This document shows, one piece after another, positions 1-64,000 of a stretch of 64,000 nt of DNA (within the stretch, counting starts at the first letter, position 1; the number at the start of each line of letters is the position of its first letter). Origin of the DNA: Octopus vulgaris (lineage: Eukaryota); contig OX597838.1 of assembly GCA_951406725.2 (NCBI GenBank), positions 40,858,001 through 40,922,000 on the forward strand. Direction: 5' to 3'. The notes under the pieces were generated by a model. It made no database searches and was not told the origin of the DNA. It worked only from the letters and a program-made list of their open reading frames with translations. Both the position numbers and the translations under genes were made by a program.

Positions 1-1668
1 GCAATATAATCGTTCTCTTCAGTTGGGTTATCTTGAAGCATTGCTGTGACTTCTGCCTCATAGACGACGGAGTTTATCATACACAACTCGTCAAGTGGGC
101 AAGCTTCAGTGTCTCGACAGTTACATGTGAGACTAGGCATTTCGTGATGCTTACGAGTAATGACGTCAAATGGGAGCAGCAGTGCTGCTCACTTGATTAT
201 AGACTAACATCCAGTCGTAAAACTTTAACAAACTTTAAAAAGTAAAAATGTTAATCTATAAGAATTAAGGCGGTGATCATAGTGAGGGGCTTAAAGCCTG
301 AGCACAGGTTCAACCAAAGTGAAGTAAAACTGAGAGCGTTCATGGATGATCTCAACATTATCAACGTTGCCAGAGACGTGTTGAATAGATTGTCTGAACT
401 GATCAGCTGGAGTCAGATCTTTTTCACTGAAGGGTGGATCGCTCGTGAATTTGGTTTGCAGCATCGGTGGAGAGCAAATACCAACTGTTCATGAGCAAGG
501 TGTCAAAAGTCTGGGAAGATGGTACAGTTTTCCCCTCACAGATAGACATCGTGGTATTGAACTGCAGAGACAAGGCTAAAGAGCATTGATCAAGCAACTT
601 TGCCAGAGAAGTTCAAGGTGTGATGCATGAATTTTGGGTTGCTCCCAAGACTGCTGTGGCCCATAGTTGTGTATGAAGTTTCTCAAACGAGGATCGAAAC
701 AATTGAACATAAGATCAATGAGATGGTAATGAAGTGGCTCCTCCTTTCGAAGTGCCTTTCATTCTTACGCCCTTTATGTCAACCAAGGTATGCTCCAGTT
801 TCCCAGATTCTGGTCTGAGTCAAGTGAACAAGAACAGCGGAAGCTACGTGAACAACAAGTAAGGCAACTGAAAGATGATAGGCATCTGGGTCACGCAGTG
901 CAACAAGCACATCAGGGTCGGTGGCTGAATTGGGATGATGTCGAAAAGCTGGAATTGAAGTGATCTGATTGGTGGCGGTTGAGTGCAGGGCATTTGAAAG
1001 CTCTGATCTGGACTGCATATGATGTGCATCCGTCTCCAGCAAATCTCAAAAAATGAGGTATCCAAGAGAGTCCACAGTGCCACATATGCGGGAAGTATGG
1101 CAGCCTCAAACACATGCTGTCAGCTTGCCCCAAAGCATTCCAGTCTGGATGGTATACATTTAGACATAATTTAGTGGTAAACGTTGTTGCTTCAGCTGCA
1201 AGACAGAGGCGAGTGCTTGAACTGAGAGCATTTGTGAAGCAAGGTGTGAGGCCAAAGAGGCAGAATCTTCAGCAGGCCAAAGACAGAAAATGGGATGTGT
1301 TTGTGGACAAGCCATAGCCTGAAAGCACTGTGGTGTCAGCACTCTGGCCCGACCTGGTTTTGGTAGATGAGGGTCAGAGACGTGTGGTCCTTGGAAAGCT
1401 GACTGTGCCATGGGAGGAGAGCATTGCTGAGGCCCATGAGCGGAAGCTTTTGGGCTATGAAGAGCTGGTAGCTGAGATTCGGGAGAAGGGTTACATCTGT
1501 GGGTTGGTTGCGTTCGAGTCTGGTTGTAACGCAGTACGTCCAACTGTTGTGGGCCCACAGTGTGGAGAGATACTGAGTATAATGGGCCGAAATCTCAGCG
1601 AAACACAGCGCTCAGCTGATGATTGCAACCGGACGAGAAATGGAGCACTCGATGTTTTTGTTCTACTG

Positions 1669-1670
<2 letters not shown>
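1..1670 (+). mobile_element. Decayed HERO-like (R2 superfamily, RLE-type) non-LTR retrotransposon: RT remnant, CCHC knuckle, RLE domain and structured 3' UTR
   Basis: Frameshifted pieces read LRAFMDDL (RT motif), FGLLPRLLWPIVVYEV, CHICGKYGSLKHMLSAC (CCHC) and PDLVLVDEGQRRVVLGKLTVPWEESIAEAHERK (PD..E/K RLE). Followed by a (TATG)n tract. Confidence 0.85.
1537..1635 (+). ncRNA. Hammerhead ribozyme, non-circularly permuted, intact
   Basis: Stem II GGCCCA(1552-57)/UGGGCC(1583-88); stem III GAGA-U(1567-71)/A-UCUC(1592-96); AUA site, cut after 1572; stem I CUGAGU(1573-78)/GCUCAG(1610-15); GAAA 1589-92; CUGAUGA 1616-22; closing helices CGUCC/GGACG and GUUGU/GCAAC. Confidence 0.8.
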
Positions 1671-1702
<32 letters not shown>

Positions 1703-1890
1703 TGTATGTATGTATGTATGCATGTATGTATGTATGTATGTATGTATGTATGCATATATGCATGTACGTATGCATATATGTATGTATGTATACATATGTG
1801 CATGTATGTATGTATGTATGTATGTATGTATGTATGTATGTATGTATGTATGCATGCATGTGTGTATGTATTACGTATGTATGCACATAG
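1668..1890. repeat. (TATG)n microsatellite
   Basis: Direct inspection; source of the MYVC and HTYI ORFs. Confidence 0.95.
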
Positions 1891-2449
1891 GTGTATATTT
1901 GTGTGTCTTTATAAACATATGCATTTATTCATTTCTCCAATTTCTCCATAACTTCCATCGATCTGACGATGCAATGTCTTCTCTACGGAGATATGTTAAT
2001 TTATTTATTTAAAGCGAAATGAACACAGCCGTGACACAATCATCGACTGACAATAAGAAAATCAATCAAAAACAAACAACACAAACAAAACATGAATGAC
2101 ATCACCATGATAACGATTATCATTCGATAATATCTATCAATTTTAAAGTGAAGATGAAAGCTTCTCAATGTTGACTAATCGATGCCGTGATATATTTTGA
2201 TTGCTACTCCGGGACCATTTTGATTTGTACATGAATCCGTTGCATATTTGCATTTCCATTTAGGAAATGGTTTGAGTTTATCTCTAAGGAAGAGCAGTTT
2301 TAGTTTGGCAATTAACAGTGTAAACATTGTATATATATATTTATGCGTATATGCATGTATATGTGTGTGTGTGTGTACGCGTGCGTGTGCGTATGTATGT
2401 ATATAAAGATACACAGATGGATAGATAGAGATACCTATATGTATAGTAC

Positions 2450-2505
<56 letters not shown>

Positions 2506-2561
2506 TATATTCGCGTGTCTATGTGTAATATATAGATGCATATTATATTTATATCTATCAA

Positions 2562-2603
<42 letters not shown>

Positions 2604-3228
2604 CGCTTGTATATAAATATATATGAATATATAGTGCATATATGTACGTATATATGTGTGTGTATGTATATATAGATATATATTATTTATGTGTGGGGTG
2701 TGTAATATATATATGTATATATATGTATATTTCTGTATCAATATATATGTGTCTGTATACATGTATGCATGCATGTATGTGTATACGTGTATGTATGTGC
2801 GAATGTATGGATGCATGTATGTGTGCGCGTGTCTGTACAGCAGAAACTCACGATAGTGTCATGTGTGTGTGAATAAGAGAGGTCGCTTCACCGAGTCCTT
2901 AGAATAAGAGATGAGCAAGAGGGAGATCCGTGGATCACCTCTTTACACTGGGCTTTGTTGTTTTGCTTTCCAGTCAGCTCTGATCGAATTCTCACATATA
3001 ATCGAAGGGTTTTCAAGTAGTAACCATTACTCTCATTTTGTTTTCAGGAATATCTATAACATAATAGATATATTTATATATATGTGTGTGTGTGTGTGTG
3101 TGTAAATGTACAAATATTATGGATGTGTATATATATATATATATACACACACACAGAAAGCGAGCGAGAGAGAGAAGGAGAGAGAATGATGCAATTAAAC
3201 AAATAAAACTAGTTTGTTTGATGTACTG

Positions 3229-3259
3229 ATGGATGGACGGACTGACAGACAGACAGACG

Positions 3260-3335
<76 letters not shown>

Positions 3336-3429
3336 GGCGGATGGACGGACGGATAGACAGACAGATAGGCAGACAGATAGACTGACGGACAGACAGAGAC
3401 AGACAGACAAACAGACAAACAGATAGAAC

Positions 3430-3514
<85 letters not shown>
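3229..3514. repeat. (GACA)n/(GATA)n compound microsatellite
   Basis: Direct inspection. Confidence 0.95.
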
Positions 3515-3517
<3 letters not shown>

Positions 3518-3981
3518 TAAGTTGTGATTTGAGAAAGATTTGATCGAATTCACACAAAATCCAAGATTCTTCCAGCCGTGACCATCACTAAATGATATCT
3601 GTGACGCAAACATGTAATAAATGTCATCTGTTCATGAGATAAGTCGTGACATGACGCAGATTTGGTTCTTTTTTTCTTAGTATTTTGAGAAACCAGGTAG
3701 AAACTGTTTCGTTGTTTTGTATGTCGTGTGGACGTAAGCACTTTCTATAATAACAGTGAGATACGATCGGTTTCATAAACTGTGACCCAATGAGGAGCCT
3801 CTGCGTTGGTGCTGTCAGAAATAGTGACGAAATTTTACTCAAATCACATCCAGGCTCTTAAAGAAAGTACACATTAAAAATATAGTCCTAAAGAGACAGA
3901 ATGGTCAGAGGTGAAGTTTCGTTGATCACAGGACTTCGACTTAACAAAACCAACAGTTAAATTGGTGTCAATAGAACTTGA

Positions 3982-4190
3982 GGCATCGCGCTGGCAGAAT
4001 CATTACCGTGCCGGAAAAAAATACTTACCGGCATTTCGTCCGTCTTTGTTTTCTAAGTTCAAACTCCGGCGAGGTTGACTTTGCCTTTCATCCTTTCAGA
4101 ATCGATAAAATAAGAACCAGTTGAAACACTAGAACTGATGTAATCGATTCACGCTCACCTGCAAAATTGCTGGCCTTGTGCCAAAATTCT
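3982..4190 (+). mobile_element. tRNA-derived SINE, family B (core GTCGACTTTGCCTTTCATCCTTTCGGGGTCGATAAA)
   Basis: Similar to the copies at 7558-7750 (+) and 22693-22907 (-); A-box-like and B-box-like motifs (GTTCAAACTCC). Confidence 0.75.
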
Positions 4191-4345
4191 TCCATACTTG
4201 AAATACAGACAACAACTTCCAGGGTTGTGAAAAAGAAAATCTGAAGTGATGAGGTTTTTGCCTTCCATACTTTCGAGTCTGTTAAATAAGTAACCAAGCA
4301 TTCAGGTCCTTCCTTATCAAAAATTAGCATTGTACATTTTGAATA

Positions 4346-4382
<37 letters not shown>

Positions 4383-4529
4383 TATATAAAGAGAGAGAGA
4401 GAGAGATAAAGACAGAGTGAGATAAAGAGAGAGTACCTTTGTGTGTGCGCGTGTATATGAGGGAGAGACAGAGAGAATGGGTGTACATGTGTGTGAGAGT
4501 GAGAGGGTGTGTGTGTGTGTGTATGTTCT

Positions 4530-4725
4530 TTTCTTTGTATTGTTTCAGTCATTGAACTTCGCCCATACTGGGGCAGTGCCTTGAAGGGTTTAGTCCCAAA
4601 AAAAACTCTAGTACTTTATTAAAATTGGTATTTACTTTATCGCTTCATTTTGCCGAAACACTAAGTTACAGGGACGAAAAGGACCAGCAGCGTTTGTCAA
4701 GCGGTGATAGAGCCAAATGCAATGA
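4530..4725 (-). mobile_element. 3' half of tRNA-derived SINE family A, diverged
   Basis: TTGTTTCAGTCATT...GCCGAA..CTAAGTTAC.GGGACG matches the family A tail. Confidence 0.65.
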
Positions 4726-4807
4726 CACACACATCCTATATATGTACGCATATATATATGTATGTGTGTGTGTGTGTGTAACTGAACAGATATATACAGA
4801 TATTATG

Positions 4808-4845
<38 letters not shown>

Positions 4846-4852
4846 GAAAGCG

Positions 4853-4909
<57 letters not shown>

Positions 4910-5215
4910 TACAAATAAACAAATAAAATCAGTTTGTTTGATGTACAAAATAAATAAACCTGAAAAATATAGAGAAAAGCAAAGATGGAAATTGTTGAGA
5001 CGATGAATGGTGAAGTTTAAATATATCGATATTTGTATAGTTATGGTGATGCAAACAGGAAAAATAGAACTCTAAACATGAGTGTGTGTATATTTTTATT
5101 ATCATTTAGCAGAAGCAAAAGAGTGATTGAAGGTAGTAGAGTGTCAAGCGTTAGTAGGATGAGTTCTAACGCACGAAAGTGTCATACAATGAGTCACTCT
5201 GTTCCTTCTGTTAAA

Positions 5216-5616
5216 TCTTTATATATAAAAGTAAGGTTGTGTGCTGTCTGTCTCCTACGATTTAGATTCCTAACTACTCCCACATTTTGCGGTGCAGTTT
5301 AACCAAAACCGGGTATCTTATAGTCGTGATTCATATCGAGACCGTCTGGGTATTAGCGCGCGTCTACGATGAGTCTACGATTTTAAAAAAATTACCATCA
5401 TATTTTTCCCATTTTTAATGCATTTTTTGGCATATATAAGGGAAGTAACACTCTAAAAATTTATTATTAAATCTCAGAACGTAAAAAGCTACAGTAACAC
5501 CCCCCCCCCCCCTTTGTGGTTAGCCATATTGAGATGGCTATTACATTTTACATCTCTAAAATGCTTATATAGTTATTTCCCTTACAAACCCGAGCAACGC
5601 CGGGCGATACTGCTAG
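5216..5616 (+). mobile_element. Non-autonomous Helitron
   Basis: 5' TC (TCTTTATATATAAAAG), subterminal GC hairpin CCCGAGCAACGCCGGG, 3' CTAG; inserted between A and T with no TSD. Confidence 0.8.
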
Positions 5617-5639
5617 TATATAATAAAAATATAGATATT

Positions 5640-6350
5640 TATTTATCAATAGAGCAAGCTTACACAGTCACAGAAAAATAGAGAGAAGGTATGGTGTTAC
5701 AAGTCAGACAGCTTTTTCTGGGGGCTCGGAGTTACTTCATAATGTTGACAGATGTAATTCACCAGAAGATGCAGACAGTAATGGAAGCAAATAAGCATTG
5801 GATGAATCCGGCTGCCGTCTTCAGGAGGGAGGGGAAAACATCTGATAATACTGATCATGATACAGGCAAATTTGAAGGTAGAATGGGTGAAGTGGAAGAC
5901 AAGGAGTAGAGATAGCTCGGTGGGGGTGTGGAGAGGGCGGTGACACAAGGAAGGGCAAGAAGAGATAAGGAGGAGAGTACTGAAGTATGTAGAAGTGTAT
6001 GAGAGTAAATATAGGGAGATGGATAGAGAGGTGTGGATAGGTTTGTAGGGAAGGAAGTAGCAGGTAGTGCTAGGTGTTTTTTTATTGAGGAGGAACTGGG
6101 AGAGGATGAGGAGAGAATTCAAAGTATGAGGATGAGGTGAGTTTAAGGAGGAGGGTGCAGAGTAAGAGGAATGGGCAAAGGTAATCTTAAGAAGGAGTAT
6201 TTAGCAGAAAGGATAGTATTAGTGGGAAAGATATGTTGTAACCAAGTTGTAACATAAGGTCAATCGTAATTAGGGAATTACAAAGTCTGTACTCCGCGGA
6301 CTTGGTCCTCAATAAAGGTCTCGAAGTACAAGTTCAAATTATTTGAGCAC
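5640..6350 (-). mobile_element. Decayed PLE-type 3' terminal region (homologous to 50920-51480)
   Basis: Shares CGG..GCCGGATT and AGCCCCAGAAA.AGCTGTC.GAC blocks with 51230-51370; remnant hammerhead core CTGAAGA on the minus strand near 5817-5823. Confidence 0.45.
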
Positions 6351-6358
6351 TACTGTTT

Positions 6359-6423
<65 letters not shown>

Positions 6424-6637
6424 CATAGTAGAGATTAGTGATATATATCCTTTAAGACAAGTCATTCTCTTGCTACTCCGAGTTTCGCCTGTACATACAT
6501 TGGGTCTTTAGATAAGTTACTTGTGCAGTCACAGCTGAAACTCTGTGGAACAAGAGAATGGCTCGACCAAAATATAAAATATCATTAATCTCTTGTCATG
6601 ACATCTAAGTATAATTTCTTCCAATATTCAACACTAA

Positions 6638-6680
<43 letters not shown>

Positions 6681-6828
6681 TGTGTGTGTAGGTAGGTAGG
6701 TAGGTAGGCAGGTAGATAGATAGGGTGGTAAATAGATAGATAGCTAGATAGAGACAGACAGACAGACAGATAGATAGGTAGGTAGATAGATAGATAGATA
6801 GATATATTTCTTTATTACCCACAAGGGG

Positions 6829-6917
<89 letters not shown>

Positions 6918-7557
6918 GCAGACAGACAGACAGACAAGTAGAGACAATTTTAAATATGGACATATATATATAAAGATGTATGTAAGTATGTCTATATTTA
7001 TGAGTATGTGAATATTATATGAATGCAAATGAATAAATCATTTTATGATATATTCATTCCAAGTCCACATCTAGTTTTTCAAGTTTTAAAATACAACCAG
7101 AATCAATCCAATAAATTTTACCGATAGAGTACGTTCGACCTGTTGAACTGCAATAGCCTACTCGACAAAAACTGGTTCCATAGCTCATAGAGATCAATCA
7201 ATAACACACACAATGCTCTAAAGTGAAGAAAAAAACATTTGGTCGCTTGCAACGCCAAACGTCAAAGATTTCGTCTGTGACAAAGATTTAGTGAACTAAA
7301 AAAACAATGAATGTCTATCAGGATGCTTTATTTGTTAGAAATAACAGCTAAATTACCTTTAATCCTTTTCTTACCATATTTCAATTAAACTTGGTCTGTA
7401 TTTTGTTTTTAATCAATTTTGAAAATAACGAAGCATTCATCAAAGTAATTTCGTTATTAAATCTTTCGTACCAAATTTCTGTTGGAATACACAGCCCTTT
7501 GTTTCAATAAATTTTAAAATATTGAAGAATTTAGTAAAATTCCTTTTTCATTATTAA

Positions 7558-7750
7558 GGCGGCGAGCCGGCTGAATCGTAAGCATGCCGGACTAAATGCT
7601 TCGCAGCATTTCGTCCATTTTTACGTTCTAACAAGGTTGATTTTTGCCTTTCCTCCTTTTGGGGTTATAAAATTAAGTACCAGTTGAATAGTGGGGTTGA
7701 TATATTCGATTTATCTCCAACCCTAAAACTGTAGACCTTGTGCCAAAATT
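7558..7750 (+). mobile_element. tRNA-derived SINE family B
   Basis: GGCGGCGAGCCGGCTGAATCG head and the same core as 22693-22907. Confidence 0.75.
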
Positions 7751-8303
7751 TGAAGCCATTTTTAAGCAGGTGTTTGAAACATGATTTACCAAGTAACATT
7801 GATGGAAGGTTTTGGTTTTCTATTACTTTTAAAACAGGAAGTCTGTGTCATAGACACAGGGCGGTGTAAGGCTAGTTAATATCAGAAAGGTTAAATCACT
7901 CGATTCGTTCTTCAAACGGAATAACAGACTGGATAATGGAACTCTCTAGATACACTGTTTGAATAACAGATGAGATGATTTCTGTCTGGAGGCCTTTCAT
8001 TATAGATAAGGCTAATTACGACTGACCTAACAACAACAACAACAACAAACATTTCAGTATTGACGTATCTTTATTATATTCCGCCTTGGAAAACACCCGA
8101 CTGGCGTAAAATCTTTGCTGAAAGCAAATTGTAATCCCAAATTATAACCAGCGACGCGGATATGGATGAAGAATTTGATGTAATGACTTGCTTGTGTCTG
8201 GTCCCTAAACTGAGGCAATTTGTACCAGTTATTCAGCCCTGTTTCTGTAGAAAATTGGCCACACTGCACGGGATGTCACACACACACACACACACAGATA
8301 TAT

Positions 8304-8385
<82 letters not shown>

Positions 8386-8393
8386 ATGTGTGT

Positions 8394-8451
<58 letters not shown>

Positions 8452-8598
8452 GCATGTATATATACACACACACAGGGATTCCATATTGGACATCACTCAC
8501 AAAGCATTTGTTAACCCGACGCAATGTGACCGCGCGCAGTGGGATGGAACCTGAAACGATGTGGTGGCAAAATGAGCTTCTTAACCAACCAGTTATGC

Positions 8599-8658
<60 letters not shown>

Positions 8659-8678
8659 TATGTATGTATATATACGCA

Positions 8679-8741
<63 letters not shown>

Positions 8742-10782
8742 CACCCTCACAATGATACACGCAATCCATAATACTTATGTAAAAATCTCAATAATGCCAA
8801 ACGTTCCTTGAAACTAAAGTAGATCGTTTCTAAAAATTCTAAAGATTTGCTTGTTAGAATTTTGTGTAATTAATCACTGAACCAATTAAAATATTCTTTA
8901 AAATGACCAATTCTTAATTTATACGTTCTTTTCAGGTTTTGAAACTTGAGAGTTGAAAATAGCATTTCAAATATTAAAATGAATGATTAAATTAAAATTA
9001 AATTACGGTGAAGTTTATAATTGAAGTTGGAAAAGGAAACCTATCTAGAAATGGAAACTGCATTGACATCGGTTTACATAATTGTCTGGAGTGGATATGT
9101 GGGTATATGAATGTGTATGCGTATGCATGAGTGTGTATGTGTGTGTGAGTGTGTGTGTGTGTGCGTTTTAGCTACAAGCAGAAGAAATCAATCGATACAT
9201 GCAACAATGTTTATACAATGTATCTAGGCTTTGGATTCTTCCGTTTGCGCACGCACACACACACGCACACACACACACATTGTTGACGTCATAAGAATTA
9301 ATTAGCCTTCGAGAGAACGTGAAACAATTTTGTTTTGGAATAGTGGATCTCAAAGAACATCACATAAGGCTATAAACTATTGCATGTAAATAGCATGGGT
9401 TGAATAATCTTTTTGGACTCGAAGCGGCATCTTCTGTAGACATGACAGGCGTTCTACCATCGAACCAAAGTAGTTCTTCTCGTTTCTCTTTACATTTTAG
9501 AAATTTCCTTCTTACATGCTTTTATTTACTGTTTTATATGTACCAATTCCGAAAGAAAGATTATTCTCACGAAAGTTTATAAATTTTTATGTCAACAACA
9601 TAGAATTCTCGCTGTTCAGAATAAAGTTTCGGTTTCAGGGCCAGAACGCGGTATTTTGGGATGTCTTCTTCTATAGCCCAGGGCTGACCTGTGCCTCTTG
9701 AATGAATTTCGTAGACGGGAAATATATCAGAACCTCAATTATATTTGTGTGTGTGTATGTATGTGCATGTTTGTGTAAGCGCGTATGTGTGTGTATGCGT
9801 GTATGTGTGTGTGTGCGCATATGTGTGTGTATGCGCATATGTGTGTGTATGCGCATATGTGTGTGTATGTGCGTATATGTGTGCATGTCTATGTGTTTGT
9901 CTCCCAATCCGTTGACAATCGGTGTTGGTTTGTTTATGACCCAGTAATTTCGCGGTTGAGCAAAGGAAACCAAGAGAATAAGCATCAAAAAAATTAATTA
10001 CTGAGGTAAATCCTTGTAAGCGGCGCTCCAGCATGGCCGCAGTCTAATGACTGAAACAGGTAAAAGGATAAACGTTTCTATTGTTCTTTACCAATGTGTA
10101 TATTTTTCTACATTTATTTTACTTGATTTTCTCCTTATTATTTCACTAGAAGAGATCCTAATAAAACCGAAACAGGTTCAAAGTTGTCTCCCACACTTGC
10201 CAGAACAATTAAGATATTAAGCAACGATGAATATTTTCATTTCCTATTCTTTGTACCATTATTTCCAATTAAATTGTCAATACTGGCCACACTAAATATG
10301 ATCTAATTAATAAAATTATAATTAGGAATTTAATTCAGTCAGCCTTGTCTTGTCTTCCAAATGGAATAATTACAATATTACAGAATAATATTAATTTTTA
10401 TTTCCTCGCTGCATAATTATTTCTACTTAGTTCTGTTTTAATACAACAAGCATTAAATTTGTTAACACTAACTTCATTATAATTTAACCAAAAAATACAA
10501 TTTACATTGTTATTATACAGTGATGCGCTCGGACAGGTGTCCACAGGTGAATAACATGGAGACGAGGAACGCCTAAAACAGAGGAATTATAGAAAACACA
10601 TGAATAATGTAAACACACGAAGCATATCAAATAAGAGAGATATTAGCTATAGTCTGTATCTAATCATATAGAATGTTGTATGCGTGTATGTGTGTGTGTG
10701 TGTGTGAGGATGATTTTATAATTTCGTTAAAGCGAAGAATAAAAATAGGACTCCAGATGGAAGTGTTCAGGTAACACTCAGA

Positions 10783-10824
<42 letters not shown>

Positions 10825-10829
10825 GTGTG

Positions 10830-11103
10830 AAGGACCGGGATGCGTGTTGTGTTCTTGAGCAAGGCACTTTATTTCACGTTGCTCCAGTTCACTCAGCTGT
10901 AGAAATGAGTTGCGACGTCACAGGTGCCAAGCTGTATCGGCCTTTGTCTTTCCCTTGGATAACATTGGTGGCGTGGAGAGGGGAGGCCGGTATGCATGGG
11001 CGACTACTGGTCTTCCATAAAACAACCTTGCCCAGACTTGTGCCTCAGAGGGTAACTCTCTAGGTGCAAAACCCATGGTCACTCATGACCGAAGGGGGTC
11101 TTT
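10830..11103 (+). mobile_element. SINE family C fragment
   Basis: GTGTTCTTGAGCAAGGCACTTTA...CACTCAGCTGTA core typical of conserved-domain SINEs; flanked by (TA)n. Confidence 0.6.
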
Positions 11104-12134
11104 AATATATATATATATATATATATATATCCTTATACACCCTTTAAGTTCGTTTACGGGAAACGTTTTGAATATGATTATAAAAGCTCCTCCACCTTAT
11201 GCTGGCTACAGCCTAATGATGCCAATAAGCGACATTCAAAATCTCTGACTGATTTTGTATGGTGACTGAAGGAGGATAAAATAAAGTACAGCATAACTTA
11301 GTCCATTGTAAGGTATGCGAAGCCATACAATATAATTTCCAGGAGACGCGGCCTCTGCTCCGAGGAATCCATGTCTATTCTGTGGACTAATGAGAAGACC
11401 ATTCATGGAATTTCTGAAAGATTCAAGATGCCTACATGCATATAAATGTACTTTAGCAAAATGCAGTAATAGCGAATTTTGAGTATTTGTTAACATAATT
11501 TACTTTAAGGTATGGATGACGTAAATAGCTTGATTTGTGGTCATGAGTGCACCAAACCTCACGCACACATACATAAACACAATTCTCCACTTAGACAAAC
11601 TCCCCCCACCCCCATTTGTGTATGAACTTGTGTCACGTTCTTCATTTTGTTACTTTCTAATTAAAATGGAGAGGACGATGCCAACGTTTTCTCGCACTTT
11701 CAAACATAAAACACCGAAACACAATTCTTTTTTTTTTTTTTTTTTTGTTAATCTTCAAATTATGGGAAGATTTTTCGAGATCATCGTTGTAAGATAATCC
11801 TTCTATCACTCTCTGACGTTTCCACACTTTGCATTTAATCCTCCCGGGAGCTAATTTTCCAACCGCTTCCTCAAAAATCTAGAACTTTCCCTAACCCCCT
11901 CCAATCTACCCCACTTTCTCTTTCAGAAATAACAAAAAACATCAATACTACAAAATATTTTCGCTTTGCTATTTTTTTTCTTTCGTCTTTTACCATTATC
12001 AAAGACAAACATCAAAAGGTTCAACTCATTCCACCACCATTTCTCTATAAACTAATATCACCTTGAAATGAAAGCATTGCACTTTAACCGAATACACACA
12101 CACACACACACATATCTGTATATGTGTGTGTGTA

Positions 12135-12500
12135 TTTCTCTTTTCTCTTTTACTTGTTTCAGTCATTTGACTGCGGTCATGCTGGAGCACCGCCTTTAGT
12201 CGAGCAAAATCGACCCCGGGACTTATTCTTTGTAAGCCCAGTACTTATTCTATCGGTTGTCAAGCAATGCTAGGGGGACAAACACAGACACACAAACACA
12301 CACACATACACATATATATATACATATATACATATATACGATGGGCTTCTTTCAGTTTCCGTCTACCAAATCCACTCACAAGTCATTGGTCGGCCCGGGG
12401 CTATAGCAGAAGACACTTGCCCAAGATGCCACGCAGTGGACTGAACCCGGAACCATGTGGTTGGTTAGCAAGCTACTTACCAAAAAGCCACTCCTGCGCC
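12135..12500 (-). mobile_element. tRNA-derived SINE family A, with internal deletion
   Basis: Head GGCGCAGGAGTGGC...GGTTCCGGGTTCAGTCC, internal TA/TG microsatellite, tail GACTGAAACAAGTAAAAGAG. Confidence 0.9.
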
Positions 12501-12590
12501 TATATATCTTCCTGAAGATTTCTCTTGAATGAAACAGTTCTAGTCCTGTAGAAGCTCCTTCTATATATATATATATATATATATATGTGG

Positions 12591-12636
<46 letters not shown>

Positions 12637-13064
12637 TATATATATATATATATAATTCGGTTAATGAATTCACATGAATATATGGTCCTTAACTAGGATG
12701 CACCGGAAATCTATATGGTGTTAACCATACGACAAGTGGGGTGATTACAAATAGGAAAAAAGCAACAAGAATGGATTAAAATCTCGGTACAATCGTTTCG
12801 TACGAGGACATCTTTAATAAGCTACAAAAAATGCAGTGAATACAGATGGCTCATACTCGTCAGCCGAAAAAACATCAGAGAATTCCCAAACATCAAAAGG
12901 GGTAGATACAAAAGAGGGTGTAAGATTAACTGCATTGAAGAAAGTTCGATTCATGGAGATCCGATGAAAGGTTTTAAACTTACAGAATTTGCGCATGTCT
13001 ACATGGGATTATTTGTACCCAATTCATTTTTGAAAGTTGAACTATATATATATATATATATATA

Positions 13065-14630
13065 GTTCAACTTTCAAAAATGAATTGGGTACAAATAATC
13101 CCTTACTTAAGAAAATTACAAAAAATAAAAAAGAAAAACCAAACAACCCACGAACAACCCCCAACTATCCTCCATACACTAAAAACAGAAATCACCCACA
13201 ACCAACCTTTGCAAACCACGCAAGACCTAACAGGGAACAAGCTGACAGACAACGCGTCTATGAAATAAATTACACCAAAAACAGAACACACCAACAATAT
13301 CCTAATACCAGACCCAACCACCATACAGCACAAAACGACACTAGAATAAGAAATACACCACACACAAGACGCTACTACCCCATAAACCAAAATTACTGGT
13401 CCCCACTGAACACAAGACAAACGCAAAAAAAAACACTATGTCAAGCAACATCCCATATACAAGCAGTTCGAAACAAAAATATTTCACATACAGAAATTTT
13501 ACACACACCACAAACAAAAACAACCATAGATTCCCACACACACACAACGATCGGGGGCAACAATACCACCATTCCCCCGACCCAATATCACACAACCTCA
13601 CAGACAACTCATACAAACAAAATTACACCCAACATTTTTTAGCCAGGGACCAGAGACACCAGGACACAGGCTGGAACCTAGTAATAAGGAAAAACCGAAG
13701 ATAATCAATCTTTCAACCAAACCTCTTTCTAACATAAAAATTGACATCCTCTCAAAAGGGCTCAAATTTACACCAACTCCACGCAGAGCCAACCTAAATG
13801 AAATCAAGGATAATATAACAGAATTTTGCAGAAAATTAAGACTAGCAGAAGCATCAACCAGTTTCAATACTGAAGATGAATCACTAGTTAAGAACAAAAG
13901 TGAACACATCCCACACAGAGGAAGAAATAAAGATCTTGACGAATTCTGTAACCACATTGAGAACTTTCCCTACCATACTATACATAAACAGAAAGTTAAC
14001 TCAAATTTTAACACTACACAATGGAAGGAACTGATAGAACTTCAAAATGATGAGGATATAACCATTAAGGAAGCAGACAAGGGAAATGCAGTTGTAATAA
14101 TGGATACATCATACTATAGAAATCTTGTAATTTCATTGCTTGAGGACGACCTACATTATGAAAAAATTACCAACTACACCCCACAAAAAATAATGAAAAC
14201 TCTATCTTCACTAATTAAAACCCATGAAAAGGAACTAACAACCAAAGAGATTGACTTTCTAACAAACTTTAAATGCAAACCTAGCCTTTTCTATGGTATT
14301 CCAAAAATTCATAAAAGCCAAATTATAAATGAAACCATTAAAAAATCACCAAAGACATACATACACACACCTAACCCGGGGGACCTAAAACTACGACCCA
14401 TTGTAGCTGGCCCAACCTGTGAAACACACAGACTAAGTCTATTTATGGACATCCTCCTGAAACCCTTCCTTAAACATATCGATAGCCATATCAGAGATGA
14501 CTTAGATATGTTAAACCACCTTCCAAAAAAGCCAAGGAAGAAACAATCCTGGTTTCATTTGATGTAGTTAACTTATATACCAGTATACCTCATAATTATG
14601 GACTAGAGGCAATGCAGTTCTGGCTGGACC
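13065..14630 (+). mobile_element. Penelope-like retroelement, N-terminal region and RT (3'-truncated, frameshifted)
   Basis: KIINLS..LSKGLKFTPTP, IKEADKGNAVVIMD, FYGIPKIHK, LRPIVAGPTCETHRLS, then FDVVNLYTSIPHNYGLEAM after a frameshift; these are PLE RT motifs. Confidence 0.9.
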
Positions 14631-15091
14631 TTTCTTCTAAACTATGTCATTGTAAGAGTAAAAATTTTTTTATATTCTTCAGACATATTGACTCAAATAT
14701 ATATTTTTTAACCTTTAAGCCTTCTGTAGTTTTTTCACTTTTTACTATTTTCTATATATTCAACCACGTGCTTTTACAAACCAACTTTCTTATATATATA
14801 TTTATATATATATATATATATATTTAGCAATTAAGGACAACTACTTAATAAGGAAAACTTAACAAGAAATTGTCAGGTAGATAGCGTAAGAACCTCATAA
14901 GAGAAAAAATTTCGAAAATAATTATTTCTTATTGAACATATTAATTTATATATAGAGGGCATTATATACATGCCAGAAGGCATTATACATACATGCCAAA
15001 CGCTAAGAGGGACAATTAGTCATTTCTACCAAAAATATTACTAATCCCACCGAATGCAATTTTTCAAAGTAAGACATTTAAAAAATATATA

Positions 15092-15137
15092 GACCTGTAT
15101 CACAGTGATTTCATACTTACGTACTCATCAGCAGGCC
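15092..15137 (-). ncRNA. Minimal type I hammerhead ribozyme (PLE-type, palindromic stem III)
   Basis: Minus strand reads GGCCUG CUGAUGA GUAC-GUAA-GUAU GAAA UCAC-U-GUGA UA^ CAGGUC. Confidence 0.8.
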
Positions 15138-15526
15138 TGAATGCATTATATATATATATATATATACATGTATAGTGAGTGCGTGTTTGTAAATGTACAC
15201 GTGTGTGTGTGAAATTCAGAAGTAAAACGCAAAAATCAGACTTTGCTGGAATTTCATGGACTTACATACATATGCATGTACATATGTATGTATGTATATA
15301 GGCACATATGTACACCCACCGTCAATAGGCTAGCAAGAACGGAGGCGATTGGACTCGTTTCGGCAATGTTTCATAGAAAATGAGAGAACCCTTTAGGCTA
15401 CAACCTTATACAAGTGGGGATGTACATGTGGCCCTGTGGTTAATGTGTTCGCTTGTCGAACACGTGGTTCCCTGTTAGATCCTACCTGCAACTATACATA
15501 CATACATCCATACATACGTGTGTGTG

Positions 15527-15582
<56 letters not shown>

Positions 15583-15701
15583 TGTGTGTGTATATATATA
15601 CAGATATAAACACATATATATATATACAGATATACACACACATACACACATCTGAACACATCTATATATATATACCCAAATCTCCAAATACACATGCATA
15701 T

Positions 15702-15910
15702 CTTTTAACTTTTACTTGTTTCAGTAATTAGACTGCGGCCATGCTGGAGCACTGCTTTGAAGGTTTTTAGTCGAATGAATTGACGCAGTAGCGTGGTACA
15801 TATTCAATCCATATCTTTTGCTGAACTGCTAAGTTACGGGGACGTAAACACACCAACAATGGTTGTCAAGTGATTTTGGGAGGCAAAGACACACATATAG
15901 CATACACATA

Positions 15911-15966
<56 letters not shown>

Positions 15967-16133
15967 ACAACGATGGGATTCTTACAGTTTTCGTCTACCA
16001 AATCCACTCATAAGACTTCGATTAGCCCAAGGCTAGAGTAGAAGAAACTTGTCCAAGATGCTATGCAGTGGGACTGAACCCGGAACCATGTGGTTGGAAA
16101 GCAAGCTTCTTACTACACAACCACGCATGCGCC
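15702..16133 (-). mobile_element. SINE family A, diverged full-length copy
   Basis: Colinear with 45289-45720. Confidence 0.85.
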
Positions 16134-16311
16134 TTTTTTCTTTTTCTACTGAAGTGAGAATATTTCAAAAGAATATCACAACACATATGTGTGTATATAT
16201 ATTTATATATGTATGTGTGCAGATACCGCGATATATATATTTATAAATCCTTAAATCCTTAAAAAATGTTTCAGCCCGAATGCTGCGGCCATGCTGGGGC
16301 ACCACCGTTGA

Positions 16312-16345
<34 letters not shown>

Positions 16346-16674
16346 ATTAATCTACAGACACTGAGCTTCCGCAAAGCTTCTGTTTATCAAATTCCACTCG
16401 CGATGTCATATCGAGGCTATGATAAAAAAAAATACACTTAGCTAAAAAATACTGTAATATGAATTGGGATCGAACCAGAGACGACATGGTTCGCACTTGG
16501 GAAACAAACTTCTTAATTGCGTGTCCATACCAGCATCAAGTAAGCATAAATTAAAAGTTAGAGCTGATCATTAAGCGCCCCTGAGGAGACGCGAAACCTC
16601 GCACCCTCTGACGATGGCGTTCACGCCCTCTTAATGAGGCTCGTGCATCTCTACTCATTTGTAAATAAAGAACG

Positions 16675-16739
<65 letters not shown>

Positions 16740-16744
16740 GAATT

Positions 16745-17105
16745 CAAAGAGCAGGCATGGCTGTTGTAAGAAACTTGCTTTGAAACCAAGTGGTTTTGAG
16801 TTCAATCCCATTGTGTGGCACCTTGCACAAATATCTTCACGTCTTCTGAGCGAATTTGGTAGATGGAAACTATGGAAGCCCGTTGTGTATGTATGTGTGT
16901 CATTATGTCTCTTTTTGCCACCCCACTACACCTTGACAACTGTGTTGGTTTGTTGACGTCCCCGTAACATTATCGGTTCGTTAAAAGTCACTGATAGAGT
17001 TAATACAAGACTTTAAAAGAAATACTTATGTCGAATTTTTCAGCTAGACCCTTCAAGGCAGAGCTCCAGCGTGGCCGTAGTCCAATGACTGAAACATGTA
17101 AAAGG
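16745..17105 (+). mobile_element. SINE family A, diverged
   Basis: GAGTTCAATCCC B box and CTCCAGCGTGGCCGTAGTCCAATGACTGAAAC tail. Confidence 0.75.
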
Positions 17106-19442
17106 AAATTACTTTAACCTCTGATTCTTGTTTTATTTATGTTGTTTTCTGCATTTGATTTATTTATTTTATATTATTTTACTTGTTTTGCTGATGTATT
17201 TATTTTATACTGTTTTATTAATTTATTCTCTTATTTTAGTCGAGATTTCTGGCTCAATATCTTATCTAAAAACTACAAATTTTGTATAAATTCTCTGATT
17301 GTCGTTAAAATGGCGCCCCTTGTAACTAAAAGCAAAAAGAACAAACAGAACTGATTTGTTTTCTAATTGATCCTATCAGCCAGCAATAAGCAGCACTGTG
17401 GCCGAAATGGCGAAGCCGCTTGCTTTGCAATCAACGTCTCCTGTTCGTTAACATCCAAATGTTTTATCTTTCATTGGACTGCAACCACACTGGGGCATCA
17501 CCTTGAAGGGTTTTAGTCGAACAAATCAACCCCAGCACTTTTTTGAAAAATACTCCGGTCCTTCTTTTATCGTTCACTATTGCTGAACTGCTAGGTTATG
17601 GGGGCGTAAACAAACTAACACCGGTTGTTCAAGCAGTGGTTGGGGACAAACACAACACAAAGACACATGTAAATATGACAGATATAGCCATTCCAAAAGA
17701 TAAACATATTTTTGAAATTTGAGAGTTCTTGGAATATCGATAAATTCAATTACAGTACTGAATCCGGAAGTCTAACGTTTCGTACTTCAGCCTTTTGTCA
17801 GACAACAGAGCTGCTGTTTTAATCTAATGGTACAGACACAAATATACACCGACATGAAATATCTTTGAACGAATGCCACCTCGATGGGCTAGGGTTAAAG
17901 AACAACGGATGCAGCAACAATAGCAACAACAACAGCTTTATCACGAATAGAAATAGAATAGGATTTTGATAATGGCGAGAACATTTATAGTTGTTTATTG
18001 GTTATTTAAGGTTTTTATTCTGATTTTTAATAGTAAATTTATGAAAATTCGTCGTTTAAAATGGAGCCATGAGTGTTTCCTTACAAGTAATCATTACCAT
18101 TATTGGATTTTATCAACATTGCGAGGTCAAGAGAAAGTCGTCTCATAAATTGCTCTTTAATAATCTGTTGTAATATAATCCACGTCATACATCTGTTTCT
18201 TTCTGTTTCTTTTTTTTTTCAATCACGGACCCACATTAACCAATAACATGACTGCAAAGAGATATTTGTGCGATTGCATAGCAGTAAATCTTTATTATTA
18301 TTTAATTCTGCCTGGAGACTGCCGCCGGCAGAAGGTAACAATCGGTCAGAGGTTCAATATCAACGGAGGGTCAGACTTTTTGATTTAGCTTCACCGCCGC
18401 CGCCGCCGCCGCCATTAGTTGCACTTCTTACACCGTTCTGGAATGATTTATATAACGAGTCTGCTAGTTCTCGCCCCCTTGGAAATAACAGTTTATACAT
18501 GCATACATATATGCATACACGCGCACACAGTCACACACACACACACACAGAGTCACAAACACAGAGTCACAAACACAGAGTCACAAACACACACAAACAC
18601 ACACACAGAGGAAAGGGAGTACAAAATAGCACCACAAACATGGCCCACCATCACAAACTAAGAGATCATGGATACACTGAGGACTACCAGTAACGGGAAA
18701 ACTCCAGGAATAGATAATATCCTCAAATTCTGGCTGAAAAACTCATCAGTACCCATACCTACATAACAGCATCATTTAATAAGCCAGCCAGTATCAACAT
18801 CAAACTGGATGCTTGAAGGGCAAGCCACTCTAATTCTCAAAACAAAGACACTGTACACCCACAAAATTATAGCATGCCTCTCAACAATGTACAAAACCCT
18901 CACAACGGTCGCCTATAACCGGCTTATAATACGCCTATAAAACAACAATGTTATACCAGAAGAACAAAAGGGCGCTGGAGAAGGATGTATGGTTGTAAGG
19001 AGCAACTTCAGGTAAAGTGAGCCATACTTGAAGACTGTGAGAAGAGAAAGACACACCTGAACATGTCTTGGATTGATTACTAGAAAGCATTCGATGGTGT
19101 TCCACACTCATGGATACTGGAATCTCTACACACAAAGTAGCTCCAACACTGTTAGAATATGTCAAACATGCAATGGCAAACTGGAAAACCAGCATACCAC
19201 TGAAAAATGAATCATAAATCATTAAACCTTGCCTCATACCCTTAAGAAGAGGGATTTTCCAAGAAAAATCGCTGTCGTATCTGCTTTTCTGCTTTGCTCT
19301 GGCCCCGCTGACAAACTAATAAAATGAAACCACCATGGGTTACAGATGCTATGGACAAATAATAAACCAACTCTTTTACATGGATGACTTTAACATTTTC
19401 ACTAAAAATATCACGGAACAGAGATACCTAGAAATTGTCCAT

Positions 19443-19606
19443 AGGTGTAGGAGTGGCTATGTGGTAAGTAGCTTGCTTACGAACCACATGGTTCAGGGAT
19501 CAGTCCCACTGCGTGGTACCTTGGGCAAATGCCTTCTACTATAGCCTCTAGCCAACCAAAGCCTTGTGAGTGGATTTGGTAGACGGAAACTGAAAGAAGC
19601 CCGCCG

Positions 19607-19668
<62 letters not shown>

Positions 19669-19897
19669 TGTGTGTATATGTTTGTGTGTCTGTGTTTGTC
19701 CCCCCAACGTCGCTTGACAACCGATGCTGGTGTGTTTACGTCCCCGTAACTTAGCGGTTCGGCAAAAAAGACCGATAGAATAAGTACTAGGCTTACAAAG
19801 AATAAGTCCTAGGGTCGATTTGCTCGACTAAAGGCGGTGCTCCAGCATGACCATAGTCAAATGACTGAAGCAAGTAAAAGAGTAAAAGAGAGTAAAG
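19443..19897 (+). mobile_element. SINE family A, full length, inserted in the LINE RT
   Basis: A box TGGCTATGTGGT, B-box variant GGATCAGTCC, internal (TA)n, AGTAAAAG tail; LINE reading resumes after it. Confidence 0.9.
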
Positions 19898-20820
19898 AAT
19901 TTCAGCAAGAAAATCGGGATGAGAATGGGGTTGGACAAATGTACCGAAGGAACACTGAGAAGAGGTAAATTAATCAGTACTTAAAACACTACACTCGGCA
20001 TAGACACAGAAATCAAGGAACTCGACCACAATCACCCACGCAAATATCTAGGAAAAGAATACAACTAAAATCAACTAGAATACAACATACAGAAATGAAA
20101 GAGGAAGTTAAGAGAGAATATTACAAAAGATTTAGACTAATACCAAACACTGAACTCAATGCTAAAAATAAGATAATAGGGATAAACCGGCTAGCCAGAC
20201 CAGTTATAAATTACAGCTTCAACATAGTAAACTTGAAGATCGGTGAATTGAGAAACTTTCAAAGAGCACACTGAAGTCACCACCCCAAAGCAGACACAGA
20301 ATATGTCTACCCTACTCAGAAGGAGTCCGTGGCCTGACACAGAGAGAGAACTACTATAAAATAACAACAGTTGGACTACCAAAGTACTTGGAAACAAAGA
20401 GTGGGAGACTACTATCTGTAATAAAGCAATACGAGAGAAAGAAAATAGATTTCTCTATACACAAGGAGGTGACAAAATACAAAACAGAAACGAAATACAC
20501 TGATAAACTGATCTCAGAAATGGTCAAAGCGGTAAAAAAAAATAACATGAAAACAGAACTACAAAGCAGAACTGGGGAGAAAAATTGCTCCGTGGTCAAA
20601 AGAACTGAGCCAAAGTAAAAACCAACAATGGCTCACAAGCTCTTGACTGGAAACTGAAACAGAAGCGCTTGATTCCAGCTGCACAAGACCAGTATGTATA
20701 GGAATAACTATAAGAACAAAATAATGAAAATAGGCCCCAACACCAATTGCAGAATGTGCATCCAGCACAATGAGGCAGTTGACCACATCATCTCTGGTTG
20801 TCCCAGTCCTCGCCAAATCT

Positions 20821-21012
20821 GATGGATCGTTAGCCCCTACACGCAATTTTTTTTCTCTCCTTGTTTCTTTTCTGTGTATCTTTCGGTCGAAGAGCGTAGG
20901 CTCGAAACGTAAAAGACTTGTTTTATTTATATTCCTGAGTGCCATACTAATACAATTGTTTGTTTGTACTCCACCTGCCTTCGTCTTTTGTTTATTTTCG
21001 TAAACCTTCCCG

Positions 21013-21015
<3 letters not shown>
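20821..21015 (+). mobile_element. Short hammerhead-bearing repeat (PLE-terminus-like); ribozyme motif 20879-20916
   Basis: UCUUU CGGUCGA A GAGC-GUAG-GCUC GAAA CG UA^ AAAGA; homologous to 45090-45270 and 55625-55790. Confidence 0.7.
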
Positions 21016-21043
<28 letters not shown>

Positions 21044-21047
<4 letters not shown>

Positions 21048-21283
21048 CGTGATTACCGTGACCGACCAGGCTCTCAGATGTTGCTACACATCGCTGGTCA
21101 CAATGAGTGAGAGAAAGTTGTGGCGAAAGAGTACAGCAGGGATCGCCACCATCCCCTGCCGGAGCCTCGTGGAACTTTAGGTGTTTTTGCTCAATAAATA
21201 CTCACGACGCCCGGTCTGGGAATCGAAACCGCGATCCTACGACCGCGTGTCCGCTGCCCTAACCACTGGGCCATTGCGCCTCC
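21044..21283 (-). mobile_element. tRNA-derived SINE family D
   Basis: Head GGAGGCGCAATGGCCCAGTGGTTAGGGCAG...GGTTTCGATTCCC followed by a non-tRNA body. Confidence 0.75.
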
Positions 21284-21304
21284 ACACACACACACACACA
21301 CACG

Positions 21305-21378
<74 letters not shown>

Positions 21379-22060
21379 TAAATGGTATAGACATGTGTCA
21401 AACAATGTACAAGACAACGACCAGGCCACAGATATCTGGGATATGCCTATTCAAATTGACAAAGAAATAAAAGCTAAGCCCCAAATATAATAATCAAGGA
21501 TTGGTATAAAAAAAACACCTGCTTGTTGATAGACATTGCAGTACCTTCTGACCAAAATATTGTCCAAAAATAAGTGAAGAAACTGTCAAAGTACAGACCT
21601 CGAAACTGAAGTAATCACGATGTGGGGCATGTAGGTGAAGACAATACCAGTAATAATTGAAGCATTGGGCATGATTTAAAAAAAACATATGAACAGAAAC
21701 GTAGAAGTACCTGGGTCCTCAACACAACACACTATCTAAAAAAAATAGCCCTGCTGGGAACAACCCAGATCCAACGCAAGACACTATCAATTCTCAATTA
21801 CACAGTGAAATAAACTTCCACCAGCAAGCTAGATAACCAGCGCATTACACACTCAACACACAATGCAAGCAGTAATACGACAAAAGATTGCTTCACACCT
21901 CAACACGAAAAAGTAGAACCAACACAATACAAAACCAGGAAGAGTTTTCACAGTCTCAACAACAGAAAAGGACACACAAAGTTGCACACATCCCAACAAC
22001 ACGGAGATGTAGCAGGTGATGCAGTAGAAATTTGCCTCGAACTACTAAATGTTGAGCAAT

Positions 22061-22103
<43 letters not shown>

Positions 22104-22105
<2 letters not shown>

Positions 22106-22659
22106 GCCCTGATGCAGTACCAGGCAGTGGCTCTCATGGCTTCTGATCTTAACTGATTGGAAGTGTTATCATGTACATTGATTTGTCTTGGTATAAAAGA
22201 TGGGCTACAGCAAATATTCTGCTCAATACCACAGATTTGCTTGTCAGTTGTTTGACCTTAATCAGTTGAGCATGTCCCTTAGTGGCTGACGATATGTGCA
22301 TCTCTGATCACGAGCAGAAGTAGTGGGGGAGCATCATAGCCATGTGTTGAGAGGGATTCTTTGGGGTTTGAATAATTCACCTCTGGAAACATGGGTGGTT
22401 CTTTCAATATCCTTAAACAACCCTTATTCAGGGACCTTTTGAGCGGGATGGGCTACTCAACCTGAAGAAAATTCTAACTAGGCCCCACCTGCAAGGTCAT
22501 GTGCTGTTTATCTTGATATGAGATCACCATGTCGCGCACATATGGTTGTGATGCATGTGCCTGGTGTACCTTTATCAGACGGGTAGTCATGATGGGTATA
22601 TTGGGCTTCGTATATTTTACCCCAGTGTCACTTTGATGGCATGCACTGCTCTCTCACTC

Positions 22660-22660
<1 letters not shown>
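22104..22660. mobile_element. Unclassified ~550-bp element inserted in (TAA)n
   Basis: Higher-GC non-coding block flanked on both sides by (AAT)n; class not determinable by eye. Confidence 0.45.
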
Positions 22661-22690
<30 letters not shown>

Positions 22691-22692
22691 GT

Positions 22693-22907
22693 AATCCTTT
22701 CTATCAAAGGCACAAAGCCTGAAATTTGGTGGGGAACGACTAGCCGATTACATCGACCCCAATTTTTCTCTGATACTTAATTTATCGACCCCGAAAGGAT
22801 GAAAGGCAAAGTCGACCTCGGCGGAATTAGAACTCAGAACGTAGCGTCTGGCGAAATACCGCTAAGCATTTCGCCCAGTGTGCTAACGATTCTGCCAGCT
22901 TGCTGCC
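22693..22907 (-). mobile_element. SINE family B, well preserved
   Basis: Minus strand GGCAGCAAGCTGGCAGAATCG...GAGGTCGACTTTGCCTTTCATCCTTTCGGGGTCGATAAATTAAG with (ATT)n tail; a second older copy lies at about 22944-23120. Confidence 0.85.
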
Positions 22908-22945
<38 letters not shown>

Positions 22946-23233
22946 CTTTTCTATTACAGGTACAACGCCTGAGGTTTTGGATGTGGGTTACGTCGATAAT
23001 ATGAGGTCCATGTGTTATTGACCTCGAAAGGATGAAAGACGGTGTTGATCTGTGTAGGGTTTGAACTTGGAACTTAAAAAGCCGCAAGAAAAACCGCTGA
23101 ATATTTACTCCGGCACTGTTTCTACTCGTTTTGTACAACTCATTTAGATTCCTAAATGTGACCGCATCATCCTTTAATCAGCAGTTTTTATCTCGTTATC
23201 AAATTGCATTCAACTGATTAAGCTGCAACGAGC

Positions 23234-23306
23234 ATCATCATTATTATTATTATTATTATTATTGTTATTATTATTTTTTTTATTATTATTATTATTATTA
23301 TTGTTG

Positions 23307-23341
<35 letters not shown>

Positions 23342-23387
23342 GTTGTTGTTGTTGTTATTATTATTATTATTATTATTATTGTTATTA

Positions 23388-23467
<80 letters not shown>

Positions 23468-23513
23468 GTTATTATTATTTTTATTATTATTATTATTATT
23501 ATTGTTATTATTA

Positions 23514-23548
<35 letters not shown>

Positions 23549-23605
23549 GTTGTTATTATTATTTTTATCATTATTATTATTATTATTATTGTTGTTGTTG
23601 TTATT

Positions 23606-23636
<31 letters not shown>

Positions 23637-23672
23637 TTATTATTATCATTATTATTATTATTGTTATTATTA

Positions 23673-23713
<41 letters not shown>

Positions 23714-23745
23714 GTTATTATTATCATCATCATCATCATCATATT
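23234..23745. repeat. (ATT)n microsatellite with GTT/TTT variants
   Basis: Direct inspection; source of poly-I and poly-L ORFs. Confidence 0.95.
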
Positions 23746-23918
23746 TTTTGCTTGCTTTGCTAATTCTTGTTTACGGTTATTGAGATTGTTTAATGTTGTT
23801 TTTGTTTGCTGTTTTTGTTTGATGTTGTTGTTTGCTAGTTGATTAAGTTTGTTGTTGTTGTTGTTTATGACGATAATTTTGTTTAGCATTTTTTCATATT
23901 TTTGTTTTACTGCTTTGC

Positions 23919-23954
<36 letters not shown>

Positions 23955-24619
23955 CAATGCTGCTGCGGTTGTGTGTTGTTTTGTATTTTTCTTTTTAAAT
24001 TCTTTTGAATTTCCTCGGATTTATTATTTCATGTCATCAACTGACAGCGAAACATATTTTATGGATGCGTGAGTGTCTGTGCGCATGCGCGCGCGCGTGT
24101 GTCTGTCAATGTGGGTCTGTGTGAGTTTCTATATCTGTGGGAGTGAGTGTACATTCGTGAGTGTATGCGTCGGTCTTGTTTCTGTGTCTCTTTCCGCCTA
24201 TGTATATGACCGTGCGTGTGTGTATGTATGTATGTGTAAGTGAGTGTATATGCAGATTACGAAACCATTAAAGAATTATCCTGGAATCCAGAAAGAGGCG
24301 GCTTTGAATGGATTGTACACGGCACATACTGTATGCTTACTTACAAACGTATACACACACATACACACACACACACAAACACATACACACACGTATAATG
24401 CACAAATACAAACCCACACCTAATATCTATCACTCATACATACATGTGTATATATGTATATATACACGCGTACGAACATATATGTATGATTATATCTGTG
24501 TATATGTATGTGTGTGTGAGTGTGTCTGTATGTACATGTAAATGTCTACAAGCATGTATGCGTGTATATATATATGTTCATGTATATAAGCTACATGTAT
24601 GTATGTCTGTATGTACGTA

Positions 24620-25200
24620 AAGGTTACACGGGGTATTTAGTAATTGATTAAAATATCCCTAGCAAAAACCAAATGTATCCAAACCAAACGCGTGCGTCGA
24701 TTTTCCTGATAAGCTTTCTTCTAAGATGGCTCTATGAATTTGTCTTCAACCTCGATGATTGCTTCAGTGAGGGGCCAGAATCATCGACATGCCAGAACTA
24801 AATGGTCCTTATTCATTTCGGACATCACCTGGACAATAGCAACCTTCAGTTAACCTATGATAGAATGGGGATGTCTGTTCGTCTCCCTTTGAACCACGCC
24901 CTAAACATAATAATCTGACGTCTCTGACGGGCAACGGGATCGCAAAGAATGTCTAACGGCCGTTCTTGGGTCACAAAAGAGAAACCGATTCTTGCAGAAA
25001 GATCTCTGGCCTTCCACTTTGTATTTGATCCAAACAGGGTAGACCCGCTGTCTCCAGCACCACGACGAATTAATGCTAAGACCCAGCAGAATTCATTCTA
25101 AGACCCTGTGGAACGATGTGGGATAGCATAACATCACCTTCGTTCCTTACCATTCCTAAAACCACTCAGTATCTGTCGAAAAAATTCACTAACAAATTTC
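24620..25200 (-). mobile_element. Tc1/IS630-family transposase relic (C-terminal part)
   Basis: Minus strand reads DYYV*GVVQRETNRHPHS..LKVAIVQVMSEMNKDHLVLACRRF...EAIIEVEDKFIE. Confidence 0.7.
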
Positions 25201-25382
25201 TGGTCGGGTCGGAGCTATAATAGAATATACTCGCCGCACAGTGGGACTGAACCCGAAACATAGTGGTTGCAAATTGACCATCTTAACCACACAGCCGTAT
25301 GTATGTGTATATATGTATGCATGCATGTATGTATGTATATCTATGTATGCATGCGTGTATCTATGTGTTTATGCATGCATCC

Positions 25383-25414
<32 letters not shown>

Positions 25415-25904
25415 GTGTGTGTGCATGCGTGCATGTATGTATGCGTGAACATATGTGCGTATGTATGCATGCATGTATGTGTGTATGTATGTGTGTTTGT
25501 ATGGATGCATGTATGTATGCGTGTATAATGTGTGTATGAATATATGTACGTATGTATGTGTTTATTATGTGTGTATGTTGGTATTATGTGTGTATGTATG
25601 TATTATGTGTGTGTGTATGCATGTATGTATGTATGTATGTATGTATGTATGTATGCATGCAGACATATACATCCATAGAAATATTAAATTCTGCAAATGT
25701 GAGGCAGTTTGCCAGCCATTATTGATTCACGCAGTTGATTGCAGAATCGGTGCAAAGCCAGACATACAGAACAAATTGTTTCTCTCTTTTAAATATTTTA
25801 CCAGAAACACTCTTCTCCGAGTAGTTTTCAGCTAATTTGGGTAACATGTATTTTCTTCCCTCATTGCATATCACGAACTGTATATTTGAATAGATCATTG
25901 TTTT

Positions 25905-25952
<48 letters not shown>

Positions 25953-25953
<1 letters not shown>

Positions 25954-26270
25954 TTTATTTAAAGCAGCAGAAAATTCAACAAAATCTGTTACTCTGAGTT
26001 TCTCGTTGCCGTTCCTCAGACAGTTTTTGCTAGAATGGAACCGATATATCAATTCAATCTAGACTCTTACAAACGCTACACCTTTAAAAAGAAATGGACT
26101 TGTTTGATTGGCCCTTTAGAAAAAAACGGTCAATCTTCGAGCGATAAACAAAAAGGTCAAAAATATATGTATATATATATAAAAAAACTTATAAAAAATT
26201 ATAAAATCCGAGGAAAAAACCTTACATTGAATAAAATACATATTGACGTTAATGAAGAAAGTATAAATTA
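25953..26270 (-). repeat. PLE pseudo-LTR copy 1 with type I hammerhead (25986-26023)
   Basis: Direct repeat of 27916-28245; minus strand CUGU CUGAGGA ACG-GCAA-CGA GAAA CUC-A-GAG UA^ ACAG; ends in AATAAAG then (TA)n. Confidence 0.8.
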
Positions 26271-26687
26271 ATTCATAGGAATTAAACCTGTTATAAATAT
26301 TACACTGCAATGCATATTTTTATTAAAATGTGCATATATATATCAACATACACAAAAAGGATGCGCGCCAACGCCATACATATACAGACGTATGAATATA
26401 AATCTAAATATACACGTAAATGCATGTGTACATATATTCACGCAAACCATCTCGCGCGCAAGTTAAAAATCATGTATGTAGCGATTCTCATATACTGAGT
26501 AAGGGGGGGGACGAAAGAAAGGAAGAGAGAGAAAAAGGAACGAAGGAGGGGTGGGGAAAAAAACGAAATAAGAAAAAATTATGTATACAAGCTGTGTAAC
26601 GGCATTATTGGCATATATGGAGACAAGTATACAAACACAATTTCGAATGGATACATACACATACAATCGTGTATATGTGTGCTTAAG

Positions 26688-27877
26688 CACAAACCTATAT
26701 TAGTCTTTACGGCCAAATTGAAAGCCGGGTTGAACCACAAAACTTTCCTGGTCCTAGTTCTTCGTGCAGCATTATTATCAGCATTAAGCTGGTTGAACTG
26801 GATCTTCTCAGAGAATCCACTATTCTTTAATGCGCTATCGTAATAAGGTGCAGCATTATGGAATGCTGCCTCGTCCGAAGAAATTGAAGATATTCTTCTA
26901 CCTACATTGCTGACTAAGTTCCTAAGGATAACTGGTGGATGGTTCGAATCTTTGCTAATATACGATAGCTTTTCATTGGGCTTACGGAAAGGTTTAAATC
27001 TATCCGATCTTACATTAAAATTTACGTCTAAAAAATCTACACTATTCAGGTTAGCATCTATCGTAACCCGTAAGCCCATCCTTTGAAAGAAAGCTATAAG
27101 TTCCTTCCTAAGTCTATCTGATTCATGGCCGTTTAGATTATGCGTGGCCGTCATCCCTATATAAACCTGCATCTATAAAAGGGAATTCTATTTTTAGATT
27201 ATGGAGAATAAAGGCTCCTATGAGCATACATAACTCAGCCCCGTCGTACATCGAAAAGAGAATCCTCAGTCTTCTTAATCCAGGCGGAATCCTCGAAAAA
27301 AAGAAGCGATTTCCTCGCATGCATAATAATATCAATTTCCGAGCTATCGATGTTGACATACTGCTTGACGAAGTCCAATGCCCTTAGGAGCAACGTCCTA
27401 GATATTGACGGGTAAAAGTCAATAATGTTGAATTGTGTGAAACTACAATTATTCTTATAGCTAATACCTTTAAACCACTCTATGACTGACTTACTATTCT
27501 TCCAAATTCTCAAGTCTACTTCACTATCTAACTTAACTAAAATACGGTCCAAAATATTTTTGCTAATAATTCCTATCTCAGTTTTAGCCGGAGTTATCAA
27601 TCTACATTTGGGGTTTCTACTAAAATTGGCTTTATGGTCTTTCAGAGTAATAAAAGCTGGTCGTGGTGAAAGATATTCAATCCTATCGCTAATCTTAAGA
27701 TCGTTAGCTATTCCTCTTGCTTCTAAGTTCACCTCTTTGTATATATTCGTGTTGTCTTTTTTGTATGTGTCTGTGACACTATTCGAAATCAGGCGCTTAT
27801 AAACGTCCTTATCAAGTGCATATAAGTTCCTTGTCTTATCAGAATTAACGAAGATCTTATTCGAGTCGTTAATCTCC

Positions 27878-27881
<4 letters not shown>
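26688..27881 (-). mobile_element. Penelope-like RT fragment (Naiad-like), frameshifted
   Basis: AFITLKDHKANF..NPKCRLITPAKTEIG, QFNIIDFYPSI, GLYRDDG, VDFLDVNFN, KPFRKPNE, SNHPPVIL, RKVLWFNPAFN. Confidence 0.9.
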
Positions 27882-27915
<34 letters not shown>

Positions 27916-27916
<1 letters not shown>

Positions 27917-28245
27917 TTTATTTAAAGCAGCAGAAAATTCAACAAAATCTGTTACTCTGAGTTTCTCGTTGCCGTTCATCAGACAGTTTTTGCTAGAATG
28001 GAACCGATATATCAATTCAATCCAGACTCTTACAAACGCTACATTTTTAAAAATGGACTTGTTTGATTGGCCCTTTAGAAATAACGGTCAATCTTCGAGC
28101 GATAAACAAAAAAATGAGCTCAAATATATATGTGTATATATATATATATATATAAAAATTATAAAAATTATAAAAATTATAAAATTCGAGGAAAAAACTT
28201 TACATTGAATAAAATACATATTGACGTTAATGAAGGAAATATAAT
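27916..28245 (-). repeat. PLE pseudo-LTR copy 2 with type I hammerhead (27949-27986)
   Basis: Same as copy 1 but with a CUGAUGA core. Confidence 0.8.
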
Positions 28246-28510
28246 TAATATAATATAATATATATATATACATATATATAATTCTGAATTCTACATTCTT
28301 TATACCGATCTAGTTCCGAAACGCGTACATGGGTAATCTAATATCGATTGATTTTCGTTATTTTTCCTCTCTGTCTGCGTGGGTTGTTTTCGAGTACTTT
28401 GTTTTTGTCCGGGAGTGTCTTTTTAAAGTAGAGGAAATAGCTAAGGTTCTTTGGCTGCTATTTCTAAACTTCGGTATGTGGTAAAGCAAATCTTTGCTGA
28501 ACCCTAATTG

Positions 28511-28608
<98 letters not shown>

Positions 28609-29512
28609 ATATGTATATATATATATATGAATGTATATATATATATATGTATATATATGTATATATGTGTGTGTGTGTGTGTATATATATACACACACAC
28701 ACCACTTTGTACGTGAATATGTGAAAATCTATGTGTGTGGGACAGGGTTTACCTCCTAACTACTTATTCTAAATGCCTTTTAAAGCATATTAAAAGATAG
28801 CCTGTCATTGATTAAATTTCTATTGTGACGGATTCTAATGTCGAATGAGATCAAATACCTTCTTATAAAAGATAAGGAATTCTTTTGACTCACTCGACCA
28901 GCACAAGAGATGATCCTGCTTTATTATTTTATCACTTTTTTTCTCACTAAATGATTGATTTTATTTTTTATTTCATTTTTCCTCCGTGAAGACAGAATTT
29001 ATGGTTAACTGGACGTGTTAATAGAGAGTAGAATGTTTTTAGACTCCTTTCACATGAGTGGACGAGAAGCACAGGAAATAGTCAGTCTATCACCTCATCG
29101 CATTATTATCACTAAATTCTTAATTTCATTCTTTATTTCATTTTCTTTTTCTCCTTCTTCCTTATAATCAGACCGTGAATATAGAACAGTATTTTGTAGT
29201 TAACTGGAAATGCTTTATTTCTTATTTTTGTTTACCTTTTTTTTTTCGGTTTTCGAATTTTTGTTGATTGTACTTTTTATTTTGCATGTCGCTATACGTA
29301 TGGATTAGTTTTGTCTGTGAATTGCTGAAAATAGTATCCTACTTTTCAGTATTCATTCTTGTACAGAGTCACATGACTTCTTCAAAATACTGACCTGAAG
29401 AGACACATTTAACACACTTGATGGATGATAGTAATTACGCAACATATTAATTACAATCATCTCACCAATGTCCTACGAGTGTCACGATAGGGGAAACCAT
29501 TGTTTGTGTACA

Positions 29513-29547
<35 letters not shown>

Positions 29548-29769
29548 TATGATTTAGTAAGTGGTGTCGATTTTATAATTCTGTATATAATAAAAACATT
29601 TTATAAGCTTAAAGCTTATAAGCGGTCAGTGACTCATATTACATCAATTACTTCTATTTTGATGTTATCACTAATTGCCATCGCCTTGTGTTGAGCTGTG
29701 GTGCTGAAGAACTCATCAAGCACACCTATTTTGCAAATGGAGCCATGAAAGCATTGTTGTATTGCACAT

Positions 29770-31060
29770 TCAGTATTTCACAAACCCTCTGGTGATGGGG
29801 TCTGCAGTTGGAGAGCCATTTTCCTCAAGCAGTGATCCAATCTTGTACCGTACTGAAGCAGATTCATTTGCAAACCTATAGCAGTCTTTAGAATTTGTCC
29901 TTACATTTTTGACAGCCCTGGCTTCCTTCTCTACTCTCTCTTTTTCATGGGACTGTTTGAGTTCATTTTCAATCTTAAGCAATCTTTGTTTGAGATAGGA
30001 TCCTTTGCTATCCTTTACTGGTCCATTTATACGGTTTGAAATTTTTGCTCATCTTCTCCTTAGAATCCTCCCATCACTCAGAATTATATTTTTTCTGTTG
30101 ATTTGACATTCTCTCTGGAGCAAACTTACTTCATGTGTCGTGCATGATTGCCATAAAGTGCTGCAGCTTTGTCAATATCTTGCGTAGAGAGACTGATAGA
30201 CCAATTTTGTTCCATGACTTCTTTCTCCATACCCTTCCAATCAGCTTTATGAAAGTTCATATTGGAGAGGAGTTGGGAGCTTCCAGCAGTCTGTATGTCT
30301 GCAGTTCGTTTTCTGCGGACCATACATTGATAGTTCTATTAAGCTATGGTCCAAGAATATCGTCGGTGTCACCCTAAAATTATATTTTATTATTTCTAAA
30401 GCAGCGGTCCAAGACATTTTCCCCCTTGTTAGGTGGAGCGCTATTTACTTCATGAAGATCATGTTTGTGAGGTCGAGAGAAGATTCTACTTGCCTCTGTT
30501 CAGGCCGACATTAAGGCGGTTGAAATTCCCAGGAAGAAGTATGCGTGAAGGCTGTCATCTTTTGAAGGTCTCTTCAAATGAGTCCCCACGATTTGGAGCA
30601 CCTGGTGGGCGATATGCAGTACATATTACCATTTCCGTTTGTTTAGTGGGTACCACCAGAGTGTTACAGACCGAGAGTATGACAACAGGTCTAAAGGCGT
30701 GACATCCTCCTGGGTGTACACAACAACTCCACCAAGAAACCTTTCTCCTCTCCGAAATACAACAGACTTTGCTATGGACAACTCAGCATCTGATGTGTCA
30801 GCATTTGGATGGGTTTCTGTTAGGGCCATGCATATTGCTTGATTACATGTCACTAAGTCTATTAGATGCTGGGTCTTGCGTCGTTTGGCCGTTACAAGGC
30901 CCCTGATGTTCAGCAGGAATACTGGTGTAATGAACAGGGTGGTGGTAGTGGTCACTGGCCTGTCATATGTAAAAGAGGCCTCCTTGGGACTTCTGTTGTT
31001 TGGGGTGATCTTGAGTGCTGGTAAGTGTTCCTCAAACTCAATGTCTCTGATGAAGCCAGG
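29770..31060 (-). mobile_element. Decayed CR1-group LINE: AP endonuclease and linker
   Basis: LLNIRGL...ALTETH...GGVVVY, YRPP, NFHKADW, EKEARAVKNVRTNSKDCYRFAN. Confidence 0.8.
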
Positions 31061-31091
31061 TCAGCTGCCTTACGATGTTGTGTGCCATTTC

Positions 31092-31137
<46 letters not shown>

Positions 31138-31306
31138 TATATATCTATGTATATATGCACATATATATATCTATGTGTATATATATATATATATATAAAT
31201 ACACACAAATGTACATTTAAACACGCACATATATGTGTGTGTGTGTGTGTATTACATATATATATGCATTTATATATATCTACGTGTATATTATATATAT
31301 ATATGC

Positions 31307-31345
<39 letters not shown>

Positions 31346-31758
31346 TTTATATATATTTATGTGTATATTATATATATATAAATACACACAAATGCACATT
31401 TAAGCACGCACATATATATGCTTGTGTGTGTGTGTGGAGACACTTAGATTATATGTATGTAGACAAGTAGCAATGTATATTTGTATAATTTATAAATATA
31501 CAATTCATTTTTCAGTGTTGACCATATTTCAACTCGTTATGCAATCTCCGTCTGAAATATATTTAAGATCAATAAGCATTACAAAGATGCAGACGATTGC
31601 GGAATCCATACAGACGATGTAACATTTCATTCTTCACCCTCTTTCTACTCAATTGATTGTTCCATCTATTATATTCTATAGTTCCGTCTTTGGTAGTTTG
31701 CTGGCAAATATTGGTTTCTTGGTGCTATTGTATCAGTAATAGGTGTGATGAATTTATG

Positions 31759-31790
<32 letters not shown>

Positions 31791-31999
31791 AATGTTTTTG
31801 TAATGTTTTTTTTGCGACTAAGATAATTCAGACAAACAGGAAACTATAACTATTACAAGCATTTAAATTAGTCAAAATGGAAACCATTGAAATGGCACAA
31901 AAGAATTCGACAGATTGATAATACTTTGGGATAACGTTTCATTCATCTTTTATCGGTCACGAAATAAATCATGAAAACACACGGGTCATGTTTTGATAA

Positions 32000-32194
32000 G
32001 GCCAGTTGGCCTTAATTTCCCTATCTGTGTGTATCGGCATATCCCAGAGTATGGTTGCTTTCTCGTTTTCTGTGACCTTTTCTGGTGTGTGCCTATACCA
32101 TCTTTTTTCTGTTGTTATTCCATAATGTTGGCATAGCTTCCAATGTATGTAGGTTCCAACTCTGTCATGTCTGTGAATATATTCCTTCTTAGCC
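32000..32194 (-). mobile_element. R4/Dong-like LINE fragment (between CCHC and RLE)
   Basis: Minus strand reads AKKEYIHRHDRVGTYIHWKLCQHYGITTEKRWYRHTPEKVTENEKATILWDMPIHTDREIKAN. Confidence 0.85.
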
Positions 32195-32225
<31 letters not shown>

Positions 32226-32235
32226 GATTATTATG

Positions 32236-32289
<54 letters not shown>

Positions 32290-32319
32290 GGTATTATTAT
32301 TATTATTATTATTATTATT

Positions 32320-32838
32320 CTATGTTTGATTTTTGCTTTATATTTGTACAAGTTGGCTCCAAGTCTCACCCAGAGACCTCAAGAGGCAACACGTTGGAAG
32401 TTCGTATTGTTGTTATGCCTAGTGTGCCATATATTCGGTTTTGTATTTAGTGTTGTACTAGTGAATGCCTAAAAAAAAAAAACCAAAGTTATGTTTGTTT
32501 TAAACTTGAGGTTACATAGAAAGTTTTTTGCGTAGGATATGAGCAGTTCTCATGAGCACTATCTTTTGAATTTCTGCCATTTTGGGGTTTCCTAGTATCT
32601 GAGTTAGGTAGCGATCAGCCCCTTTTGCTATCATTCCCAGGGCACCTATGACAACAGGTATTGTTTTAGTCTTCAGCTTCCACATTTTGCTGATTTCTAT
32701 TTCAAGATCTTTATATTTGCTCAGTTTTTGGTAGGTCTTGACAGATACGTTTATGTCGATTGGGACAGTCATATCAATGAGGAGGCATGTTCTTTGTCTG
32801 AAGTCTTTCAATATGATGTCTGGCCTATTTGCCTCTAT
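32320..32838 (-). mobile_element. 5'-truncated Dong/R4-like LINE: RLE domain and 3' UTR, inserted in (TAA)n
   Basis: ANRPDIILKD...LLIDMTVPID..KLSKYKDL...IPVVIGALG...ILRK, stop at 32512; (TAA)n on both sides. Confidence 0.9.
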
Positions 32839-32839
32839 G

Positions 32840-32892
<53 letters not shown>

Positions 32893-33462
32893 CATCATTA
32901 TTATCATTATTATTAATATTATTATGATTATTATTATTATTATTATTATTTTCTTATGCTTTGTAACTGTTTCTCATTTAATTATAAATCCTTTTCAAAA
33001 TCGTGGTAGAAACGAAGTCTTGTCCATGCGACAATTTCACGGAAAGCGTAAATATTTTGATTACATCACCGAGACGCTGGTCAAGTGTGTTTGCCTCAAC
33101 AGTGGACAGGTGAGCGTCGTAACCATCTCAAAAATCATAAACAGACAAACAGACTGATTGATTGATTGATTGATTGATTGATAGGGACCGTTCACACAAG
33201 AAAGGACACAATACATTTCAATATAGATTTGAACACAAAGCGTTCGACTGTTGTAGAATATATTCTAAATCGATAGTTCAAGGTCTATCGATCTCCGAAA
33301 ATTTGAAATATATATAAACAAAAACTGATGTGTTAGATATATTGTTTCAAAGTTGAAGGTTAATACTCCATATACACACACACACAGAGTGGGGATTGCG
33401 TTAAACATATACATAATAAATGTTATATGTGATATTAATTCATACACACACACTGACACTCA

Positions 33463-33512
<50 letters not shown>

Positions 33513-34170
33513 CATACATATGTATGTATCTATGTATGTATGCATGTAAGTATGTATGTATGTATGTATGTATGTGTATATGTATGTATGTATATATGTA
33601 TGTATCTATCTATCTATCTATCTATCTATGTATATATGTATGTATGCATGTAAGTATGTATGTATGTATGTATGTATGTATGTATGTATGCATGTATGCA
33701 TGTATGTATGTGTGTGTGTGTATGTATGTATGTATGTATGTATGTATGTATGTATGTGTGTATGTATGTATGTATGTATGTATTTATGTATGTATGTATA
33801 TATGTATGTTTGTATGTATGCATGTAAGTATGCATGTATGTATGTATATATGTATGTATGTATGTATGTTTGTATGTATGCATGTAAGTATGTATGTATG
33901 TATGTATGAATGTATGCATGAATGTATGTATATATATCAGACACAAAGAAAATATTGCTGTGTGTATAAACAGGAAGAAGTTATATTAAAATTATGTTTC
34001 AGTCCAATTTGTGAATCCATCATTTCGACCCGGCTCCATTCTTCGTGATGCATCGGATTCTTTGATTGCGTTAAATTGTATCCAAGATTAAAATACCATG
34101 CTGCCTTCGATAGCTTCAATATTGTGTGGGCGAACGCCTCTGTGTGTGCGTGTGTGTGTGTGTGTGTTTG

Positions 34171-34800
34171 TGTGTGTTTAAGGTCATGTGTTGTGTGTGT
34201 GTGTTTAAGGTTATGTGTTGTGTGTGTGTGTGTTTAAGGTTATGTGTTGTGTGTGTGTTTAAGGTGATGTGTTGTGTGTGTTTAAGGTTATGTGTTGTGT
34301 GTGTGTGTGTTTAAGGTGATGTGTTATGTGTGTGTGTGTGTTTAAGGTGATGTGTTGTGTGTGTGTGTGTGTGTTTAAGGTTATGTGTTGTGTGTGTGTG
34401 TGTGTGTTTAAGGTTATATGTTGTGTGTGTGTTTAAGGTGATGTGTTGTGTGTGTGTGTGTTTAAGGTTATGTGTTGTGTGTGTGTGTGTGTTTAAGGTG
34501 ATATGTTGTGTGTGTGTTTAAGGTTATATGTTGTGTGTGTGTTTAAGGTGATGTGTTGTGTGTGTGTGTGTTTAAGGTGAGGTGTTGTGTGTGTGTGTGT
34601 TTAAGGTTATGTGTTGTGTGTGTGTGTGTTTAAGGTTATATGTTATGTGTGTGTGTTTAAGGTGATATGTTGTGTGTGTGTGTGTGTGTTTAAGGTTATG
34701 TGTGTGTGTGTGTGTGTTTAAGATTATGTGTTGTGTGTGTTTAAGGTTATGCGTTGTGTGTGTGTGTGTGTTTAAGGTTATGTGTTGTGTGTGTGTGTGC
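34171..34800. repeat. Composite minisatellite, about 22 units of (GT)n + TTAAGGT(T/G)AT(G/A)TGTT
   Basis: Constant core with variable-length GT spacers; counted by eye. Confidence 0.9.
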
Positions 34801-35369
34801 GTTTGAGTAACTCCCTTCTGAAGTTTTCGTTTGCTTGAAAATGCATTTCTATAAATCCAATGTGATCGTGAGCATGAAGATGATAGATAAGGTATAAATA
34901 ACAACATCAACCACAACAAATACAACAATAACAGCAATTTCAAAACGATAATGGATAAGGGCGAGCGTTTGATATATTTATTTTGTGCTGCGTCTCTCCA
35001 GTAATCTGGCTTACTCTAAATGGAAGGAATTCTAGAATAGAATACGCATTCCCACCTAAAGAGAAAGACCGGTTCATATACGCACGTAGCCGTACGTGAA
35101 TAGAGACAGGAAGAGGAGGAGGAGGAGGAGGAGGAGGAGGAGGAGGAGGAGGAAATTAGTAATTGTGTGTGCACGTTAATGTGTGTGTGTAATATGTGTA
35201 TATACTTCTGGAAAAAATTCTCTACCTTTCCAACCATGGCATTCACTTTACTCCCCTGTATCATCTTGTATGTGCAATATATATGTGTGTGTATATATAT
35301 GTATGTGTGTGAGATATATGTATATGCACATATATATATATAAATATGCATATGTTTGTGTGCGTATGT

Positions 35370-35413
<44 letters not shown>

Positions 35414-35732
35414 GTTTGTGTCATATACACATTGTACATACAAGATGACAGAGGATTGTAAAATGAAAGCCACAGTTGGACAGGTAGAAAAACCATCTCC
35501 CAAAATTTTAGGCCATTCACTTCCTTAATAGTTCTTGTTAATATTCCTCCACGCATACATACCCACATACACACAAAGATATCAATGTATGTGCCAAAAT
35601 TACCATGACTAGTTTCTATAGCTGAAGATGGGTTTTCTGCATCCAGTTTCCCGTAACCATCTTTCTATGTTTTACCCTTTGGTTACACACACATAATTAT
35701 ACACACACACACACACAAACACACACATATAC

Positions 35733-35763
<31 letters not shown>

Positions 35764-36806
35764 TGTATGTATGTATATACATGTGTGTATGTCTATGCAC
35801 ATGCACATATACACACACACACATACATGTATGTATGTATATGATCCTGGGAACTATGCGAGCAAAAACAAAAGCTCCTGCTAGGGTGTCCCCTGCTAGG
35901 GTGTCCCCTGCTAGGGTGTCCCCTGCTGGACAGGTTAAACGATAGAGCTCAGGTTAATATGAACAACCTCTCCAGAGATGAAAATAGGTTTGTGTAAGGC
36001 CAACACCCTCAACTAGAAAAAAAGCAAGAATGAAGAAGCATCAATGGAATTCGAAACCTGGAAGTGGAAGGCTTTCCCTTGGGAAAACATACGATGCAGT
36101 ACTGCAAAATCAGAAAGGAAACCAATATCCTGCACTTCCTCAGGCCTTGACTTAGAACTATCAAGGAAGATGAAAGAGAGGACACCTTAAATGTATTTGG
36201 AGACAGGATACTGAGGCAAATCTGAAAATGTGAAATAGGGACTCAAACAGGGATCCCAGAATTGAGGGGAAAAGTTTTCAACTGTAAGAATACTGAAAGA
36301 TGGAATGGATTTAACTCTAGGAAAGAATAATGTTTGCGCCAGAAATGTATTTAATACATTTCTGGCGTAAACATTATTCTTTTTTTTTTCTCTGATGATG
36401 GTGGTGATGGCATTCCTTGGAAGTGAATCGTAACGTTCACATGTACTCTTTGAATGAACTCTTGAAACGACCGTCGGAATACTTCCTTTCCTTTAAATAT
36501 GGTACCAAAAACTCTTCTTAAACATCTATCACTCCATCCATTCCATAATTTATTTTAAAGTTTTAAAAGAAAAGTCTTTCTATATTTCATTATTCTTATC
36601 TATATTTTTATCTATACTCTATTATATTTATATATTTATATATTTATTTGTCCTTGCATATTTTTAACATTCATGTATTTTTTATATCTTAATATTCCGA
36701 ATGTATTAATATATGTTTCAGACAATTCTATCATATCAAATCCGAATATGTATACACCAATCGTAGTCTGCCGGAGTTCAACCTCTTCTCTGTATCTCCT
36801 CTACTT

Positions 36807-36857
<51 letters not shown>

Positions 36858-36865
<8 letters not shown>

Positions 36866-37010
36866 GTAATATGTGACAATTATTCGGTAGCCAAGACAAA
36901 ACTCTGAGTTTCGGATGCCGAGGTGGAAATCCACACCACCGTTATCCGGCCATCGGAAAAACGCTATGAAAAATGACCGTTATACAAAGGGAAATTACTG
37001 TTATTGACCG
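36858..37010 (-). repeat. PLE terminal repeat, inverted copy of 38811-38975, hammerhead core deleted
   Basis: Reverse complement matches 38811-38975 but lacks TGAAGAGAT. Confidence 0.8.
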
Positions 37011-37019
37011 GTATATTGA

Positions 37020-37650
37020 GGTGACCTTCAATATGGGCAAATATTTCTTAGCACTGATAGATAGACATTTTCCAGTCAACCATACTTACAGGAAGCTCTT
37101 CAATAAACACAACTTAAAAATTAGTTTCAGCTCAACTACCAATTTTATAAATATAATTGCACACAACACACAAAAACCACAATACGAAAACAGCTGTTCA
37201 TGCAGAGATAAAAAATTGTGCCCGCTAAATGAATCTTGCATGTCCGAGACCATCATCTACGAAGCTACTATGGACTCTATACCCACTAAAGACGCGGTTT
37301 CGACGAAGAAATACGTCGGCCTTACAGAGGGTATTTTCAAGGCCAGGTTCAATAATCACACCTTGAGCTTTAGGCACTGGGACAAAAGGAAAATGACAAA
37401 ATCATCCAGTCATATATCGTCATTAAAAGATAAAGGTGTCAGTTACAACATCCATAGGAAGATTTTAGCCAAATGTAAGCCCTACACCAACGGCAGCGAA
37501 AAGTGCGGCCTATGCAACATGGAAAGATGGCTTATCTGGAAAAGCAGCTTAGACCCAGCTACATGTCTAAACTCAAGGACAGAACTTTTCGGTTCATGCC
37601 CACAAGTGACCAAATTTTTGTTACGTTTTTGGTCCCCACCAAGACTACAG
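37020..37650 (+). mobile_element. PLE C-terminus: linker, CxCx5Cx5C finger and GIY-YIG endonuclease (Naiad-type)
   Basis: CSCRDKKLCPLNESC, IIYEAT...KYVGLTEGIFKARFNNH, KCGLCNMERWLI, LNSRTELFGSCP; open frame. Confidence 0.9.
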
Positions 37651-37728
37651 ATAGAACTTGCTTTCTATATCGTGTTCACGAAAAAGTTTTTTTTTTATCT
37701 CATTATAACTTTTACTTTTATTTTATTT

Positions 37729-38143
37729 ACTCTTTAATCTTTCTCTTTTACTTGTTTCAGTCATTTGACTGCGGCCATGCTGGAGCACTGCCTTTAGTCG
37801 AGCAAATCGACCCCAGGACTTATTCTTTGGAAGCCCAGTACTTATTCTATCGGTCTCTTTTGCCGAACTGCTACGTGACGGGGACGTAAACACACCAACA
37901 TCGGTTGTCAAGCAATGCTAGGGGGACAAACAAAGACACACAAACATACACACACGCATATATATATACATACATATATACGACGGGCTTCTTTCAGTTT
38001 CCGTCTACCAAATCCACTCACAAGACTTTGGTCGGCCCGAGGCTATAGTAGAAGACACTTGCCCAAGATGCCACGCAGTGGGACTGAACCCGGAACCATG
38101 TGGTTGGTAAGCAAGCTACTTACCACACAGCCACTCCTGCGCC
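37729..38143 (-). mobile_element. SINE family A, full length
   Basis: Very similar to 45289-45720. Confidence 0.92.
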
Positions 38144-38877
38144 TATATTTTTTATACGTATATTATAGAGAATTTTGTTTATAGATATATTTTTTACACA
38201 TAATTTTTTCTGTACTCTACCTTCCACCCTGCATTTTTCCCAGTGCCTATATAGACGTGTATATGGAATCCTTTGTACGCGCGTGTGAATGTGTACGTGT
38301 GTGCGGGTATGTATGTATATAGATGTGTGCGTGTGTGCGGACATACGAGTACATATATATATAGACGTATTTTACTCAATGTTTTTACAATTTTTTCTGT
38401 TTTTTTAGACGTATGTATAATCCTTATTGTGCGTGCGTGTGTGTGTATGCGTATGTAGACCTGTACCGGTATGTCCATATATGTGTGTGTGTGTGTGTGT
38501 GCGTGCAATAAGGGTAAGTTCGTATATGAACGTGTTTTACTCTTTGTATACTTCCTTATGCCTTTTCTCTGTATTGTACCCTTAACCGCGTGTGGTGGGT
38601 GGGGTTGTATGTATATGCATATATATTTGGCGAAAGATGCGAGTGAAGATGTGTACGTTTTTCTAGTGAGGGTGGATGAATGTATGCGTACGCATGTGGG
38701 TGTGCGAGCGCACATGTATACGTATGAACAGGCGCGCTTACGCGTATACTATGAACTTTTTACCCCCTTACCTTAATTAGCGGTCATTCGAATAGCACTT
38801 TTGTCTACATAGCGGTCAATAACACAGTAATTTCCCTTTGTATAACGGTCATTTTTCATAGCGTTTTTCCGATGGCC

Positions 38878-38940
38878 GGATAACTGAAGAGATGATGGTG
38901 TGGATTTCCACCTTAGCATCCGAAACTCAGAGTTTTATCT
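38878..38940 (+). ncRNA. Type I hammerhead ribozyme with extended stem II
   Basis: GGAUAA CUGAAGA GAUG...CAUC C GAAA CUC-A-GAG UU^ UUAUCU. Confidence 0.72.
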
Positions 38941-39032
38941 TGGCTACTAAATAATTGTCACTTATTACATTTACAGATAAATTCCTCTATTTACATAATA
39001 TTGAGGTCTCTTTTGTTATCTTACCGTTTTTA

Positions 39033-39089
<57 letters not shown>

Positions 39090-39732
39090 TGGCTGCAAAC
39101 TCGTGTTCGAGTATTGCTATCGCTTGATCGAAACTCCCTCGCACATGCGAATGCCACGACCAGCCATTTTTGTGATAGGTCTTAATTTTAACCGAGCGAT
39201 GTCCATGCATGAGGATTTTTTTTTTTATTGTGGGGAAAGGATCTGCATAAATCCGATCCTACTCTCTGAACATGAACAACATAAACTCAAAAAGAAGAAC
39301 TAGTCTACATCATTGTATATTGTCAGTGTCGCAGGTTTTCTCTCCTAGATGTTGTGACAACATCAGAGGGGTCTCCCACTCCTAGTGGGCCAACCGCACG
39401 CCTGGACAACAACCCAGGTATTTCCACGTCCCCGCGCATACGCACATGCATACATACACATGTACACATATTGTTGGATAGCCGTTGACTGCTCGTGAGC
39501 TTTTCCGCTCTTTGACAGGTCCTAGTTTTTGTCCTGCAGGGTGTCCAACAATCACCGTCCTCACCAAGCAATCTTGACGGGGTTGCCAGTTTAGTTGCCG
39601 ACGATCCGACCATGTGACAAGTTGTATCAGTAGCGCCCAAGAGCGACCTGATACGCACGCGCACACACACACACACATATATGGCGATTTTTTTCCTCTG
39701 TCTTCCCTTCTCTGGATCTTTCCTTCTCCTAT

Positions 39733-39767
39733 GTTTCCGACGAAGAGCTCCGCTCGAAACGTTAAAC
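39733..39767 (+). ncRNA. Minimal hammerhead-like motif (U4C variant) in a short PLE-type repeat (about 39685-39870)
   Basis: GUUU CCGACGA A GAGC-UCC-GCUC GAAA CG UU^ AAAC. Confidence 0.6.
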
Positions 39768-40112
39768 CCTCCTTCTTTCTTTCTTTCCTGAGCGTCCAAT
39801 AATACTTTATTTGTTCCACGTCCTCGCGTTGTTGTGTTTTTTTGTGTTTTCATGTTTGGATTAACTATTTATGTATATAAATATACGAGCAAAATGCCAC
39901 CTGTCCAATCGACGTTACTGAATTGTCAAACATTAAACCAAATTTTCTCAAGACAACTTGTCCGACCGTCCCATAGGCCTCCCCTTTGAGAAACACTGAT
40001 TTAACCTAAATTTGAGACACCAGCAAAAGAAGAAATAAAAATAGACTTATTTTCTATTCCAAAGAAAAACGATTTTATTCACACAAATATGCAAGCGAAG
40101 AGTTTTAAAGTA

Positions 40113-40358
40113 CCAGTAAGTACATCGCAACAGCTGATGTACTTGCGCGTACAAATTCACGTTCCCACGGCTTTATCGATCGCATTCTCACCTGGAATCG
40201 ATTTTTGTAATTTTTTCAAGACTTATACACGCCCTGATACTGTCGGTATCTATCTACATATCAAATTTGAGCGCAATCGGATAGAGGATGCCCGAGATCC
40301 TAGAAGACACACACACACACACACACACACATAGGCAGAACGGATTTTATATAATAGA
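40113..40358 (-). mobile_element. Non-autonomous Helitron
   Basis: Minus strand 5' TCTATTATATAAAA, 3' hairpin AAGTACATC...GATGTACTT then CTGG (CTRR); inserted between A and T. Confidence 0.7.
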
Positions 40359-41489
40359 TATTGTCCGAGCAGCATGCGTAGATTTTATTACTGGATTATA
40401 TCAGTTATCTTCAGTGATAAAATGTTAAGATCTGTCCTAGTTCGCCGAAAGCCATTAGCAAAGCTCAATAATCTAAGCAGAATCATAATTACACACAACA
40501 CGCAACTTGAAGTCATAAGGATTCGCTATCTTGAATCTGTTACGTCGTCTTTGGTCGTCTTCCTCTTTTGTTCTCCTTTATGTGAATCATTGCAATTTCA
40601 TCTTCAGTATCATGACACGTAAATGTTGCGAGTGATCTTTACTTGTTTGTATTCAGCTTGTACTCAACTGTCTACTTGAAGTTCGAAGGTAGAACTTTAT
40701 ACATTAATATTATGTCCTGTAAAACTAGTCGTGCGCAATCATTAAACCATATCTAGCAGTAAGACTCCAGCTCGGGAGTTGCTAGGGGGATATTATAGTT
40801 AACCCTTAATCACCACTACTCCCGAGTCTTCTCTGTTTGGGGCTGGTCGTACCTGTCAAGGACCCCAGTTATGAGTCTAACCGTAAAAGAGTATCCGGCG
40901 GTTAAGACATACAGAACTCGAAAGAGGACTCGTGTGCCTCGAGTTAATGAATTCCAGCTTGACTAAGCTTTGCTCACCTCAAAATGTTTTATTTGCTGTT
41001 TCTATAAAAGAACGGTTGTTTCTAAGAGGGTTATGAGCAGTGGATTCGATATCTGTAGACGATGAAGCTCATCCTGCCCTTAACGTGTTTATTTAGTCGG
41101 AGCAAAAGGAAGTAATGCGTCACGGATATTCCAATGCCTCCAATCAAGTATCAATGTCCCATCCGAATATTTGTAGTGGGGCGGCGGGGGTGGGGGAAAT
41201 TTCATCTTAGTTTTCCTATATAAGTATTTTTGGCGTTTCAGAATCATCCGAAACTTAAAAACAAGAAATTCTAGAAACGTCAATTAATGAAGGATTTGAT
41301 TTCTTATGAAATTCTTCAATAAAATTCAGCATTTATAATTGAAAACTCTGTTTCCTCCGTCTCTACATCCACCACCCCCTCTTCCTCCTTGTTTGAACAG
41401 GAATAGTTTGTGCAAAAGCATCTAGGAATACAGTTGAGCTTCGTATGCATACATGCGTTTATGTAAGTATACATACATGTATGTATATG

Positions 41490-41554
<65 letters not shown>

Positions 41555-41592
41555 TATATATATACACACACTACATATATAACACTCTATGT

Positions 41593-41674
<82 letters not shown>

Positions 41675-41922
41675 ACCACTTCAATTTTTATTCAGTACCA
41701 AACTCACATCACTACTTTCAGCGAATAATTTTACCAGAAATAATTTTAATTGGCCATCAATGATGTGTGCTTATACACACGCACACATACACACATTCAT
41801 ACACACACACACACACACATATACGTATGATGTATGTATACGTGTTTGTGTGGTTGTGTGCACCGTAGTGTGAGTGGATTTATTGTATGCAACTTTTAAA
41901 ATACGCATGAGGGTATAGAGAC

Positions 41923-41965
<43 letters not shown>

Positions 41966-42669
41966 ATGAGACAGACAGACAGAAATTCCTTGACAAATAG
42001 GAAGTCGATAACTCTTGATTTTTCAAGATGTGTGTGTATGCCTGTGTGTGCGCGTGTGCGTGTGTGTGTGTGTGTGTTGTGTACATGTCTGTTCCCGTAC
42101 CTGACGCTTATTGTTTTAAGATTAGGCGGTTCTATACATATGTATGCTGTATGGAAACGTCAATGTTCCGTAGCTCACCTCTACGAACTTACACACACAC
42201 ACACACACATACATTCCACGTGCAAACACTATGCATTAACCGCTACATAACCACACACACACACACACAAACAAATCGTTTCCTCAGCAAATATCGAGGG
42301 CCCTTAATGATTTGCAGCATTATCATTAAACTAATTAAGTATAATGGGACCAGTCAGTATTGCAGTAAAAAAAAAACCCTCCCATATACCGTTTATGAAG
42401 TATGTTACATCAGGGACGCTTTTTTGCCGCCTTTTCTTTCGTCAAAATAATAGCGAGACATTCCGAAAGTTAAATATATATCACACAAACACTGTCTCAC
42501 TCGTTTCAATCACTGGACCGCAGCCAAGCTTAATCTTGTTGATCTTATCAACCCCGGGACTTATTCTTCTTTAATCAAATTCTAGTGTTTATGTGTTTAT
42601 CTTATTCTTCGTTTGCCAAATGGCTACGTTGCGGAAGATAAACACAATGCATTGTTTCTGAAGCGCTAT

Positions 42670-42724
<55 letters not shown>

Positions 42725-42875
42725 ATCTTGCTGTTTCATGTATATTGGAAGCTGGAAACTTCGGGTAAAGAAGCTCGCTTCAGTCTTGTTCAAAGCTTTG
42801 TGAGTGGACGTGGCAGACAGAAACTGTAAGAAGCCCGTCGTTTACACACAGACACACATATATGTGTGTGTGTAC

Positions 42876-42948
<73 letters not shown>

Positions 42949-42974
42949 GGTACGTACGCCGCTATATATATATG

Positions 42975-43275
42975 TATAAAAAATACAAACTGGGACAAGA
43001 ACGCAAAACATTTTGATGACGACACAAAAAAAACACGGATGGGACATTCGAAGCCTTCAATCTTCAGTCAAGAACCGGATCATCCTCGCAATTTCGGCTG
43101 ATTAATCTTGAGATTGCTCCAATCTGGCCAGCCCCAAAGAAAAACTAAGTTAAGCGCGTTAGATTCCTTGGAAGAAAGTTTCGAATGTATACAAAAACAA
43201 GGACGGAAAAAACGCACGATGTTACACGAATATGAATACAAAAATAATACGTAAAAACGTATTAAAAATAATAAT
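42975..43275 (-). mobile_element. ~300-bp non-coding element in (TA)n carrying a permuted hammerhead
   Basis: Homologous to 54770-55070 (CTTTCTTCCAA...CTTA.CTTAG...CGAATGT.CC blocks). Confidence 0.65.
43055..43139 (-). ncRNA. Hammerhead ribozyme, non-circularly permuted, intact
   Basis: Minus strand GGCUG..GGA GCAA UC^ UCAAGA uuaau CAGCC GAAA UUGC gaggauga UCC ggu UCUUGA CUGAAGA; all three stems are Watson-Crick. Confidence 0.8.
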
Positions 43276-43277
43276 AC

Positions 43278-43318
<41 letters not shown>

Positions 43319-43371
43319 CATACACGCGTATATACATATATATATATATGCATGTATGTATGTATGTATGA

Positions 43372-44670
43372 TTTTTCTTTTAGTTTTAAGTTCTTAAGAG
43401 AATCAAAGCCTGTCACTAACAAAGTGACAAGACCTTTTGAGTTAAGAGAGCTCCCGGTGTCTGTAAATATGTGGTTGAGTTGATTTGTTGGTTGAACTGT
43501 CGAAGCGTACACCCAAGTGTGTACATCTATTAACTTAAGAATCTCGGATAGAGAATCTTTGGAGGGTCTTACAAATCTTCACTGCGCCATAGATTGATTG
43601 AATTTGTAGTATCCGCGCTAGTTTCTTTAGATCTTTCTTCGAAAAACCTATTATTTCTAGGTTTTCTGCATAGCCTAATGCATCTATGACGATAGATGCA
43701 AATGAGAATACAAGAGCCGTGAGTTACGCTTTAATTCACCATAAATGTTCTCTTTTTCCTGAACTTTTGATGGTACATTTACATCCGCAGGGCTGCTGAT
43801 TTCTACAACACTGCGAAACTTTTCTTCCCTGTCCCACAGAACAATATCAGTTCTGTTATGCTTTCACCCAATTACTGTTTTTACTCAAGTATTCCACCAG
43901 TATTCCTTGTTTGTAAAGGCGAGAATACCTGCTGGTTCTGATATGCCTTTGATGTATACATCAGGACAGTCTTTCCTGCCTTGTAACTAGTCTTTGCAAG
44001 TATATCAAACATGGCAAGTAGTATCTCGTAAACAATAAAGGACAGTTGCCGGTGATGCAGTGGCTATCTTCCATACTAAAATAAAGAGCCAACATTTTTA
44101 TCACAACGTGGGGGGAGGGTTAGTGATATCTTTGTCCCCCTTGTTTACCAGGTATTTTGTAGCTACCTCTTGTTCCTGGATAGTGAGGGCATATCCTTCT
44201 AGGTGGGGTGTAATTTATCTATCGTAGGCCCTGGTGAAGCTACTCTTCCTGTCAAGACTGGTGCTGCCCTCTAGCTTACAGGATATGTGCCCCTGCATTG
44301 CTTTTTGCTGGTATGGTGCCTGCTTTTTCCTCATGCTTCTGTTTAGATAGGACAGTAAAATTCGCCCATTGCCACGTCGAAGGAGTTTTCTGGGTCAGTT
44401 CGTTTTGTCCGTGTCCACCCCTTAATGAAGAGTAGGATTCTTCTGGTGGGTCGATAATGCGATAATTCACTGCTCGATTCGTTCCATCGTCTTTTTCACA
44501 GCAACCACAAACCGGGTGTGTCTATTCACCTCCAACAATAGAGAGCAGTCGCCATATTTCATTCCATAACGGTTTCCTCTGAAGAGCTCAGGGTTACTCT
44601 GTTGAACCCCTGGTGCGAAACCGATTGCTAAAATCGGCCGTAATGGATATATAACACTGTACATTTCGAT
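43372..44670 (-). mobile_element. Internally deleted R4-like RLE LINE: putative 5' part, CCHC remnant, RLE and 3' UTR
   Basis: EDSHCITGNCPLLFTRYYLP and KHNRTDIVLWDREEKFRSVVEISSPADVNVPSKVQEKENIYGEL at about 43730-44075; 3' end abuts (TACA)n. Confidence 0.7.
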
Positions 44671-44676
44671 TGATAA

Positions 44677-44730
<54 letters not shown>

Positions 44731-44938
44731 TATTACATACATAAATTATCTCTACAATTTCTACAATTTTGTTCTATTGTATCATGTAGATATGTTGCAT
44801 GCAATCAGACGAGCCCCGCGAATAAGTGCTCTGATGTTTGTAATAAAATTCTATTTATTTGCCAATAAACTCTGCCGAGTTTTCTTGTTTCTTTTTCCTG
44901 AATTTTTAAATAAAGGTAAATTATGGACACCCTGTATG

Positions 44939-45020
<82 letters not shown>

Positions 45021-45089
45021 TCCACTGTGATCCGTGTGTAGGAGAGGTGCAGCCAGAGGATAAGTATCCGTAAAGGCAAAGAGTCCAGT

Positions 45090-45270
45090 GGAGAAGTTTC
45101 TCTCCTTGTTTTTCACCTTGTTTTTTCTGTGTCCCTTTCTGTAGAAGAGCGTAGGCTCGAAACGTAAAAGACTTTATTCTATTCCTGAACGTTATACTAA
45201 TACATCTGTTTGTTTTGTACACCACCTGTCTTCGTCTTTTGTTGTTGTTTTTTTCGTAAATTTCCCTATA
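45090..45270 (+). mobile_element. Short hammerhead-bearing repeat; motif 45135-45170
   Basis: CUUU CUGUAGA A GAGC-GUAG-GCUC GAAA CG UA^ AAAG. Confidence 0.7.
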
Positions 45271-45288
45271 CATATATATATATATATA

Positions 45289-45718
45289 TTACTCTTTACT
45301 CTTTTACTCTTTTACTTGTTTCAGTCATTTTGACTGCGGCCATGCTGGAGCACTGCCTTTAATCGAGCAACTCGACCCCGGGACTTATTCTTTTGTAAGC
45401 CCAGTACTTATTCTATCGGTCTCTTTTTGCCGAACCGCTAAGTGACGGGGACGTAAACACACCAGCATCGGTTGTCACGCAATGCTAGGGGGACAAACAC
45501 AGGCACACAAACATATACGCACACACATATATATATATATACATATATACATATATACGACAGGCTTCTTCCAGTTTCTGTCTACCAAATCCACTCACAA
45601 GGCTTTGGTCGGCCCGAGGCTATAGCAGAAGACACTTGCCCAAGATGCCACACAGTGGGACTGAACCCGGAACCATGTGGTTGGTAAACAAGCTACTTAC
45701 CACACAGCCACTCCTGCG

Positions 45719-45720
<2 letters not shown>
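45289..45720 (-). mobile_element. SINE family A, full length
   Basis: tRNA-like head with A and B boxes, internal microsatellite, (AGTAAAAG)n tail. Confidence 0.92.
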
Positions 45721-45788
<68 letters not shown>

Positions 45789-46018
45789 TGTGTGTGTATT
45801 TATGTATGCGTTTGCGCTTGTGTGTGTGTGTGCATGTGTATTTGTGTGTATGTGTATGTGCTTGTGTGCGTGTGTATTTGTGTGCGTACAACCAATTCAA
45901 TTTTTACCAATTTGAATTTTCGAATCAGCTCACTTTCCTGCCTTAAAGACTTTATTAAGCATGAAATACAATTGACCCACTCAAGATCGTTTGCCACCGC
46001 GACACGCGTGCGCATGCA

Positions 46019-46069
<51 letters not shown>

Positions 46070-46387
46070 ACACACACACACACTTACACATACACTCATG
46101 CACAACTGATTAAGGTAGACACAGCCATGTTAGCTGTGTTTAGTTATGACTACAACCGTTGTGTCGATAATGGAATAGGAACCACGAACGTTTCCGCTGG
46201 AACTTGGCTACAAACTCTTTGAGAATTCCTTAACCTCATCAACCGACGTAAAAATTTACAATTTCTCAAACTTAATGAGTGCTTGGGCATCGGAAATAAA
46301 GTGGTTTTCTTCCCCCAGAGAAGAACGTCCTCTTAACACCAGCAGCGATATTTAATAACCAACAATAACTACAATAACAACAACAAC

Positions 46388-46399
46388 AGTAGTAGCAGC

Positions 46400-46474
<75 letters not shown>

Positions 46475-46561
46475 GGTGGTGGTGGTTGTGGTGGTGTTAT
46501 TGGTGGTGGTGGTGGTGGTGGTGGTGGTGGTGTGGTGGTGGTGGTAGTAGTAGTAGTAGTG

Positions 46562-46611
<50 letters not shown>

Positions 46612-46689
46612 GGTGGTGGTGGTGGTGGTGTTATTGGTGGTGGTGGTAGTAGTAGTAGTGGTGATGGTGGTGGTGGTGGTGGTGGTGGT

Positions 46690-46749
<60 letters not shown>

Positions 46750-46750
46750 A
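46388..46750. repeat. (AGT)n/(GGT)n compound microsatellite
   Basis: Direct inspection. Confidence 0.95.
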
Positions 46751-47214
46751 CAACAGCAACAGCAAATAGTAATAACAAATAATACTAAATACCTGAAATA
46801 AAATCAAAACTAAAAAAACTTAAACAAGAACAATAAAATTCGCCAGACGTGTTTCTTGTGCGCAAAATGACATAAAAAACTTCATTTTAGATTAAGAAAA
46901 TAAAAATTACATCAAGATTTAGATTTATTTTTTAATGCAAAATTGTAAATTTAGTAACGTGAAGTTTTCAAAAGAAAAATAGGAAAAAAAGTAGCGTAAA
47001 AAAATGGAAATTTTTTTTTTTTTTTAATATAGAAATTATTTGAAAATTCATAATTATTTTGTCGTGGCATGACGTATTTTATTGTGAAGGTTTGACTCTC
47101 ATTAGCTTGGCCATTACATTGACGCCGTAAAATCTCTATTTTTAGATGTGTTACCATTTCTTTTCTCCAATTTTAACCAAACAAACAATGTTGTCTTGTT
47201 CTGTATGTTCCTAA

Positions 47215-47615
47215 TGTGAAGACGCAGGCTGGAAAGCGGAACATTTTCCTATCGAAGTCGGATGTAGAGGATTTGTAGGACACAGCGTGAGACGACTGTT
47301 GTTATCGTTAGGCCTAACTCATCGTAAGGTCAATACCACCATGACTGATATCCAATCTACAGTGGAGAAGGCTAGCCACTGGATTTGGTTAAAAAGAGAC
47401 GATGAGCGATGGCTAGAAGTATATTGAGTTCTTCATAACCAGCTGATCTAGCAAGCGGGGCCTCATATCAGTGAGGGGGGCCGGTGTGCATTGATGCCGT
47501 CGAGAGGTAGGCCCCGAAACGGCGCGCATTCTCTCCTGATGACCCCATACACTTGCTAGCTTCCGATATACGGAGCTTTTAACTGGTAGCACTTGCATGT
47601 GCAAGTTGTTTGCAA
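47215..47615 (+). mobile_element. 5'-truncated HERO-like retrotransposon 3' end: ORF C-terminus and 3' UTR
   Basis: 47215-47427 translates CEDAGWKAEHFPIEVGCRGFVGHSVRRLLLSLG...VEKASHWIWLKRDDERWLEVY*; EVGCRGF and ASxWxWLKR are typical of this RLE clade. Absent from the ORF track. Confidence 0.85.
47448..47559 (+). ncRNA. Hammerhead ribozyme, non-circularly permuted, intact
   Basis: Stem II GGGGCCU(47457-63)/AGGCCCC(47509-15); stem III GCCG-U(47496-500)/A-CGGC(47519-23); GUC site, cut after 47501; stem I GAGAG(47502-06)/CUCUC(47531-35); CUGAUGA 47536-42; closing CUAGCAAG/CUUGCUAG. Confidence 0.8.
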
Positions 47616-47679
47616 GATATATAACACTCTAAGTTTCGCTGTTGGAGCGGGGTGATGCAAAAATAAAATATCTCTTGCA

Positions 47680-48095
47680 CAATGGCACAATGGGCTGTCG
47701 GGTTAACAAGCTCGCTTTGCGACCACCTGGTTACGGTTCAGTACTCCCAGCGCATCTCCTTGGGCAAGTGTTTTCCACTACTTTTCTGGACTGATCAATG
47801 CCTTGCAAGTAAATTTGGTAAGGCGGGTTCGAGTCCGTCGTGTATCCAGATGTCTGAATGTGTGTGCGCGCGCGTGTGTGTGTGTATATGTGTGTGCGTA
47901 TGTGTACGTGTGTGTGTGTGTACGTGTGTGTGTGAGTGTGTGTGCGCGCGCGTGTGTGTGTGTGTGTGTGTGTTTATGTTTGTCCCCCACACTCGACAAC
48001 TGGAATTGTTTTATTTACGTCTCCGTAACCTAGCGGTTCGGCTAAATTTGACTAAAATCTCTTCAATCTCTTGAGTGACTGAAACATATAAAAGA
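47680..48095 (+). mobile_element. SINE family A, diverged
   Basis: GGTTCAGTAC..CTTGGGCAAGTGT...TAGCGGTTCGGC...GACTGAAAC. Confidence 0.7.
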
Positions 48096-49287
48096 ACAAA
48101 ACGGATACACTATGAAAAACGACAAGCAAACCACCAGACCAGCTGCTAAAAATAGCAGCTAAACAGCCATCAAAGTTACATTGTCATGGACCGTACGATT
48201 CAAAGTCCGGAACTTAAACCGCTTATAATGGCGTCTAAGCGACCGAGATCACAATATTCCACTCCCCCTGGCAGGGACACAGGTCCACTGTAGGGTTAGC
48301 TTCCCAGCTTTTGGCGGGACTCAACTCATCTACAGATGAATGGAATTGAATGCTTTGCTCAAGAACACAACACGATGCCCTGCCCGGAAATCGAAACCAT
48401 AATCGTAAGAACAAAAGTGCACCAGCTCCACCACCAGGCTACGCGCCTTCAAATCACATTCTAACTTTTACAAAAAAATGCAAGACCACAATAGCAGCCA
48501 AATCTTACACAAATAACACTAACTTAATAAAAACCATGAAGGACACATCGATTCAATGGAACCCTGAATATATTGTCTTTAATTCTTTTACTTGCTTTAT
48601 TCATTAGACGGCGGCCATACTGGAGCATCTCCAAGATATATATGGAAGGTCTTAGTCGTTCGAGTTAATCCCAGGACTTATTCTAGCTCTGATGTTTATC
48701 CCATCGCCGAACCGCTAGGTCAGAAAAGGGTAACAAAGCAATGCTTGCTGTCAAGCGACGAGGCAAAGATAAAAAAAGGCACACAAGAACACACACACAC
48801 ACACACATGTATATACATATATACACGCGCGCGTACACGTACACACACACACACACATACGCACACATACGCACACATACATACATACATACATACATAC
48901 ATACATACATACATACATACATACATACATACATACATACATACATACGTGTATGTATCTATATATATGATACGTATCATAACATTGACTCAACTCTGCA
49001 TTGCTTAAACTTTCGCGGCCGCAGAAAGCGTCCTTATTCTCTGACCACTGACCACCACATCCTCAGATGTAGTCACATTTCAACGACAATAAAATTGCTG
49101 AGTGTTGATTTGGTTCGCTTGAGCACCCACTCCTATATAATGTGAGCGCGTGTGCTTGTGTGTGGGTGGGTGGGTGTGTCTATGTGTCTGTATGTATATG
49201 TGTGTGCGCCCGTATTAAGCTGAGAATTGAAATTTCATTACTCTCTTGTTTTCCTTGTTCATATTGAATTATTTGTATTGAAGTGCC

Positions 49288-49334
<47 letters not shown>

Positions 49335-49829
49335 AAAGAGGAGGGTAGAAGGGAAGACGACTAAACGAAAGAGATACAAACACCTTTCGTCTCTCGAAGG
49401 GTTTTCAACTAAGACTGGTTGATTTTGTGAGTTAGCTACATAAATCTTTCGGCTTTAATCACCGGTTTCAGACAGGCTTTACTGAACTGTGACAGATCTG
49501 ACAGTATAGTTCTAAGCTCTTTCAATAGTAAACGAGTCTCTATGTAACTCTGACCCAATTGCTTCCGTGAGATGACTTCATTAAACTGGTCGGCCATTTC
49601 CAAACCATTCAACAACGCTGTTATTAACTTGCAGCGACATATCGATAACAAGATCAAACCTTCGAACTTTAATCGTTTCAATCAGTTCAGTTTGACCTTA
49701 TATCGATTTCTCTCTCCTTCTCAATCTTTCTCTCTCTCTCCCTCTCTATGACTCACTTGTCCTCGCCTTGTATGTATGGTTATGTATATATATACATATA
49801 CATACATACATACATACATATATATATAT

Positions 49830-49896
49830 GACCCCATGATGGATCTAAGATGGAGGTACAAGAGGCGGTCAGACTCTGCATAAAGAGTAGATGACT

Positions 49897-49950
<54 letters not shown>

Positions 49951-50017
49951 AGTCGTCTACTCTTTATGCAGAGTCTGACCGCCTCTTGTACCTCCATCTT
50001 AGATCCATCATGGGGTC
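49830..50017. repeat. Near-perfect palindrome, 71-bp arms around (TA)n
   Basis: Arms 49830-49900 and 49947-50017 are reverse complements with one mismatch. Confidence 0.95.
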
Positions 50018-50264
50018 TGATGTGGCTTTTTAAACCAGGCAATGTTTTGAAAAGACACCCACATAGCTTGCCTATATCGGATTTGGACCACCAAGGGCTG
50101 CAGTTAAGTTCTCATCTTTGTGGATCTTAAAATGTCTTTTGGGGCCTCCATTAGATTTGCAGACGTTATTGCATACACGGCATGCATGTTACTATTTGTT
50201 TTTCAATGATATACACACTCGCACATATGATTACACGTGTGTGTGCGTGTGCGTGTGCGTGTGC

Positions 50265-50316
<52 letters not shown>

Positions 50317-50331
50317 GCGTGTGTGCACGTG

Positions 50332-50371
<40 letters not shown>

Positions 50372-50919
50372 TGAAAGATTTTCTTTAAAATTGTTTACCA
50401 TTTGAAAACCAGCTCAGAAAGACGGAATGACACGAACCTTTTGGACGGAAACTTCCGTACTTGGTTAACCAATATTTATCGACGAAACCGTTTATACACG
50501 CAATGCTAAAACTTCTTGTTCTGATTTTATAAAATTTATTTGTATAATTAAGGATTTAAAAAGAAAACAACCTTCCTTCACATGCTGCTACCGTATCACG
50601 TATCCTTTGCAAAACTTTTATGTGTGTGTGTGTAAAAGAAGCTATTTCAGATGCATATCTTATTTATAAAAAGTTTGATTACAAAGATTACATCATGAAA
50701 AAACCGTTTTCATCAGGTGATTAAAATTTTACGGAGATGTACTTGCATAGCAAGTGACCTGATTTGAGATCGTGTGCTGGAACGAAAACAATTGCAGCGT
50801 GGGAGGTGGTTTATAGGCCATTTAAGAAACACACAAAAACCGTTAGATTCACTTCAACATTTAAATTTAATTCGCCAAAATATTTTCGTCGCTTTTCAAA
50901 ATTTTTTTAGAAGAATAGA

Positions 50920-51480
50920 TCACTAGAAGTAGAACGACTCTCTTACTCAGCCATTTTCCAAAAGAGTAAAAACATATTGAGAACTTCCTCAATTTAACTG
51001 GTTGTCATGGAAACACGCAGGTCAGAGATCACCTCTTCTAGCTCTCTCAATGCCCTAGTCACTCACCCAGCCCCCTCCCTACTCTAACTATCTCTTATTG
51101 TTCTTCCCCACTGAACCGCATACACCCTCCTTCCACCGACTTCTATTTGCCTACTTCCTCTCCCATTCTACCCTTAAATTCCTTGCATTATCATCTGAAA
51201 TGTTAGATTCCAATCTCTCCACCCAGAAAACGGAGGCCGGATTTACGATTTACGCTAATGTTTTTTCAAGCCTCCAGTACGAGTTGCATATTCTTGACTT
51301 CCTGCACAGTCCATCTGGCAACATTACAACTGTTACGTATTTCCAAGCCCCAGAAACAGCTGTCGGACCCGAAATACCCTCTTCTTTAGTTTTCTGCATC
51401 GTTTGTACACTATGTAAATCTGTTTTGTAAATCTATCAATATCTACAATGCTTACACATGAATGTTCATCTTCTGAATTT
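50920..51480 (+). mobile_element. Decayed PLE-type terminal region with hammerhead remnant
   Basis: GAAA CAGCUG UC GGA (palindromic stem III) at about 51353-51367; homologous to 5640-6350. Confidence 0.45.
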
Positions 51481-51849
51481 TTTTCAGTTTTTGCTTCTCT
51501 CTATATATATATGATCTTATCTACATTTACATGTGTATATGTGTGTATATATGTATGTATTTTTTATGTATGTATATTTCATATATGTACATTCTTTTAT
51601 TCTTTTACTCTTTTGCTTGTTTCAATCATTTGACTGTGGCCATGCTGGAGCACTGCGTATATTTTATATATCAAGCCCAAATCAGTTTATTTGTTTATTT
51701 TGCGTCATTATCTCCATAGCAACAGACCTGGATTCTTCTTTTAGCCAATCCTTGTCCTCGACAAAGATTTCGAAGTGTAAGTTCAAACCATTGGAGCATT
51801 ACTGCTTTTTTAACATCTCTGGATCTCATCTGTTGACGCTATATTTAAT

Positions 51850-51880
<31 letters not shown>

Positions 51881-51987
51881 GTGTGTAGTTGTGTACATGT
51901 GTGTCTGTGTGGTAGTGTATGCGTGTGTGCGATAGGATCTGTGTGCGTGTGTGTCTTTGTGGTAGTGTATATACATACATACATACA

Positions 51988-52067
<80 letters not shown>

Positions 52068-54080
52068 ATCAAAGATCATAAACCGAACTTCGTCGCAAAC
52101 CCTAAATGCTGCCAGATTACTTCGGCCAAGTCCGAGATCGAACTGGCGAGCAAGCATATATTGAGAAAAATCAATAATGACATCAGGAGAGCCACCAACC
52201 TTTCTCTATGGCGTAGCACCAACGTGGTGGGTGCATGATTTAACACCAACAAGGGGAGAGGCAGAGAAAGGTTCACCCAGTTTGACATAGTCGATTTTTA
52301 CCCGTCTTTCCTTCGCTAGGGGGCTTCACTGGCGTTAGCGACAGGAACATAGACGTCATTATGCACGCCAGGAGAACAGTGCTGTTCAATAAAGGTTCGA
52401 TCTGGGTCAAGCACCCCGACTCCGCGGCCTCCTGTGACGTAGCAATGGGGGCTACGACAGCGCTGAAGTATTCGACCTCATCGGGTTGTATATCCTTGAT
52501 ACCTTAAGAAAAAGTACCCCTCTGTCCTCTTTGGGCTCCTACAGAGATGACGCCCTGGCCATCTCTAGAGGAGCAAACGGCCACACACTAGACAGGCTTA
52601 GGAAAAATCTAATTAGCGCACTTGCATCCATGAGACTCAAAATCACCATCGAGACAAATCTCACCACGGCAGACTTCTTAAACGTCACGCTCGACTTGGG
52701 CTCCGATACATACAGGCCCTACCGCAAGCCAACTGAGAAGCCAACGTACATCAAAACAGCCCCTGTCACCCACCCATCGCGTTCAAAAATCTGATAAAGG
52801 ATGCTAGTGAGAGGATCACGAGCCTTTCTAGCAATATAGGTGCTATCTTGCACCCTCAGTCACAACTGGTGACAATTTAATCTTTTCATTCTGGTTTTAT
52901 ATTGTGTATAGTCACCTTGACTATAACGAGGCCCTAGCTGCTAGAGGATTTGGGGACCGCATCTCCTAAATGCCTGGCCCCAACATCCGTAGAAGGAAGC
53001 ATCACAGAAATATCATTTGGTTTCTCTACACACCTTTCTCTCTTAACGTAAAAACGTCTGCAGGTAGGATGTTCCTTAAATTAATAGGTGAATATTTCAC
53101 ACGTTCACATAAGAACGCATTTTCAACAGGCACAACCTTAGGATCGCTTTTAGCTGTGCCCCCAATATTAAGAGAATTCTAGACCACGAGCGGGGGAAGG
53201 ACGTTCAAGCAGGGACCGCAACAGATGCCCGCTAAGGGGCCTCTGCGAAACCAAGAGAGTCGTCTATGAAGCCGAGGTAGCGGCCGACCCTAACAGCAGC
53301 AGCAGCAACAGCAACATCAGCAGCTCCCCGAACGGCGACCACAGTTGCAGGGACCCCAGTACCAATAGCAGCAGCAACGCGAACCGAACCAACAGCACCA
53401 TCGCCAGCGACAACAATAACAACATCAACGACAGCAAAATCAATATTCCTAACGATAACAGCAGCAACAGCTCTCCCTGTCGGCTACGGCTTCAGCAGCA
53501 GGCTCGAGATTTCCAATTGCAACGGCGGCAGCACCATCGCCAGCGGTGACAACGATAACAGCGACAACAGCAGAGATATCGCCAATGGCATCAGCAACAA
53601 CAATGATCCCACCTCCATAAATGGCGATGGCCGTAATCACAACAACGGCGCCTTTACCAAACACCAGCAGCGCCAGTTCCAGCAACACGAACAGACACTT
53701 CACCGCTAACACCCGCCGACGGAGATACATCGGCTGTTCCGGAAACTCTTTCAGACAACGCTTCTCCAGCTTCAGGAAACCGGAAAGGAGATTCGTCACG
53801 TCATTATCCAGTCATGTATGGCAGCTGATAGACGACGGGATCCCATACACAATAGATATGATGGAGAATTCGAGAAAATCCAGGCCCCTATATTAACGAG
53901 ATCAATCGTTAATAAAGGACTCCCTCGACTCAGGGAACATTCTGAACACCAGAACGGAGGTCTTTGGACCGTGCTTACATTTCAGGAAATACCTGCTAGC
54001 CTATTGGAGCCCACGGAGATAACAGGGTCATCGGCGATCGACAGCAAAAGGGAGACAATTCCCTTTGTTGACATTGAGTA
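52068..54080 (+). mobile_element. Decayed Penelope-like element (Naiad-like): RT and GIY-YIG
   Basis: IKDHKPNF..NPKC, FTQFDIVDFYPS, GSYRDDALAI, DFLNVTLDL, YRPYRKP, RNIIWF, RCPLRGLC..VVYEAEV, RYIGCSGNSFRQRF, TSLSSHVWQL. Confidence 0.9.
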
Positions 54081-54232
54081 ACGGGGTCTTTTCCTCCTCC
54101 ATACTCTAGAGAATCCACTCGTGAGAGTAGCCTTTAGCCAACAGGTTTGGGGATCTAATGAGACACCATAAAGCTAAGCCCTTTGTGGACGGTAAAGCTA
54201 AGGTAATCCCATAAACCGGCCTTATCTAACAT

Positions 54233-54292
<60 letters not shown>

Positions 54293-54431
54293 TAGATAGA
54301 TAGATATTAAAGGGCATTGTAGCTCTATTTCTAGCAATATAGGTGCTATCTTGCACCCTCAGTCACAACTGGTGACAATTTAATCTTTTCATTCTGGTTT
54401 TATATTGTGTATAGTCACCTTCATTATTTTA

Positions 54432-54770
54432 TATACATACATACATACATACATACACACAACCATACATACATACATACATACAACCATACATACAACC
54501 ATACATACATACACACATACATACATACATACATACATACATACATACATACATACATACATACATACAACCATACATACATACATACATACATACACAC
54601 ATACATACATACATACATACATACATACATACATACATACAACCATACATACATACATACATACATACATACCTACATACATACATACATACAACCATAC
54701 ATACATACATACACACATACATACATACATACATACATACATACATACATACAACCATACATACATACAT
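54432..54770. repeat. (CATA)n microsatellite with CAAC interruptions
   Basis: Direct inspection. Confidence 0.95.
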
Positions 54771-54884
54771 ATGTTTGTATTTGTAATCGTATAACATTTT
54801 CTCCATTTTATCTTTTCTTTGTCAGTTTTGCCGCACATATTCGCTTGCTTTCTTCCAAAAATTGAATGCCCTTAGCTTAGATTC

Positions 54885-54970
54885 TTGGAACCTACCAATT
54901 TTGAATAGTCTCAAGTGTAACAGGCCGAAACTGTAATGATGACTGGAAGCTTGACTGACGGAAGAAAGCC
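54885..54970 (+). ncRNA. Decayed non-circularly permuted hammerhead in a ~300-bp element (54770-55070)
   Basis: AUAG UC^ UCAAGU..AGGCC GAAA CUGU aaugauga..GCUUGA CUGACGG; A9G change and weakened stem II. Confidence 0.6.
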
Positions 54971-55590
54971 ACGAATGTTCCGTCCTAGTTTTTCCTGTCC
55001 GTCTTTGTATCGTCTATCTGTCGGTATGATTTTTGCTGTCGTCCGTTACGTTCTCCTTCCGTCTTTTATAAATATACATATATACATACACATACGTACA
55101 TGTGTATGTGTGCGAGGTTTTGTGTGTGTATGTATATGTTATTTGTTGTGGGTATGCTTAAATCTACGACAGCTACTTGTGAATTTAAAGCTATACGTGG
55201 AATATCATTATCCTGTCTACTTCTCATAAAATTCTGTGGTTGCTGCTCAACCAAATAATGCTCGTTAGCATAACTCTTACTGGTTATGATATACAGGACA
55301 AATATAGGAGAAAATAGGATAAATACAGCATGTAGCTTATACGAGTTATTCCCAACATTATTTGCATCTTCTGCATTGGGTATTCATATTGTGTTTGGAC
55401 CAGATCCACAATGGTTTATTACATTATGTTAAGCATTCGTTCTGAGTGAGCACAATTTAATAAAGCACCTCCACAACGAACCGCTATGGATCTTCATTTA
55501 AATGCACGACTAATATCCGTTGCAGAAGATGCAAACGGCCACAATGGCGAAACGTGCTTAGGGGACAAATGGTATAAACTTCACGTTATC

Positions 55591-55624
<34 letters not shown>

Positions 55625-55627
<3 letters not shown>

Positions 55628-55790
55628 CGGGAAGCTTTATGAAAATAAACAAAAGACGAAGGCAGGTGGAGTACAAACAAACAATTGTATTAGTATGGCG
55701 CACAGGAATATAAATAAAACAAGTCTTTTACGTTTCGAGCCTACGCTCTTCAACAGAAAGATACACAGAAAAGAAACACGGAGAGAAACA
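55625..55790 (-). mobile_element. Short hammerhead-bearing repeat; motif 55724-55761
   Basis: Minus strand UCUUU CUGUUGA A GAGC-GUAG-GCUC GAAA CG UA^ AAAGA; (TA)n on both sides. Confidence 0.72.
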
Positions 55791-55804
55791 TATATATATA
55801 CATA

Positions 55805-56811
55805 CAAGGATGAGTAAAAGGTTTATGCCTATTTCAGACTTTAATTAAGAGGTCAAACAAATTGCATACGAAGAGAGTTCATTCATCTTCTGTCTATTGC
55901 CAGCATTCTACCAGACAATTCCACGCTTATTGTATTTGGCTGGTTTAGAGGGATAAAATTCCTTGTACCCGTTTTCATCCTTATCTATTATTATACTTTA
56001 GTCCGTGCAGGAAATGAGTCATGGCTTAGAAAAGAGGGTAACCTGACGAAGAAACTTCTGGACTGTAGACGAGGTGAGGCTGCACATTCCCTGGTAATAT
56101 TGGCAGTATGTGCAGGGATATTGTCATGCTGTAAGAGTGCGCGTCTTCGACTGGCCAATGCCGGGTAGCGGGCTTTCAAAATATCATAAACTTGCTGCAG
56201 TTGTTAAGAATAAAGGTTAACTTTCAAAGCATGATCATCTGGGACAAGTTCAAAGTGCCCAATCCCTCGATTTTCCACAAATCACACAACATCCCCTTCT
56301 GCTCTAACTGCCCTTGTTTGACAAGCGGTTGCGAAACCGCCCGGAATGAAGCCGCTGGTTTCTCTCTTTAAGGTTACGAAATAGGTCTGTTTTTCATTGC
56401 TAGTCACAATTCGTGCTTGGCTGTGTTGTTCAACCATTTCAAACTAGGCCTCATCCTCTGCAACACATCTCCTTGTCCTCGGTTTGTCTTCGAGTCGAGC
56501 ATCAACTTCCTTAAAATGTCTGAACCAATTCTCTGCCACTCTTTCGTTGACTGCTCCTGAGATTTCTACATCATTAATTTCTTTAACAGTTGCCCTAAGT
56601 CCTATTTTTTTTTTAAATGTAGCGTAAGGTGGCAATTTTTTCACCACTAATCGCCCCTAATTGTAAAACAAAGAATAAACACCTAATGTTTATGTTATGG
56701 ATGAAAATAAATAATGAACAATTCGGCAACGATTGGACAAGTTTGTATCAAGGTACAAGTCACCAAAAATCCCCGGTGAACATCCAGGAAAGCTTTTGAC
56801 TCAAACTGGTG
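55805..56811 (-). mobile_element. Mariner transposon relic
   Basis: AVNERVAENWFRHFKE..LEDKPRT (HTH), LLQHDNIPAHTA, YSP remnant; weak TIR similarity (TACA..TGAGT.AAAAG) at both ends. Confidence 0.8.
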
Positions 56812-58068
56812 TATATACATCTGTTCACTGTCTCACTCTTGCGTACATACAAACACACACAACCGCACGCGCAACTACACATATTCACACAAACACGCGT
56901 ATACTGACATACATAGACTTGTGCGCGCGTGCATAAGGGCCAAGTTGGACTTTCATCCCTCTAGAGTCGAAAAATAAAGTACTAATGAAGTACTGGGGTC
57001 GACTAACGCCCTCCCTTCAGAACATTGCTGACAAAGAAATATTTATTAAAAGAACCGATGCTATCTTGTTAATACGCTTGGGAATGGCATTCACGTCACA
57101 ACATCCAATATCCAGTCACCTATGTACATTAATGCAGAGAACGGTTGTTTAAGTTGTTCGCCTGGCAACTCCATGATTGACCTTTTATCAAGGAAGTAAC
57201 ATAGATTCTACACGGACGCCCGACACGCTAGTAATAGCTGTCAAACCACTACTGTCTTTTAAAACAAGGAAATGACACATTGGATGGTGCCGTTCTTGGT
57301 ATACATGCGTGGTGGTCACCATTGACACGGTTTTTACACGTCTTACCACATTTATGCTCATTCAGGGCTGACTTAAGACCAAACAACAACATTACAACGT
57401 GTCATACAGTAAACAACCAATCATGATCAAGTATTTATCAAACTCATTTCACTCTGCCTGTTGTGATTATTCCAACTCTCTATGCTCCGAGTTCAAATCC
57501 TGCCAGGGACAACTTTGCCTTTCATACTTCTGAGATAAATATAGTATCAATCCAATTCTGAGATCCCTCCTTCTCTCCCTCACACACACATACACACACA
57601 CATAGATACACACAGAGAATCGGCCACACCACATTGTGAGAGAGGTCGTGCTTGACCACCGAAAGCGTCACTTTTTCCATAGATGCGGAAAGGTTGTGCG
57701 AGGAGCTAGAAGTGGGAACTTATCATTTTTTTTTGTTTTTTGTTTTAAAATGGCGATATGCTTCCAAAAGCGTTTTAGATTTTCCTGTTTTTTTATGACA
57801 CAAGACCGTGAAACGAAACACGGAAATAAACAAGACTTCATCCATGCTTCATAAATTCATAAATGCTTTCTGTAATTTCGTTCCAACTCTTCCAAATTTG
57901 ACTTTTATTACTCTTCCACACAAGCAAATCGTAACAAAAGACATTTGCGAGTGAAAATTTCAAAACAAATAAAAAATAAACATAAATCAAAATGGCGTTT
58001 CACGTTGTTGTTGGCTTTAAAAAAGAACTGACCACGTGACTTAACTGCTGACTGTTTTATTGATGTAA

Positions 58069-58653
58069 TTAAAGTAAAGAGTAGTAACTGATGCAATGAG
58101 TGAGGTATGCATGGCGGCGGTGGTGGTGGTGGTGGTGGTGGTGGTGGTGGTGGTGGCGGCGGTGGTGGTGGTGGTGGTGGTGGTGGTGGTGGTGGTGGTG
58201 GTGGTGGTGGTGGCGGCGGTGGTGGTGGTGGCGGCGGTGGTGGTGGTGGTGGTGGTGGTGGTGGTGGTGGTGGTGGTGTGGGTGGTGGTGATCGTCGTCG
58301 TCGTCGTGATTGCCGGCGTAAATTGTGTGAAAGACGATATGGATTTGACACCTGTGTAGGAAGGGATTGGTGGAGAGATTCTGGGGGTGGGAGATTCCGG
58401 AAATGCTGTTGGTGGTGTTAGTGGTGGAGGTGGGAAGCGGAGAGAGGAGATCGATGGACTGTTTAATGGGATGGTGCAGATGGTTTTGAGGGCGAATGAG
58501 AACGGCCGTGATGGTAGTGAGGGATGGCCACCACAGTGCCACTGTAGTTAATATGGCGGTTAATATCAATAACAATACATAGAAATAGCGACTGTTGTAG
58601 AGGGAGGGCGTAAAGCTGCGATCATATTTGCGAAGGGGAGTAATCATTGTAAC

Positions 58654-58725
<72 letters not shown>

Positions 58726-58743
58726 CGTTGTAGTAGTAGTAGC

Positions 58744-58785
<42 letters not shown>

Positions 58786-58803
58786 CGTTGTAGTAGTAGT
58801 AGC

Positions 58804-58839
<36 letters not shown>

Positions 58840-58875
58840 CGTTGTTGTAGTAGTAGTAGTAGTAGTAGTAGCCAT
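58069..58875 (-). CDS. Possible host coding exon or ORF: poly-Thr, hydrophobic anchor, poly-His; function unknown
   Basis: About 120 non-repetitive codons stay open between two triplet repeats; YFYVLLLILTAILTTVALWW is TM-like; TTTATAG acceptor-like site 7 nt before the ATG; AATAAA after the stop. No recognised homology. Confidence 0.3.
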
Positions 58876-59089
58876 TCTTCAGCTATAAACACACGCGCAT
58901 ATATGTATGTATGTGTTTGTTTGTATATATGCATGTATGTACGTATTGATCTTCCTTGCATTAACAGTTGGGCCTCTGTTCAGTGATTTAGAAAATTCAA
59001 CGCCGCTCTTATTCAATTGGCACCTGACCGTTTCCTTTATGTGCATTGTGAGTGTATGTGAGTGTGTCTGTGTGAGTGTGAGAGAGAGA

Positions 59090-59164
<75 letters not shown>

Positions 59165-59560
59165 TGTGTGTGTGTGAGTGTTTATGCATATATGTGTTTA
59201 TATATATATATATAATAGTAATATTAGGGAGTATAACTCCAAACTTAAAGGGAAAAATTCAATTTAGTATTAAATCAAATTTCACAGTGTAAATATATAA
59301 AATATGAATTAGAGATAAAACCACTATTATGCAACTCAAACAATGACAGACACAAACCAATACATAAATAACAAATTATATATATAATTAATATAATTTA
59401 TAATATATATATAGAGATATAAATTTTTATATTTATTTATTTATATTTTTCCCCCAAAATGTATAAAATGAATGATAAATATAATGTAAGTACTTATTAC
59501 ATTATATTTGTCATTCATTTTATACTTTTTGGAAAAAAATATATATAAATAAATAAATAA

Positions 59561-59621
<61 letters not shown>

Positions 59622-59699
59622 TATAGATATATATATATAAATATATATATATAGTGTATATATTCTGCACTTTTTGCCGGTATAGTGTATATATATATA

Positions 59700-60375
59700 C
59701 AAAAAGTGCAGAATCCCCCAAAACAGAAAAACCATTATCAGAAAAATAAAAAGAACAAACAAAAAAATTAACAAACTAAAGTACTGCCAACAGCAACACA
59801 CACATTCGACGGCTATCGCACTGCTTGAATCCCAAAAATATAACCTCCAACAATGCATGAAAACCCTCATCAATAACCAAAGATCAGCTGAGGAGAAGTG
59901 GGCCATTGAAAAAATCAAACTCAACCCCAAAGTGTTCTTTTCATTTGCGAGGAAACGCAGGGTCACTGTCTCCATTGTTGGCCCTCTATTTGATGAAACT
60001 GGCACTCTCCAAGATAACGCCAAATCCATGGCCGAGATACTGCAGAAACAATACTGCTCTGTTTTCAGCAATCCTGATATGGCCGATCTGGGCTGTATCA
60101 GTGATGTCAACCCCCAACACACTATATCGGACATAACGTTTAGTGCCCCTGATGTCTTAGCGGCGATAAACGAAATAAAACACAATTCAGCAGTAGGCCC
60201 CGATAGGTTCCCTGCTTGTGTCCTGAAGGTGTGTCGACACCAACTTGCATCTCCCCTTGCTAATCTGTGGAGAAACTCACTGGATGCTGGCTATATTCCA
60301 AAAAACCTTCTGTCCCAGTCTGTTGTCCCAGTTTTCAAAAAGGGAAACAAGTCCCTTGCAGTGAACTACCGACTA
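59700..60375 (+). mobile_element. CR1-group LINE ORF2 fragment (linker and start of RT)
   Basis: KIKLNPKVFFSFARK, QYCSVFS, AVGPDRFPACVLK, PLANLWRNSL..G.IP, VVPVFKKGNKSLAVNYR; cut by a SINE A head at about 60378-60465. Confidence 0.88.
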
Positions 60376-60529
60376 TAATAGAAGGCCATTGCCCAAGATG
60401 TCACGCAGCGGCACTGAACCCGGAACCATGTGGTTGGGAAGCAAGCTTCTTACCACTCCTACGCCTATATATATATATATATGGATTCTCTTGTCGTGAG
60501 CGACAAACGAGTGTTTGGTAAAATAAAAT

Positions 60530-61450
60530 GCTAATTATGTTCTCTGGACACGAGTCTGCCTTGAGACCTGTTTGTGCCTTTTGGCAAATGGAACAAATTG
60601 AGGATTCAGTTTGCTAAAGTGTTTGTGAATCATTTTCTTGAGAGAACGGCAAGGCCTGCTTTGCTTCGTGCCACCAAACCACAAGGACAGGTCTCCATCT
60701 AGATGAGCAGCATTTTGCCAGCCTGCCTTCATGTTTGCACGAAGTTGGATTTGATGCTGGTGTCGACTTTGCTCAAATCTTTGAACTGAGGAGAAACTGG
60801 ACTGCGCTCTGGTGCTTCGTCTTCTCAGGAAGAAAAGGGAATTTTTCATCGCTTCAGATTGTCTCTAGTGTGTCTTTGCAGCGCATGAGTGGCCTTCCAA
60901 GTGACCTTCCCTTTGGGAATTGGCCAAAGAGAAGTTGCTTCTGAATTCTGATATCACTAATACATGAGAGATGATGCGACCATCTAAGCTTTATTCTGAT
61001 GAGGATGGCTTCAACACCGAAGACGTTGCATTTTGTTAGCACGTCGCTGTTATGAATATGGTCACTCGGTTTTTATGTCGGAAATAGTGCTTGTTGATGT
61101 GCTCTCGATACAGAGTCCAAGATTCAGCTTCATCAAACAATGTTTTCAAGACCACCGACTTATATGCATCGACTTTCACCTTCCACGATACGACGCGGCT
61201 GTTCCAGTGCCTGTGATAAAGCTTGCCAAAAGTGGATCTAACCTTCTCGATTCTGGACTCAATTTCTTTATCCATCTTAGCATCATTGGACACAATGGAA
61301 CCAAGTGGCGGAAACAGTTTTTAATACTTTCCCGTCAATATATACAGTAAGGACAACAGCGGGGAGATGGTCACGACTGGGCTGATGGACAAACTCAGTT
61401 TTCTTCATGCTGATGGTCAGACCAAAAGCCTTCGATGCACGCGAGAAGCT
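60530..61450 (-). mobile_element. RTE-clade LINE 3' fragment
   Basis: FGLTISMKKTE, LGSIVSNDAKMDKEIESRIEKVRSTFGKL, AESWTLYR, LRWSHHL..ISDIRIQKQLLFGQF..GRSLGRPLMRCKDTL. Confidence 0.85.
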
Positions 61451-61679
61451 GTATAGAATCTATTGCATGTCCTCAAGAGTGTGTACTGAGAGTACACAAT
61501 CGTCCACCAATTCTGTAGTCCTTCGTTAAGGATTAAAGTTTGAGTACACGACGTGTGTCCCACTTGCTTTGATGAACGGAACACCCTACCCGTACAATTA
61601 ACGTACAAGGGGTAGAGGACTCAACAGATACGTGTACTTTTAGCATAATTCTCAGGGTGATTCAGCCGGACACGGAATG

Positions 61680-61850
61680 GGACACGACTGGCTCTTTGAA
61701 TTACCTGTTCAGCTCAGTTTAGCCAACTGAGTGGATTGGGGCAACGTGAAAGAAAACGTCTTGCTCAAAGAAACAACGTGACTCCAGGAATCAAACACAC
61801 GACCGAATCGTTGGAGGCTGAGTATTCTACCCACTAAAGCACGTGCCTTC
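61680..61850 (-). mobile_element. Diverged SINE (family C-like)
   Basis: tRNA-like head, TTGAGCAAGAC...CCACTCAGTTGG core. Confidence 0.55.
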
Positions 61851-62039
61851 ACTTCGGATTGCTATACACGAACAGTCGCATTCGACAAAAATAAAGCTGC
61901 ACTTTCCATGCACACACGCACACACATACACTTACACACACACACACAATATACATATACCTACATACAAACGCACACACATCTATCTACTTACCCACAC
62001 ACACAGATATATATATATATATATATATATACATACATA

Positions 62040-62107
<68 letters not shown>

Positions 62108-62532
62108 TAATACAGTATAATATAAGTATGTATAACGAAATATTTATAACGAAACATATGTATGTATGTTATCGTGGCATGAATGCAGATTTTTATATAC
62201 TTAGCAGAAGAAGAAAAAATTATTGCTTTTCAAATTTCCTCGTCAATATTGAATGAGATCGATTTCATTGGAAGCTGTGCAATAATAGAGTTATGTAAGA
62301 ACGTGACAATGGCGGTACTACCTGAGTCCCGTTGTATAAACCTATGTCGAGGTTTGAAAGTGGTCGGCTTCGATGAATATTGGGTTTGTGGAGGGGGGAG
62401 GGGTTTATCGAAGCGTTCGATATTGAAGTCTTTTGAAAAATACAATCAGATACGGTACCATTGTTAGTATATGTGTGTGTATGCGTTTGTGTACATATAT
62501 GCATGTAAATAAATCTATGTATGTGTGTACAT

Positions 62533-62594
<62 letters not shown>

Positions 62595-63457
62595 AATAAC
62601 TAGCTAGCTACACGGATAGGTAGTATTAGTAGTAGCAGCAGTATGCAGGTATATTATATTCTCGGTAAGTCAACGAACAAAGTGAGACAAAATTCAATAC
62701 AATTAATATATATATATGAATCATACCCATGCGTGTAAATATTCATATATACATATGAATATATATATGCATATATGTGTATTTAAATATATGTATATAT
62801 GTATACATACATATTCACACATAAACAGACACACAAACACCCACATGTCCACACACACATACAAGCTAGATACGTGTGTATACATATGTGTCTATATGGT
62901 TGGGATATGTCAAATACATGTGTATGTATATGTATATATACATATATATATATAACATACACATATATATAATTTATATATATCGTGTATATACATATAT
63001 ATTATTCATGGGCAATATATATATATATGTCCGTGTGTGTATAAGTGTGAGAGAGTGTGTGTGTGTGCGTGTGTGCGAATAATGTCTTAGAAGACATTTC
63101 TGACAAGAATTCCTCAACAAGCTAAATACGGAGATATCGATGTGGAAAGAGATTAAAGCAGTGACAATAATTTACATTTTCTTATAGAAAAATTCTATAT
63201 TTCCAATTTAAATCCAAAATATAGGACATTAAATTCTAAACTATTGTCGATTTTCGGTTCTTTTCTGTATTGTTATTTTAGTTTATTTCAATGTTTTTTC
63301 TGCGTTCCTGTTCTTTTTTTTTTTGTCTTGGTTTTGGGGGTATTGGGAGGGGGGGCTTCTGTTTCTAAGTTCACAATTTTTGTGATGTTATTAAATGTAC
63401 TTCGTTTCTCGATGGCTTCGATATGCAAACACATACAAACATTTTATATACACACAT

Positions 63458-63527
<70 letters not shown>

Positions 63528-63648
63528 GCATTGGTATCTAGAAGACTAAAAGAGTGACATACCATAGTTAAATTCTTGGTTCGATAGTGATACGAGTGAG
63601 GAGTTTAATGTGGGTCTTGTGTTAGCATGCATGCATATATATATATAT

Positions 63649-63870
63649 TTAAGACAGAAAACATAACAAACCCAAGCCTGTGAGAAGTTTTCAGGACATT
63701 TATAAGGAAAGAGATATAATCTTACAGCTGTTTCTGGGATATCTAACCATCTCACATAGTCTATGGTGAAGGGATATCCATAATATCCCAGAAAGAGCTG
63801 TAAGATTATATCTCTTTCCTTGTAAATATCCTGAAACTCCTCACAGCCTTGGCTTTGTTATCTGTTTTTG

Positions 63871-63875
<5 letters not shown>
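63649..63875. repeat. Imperfect inverted repeat (about 95-bp arms) between TA tracts; MITE-like or foldback
   Basis: AAGGAAAGAGATATAATCTTACAGCT..TTCTGGGATAT versus ATATCCCAGAAA.AGCTGTAAGATTATATCTCTTTCCTT. Confidence 0.8.
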
Positions 63876-63936
<61 letters not shown>

Positions 63937-64000
63937 TTCTTTACTGCCCACAAGGGGCTAAACACAGAGAGGACAAACAAGGACAGACAAAGTGATTAGG

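Follow-up and report, generated by a model that had tools for sequence, protein, structure and literature searches.

A conserved hammerhead-like motif with rearranged strand order in a gene-less, Penelope-type retroelement of Octopus vulgaris

A short insertion set in TA repeats on an Octopus vulgaris chromosome contains no long open reading frame and carries what resembles a hammerhead ribozyme with its strands in an unusual order. The locus raises the question of what kind of element this is, whether the motif cuts RNA, and which enzymes move it. We analyzed the 64,000-nt stretch of DNA that holds the insertion (hereafter the window) together with related copies fetched from the rest of the genome. 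The reading that we favor, and consider probable from the sequence comparisons below, is that a ~715-nt non-coding retroelement left a 5′-truncated insertion on the minus strand, and that its conserved, rearranged hammerhead-like motif likely cleaves itself between C17 (43112) and U1.1 (43111).

The insertion occupies 338 nt (42942–43279, by sequence reading) between two (TA)n microsatellites that form its target, confirming the TA flanks noted in the first-pass annotation. One tract, at 42877–42941, lies on the 3′ side in element orientation, and the other, at 43280–43314 (its inner edge also placed at about 43279), on the 5′ side. On the plus strand, the first (TA)n is followed by GAGAGAGGGTACGTACGCCGC, a short (TA)5, ~305 nt of unique sequence, and (TA)n again. 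Alignment of 30 copies with their flanks shows that the window copy lies on the minus strand. Its body (42973–43279) is a 5′-truncated copy of a repeat that we call family A, covering unit positions about 397–711 of ~715 with 91.5% identity to the unit at locus L014; the 5′ edge of the body lies in AT-rich sequence and is uncertain by about 5 nt. Past the 3′ end of the element come a short internal (TA)5 junction tract (42963–42972) and a 21-nt "tail" (42942–42962, minus strand), which consists of the first 21 nt of the family-A unit (GCGGCGUACGUACCCUCUCUC). The window copy is solitary.

Family A is abundant and well conserved. With a 288-nt stretch as query, a first look at the genome (2.8 Gb) gave 3,989 candidates, and all 40 that were scored are 92–100% identical over nearly the whole query. 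Likewise, a 23-mer holding CUGAAGA has 2,292 exact genomic matches and none in the control. Longer copies define a unit of ~715 nt (L014:1086–1800) that starts with GCGGCGTACGTACCCTCTCTC and ends in ...CCCAGTTTGTATTTTTTATACA, followed by a TA-type microsatellite. The unit contains an internal (TTA)n tract at which many copies are truncated, and 5′ ends vary among the 30 copies aligned with their flanks. The first-pass annotation described an element of about 300 bp; it is indeed a short insertion in TA repeats, but really a 5′-truncated copy of a longer unit.

Neither the unit nor the window copy encodes a recognizable protein, in line with the earlier description of a non-coding element. Open frames in the unit reach at most 139 aa, are of low complexity, and have no Pfam match; the longest stop-free frame inside the window copy is 64 aa; and none of the 32 window ORFs of 143–345 aa contains a Pfam reverse transcriptase (RT) or other mobile-element domain. 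Because the unit has no RT and GIY-YIG reading frame, it is a non-autonomous rider and not a PLE proper, and the window element is a broken-off copy of such a gene-less, Penelope-type rider. It had also been proposed that the insertion might be the terminal repeat of a PLE, and that extending the copies would lead to a linked RT. Extended copies instead end in the ~715-nt non-coding unit; none of about 60 bears an RT, no coding PLE was reached, and there is no coding copy among the extended copies of family A or of its sister families B and H (see below). We give hardly any credence to the view that the element is nothing more than the tail end of a HERO (RLE) LINE: extension of the copies leads to a non-coding unit, whose start is defined, and not to an ORF, no extended copy reached coding sequence, HERO or other, and the window has no RT domain. 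A tRNA-derived SINE was rejected as well, and the absence of a tRNA head stated at first pass was borne out, with no ARAGORN prediction in units A, B, and H or in the window locus and no Rfam match.

The 73-nt motif on the minus strand (43133–43061) has every nucleotide of the hammerhead core: CUGAAGA, GAA, the A15.1–U16.1 and G10.1–C11.1 pairs, and an AUC site. It opens with the 5′ strand of stem II (GGCUGG, 43133–43128, with G10.1 at 43133), which is detached from CUGAAGA and pairs with the 3′ strand of stem II (UCAGCC, 43101–43096). Next come the 3′ strand of stem III (GCAAU, 43117–43113) and C17 (43112), so placed that the AUC site falls at 43114–43112 and the descriptor predicts a cut between 43112 and 43111. 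The 5′ strand of stem I (UCAAGA, 43111–43106) follows and pairs with UCUUGA (43073–43068). Downstream of the stem II 3′ strand lie the core GAA (43095–43093), the 5′ strand of stem III (AUUGC, 43092–43088), the 3′ strand of stem I, and finally the core CUGAAGA (43067–43061), which is part of the 23-mer mentioned above. Helices I, II (with the upstream strand), and III measure 6, 6, and 5 bp. The covarying strand of stem II thus sits 61 nt upstream of CUGAAGA and is not continuous with it; therefore, A9 is not joined to G10.1. An alternative helix II formed downstream fails in Naiad, a PLE considered below, and in families A and B it requires 5 nt bulged after A9. A fourth helix bridging the gap between A9 and G10.1 was sought by eye, and none is conserved.

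Standard searches do not recognize this arrangement. Rfam at gathering thresholds found no hammerhead, and nothing else, over the whole window; at E ≤ 10 it returned only TA-repeat miRNA look-alikes over 42700–43500 and no match over the full unit. A type I/II/III hammerhead descriptor found nothing on either strand while recovering 50 of 50 synthetic positive controls of each type, and CTGATGA is absent from the studied stretch. A standard hammerhead was rejected on these grounds. The motif escaped Rfam and the standard descriptors because its strand order is rearranged. A descriptor that accepts the blocks in any order gave one match on the minus strand of the window, in the order S-G-C: GCAAUC↓UCAAGA (arrow, predicted cut), AGCC-GAA-AUUGC, and UCUUGA-CUGAAGA. 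The permuted core with an AUC site that had been noticed at first pass is thus complete.

The same build recurs in two further non-coding families. Family B has a unit spacing of 839–890 nt and 2,581 candidates, with its best 40 copies 95–99% identical; family H has a unit of about 790 nt and 3,414 candidates. Families A, B, and H agree in build: each unit begins with a defined head, continues through a CT-rich middle to a 3′ module bearing the motif, and closes with a TA-type tail. B and H also have the same insertion habits as A. When a descriptor for the split layout was run over the fetched DNA, about 1 Mb in length (2.0 Mb on both strands), it found 122 instances in 41 versions, not all independent, as some loci overlap. 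Within that DNA the fold occurs only in the three non-coding families and in remnants of Naiad PLEs. The first-pass annotation supposed that a second retroelement lineage besides HERO may use the permuted fold; no HERO element was found with which to compare it. The first-pass annotation had considered that most copies might lack the core nucleotides; of 33 unbiased family-A copies that span the motif in full, 18 retain the core and every helix, with all 17 pairs.

The Naiad remnants were recognized through published consensus sequences. Naiad_Obim, Naiad_Ovul, and Naiad_Omin are listed with a (TA)n preference in the supplement of Craig et al. 2021 (PMC8557442), where Naiad_Ovul carries the comment "HHR_half_core". 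Two of the consensus 3′ ends given there read GACACC..AUGGUA↓CUGCCC-AG-GUGUC-GAA-ACCAU-..-GGGCAG-CUGAUGA, so that a published octopus Naiad consensus ends with the motif layout of our element. Site, GAA, and CUGAUGA stand in the same order as in families A, B, and H, and the strand that precedes GAA has its pairing partner upstream of the site and not in the sequence after CUGAUGA. Families A and B likewise have such an upstream stem II strand, GGCUGG pairing with UCAGCC, as does family H, where GAAGG pairs with CCUUC. This genome contains 218 occurrences of a 22-mer taken from the Naiad end, and the control none. Naiads were reported to lack canonical hammerhead ribozymes (HHRs), and the paper flags only "HHR_core" or "HHR_half_core" strings, with no fold (PMC8557442). 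Unlike Naiad, the element described here has no ORF, and outside the motif the two have no similarity at the BLAST level.

Side-by-side reading of the versions points to helices maintained by compensatory change. Stem I is UCAAGA/UCUUGA in A and B, CUGCCCUU/AGGGGCAG in H1, UUGUCCUU/AAGGACAA in H2, and CUGCCC/GGGCAG in Naiad; stem II is GGCUGG/UCAGCC in A and B, GAAGG/CCUUC in H, and GACACC/GGUGUC in Naiad; and stem III occurs as AUUGC/GCAAU, AUUACUA/UAGUAAU, ACACG/CGUGU, AUGCGG/UCGCAU, and ACCAU/AUGGU. Among A, B, H1, H2, and Naiad, two-sided changes affect six of six pairs in stem I, four of five in stem II, and four of four in the variable part of stem III, or 14 of 15 variable helix positions between lineages. 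These counts come from reading split-layout versions against each other, MAFFT having left the site blocks of the families out of register. For stems I and III the apparent covariation is inflated, as their pairing was demanded by the descriptors with which the families, H among them, were partly found; the upstream strand of stem II played no part in finding them. G10.1–C11.1, A15.1–U16.1, CUGANGA, and GAA are fixed in all versions, and position H17 is C, U, or A and never G. The two fixed pairs are those conserved in hammerheads. Taken from the sequences compared, the layout with its predicted, covarying helices is common to families A, B, and H and the Naiad remnants, and the motif is a conserved hammerhead-like fold with a new strand order.

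Such a resemblance could in principle arise by chance, and at loose thresholds the any-order descriptor does find three other matches in the 64-kb window. This explanation is close to negligible in our estimate. The any-order descriptor had no match in any of 300 sequences made by dinucleotide shuffling of an 831-nt stretch that contains a full-length copy in its context (L014:980–1810, both strands), the 122 split-layout instances stand against none in the same sequences read backwards, and the motif is conserved with covariation across four lineages.

To our knowledge, no hammerhead with a break between A9 and G10.1 has been recorded, and we found no description of this layout in the literature on hammerheads in retroelements (subscription-only papers aside). 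The closest relatives in strand order are the type-SGC hammerheads of Eckert et al. 2023 (PMC10085705), which likewise run from site to GAAA to CUGANGA, have all core nucleotides, and possess a short linker between strands of stem I and stem II and multiple pseudoknots. The motif described here differs in splitting block C between A9 and G10.1, which puts it outside the six block orders set out in that paper, where block C is assumed to be uninterruptible (PMC10085705). Reading it as type SGC, with block C uninterrupted, works only with the 5-nt bulge that fails in Naiad. It also differs from type-SGC hammerheads in its host, an animal retroelement, and in being known from sequence alone.

The broken core gives some ground for another reading: the motif may be a conserved, non-catalytic RNA fold, for example a handle for the RT near the 3′ end. 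We regard this as unlikely, while giving it real weight. Anolis Poseidon, a PLE with a canonical hammerhead, inserts in vitro without need of cleavage, and in the experiments described no reads end at the cut site (Frangieh et al. 2024, PMC11167929), which makes a fold kept for other reasons conceivable. Against it, what is conserved is exactly the set of hammerhead catalytic nucleotides (CUGANGA, GAA, a non-G at 17, A15.1–U16.1, and G10.1–C11.1), while the helices vary. We propose that the motif likely cuts the element's own RNA at the predicted position, C17 (43112)/U1.1 (43111).

The 5′ ends of genomic copies bear on this choice. We sampled the first 60 exact matches listed of the 23-mer around CUGAAGA, for family A and then for family B, a selection blind to upstream sequence. 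In family A, 34 internal 5′ ends fall within −140 to +35 of nucleotide 1.1, and 18 of these lie at −3 to +16 (3.9 expected, P = 4e-9), with only 2 in the 40 nt before the site. In family B, 19 of 29 internal ends lie at −3 to +16 (2.3 expected, P = 1e-14), and the 40 nt preceding the site contain a single one. Six copies (L260, L276, L271, L263, L327, and L350) start at 1.1 or 1.2, and no copy in the two samples starts at −8 to −1. Another sample agrees, with 7 of 30 ends at +9 to +14.

Such a pattern would be expected if templates ended at the predicted cut. The clustered ends extend over about 20 nt, in the same place as an AT-rich patch, AAGAUUAAU. At most junctions in the pile-up the copy borders a TA-type repeat and begins in AAGATTAAT, and the 10 nt that follow the site are rich in A and T. 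Capture by microhomology is therefore a serious alternative, and one that suits a non-catalytic fold, with the pile-up arising where cDNA ends join TA targets at an AT-rich patch. On the other side, AT-richer patches 160–210 nt upstream take 3 of 60 family-B ends, compared with 19 at the site. The pile-up at or just after the predicted cut suggests cleavage in vivo, with TA microhomology as the rival cause. Contigs from four sequencing runs of unrecorded type showed a rise in depth at the shared motif and nothing else; none of their joints or ends was informative. In these contigs (runs X1, X2, X5, and X9), word depth over L014:1652–1707 peaks 10- to 100-fold relative to the rest of the unit, which fits many families sharing those words.

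The manner of insertion connects the element to the Penelope group. Among 20 full-length copies, 13 are directly preceded by a 5′-truncated copy, and the remaining 7 begin after TA repeats. Tandem copies are joined by a short, nearly constant TATACA(TA)4-5G, which the junction tract of the window copy matches. Inverted head-to-head pieces are present, with 4 close inverted pairs and 3 tandem pairs among the first 100 family-A exact matches listed. TA flanks occur throughout family-A copies, and in 5 of 30 copies, including that in the window (42962–42942), the 3′ end runs 21–43 nt past the TA tract into the first bases of the unit. Family A thus shows (TA)n targets, 5′ truncation, partial tandems, inverted copies, and an optional tail, all marks of Penelope-type elements. 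The corresponding features are described for EN+ PLEs, Naiads included: strong 5′ truncation, pLTRs forming partial tandems, adjacent inverted 5′-truncated copies, an optional tail of 30–40 bp, and a bias for (TA)n targets (PMC8557442). The origin of the tail has been found in two sites at which the PLE RT starts internally on RNA spanning a unit junction (PMC11167929). These two sites match the two kinds of copy 3′ end seen here, at the (TA)n tract or 21–43 nt further on; internal initiation was shown for Poseidon with its canonical HHR (PMC11167929), whereas here it is inferred from copy ends.

In family B, head-to-tail arrays are frequent. In G000:C1, 40 of the first 100 exact matches listed sit in 17 arrays of 2–4 units at a spacing of 839–865 nt, and each unit carries the motif. 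By analogy, these arrays appear retrozyme-like, and the first-pass suggestion of a retrozyme-like non-autonomous element is apt in that the element is non-autonomous, carries a ribozyme motif, is Penelope-related, and has head-to-tail arrays in a sister family; the window copy itself stands alone. The tandem arrays sought at first pass thus occur in family B, and family A has its 3 tandem pairs in 100. Multicopy head-to-tail insertions of non-autonomous PLE relatives are also described for Chlamys (PMC8557442).

Truncation at the 5′ end and microsatellite tails are known also for R4/Dong-, HERO-, or RTE-like LINEs. The element could accordingly be a SINE-like passenger of a microsatellite-specific LINE of such a kind, with tandems made by template jumping and a hammerhead resemblance irrelevant to mobility. 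The unit's internal (TTA)n invites this idea, given an abundant LINE with a 949-aa ORF that ends beside TTA-type repeats. We nevertheless rate it very unlikely: the optional tail and the adjacent inverted 5′-truncated copies are PLE signatures (PMC11167929; PMC8557442), the motif layout is common with Naiad PLE remnants, and the extended copies include none with an RT. A genome search with RVT_1 gave 56,077 candidates, the best matches being dominated by the 949-aa-ORF LINE family with few others. This family accounts for 24 of the 30 RVT_1 loci L091–L120 (L092, L095, L098–L102, and L104–L120), and about 1.36 kb past the start of its RT match lies a TTA-type microsatellite, probably the tail of the LINE. 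The RVT_1 LINE families have no sequence in common with the element except TTA repeats.

Returning to a Penelope-type origin, we advance a fuller proposal tentatively, with belief and doubt nearly in balance. The motif would be an active hammerhead in which CUGANGA is set off from stem II, outside the six block permutations, and which has been kept from Naiads to young riders, trimming multimers into unit-length, possibly circular, templates for PLE enzymes. The mechanism that belongs to our favored reading runs as follows. Tandem copies would give rise to read-through or multimeric transcripts, which the motif would cut. A PLE-type RT/GIY-YIG enzyme acting in trans would nick the (TA)n target, and cDNA synthesis would begin either on the (UA)n tract inside the element or some 21–43 nt beyond it, the latter producing the tail. 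On cut RNA, synthesis would run off at the cut and leave stubs of roughly 150 nt; on uncut, re-ligated, or circular RNA, it would cross the unit junction and yield partial tandems and arrays.

We searched for the source of these enzymes. The Naiad 3′ ends fetched from this genome are decayed, and five 5-kb upstream stretches with 20 open frames gave no RT or GIY-YIG match. As this attempt to connect Naiad ends to coding sequence failed, the Naiad link rests on the published consensus. The decayed state of the ends fits the remark that cephalopod Naiads are long-inactive remnants (PMC8557442), in contrast to family B, whose best 40 copies are 95–99% identical. Because family B is young, a present-day driver is needed. 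A genome search for GIY-YIG found only PLEs with a C-terminal endonuclease among the 20 loci kept. One young PLE family (L201–L206, e.g., L201:930–6172) has copies 93–98% alike that lie in (TA)n, with 456-bp pLTRs, an ORF1 of up to 479 aa, and a 781-aa ORF comprising an RT plus a GIY-YIG domain at its C terminus. The non-coding families have a similar end and start; in the PLE the end reads ...TTTTTTACAAATA(TA)n and the start is palindromic. Rfam at gathering thresholds found no hammerhead in L201 or L204, and six 10-kb stretches of this PLE and six other GIY-YIG loci had neither BLAST similarity to units A, B, and H nor the split motif. Sharing this terminal resemblance and no further sequence, the young 781-aa PLE is a candidate driver only. 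In family H, too, there is no coding copy among 30 loci, an apparent 519-aa frame being an (ATGT)n repeat.

Cervera and de la Pena have reportedly worked on animal non-LTR retrozymes. Those described by Li et al. 2026 (10.64898/2026.07.22.740005) resemble our families in being non-coding, in carrying a motif in each unit, and in forming head-to-tail arrays, as family B does; dependence on PLE enzymes has been proposed for them as it is here. They differ in their units, which measure a few hundred nucleotides compared with about 715–890 nt here, and in their arrangement, as our elements are mostly dispersed, 5′-truncated single copies. Their motif is also different: the preprint covers type I hammerheads only (10.64898/2026.07.22.740005), and the motif described here is not of type I.

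If the motif cuts, the hammerhead would tolerate a break inside a conserved core strand, and the search space for ribozymes would widen to include forms that current descriptors and Rfam models miss. Naiad-type PLEs would turn out to carry a ribozyme although they were published as lacking one, and self-cleaving RNA would be a general PLE trait. The ends, tails, and arrays of thousands of short riders would then form a natural record of how PLE enzymes choose and copy RNA. The step in 5′ ends at the predicted cut makes the question of cleavage directly testable.

Several other features were seen along the way. On the minus strand of the window, 15098–15135 matches a type I-like descriptor in classical order (GGCCUG-CUGAUGA-GUAC..GUAU-GAA-AUCAC..GUGAUA↓CAGGUCU), with helices of 7, 4, and 4 bp and no Rfam hammerhead even at E ≤ 1. 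At L002, a tRNA-like SINE head (..GGCGCAATGGCCCAGTGGTTAGGG..) abuts the copy in the opposite orientation; in element orientation it is found some 30 nt 5′ of that copy, with an AAT-type tract directly before it, and is a separate insertion. L014:1835–2199 and L032–L060 belong to an unrelated repeat with 1,331 candidates, 80–88% alike, containing ~170-nt sub-repeats and CTT-type tracts. Finally, another TA-associated repeat probably ends beside the TA tract in the window, in a piece at 42790–42860 (..AAACGACGGGCTTCTTACAGTTTC..) that also borders the copies at L010 and L012.

Follow-up and report, generated by a model that had tools for sequence, protein, structure and literature searches.

A four-piece hammerhead-like motif in the tails of HERO-like retrotransposons and a possible circular RNA intermediate

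The window, by which we mean the whole stretch of 64,000 nucleotides of Octopus vulgaris DNA that was analyzed, carries tails of two retrotransposon families, A and B. The tail of the family A copy could be parsed into the strands of a hammerhead-like motif, and its features, together with the family B tail, are as follows.

47213..47624, + strand: copy, truncated at its 5' end, of family A, a young HERO-like RLE non-LTR retrotransposon
47213..47427, + strand: end of the ORF (endonuclease C-terminus, WLEVY*), with the stop codon at 47425-27
47448, + strand: start of the closing strand, 20 nt after the stop
47448..47460, + strand: 5' strand of helix X (47448-55 pairs with 47552-59, and 47457-60 with 47543-46)
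47461..47476, + strand: hairpin Y, predicted arm of a four-way junction (from covariation and the tail parse)
47477..47482, + strand: strand P, the 5' strand of stem II (G10.1 = 47477), pairing with 47510-15
47483..47489, + strand: 5' strand of helix Z, pairing with 47524-30 and linking stems I and II at their outer ends
47496..47506, + strand: block S, with a stem III strand, the GUC triplet (47499-47501) and a stem I strand; predicted cut between 47501 and 47502
47510..47523, + strand: block G, with the 3' strand of stem II, GAAA (47516-19) and a stem III strand
47524..47542, + strand: 3' strand of helix Z, a stem I strand (47531-35) and the core CUGAUGA (47536-42)
47543..47559, + strand: 3' strand of helix X, beginning right behind A9
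47558..47624, + strand: the 3' end with its terminal hairpins (47558-77 and 47591-606); most copies terminate 114-125 nt beyond the cut
1517..1670, + strand: tail of a second, older family (B), in the order X-Y-P-Z-S-G-Z'-C-X' with different letters; predicted cut 1572/1573

The full unit of family A, recovered from long copies, measures 3738 nt and contains an intact ORF of ~1110 aa. The three components that characterize a HERO element were found together in this single ORF, the motifs partly by eye: a reverse transcriptase (RT; RVT_1, 5e-19), and a CCHC motif and a restriction-like endonuclease that were both read by eye, the endonuclease giving no Pfam match. Among solved structures, the best matches of the protein were R2 proteins. 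Its RT motifs agree by eye with the HERO-2_DR and HERO-1_BF reference rows; one RT stretch is identical to HERO-2_DR at ~31 of 52 positions, a comparison made by eye and without a tree including the references, and a GCTIS motif, likewise read by eye, is common to family A and the HERO rows, whereas the CRE row differs there. Fish relatives stand at 37-40%. HERO insertion is described in PMC4640811 as mostly non-specific or into microsatellites, and the flanks of 98 family A copies, varied and often TA-rich, fit the HERO criterion of no fixed target or a microsatellite preference. One copy (L202) has a target-site duplication of ~21-26 bp on both sides. Judged from its copies, family A is a young family; a first look yielded 2641 candidates, of which the best 40 stood at 99-100%, and the 23-mer immediately 3' of the predicted cut has 574 exact matches. 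Words like GGAAAGAC are repeated in the 5' UTR, about five times in family A (L067, about 3090-3260) and one to three times in the relatives L109, L136, L138 and L151, possibly as an internal promoter or a protein-binding signal.

The family B copy (window 1-1670) has a broken ORF, the end of which was taken away by a ~170 bp deletion at ~1517, and point changes in helix X. A third motif-like remnant lies at 16547-16640, with GAAA, CUGACGA and an 8-bp closing helix; it seems to be without the middle strands and is followed by a GTT repeat, and a DNA search with 16530-16675 returned only itself.

The first-pass annotation had placed a permuted hammerhead-like motif ~20 nt past the WLEVY stop, with a copy near 1537, and most of what it described is present: all of the letters that it gave, with the stop at 47425-27 and the closing strand from 47448, the GUC cut triplet at 47499-47501, GAAA, CUGAUGA, the closing helix, stems I (47502-06/47531-35) and III (47496-99/47520-23), the hairpins at 47558-77 and 47591-606, and, in the family B tail, the same strand order in different letters. 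The strands run in the order P, S, G, C, giving a complete hammerhead core in a non-circular order. This parse was suggested by family B: there, the motif's 5' end is the partner of the strand behind CUGAUGA, and the stem II strand is preceded by a hairpin.

An alignment of four sequences (the window copy and three close relatives) supported the revised fold, with 97.9% of positions paired and 9 of 25 pairs compensatory, helix Z not being counted. Within this alignment, stem II as 47477-82/47510-15 was 95.8% paired with three compensatory pairs, and 47457-60/47543-46 was 100% paired, also with three. The earlier register of stem II, 47457-63/47509-15, was rejected at 67.9% paired and no compensatory pair. 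The hairpin at 47461-76 had been noted as overlapping stem II; it does exist, but it does not compete with stem II, because 47457-60 pairs with 47543-46 and stem II uses 47477-82. The minimum-energy fold of 47440-47565 reproduced the nested part of the structure (X, Y, Z and III) and drew part of strand P into an alternative helix; therefore, the RNA may misfold. Plain folding of 47428-47620 gave no signal (z -0.21), and Rfam returned nothing relevant at the gathering and E<=10 thresholds; the pseudoknotted order escapes it.

A metagenome scan yielded 74 loci, of which 32 without an ORF end were excluded beforehand and 42 (44 tails) were kept. The motif was found in 34 of these 42 loci (28 by script and six by eye). 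A strict descriptor recovered the same strand order in 30 of 44 tails, from 28 of 42 loci, compared to 5 of 930 shuffles; the shuffles left the core words in place, and a shuffle was counted only if its interaction helix reached 4 bp or more, as is the case in 28 of the 30 parsed tails. The strand order exceeds chance. A complete motif was absent in 8 of the 42 loci: L096, L097 and L132 end at most 105 nt past the stop, the tails of L131 and L143 measure 184 and 324 nt, and in L098, L100 and L102 no motif was found across the 470-900 nt examined after the stop. These last three, which are HERO-like, represent either motif loss or damaged copies.

In a MAFFT alignment of 26 tails, stems I-III were 95.2% paired, with 12 of 13 pairs compensatory, compared to 31-43% for slid controls; the 5' edge of this alignment was set by our own parse, which favors stem II, and stems I and III were anchored on invariant core letters. 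The core positions C3-A9, G12-A15.1 and U16.1-H17 were present in all 26 tails, and G10.1-C11.1 in 24 of them. By contrast, the stem II of the published type SGC, formed by the strand after CUGANGA, was rejected: it stood at the chance level of 37.5% paired, and only 0-2 bp are possible after A9 in all 31 parsed tails. In 14 of the 31 parsed tails, helix X and hairpin Y together take up exactly the space between A9 and G10.1; Y is missing in five, and both X and Y vary or disappear while the core letters stay constant. Helix Z, the predicted interaction between the outer ends of stems I and II, reaches at least 4 bp in 29 of 31. Covariation thus shows helix X, and usually hairpin Y, to be inserted between A9 and G10.1 as a predicted four-way junction. 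The core is retained among element proteins that are only 27-52% identical, and in a C-terminal protein tree (36 rows, midpoint-rooted without an outgroup, and so unable to date the motif) it occurs in all main branches. Collectively, these sequence comparisons indicate that the four-piece motif is real and deeply conserved.

The pattern of substitutions points to catalysis. CUGANGA with C3-G8 is found in 24 of 26 tails, and the remaining two (L126 and L133) carry U3-A8, probably through a single event; the change from C3-G8 to U3-A8 is a reported natural swap (PMC3088659). The cut triplets of the 26 tails were GUC in 12, GUU in eight, GUA in five and AUA in one, and position 17 was never G, also in six tails read by eye outside the script filter. 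The swap and the avoidance of G at position 17 look like catalytic constraints. The core letters and the covarying stems I, II and III of a hammerhead were found, whereas its usual spacing was not: known hammerheads have no more than 1-2 nt between CUGANGA and its stems (PMC10085705). The inserted junction of the four-piece motif exceeds this limit between A9 and 10.1. One extra nucleotide between A9 and G10.1 is reportedly tolerated in a viroid hammerhead, and the literature searched contained no passage on insertions at A9/10.1. Overall, the tail RNA is probably an active self-cleaving hammerhead.

The 5' ends of genomic copies bear on the same question. At eight distinct loci, the copy begins precisely where the cut is predicted; seven of them came from a search in which matches with the normal upstream letters had been filtered out, and the eighth is L214. 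The background is ~0.2 starts per position per 98 copies, or ~1.3 in 574 before the upstream-letter filter, an estimate resting on 98 copies from three contigs. Among those 98 copies, four start at -122 compared to two at the cut. In a set of 30 family A copies, one (L214 itself) starts at the cut, others starting at +17, +21, +26, -8 and -12, and in family B none of 30 copies starts at the predicted cut. As a sign of cleavage, the copies that start at the cut are therefore only suggestive. The -122 position (window about 47380), just past a short palindrome, forms a 5'-start hotspot of its own, which also includes L264 and the second lap of L178.

Sequence past the cut had been presumed to be retrotransposed, and this was borne out by 96 of 98 family A copies that span the cut; none of 30 ended there. 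The 3' ends are clustered at 114-125 nt beyond the cut; 4 of 98 copies are shorter exceptions. At seven distinct loci, the copy continues across a fixed head-to-tail junction and enters another tail; six of the seven also cross the upstream cut, and in six long loci two motifs lie exactly one unit (3738 nt) apart. None of the 98 copies starts between -3601 and -3750, the interval holding the junction and the upstream cut, and 3 of 98 run past both. Furthermore, eight metagenome tails lead into the start of another ORF. From the spanning copies and the head-to-tail laps, we conclude that the template has no fixed 5' end. One sequencing run, guessed to be RNA, contained a closed 1283-nt contig through the junction and the cut, corresponding to an internally deleted unit, and the same deletion recurs among assembled contigs of two more runs of the study; assemblers can close repeats, and such contigs are incapable of showing ends. 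Tandem arrays, uncut multimers or template jumps could likewise give rise to the closed contigs and the head-to-tail copies.

Several internally deleted derivatives retain the 5' UTR and the tail (L246 and L254; runs X1-X3, L067 3918 to 6402; X5 and X7, 3830 to 2663) and are candidate non-autonomous partners. One copy (L294, G000:C29:26431674-26432099) contains three tandem repeats of a ~157 bp segment that ends at the GAAA core.

Starting from what is observed, namely the strand order, the stem II made with upstream strand P, the X/Y junction, the Z link and the two-motif long copies, we infer a cycle that we hold to be about as probable as its negation: the tail would cleave itself behind 47501, and a head-to-tail copy cut twice in this way would free an RNA of unit length, to be circularized and reverse-transcribed. 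Transcription through a head-to-tail copy would give two cuts one unit apart, and the 5'-OH and cyclic-phosphate ends of the monomer would be joined by a host ligase, as in retrozymes, whose monomers are circularized by RtcB (PMC7229834). The element RT would then prime ~120 nt past the cut and copy across the sealed site. Most copies would stop early and so span the cut; rare copies would lap the circle and rebuild the two-ribozyme master, and cut RNA that escaped ligation would yield 120-nt copies beginning at the cut. By analogy, a cycle of the retrozyme type may be the simplest account of the copy structure, and the head-to-tail copies offer an answer, in place of gating, to how the sequence behind the cut is copied.

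The alternative that survives best, although we consider it unlikely, is that the ribozyme is active but slow, that copies derive from uncut read-through of tandem loci and that cutting limits or times retrotransposition or trims upstream RNA, with no circle. Published SGC ribozymes cleave at 0.007-0.19 per min (PMC10085705), an alternative nested fold exists and 96 of 98 copies span the cut, all of which would suit a slow enzyme. This reading gives no clear reason, however, for keeping the core across such divergent proteins (27-52% identity), and no pile-up of copies at a fixed 5' start is seen.

It is rather less likely that the motif is a hammerhead-derived fold that is recognized by the protein of the element and does not cut, the strand after CUGANGA being tied up in helix X. 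The helix directly after A9 is real, the SGC-type stem II pairs only at chance (37.5%) and nearly all copies span the cut. Against this, strand P supplies stem II, with G-C at 10.1/11.1 in 24 of 26 tails; the swap of C3-G8 for U3-A8 and the non-G rule at 17 resemble those of a working ribozyme, X and Y vary or vanish around a core that stays, and eight copies begin at the cut.

R2 enzymes are capable of template jumping. By this route, the RNA might be cut and its pieces stay paired while the RT jumps the nick, and head-to-tail copies would then stem from jumps of the RT from the end of one linear RNA onto the end of another; the cut is bridged by helices X, II, Z and III, and second-lap lengths resemble ordinary truncation lengths. 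All seven loci that reach the junction cross it, however, and none begins there, so that near-perfect jumping would be needed at two sites, and we give this reading a low probability. Finally, the first-pass suggestion that the hairpin at 47461-76 or the terminating ribosome switches cleavage off is highly improbable: although 47457-63 is able to pair with 47509-15 in the window copy and helix X of L115 overlaps the stop codon, this pairing lacks conservation, the hairpin fits within the conserved fold, filling the junction exactly in 14 of 31 tails and being absent in five, and the distance from stop to cut is not conserved, with 37-198 nt in parsed tails and the core ~600-700 nt past the stop in L145 and L156 (overall, about 40 to 700 nt), which makes ribosome gating unlikely.

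Among known ribozymes, the closest counterpart of the motif is type SGC (HRIMA-1; Eckert et al. 2023, PMC10085705), with which it shares the order S-G-C and the full core, a short linker from the stem I strand to the stem II strand, and an extra helix (here Z) that connects stems I and II at their outer ends. In type SGC as set out in that paper, block C is unbroken and the stem II strand follows CUGANGA, whereas in the HERO motif block C is split, with the stem II strand at the front, so that there are four blocks and a four-way junction. The HERO motif would thus work like SGC, but we do not class it as SGC because its block C is not intact. PMC10085705 derives type-SGC RNAs from metatranscriptomes and reports none in known organisms' genomes other than one bacterial GCS candidate. 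No report of a four-piece hammerhead form was found in the literature searched, a search whose coverage excluded most subscription papers and Repbase Reports. As far as the literature searched can tell, the four-piece form is a variant not previously described, which would function like type SGC. If so, the published three-block rule for hammerheads would no longer hold, in that the CUGANGA block would tolerate being split by an entire junction, and animal genomes would contain thousands of copies of non-circularly permuted ribozymes.

For the HERO clade (HERO-2_DR, HERO-1_BF), the literature searched described no ribozyme, head-to-tail structure or circular intermediate. Our furthest-reaching reading, which we put forward tentatively and with slightly less than even confidence, is that HERO elements are autonomous LINEs that may travel as ribozyme-made circular RNAs by means of an undescribed hammerhead architecture that lies outside the six permutations thought possible and has a four-way junction between A9 and G10.1. 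If true, a whole clade of protein-coding LINEs gains a self-processing RNA and possibly a circular intermediate, which would oppose the usual view of priming at the 3' end of a linear RNA; the form of the template matters because RLE elements are in development as gene-insertion tools.

Retrozymes (PMC7229834) likewise repeat their ribozyme one unit apart in head-to-tail copies, and the release and circularization proposed here follow theirs. Unlike the HERO motif, the ribozymes of retrozymes and Penelope-like elements are classical type I/III or minimal hammerheads. Retrozymes, moreover, encode no protein, whereas the HERO-like element is autonomous, with its ORF of ~1110 aa and restriction-like endonuclease; Penelope-like elements carry their ribozymes one unit apart, as here, but differ in their RT and in having a GIY-YIG nuclease. 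R2 and other non-LTR elements resemble the HERO-like element in combining an RLE-type single ORF with a self-cleaving RNA, predicted in our case, that processes a read-through transcript. The R2-type ribozymes are HDV-like, lie at the 5' end and are not duplicated, whereas the HERO motif, of hammerhead form, follows the stop codon, and copying takes in the sequence to either side of its cut.
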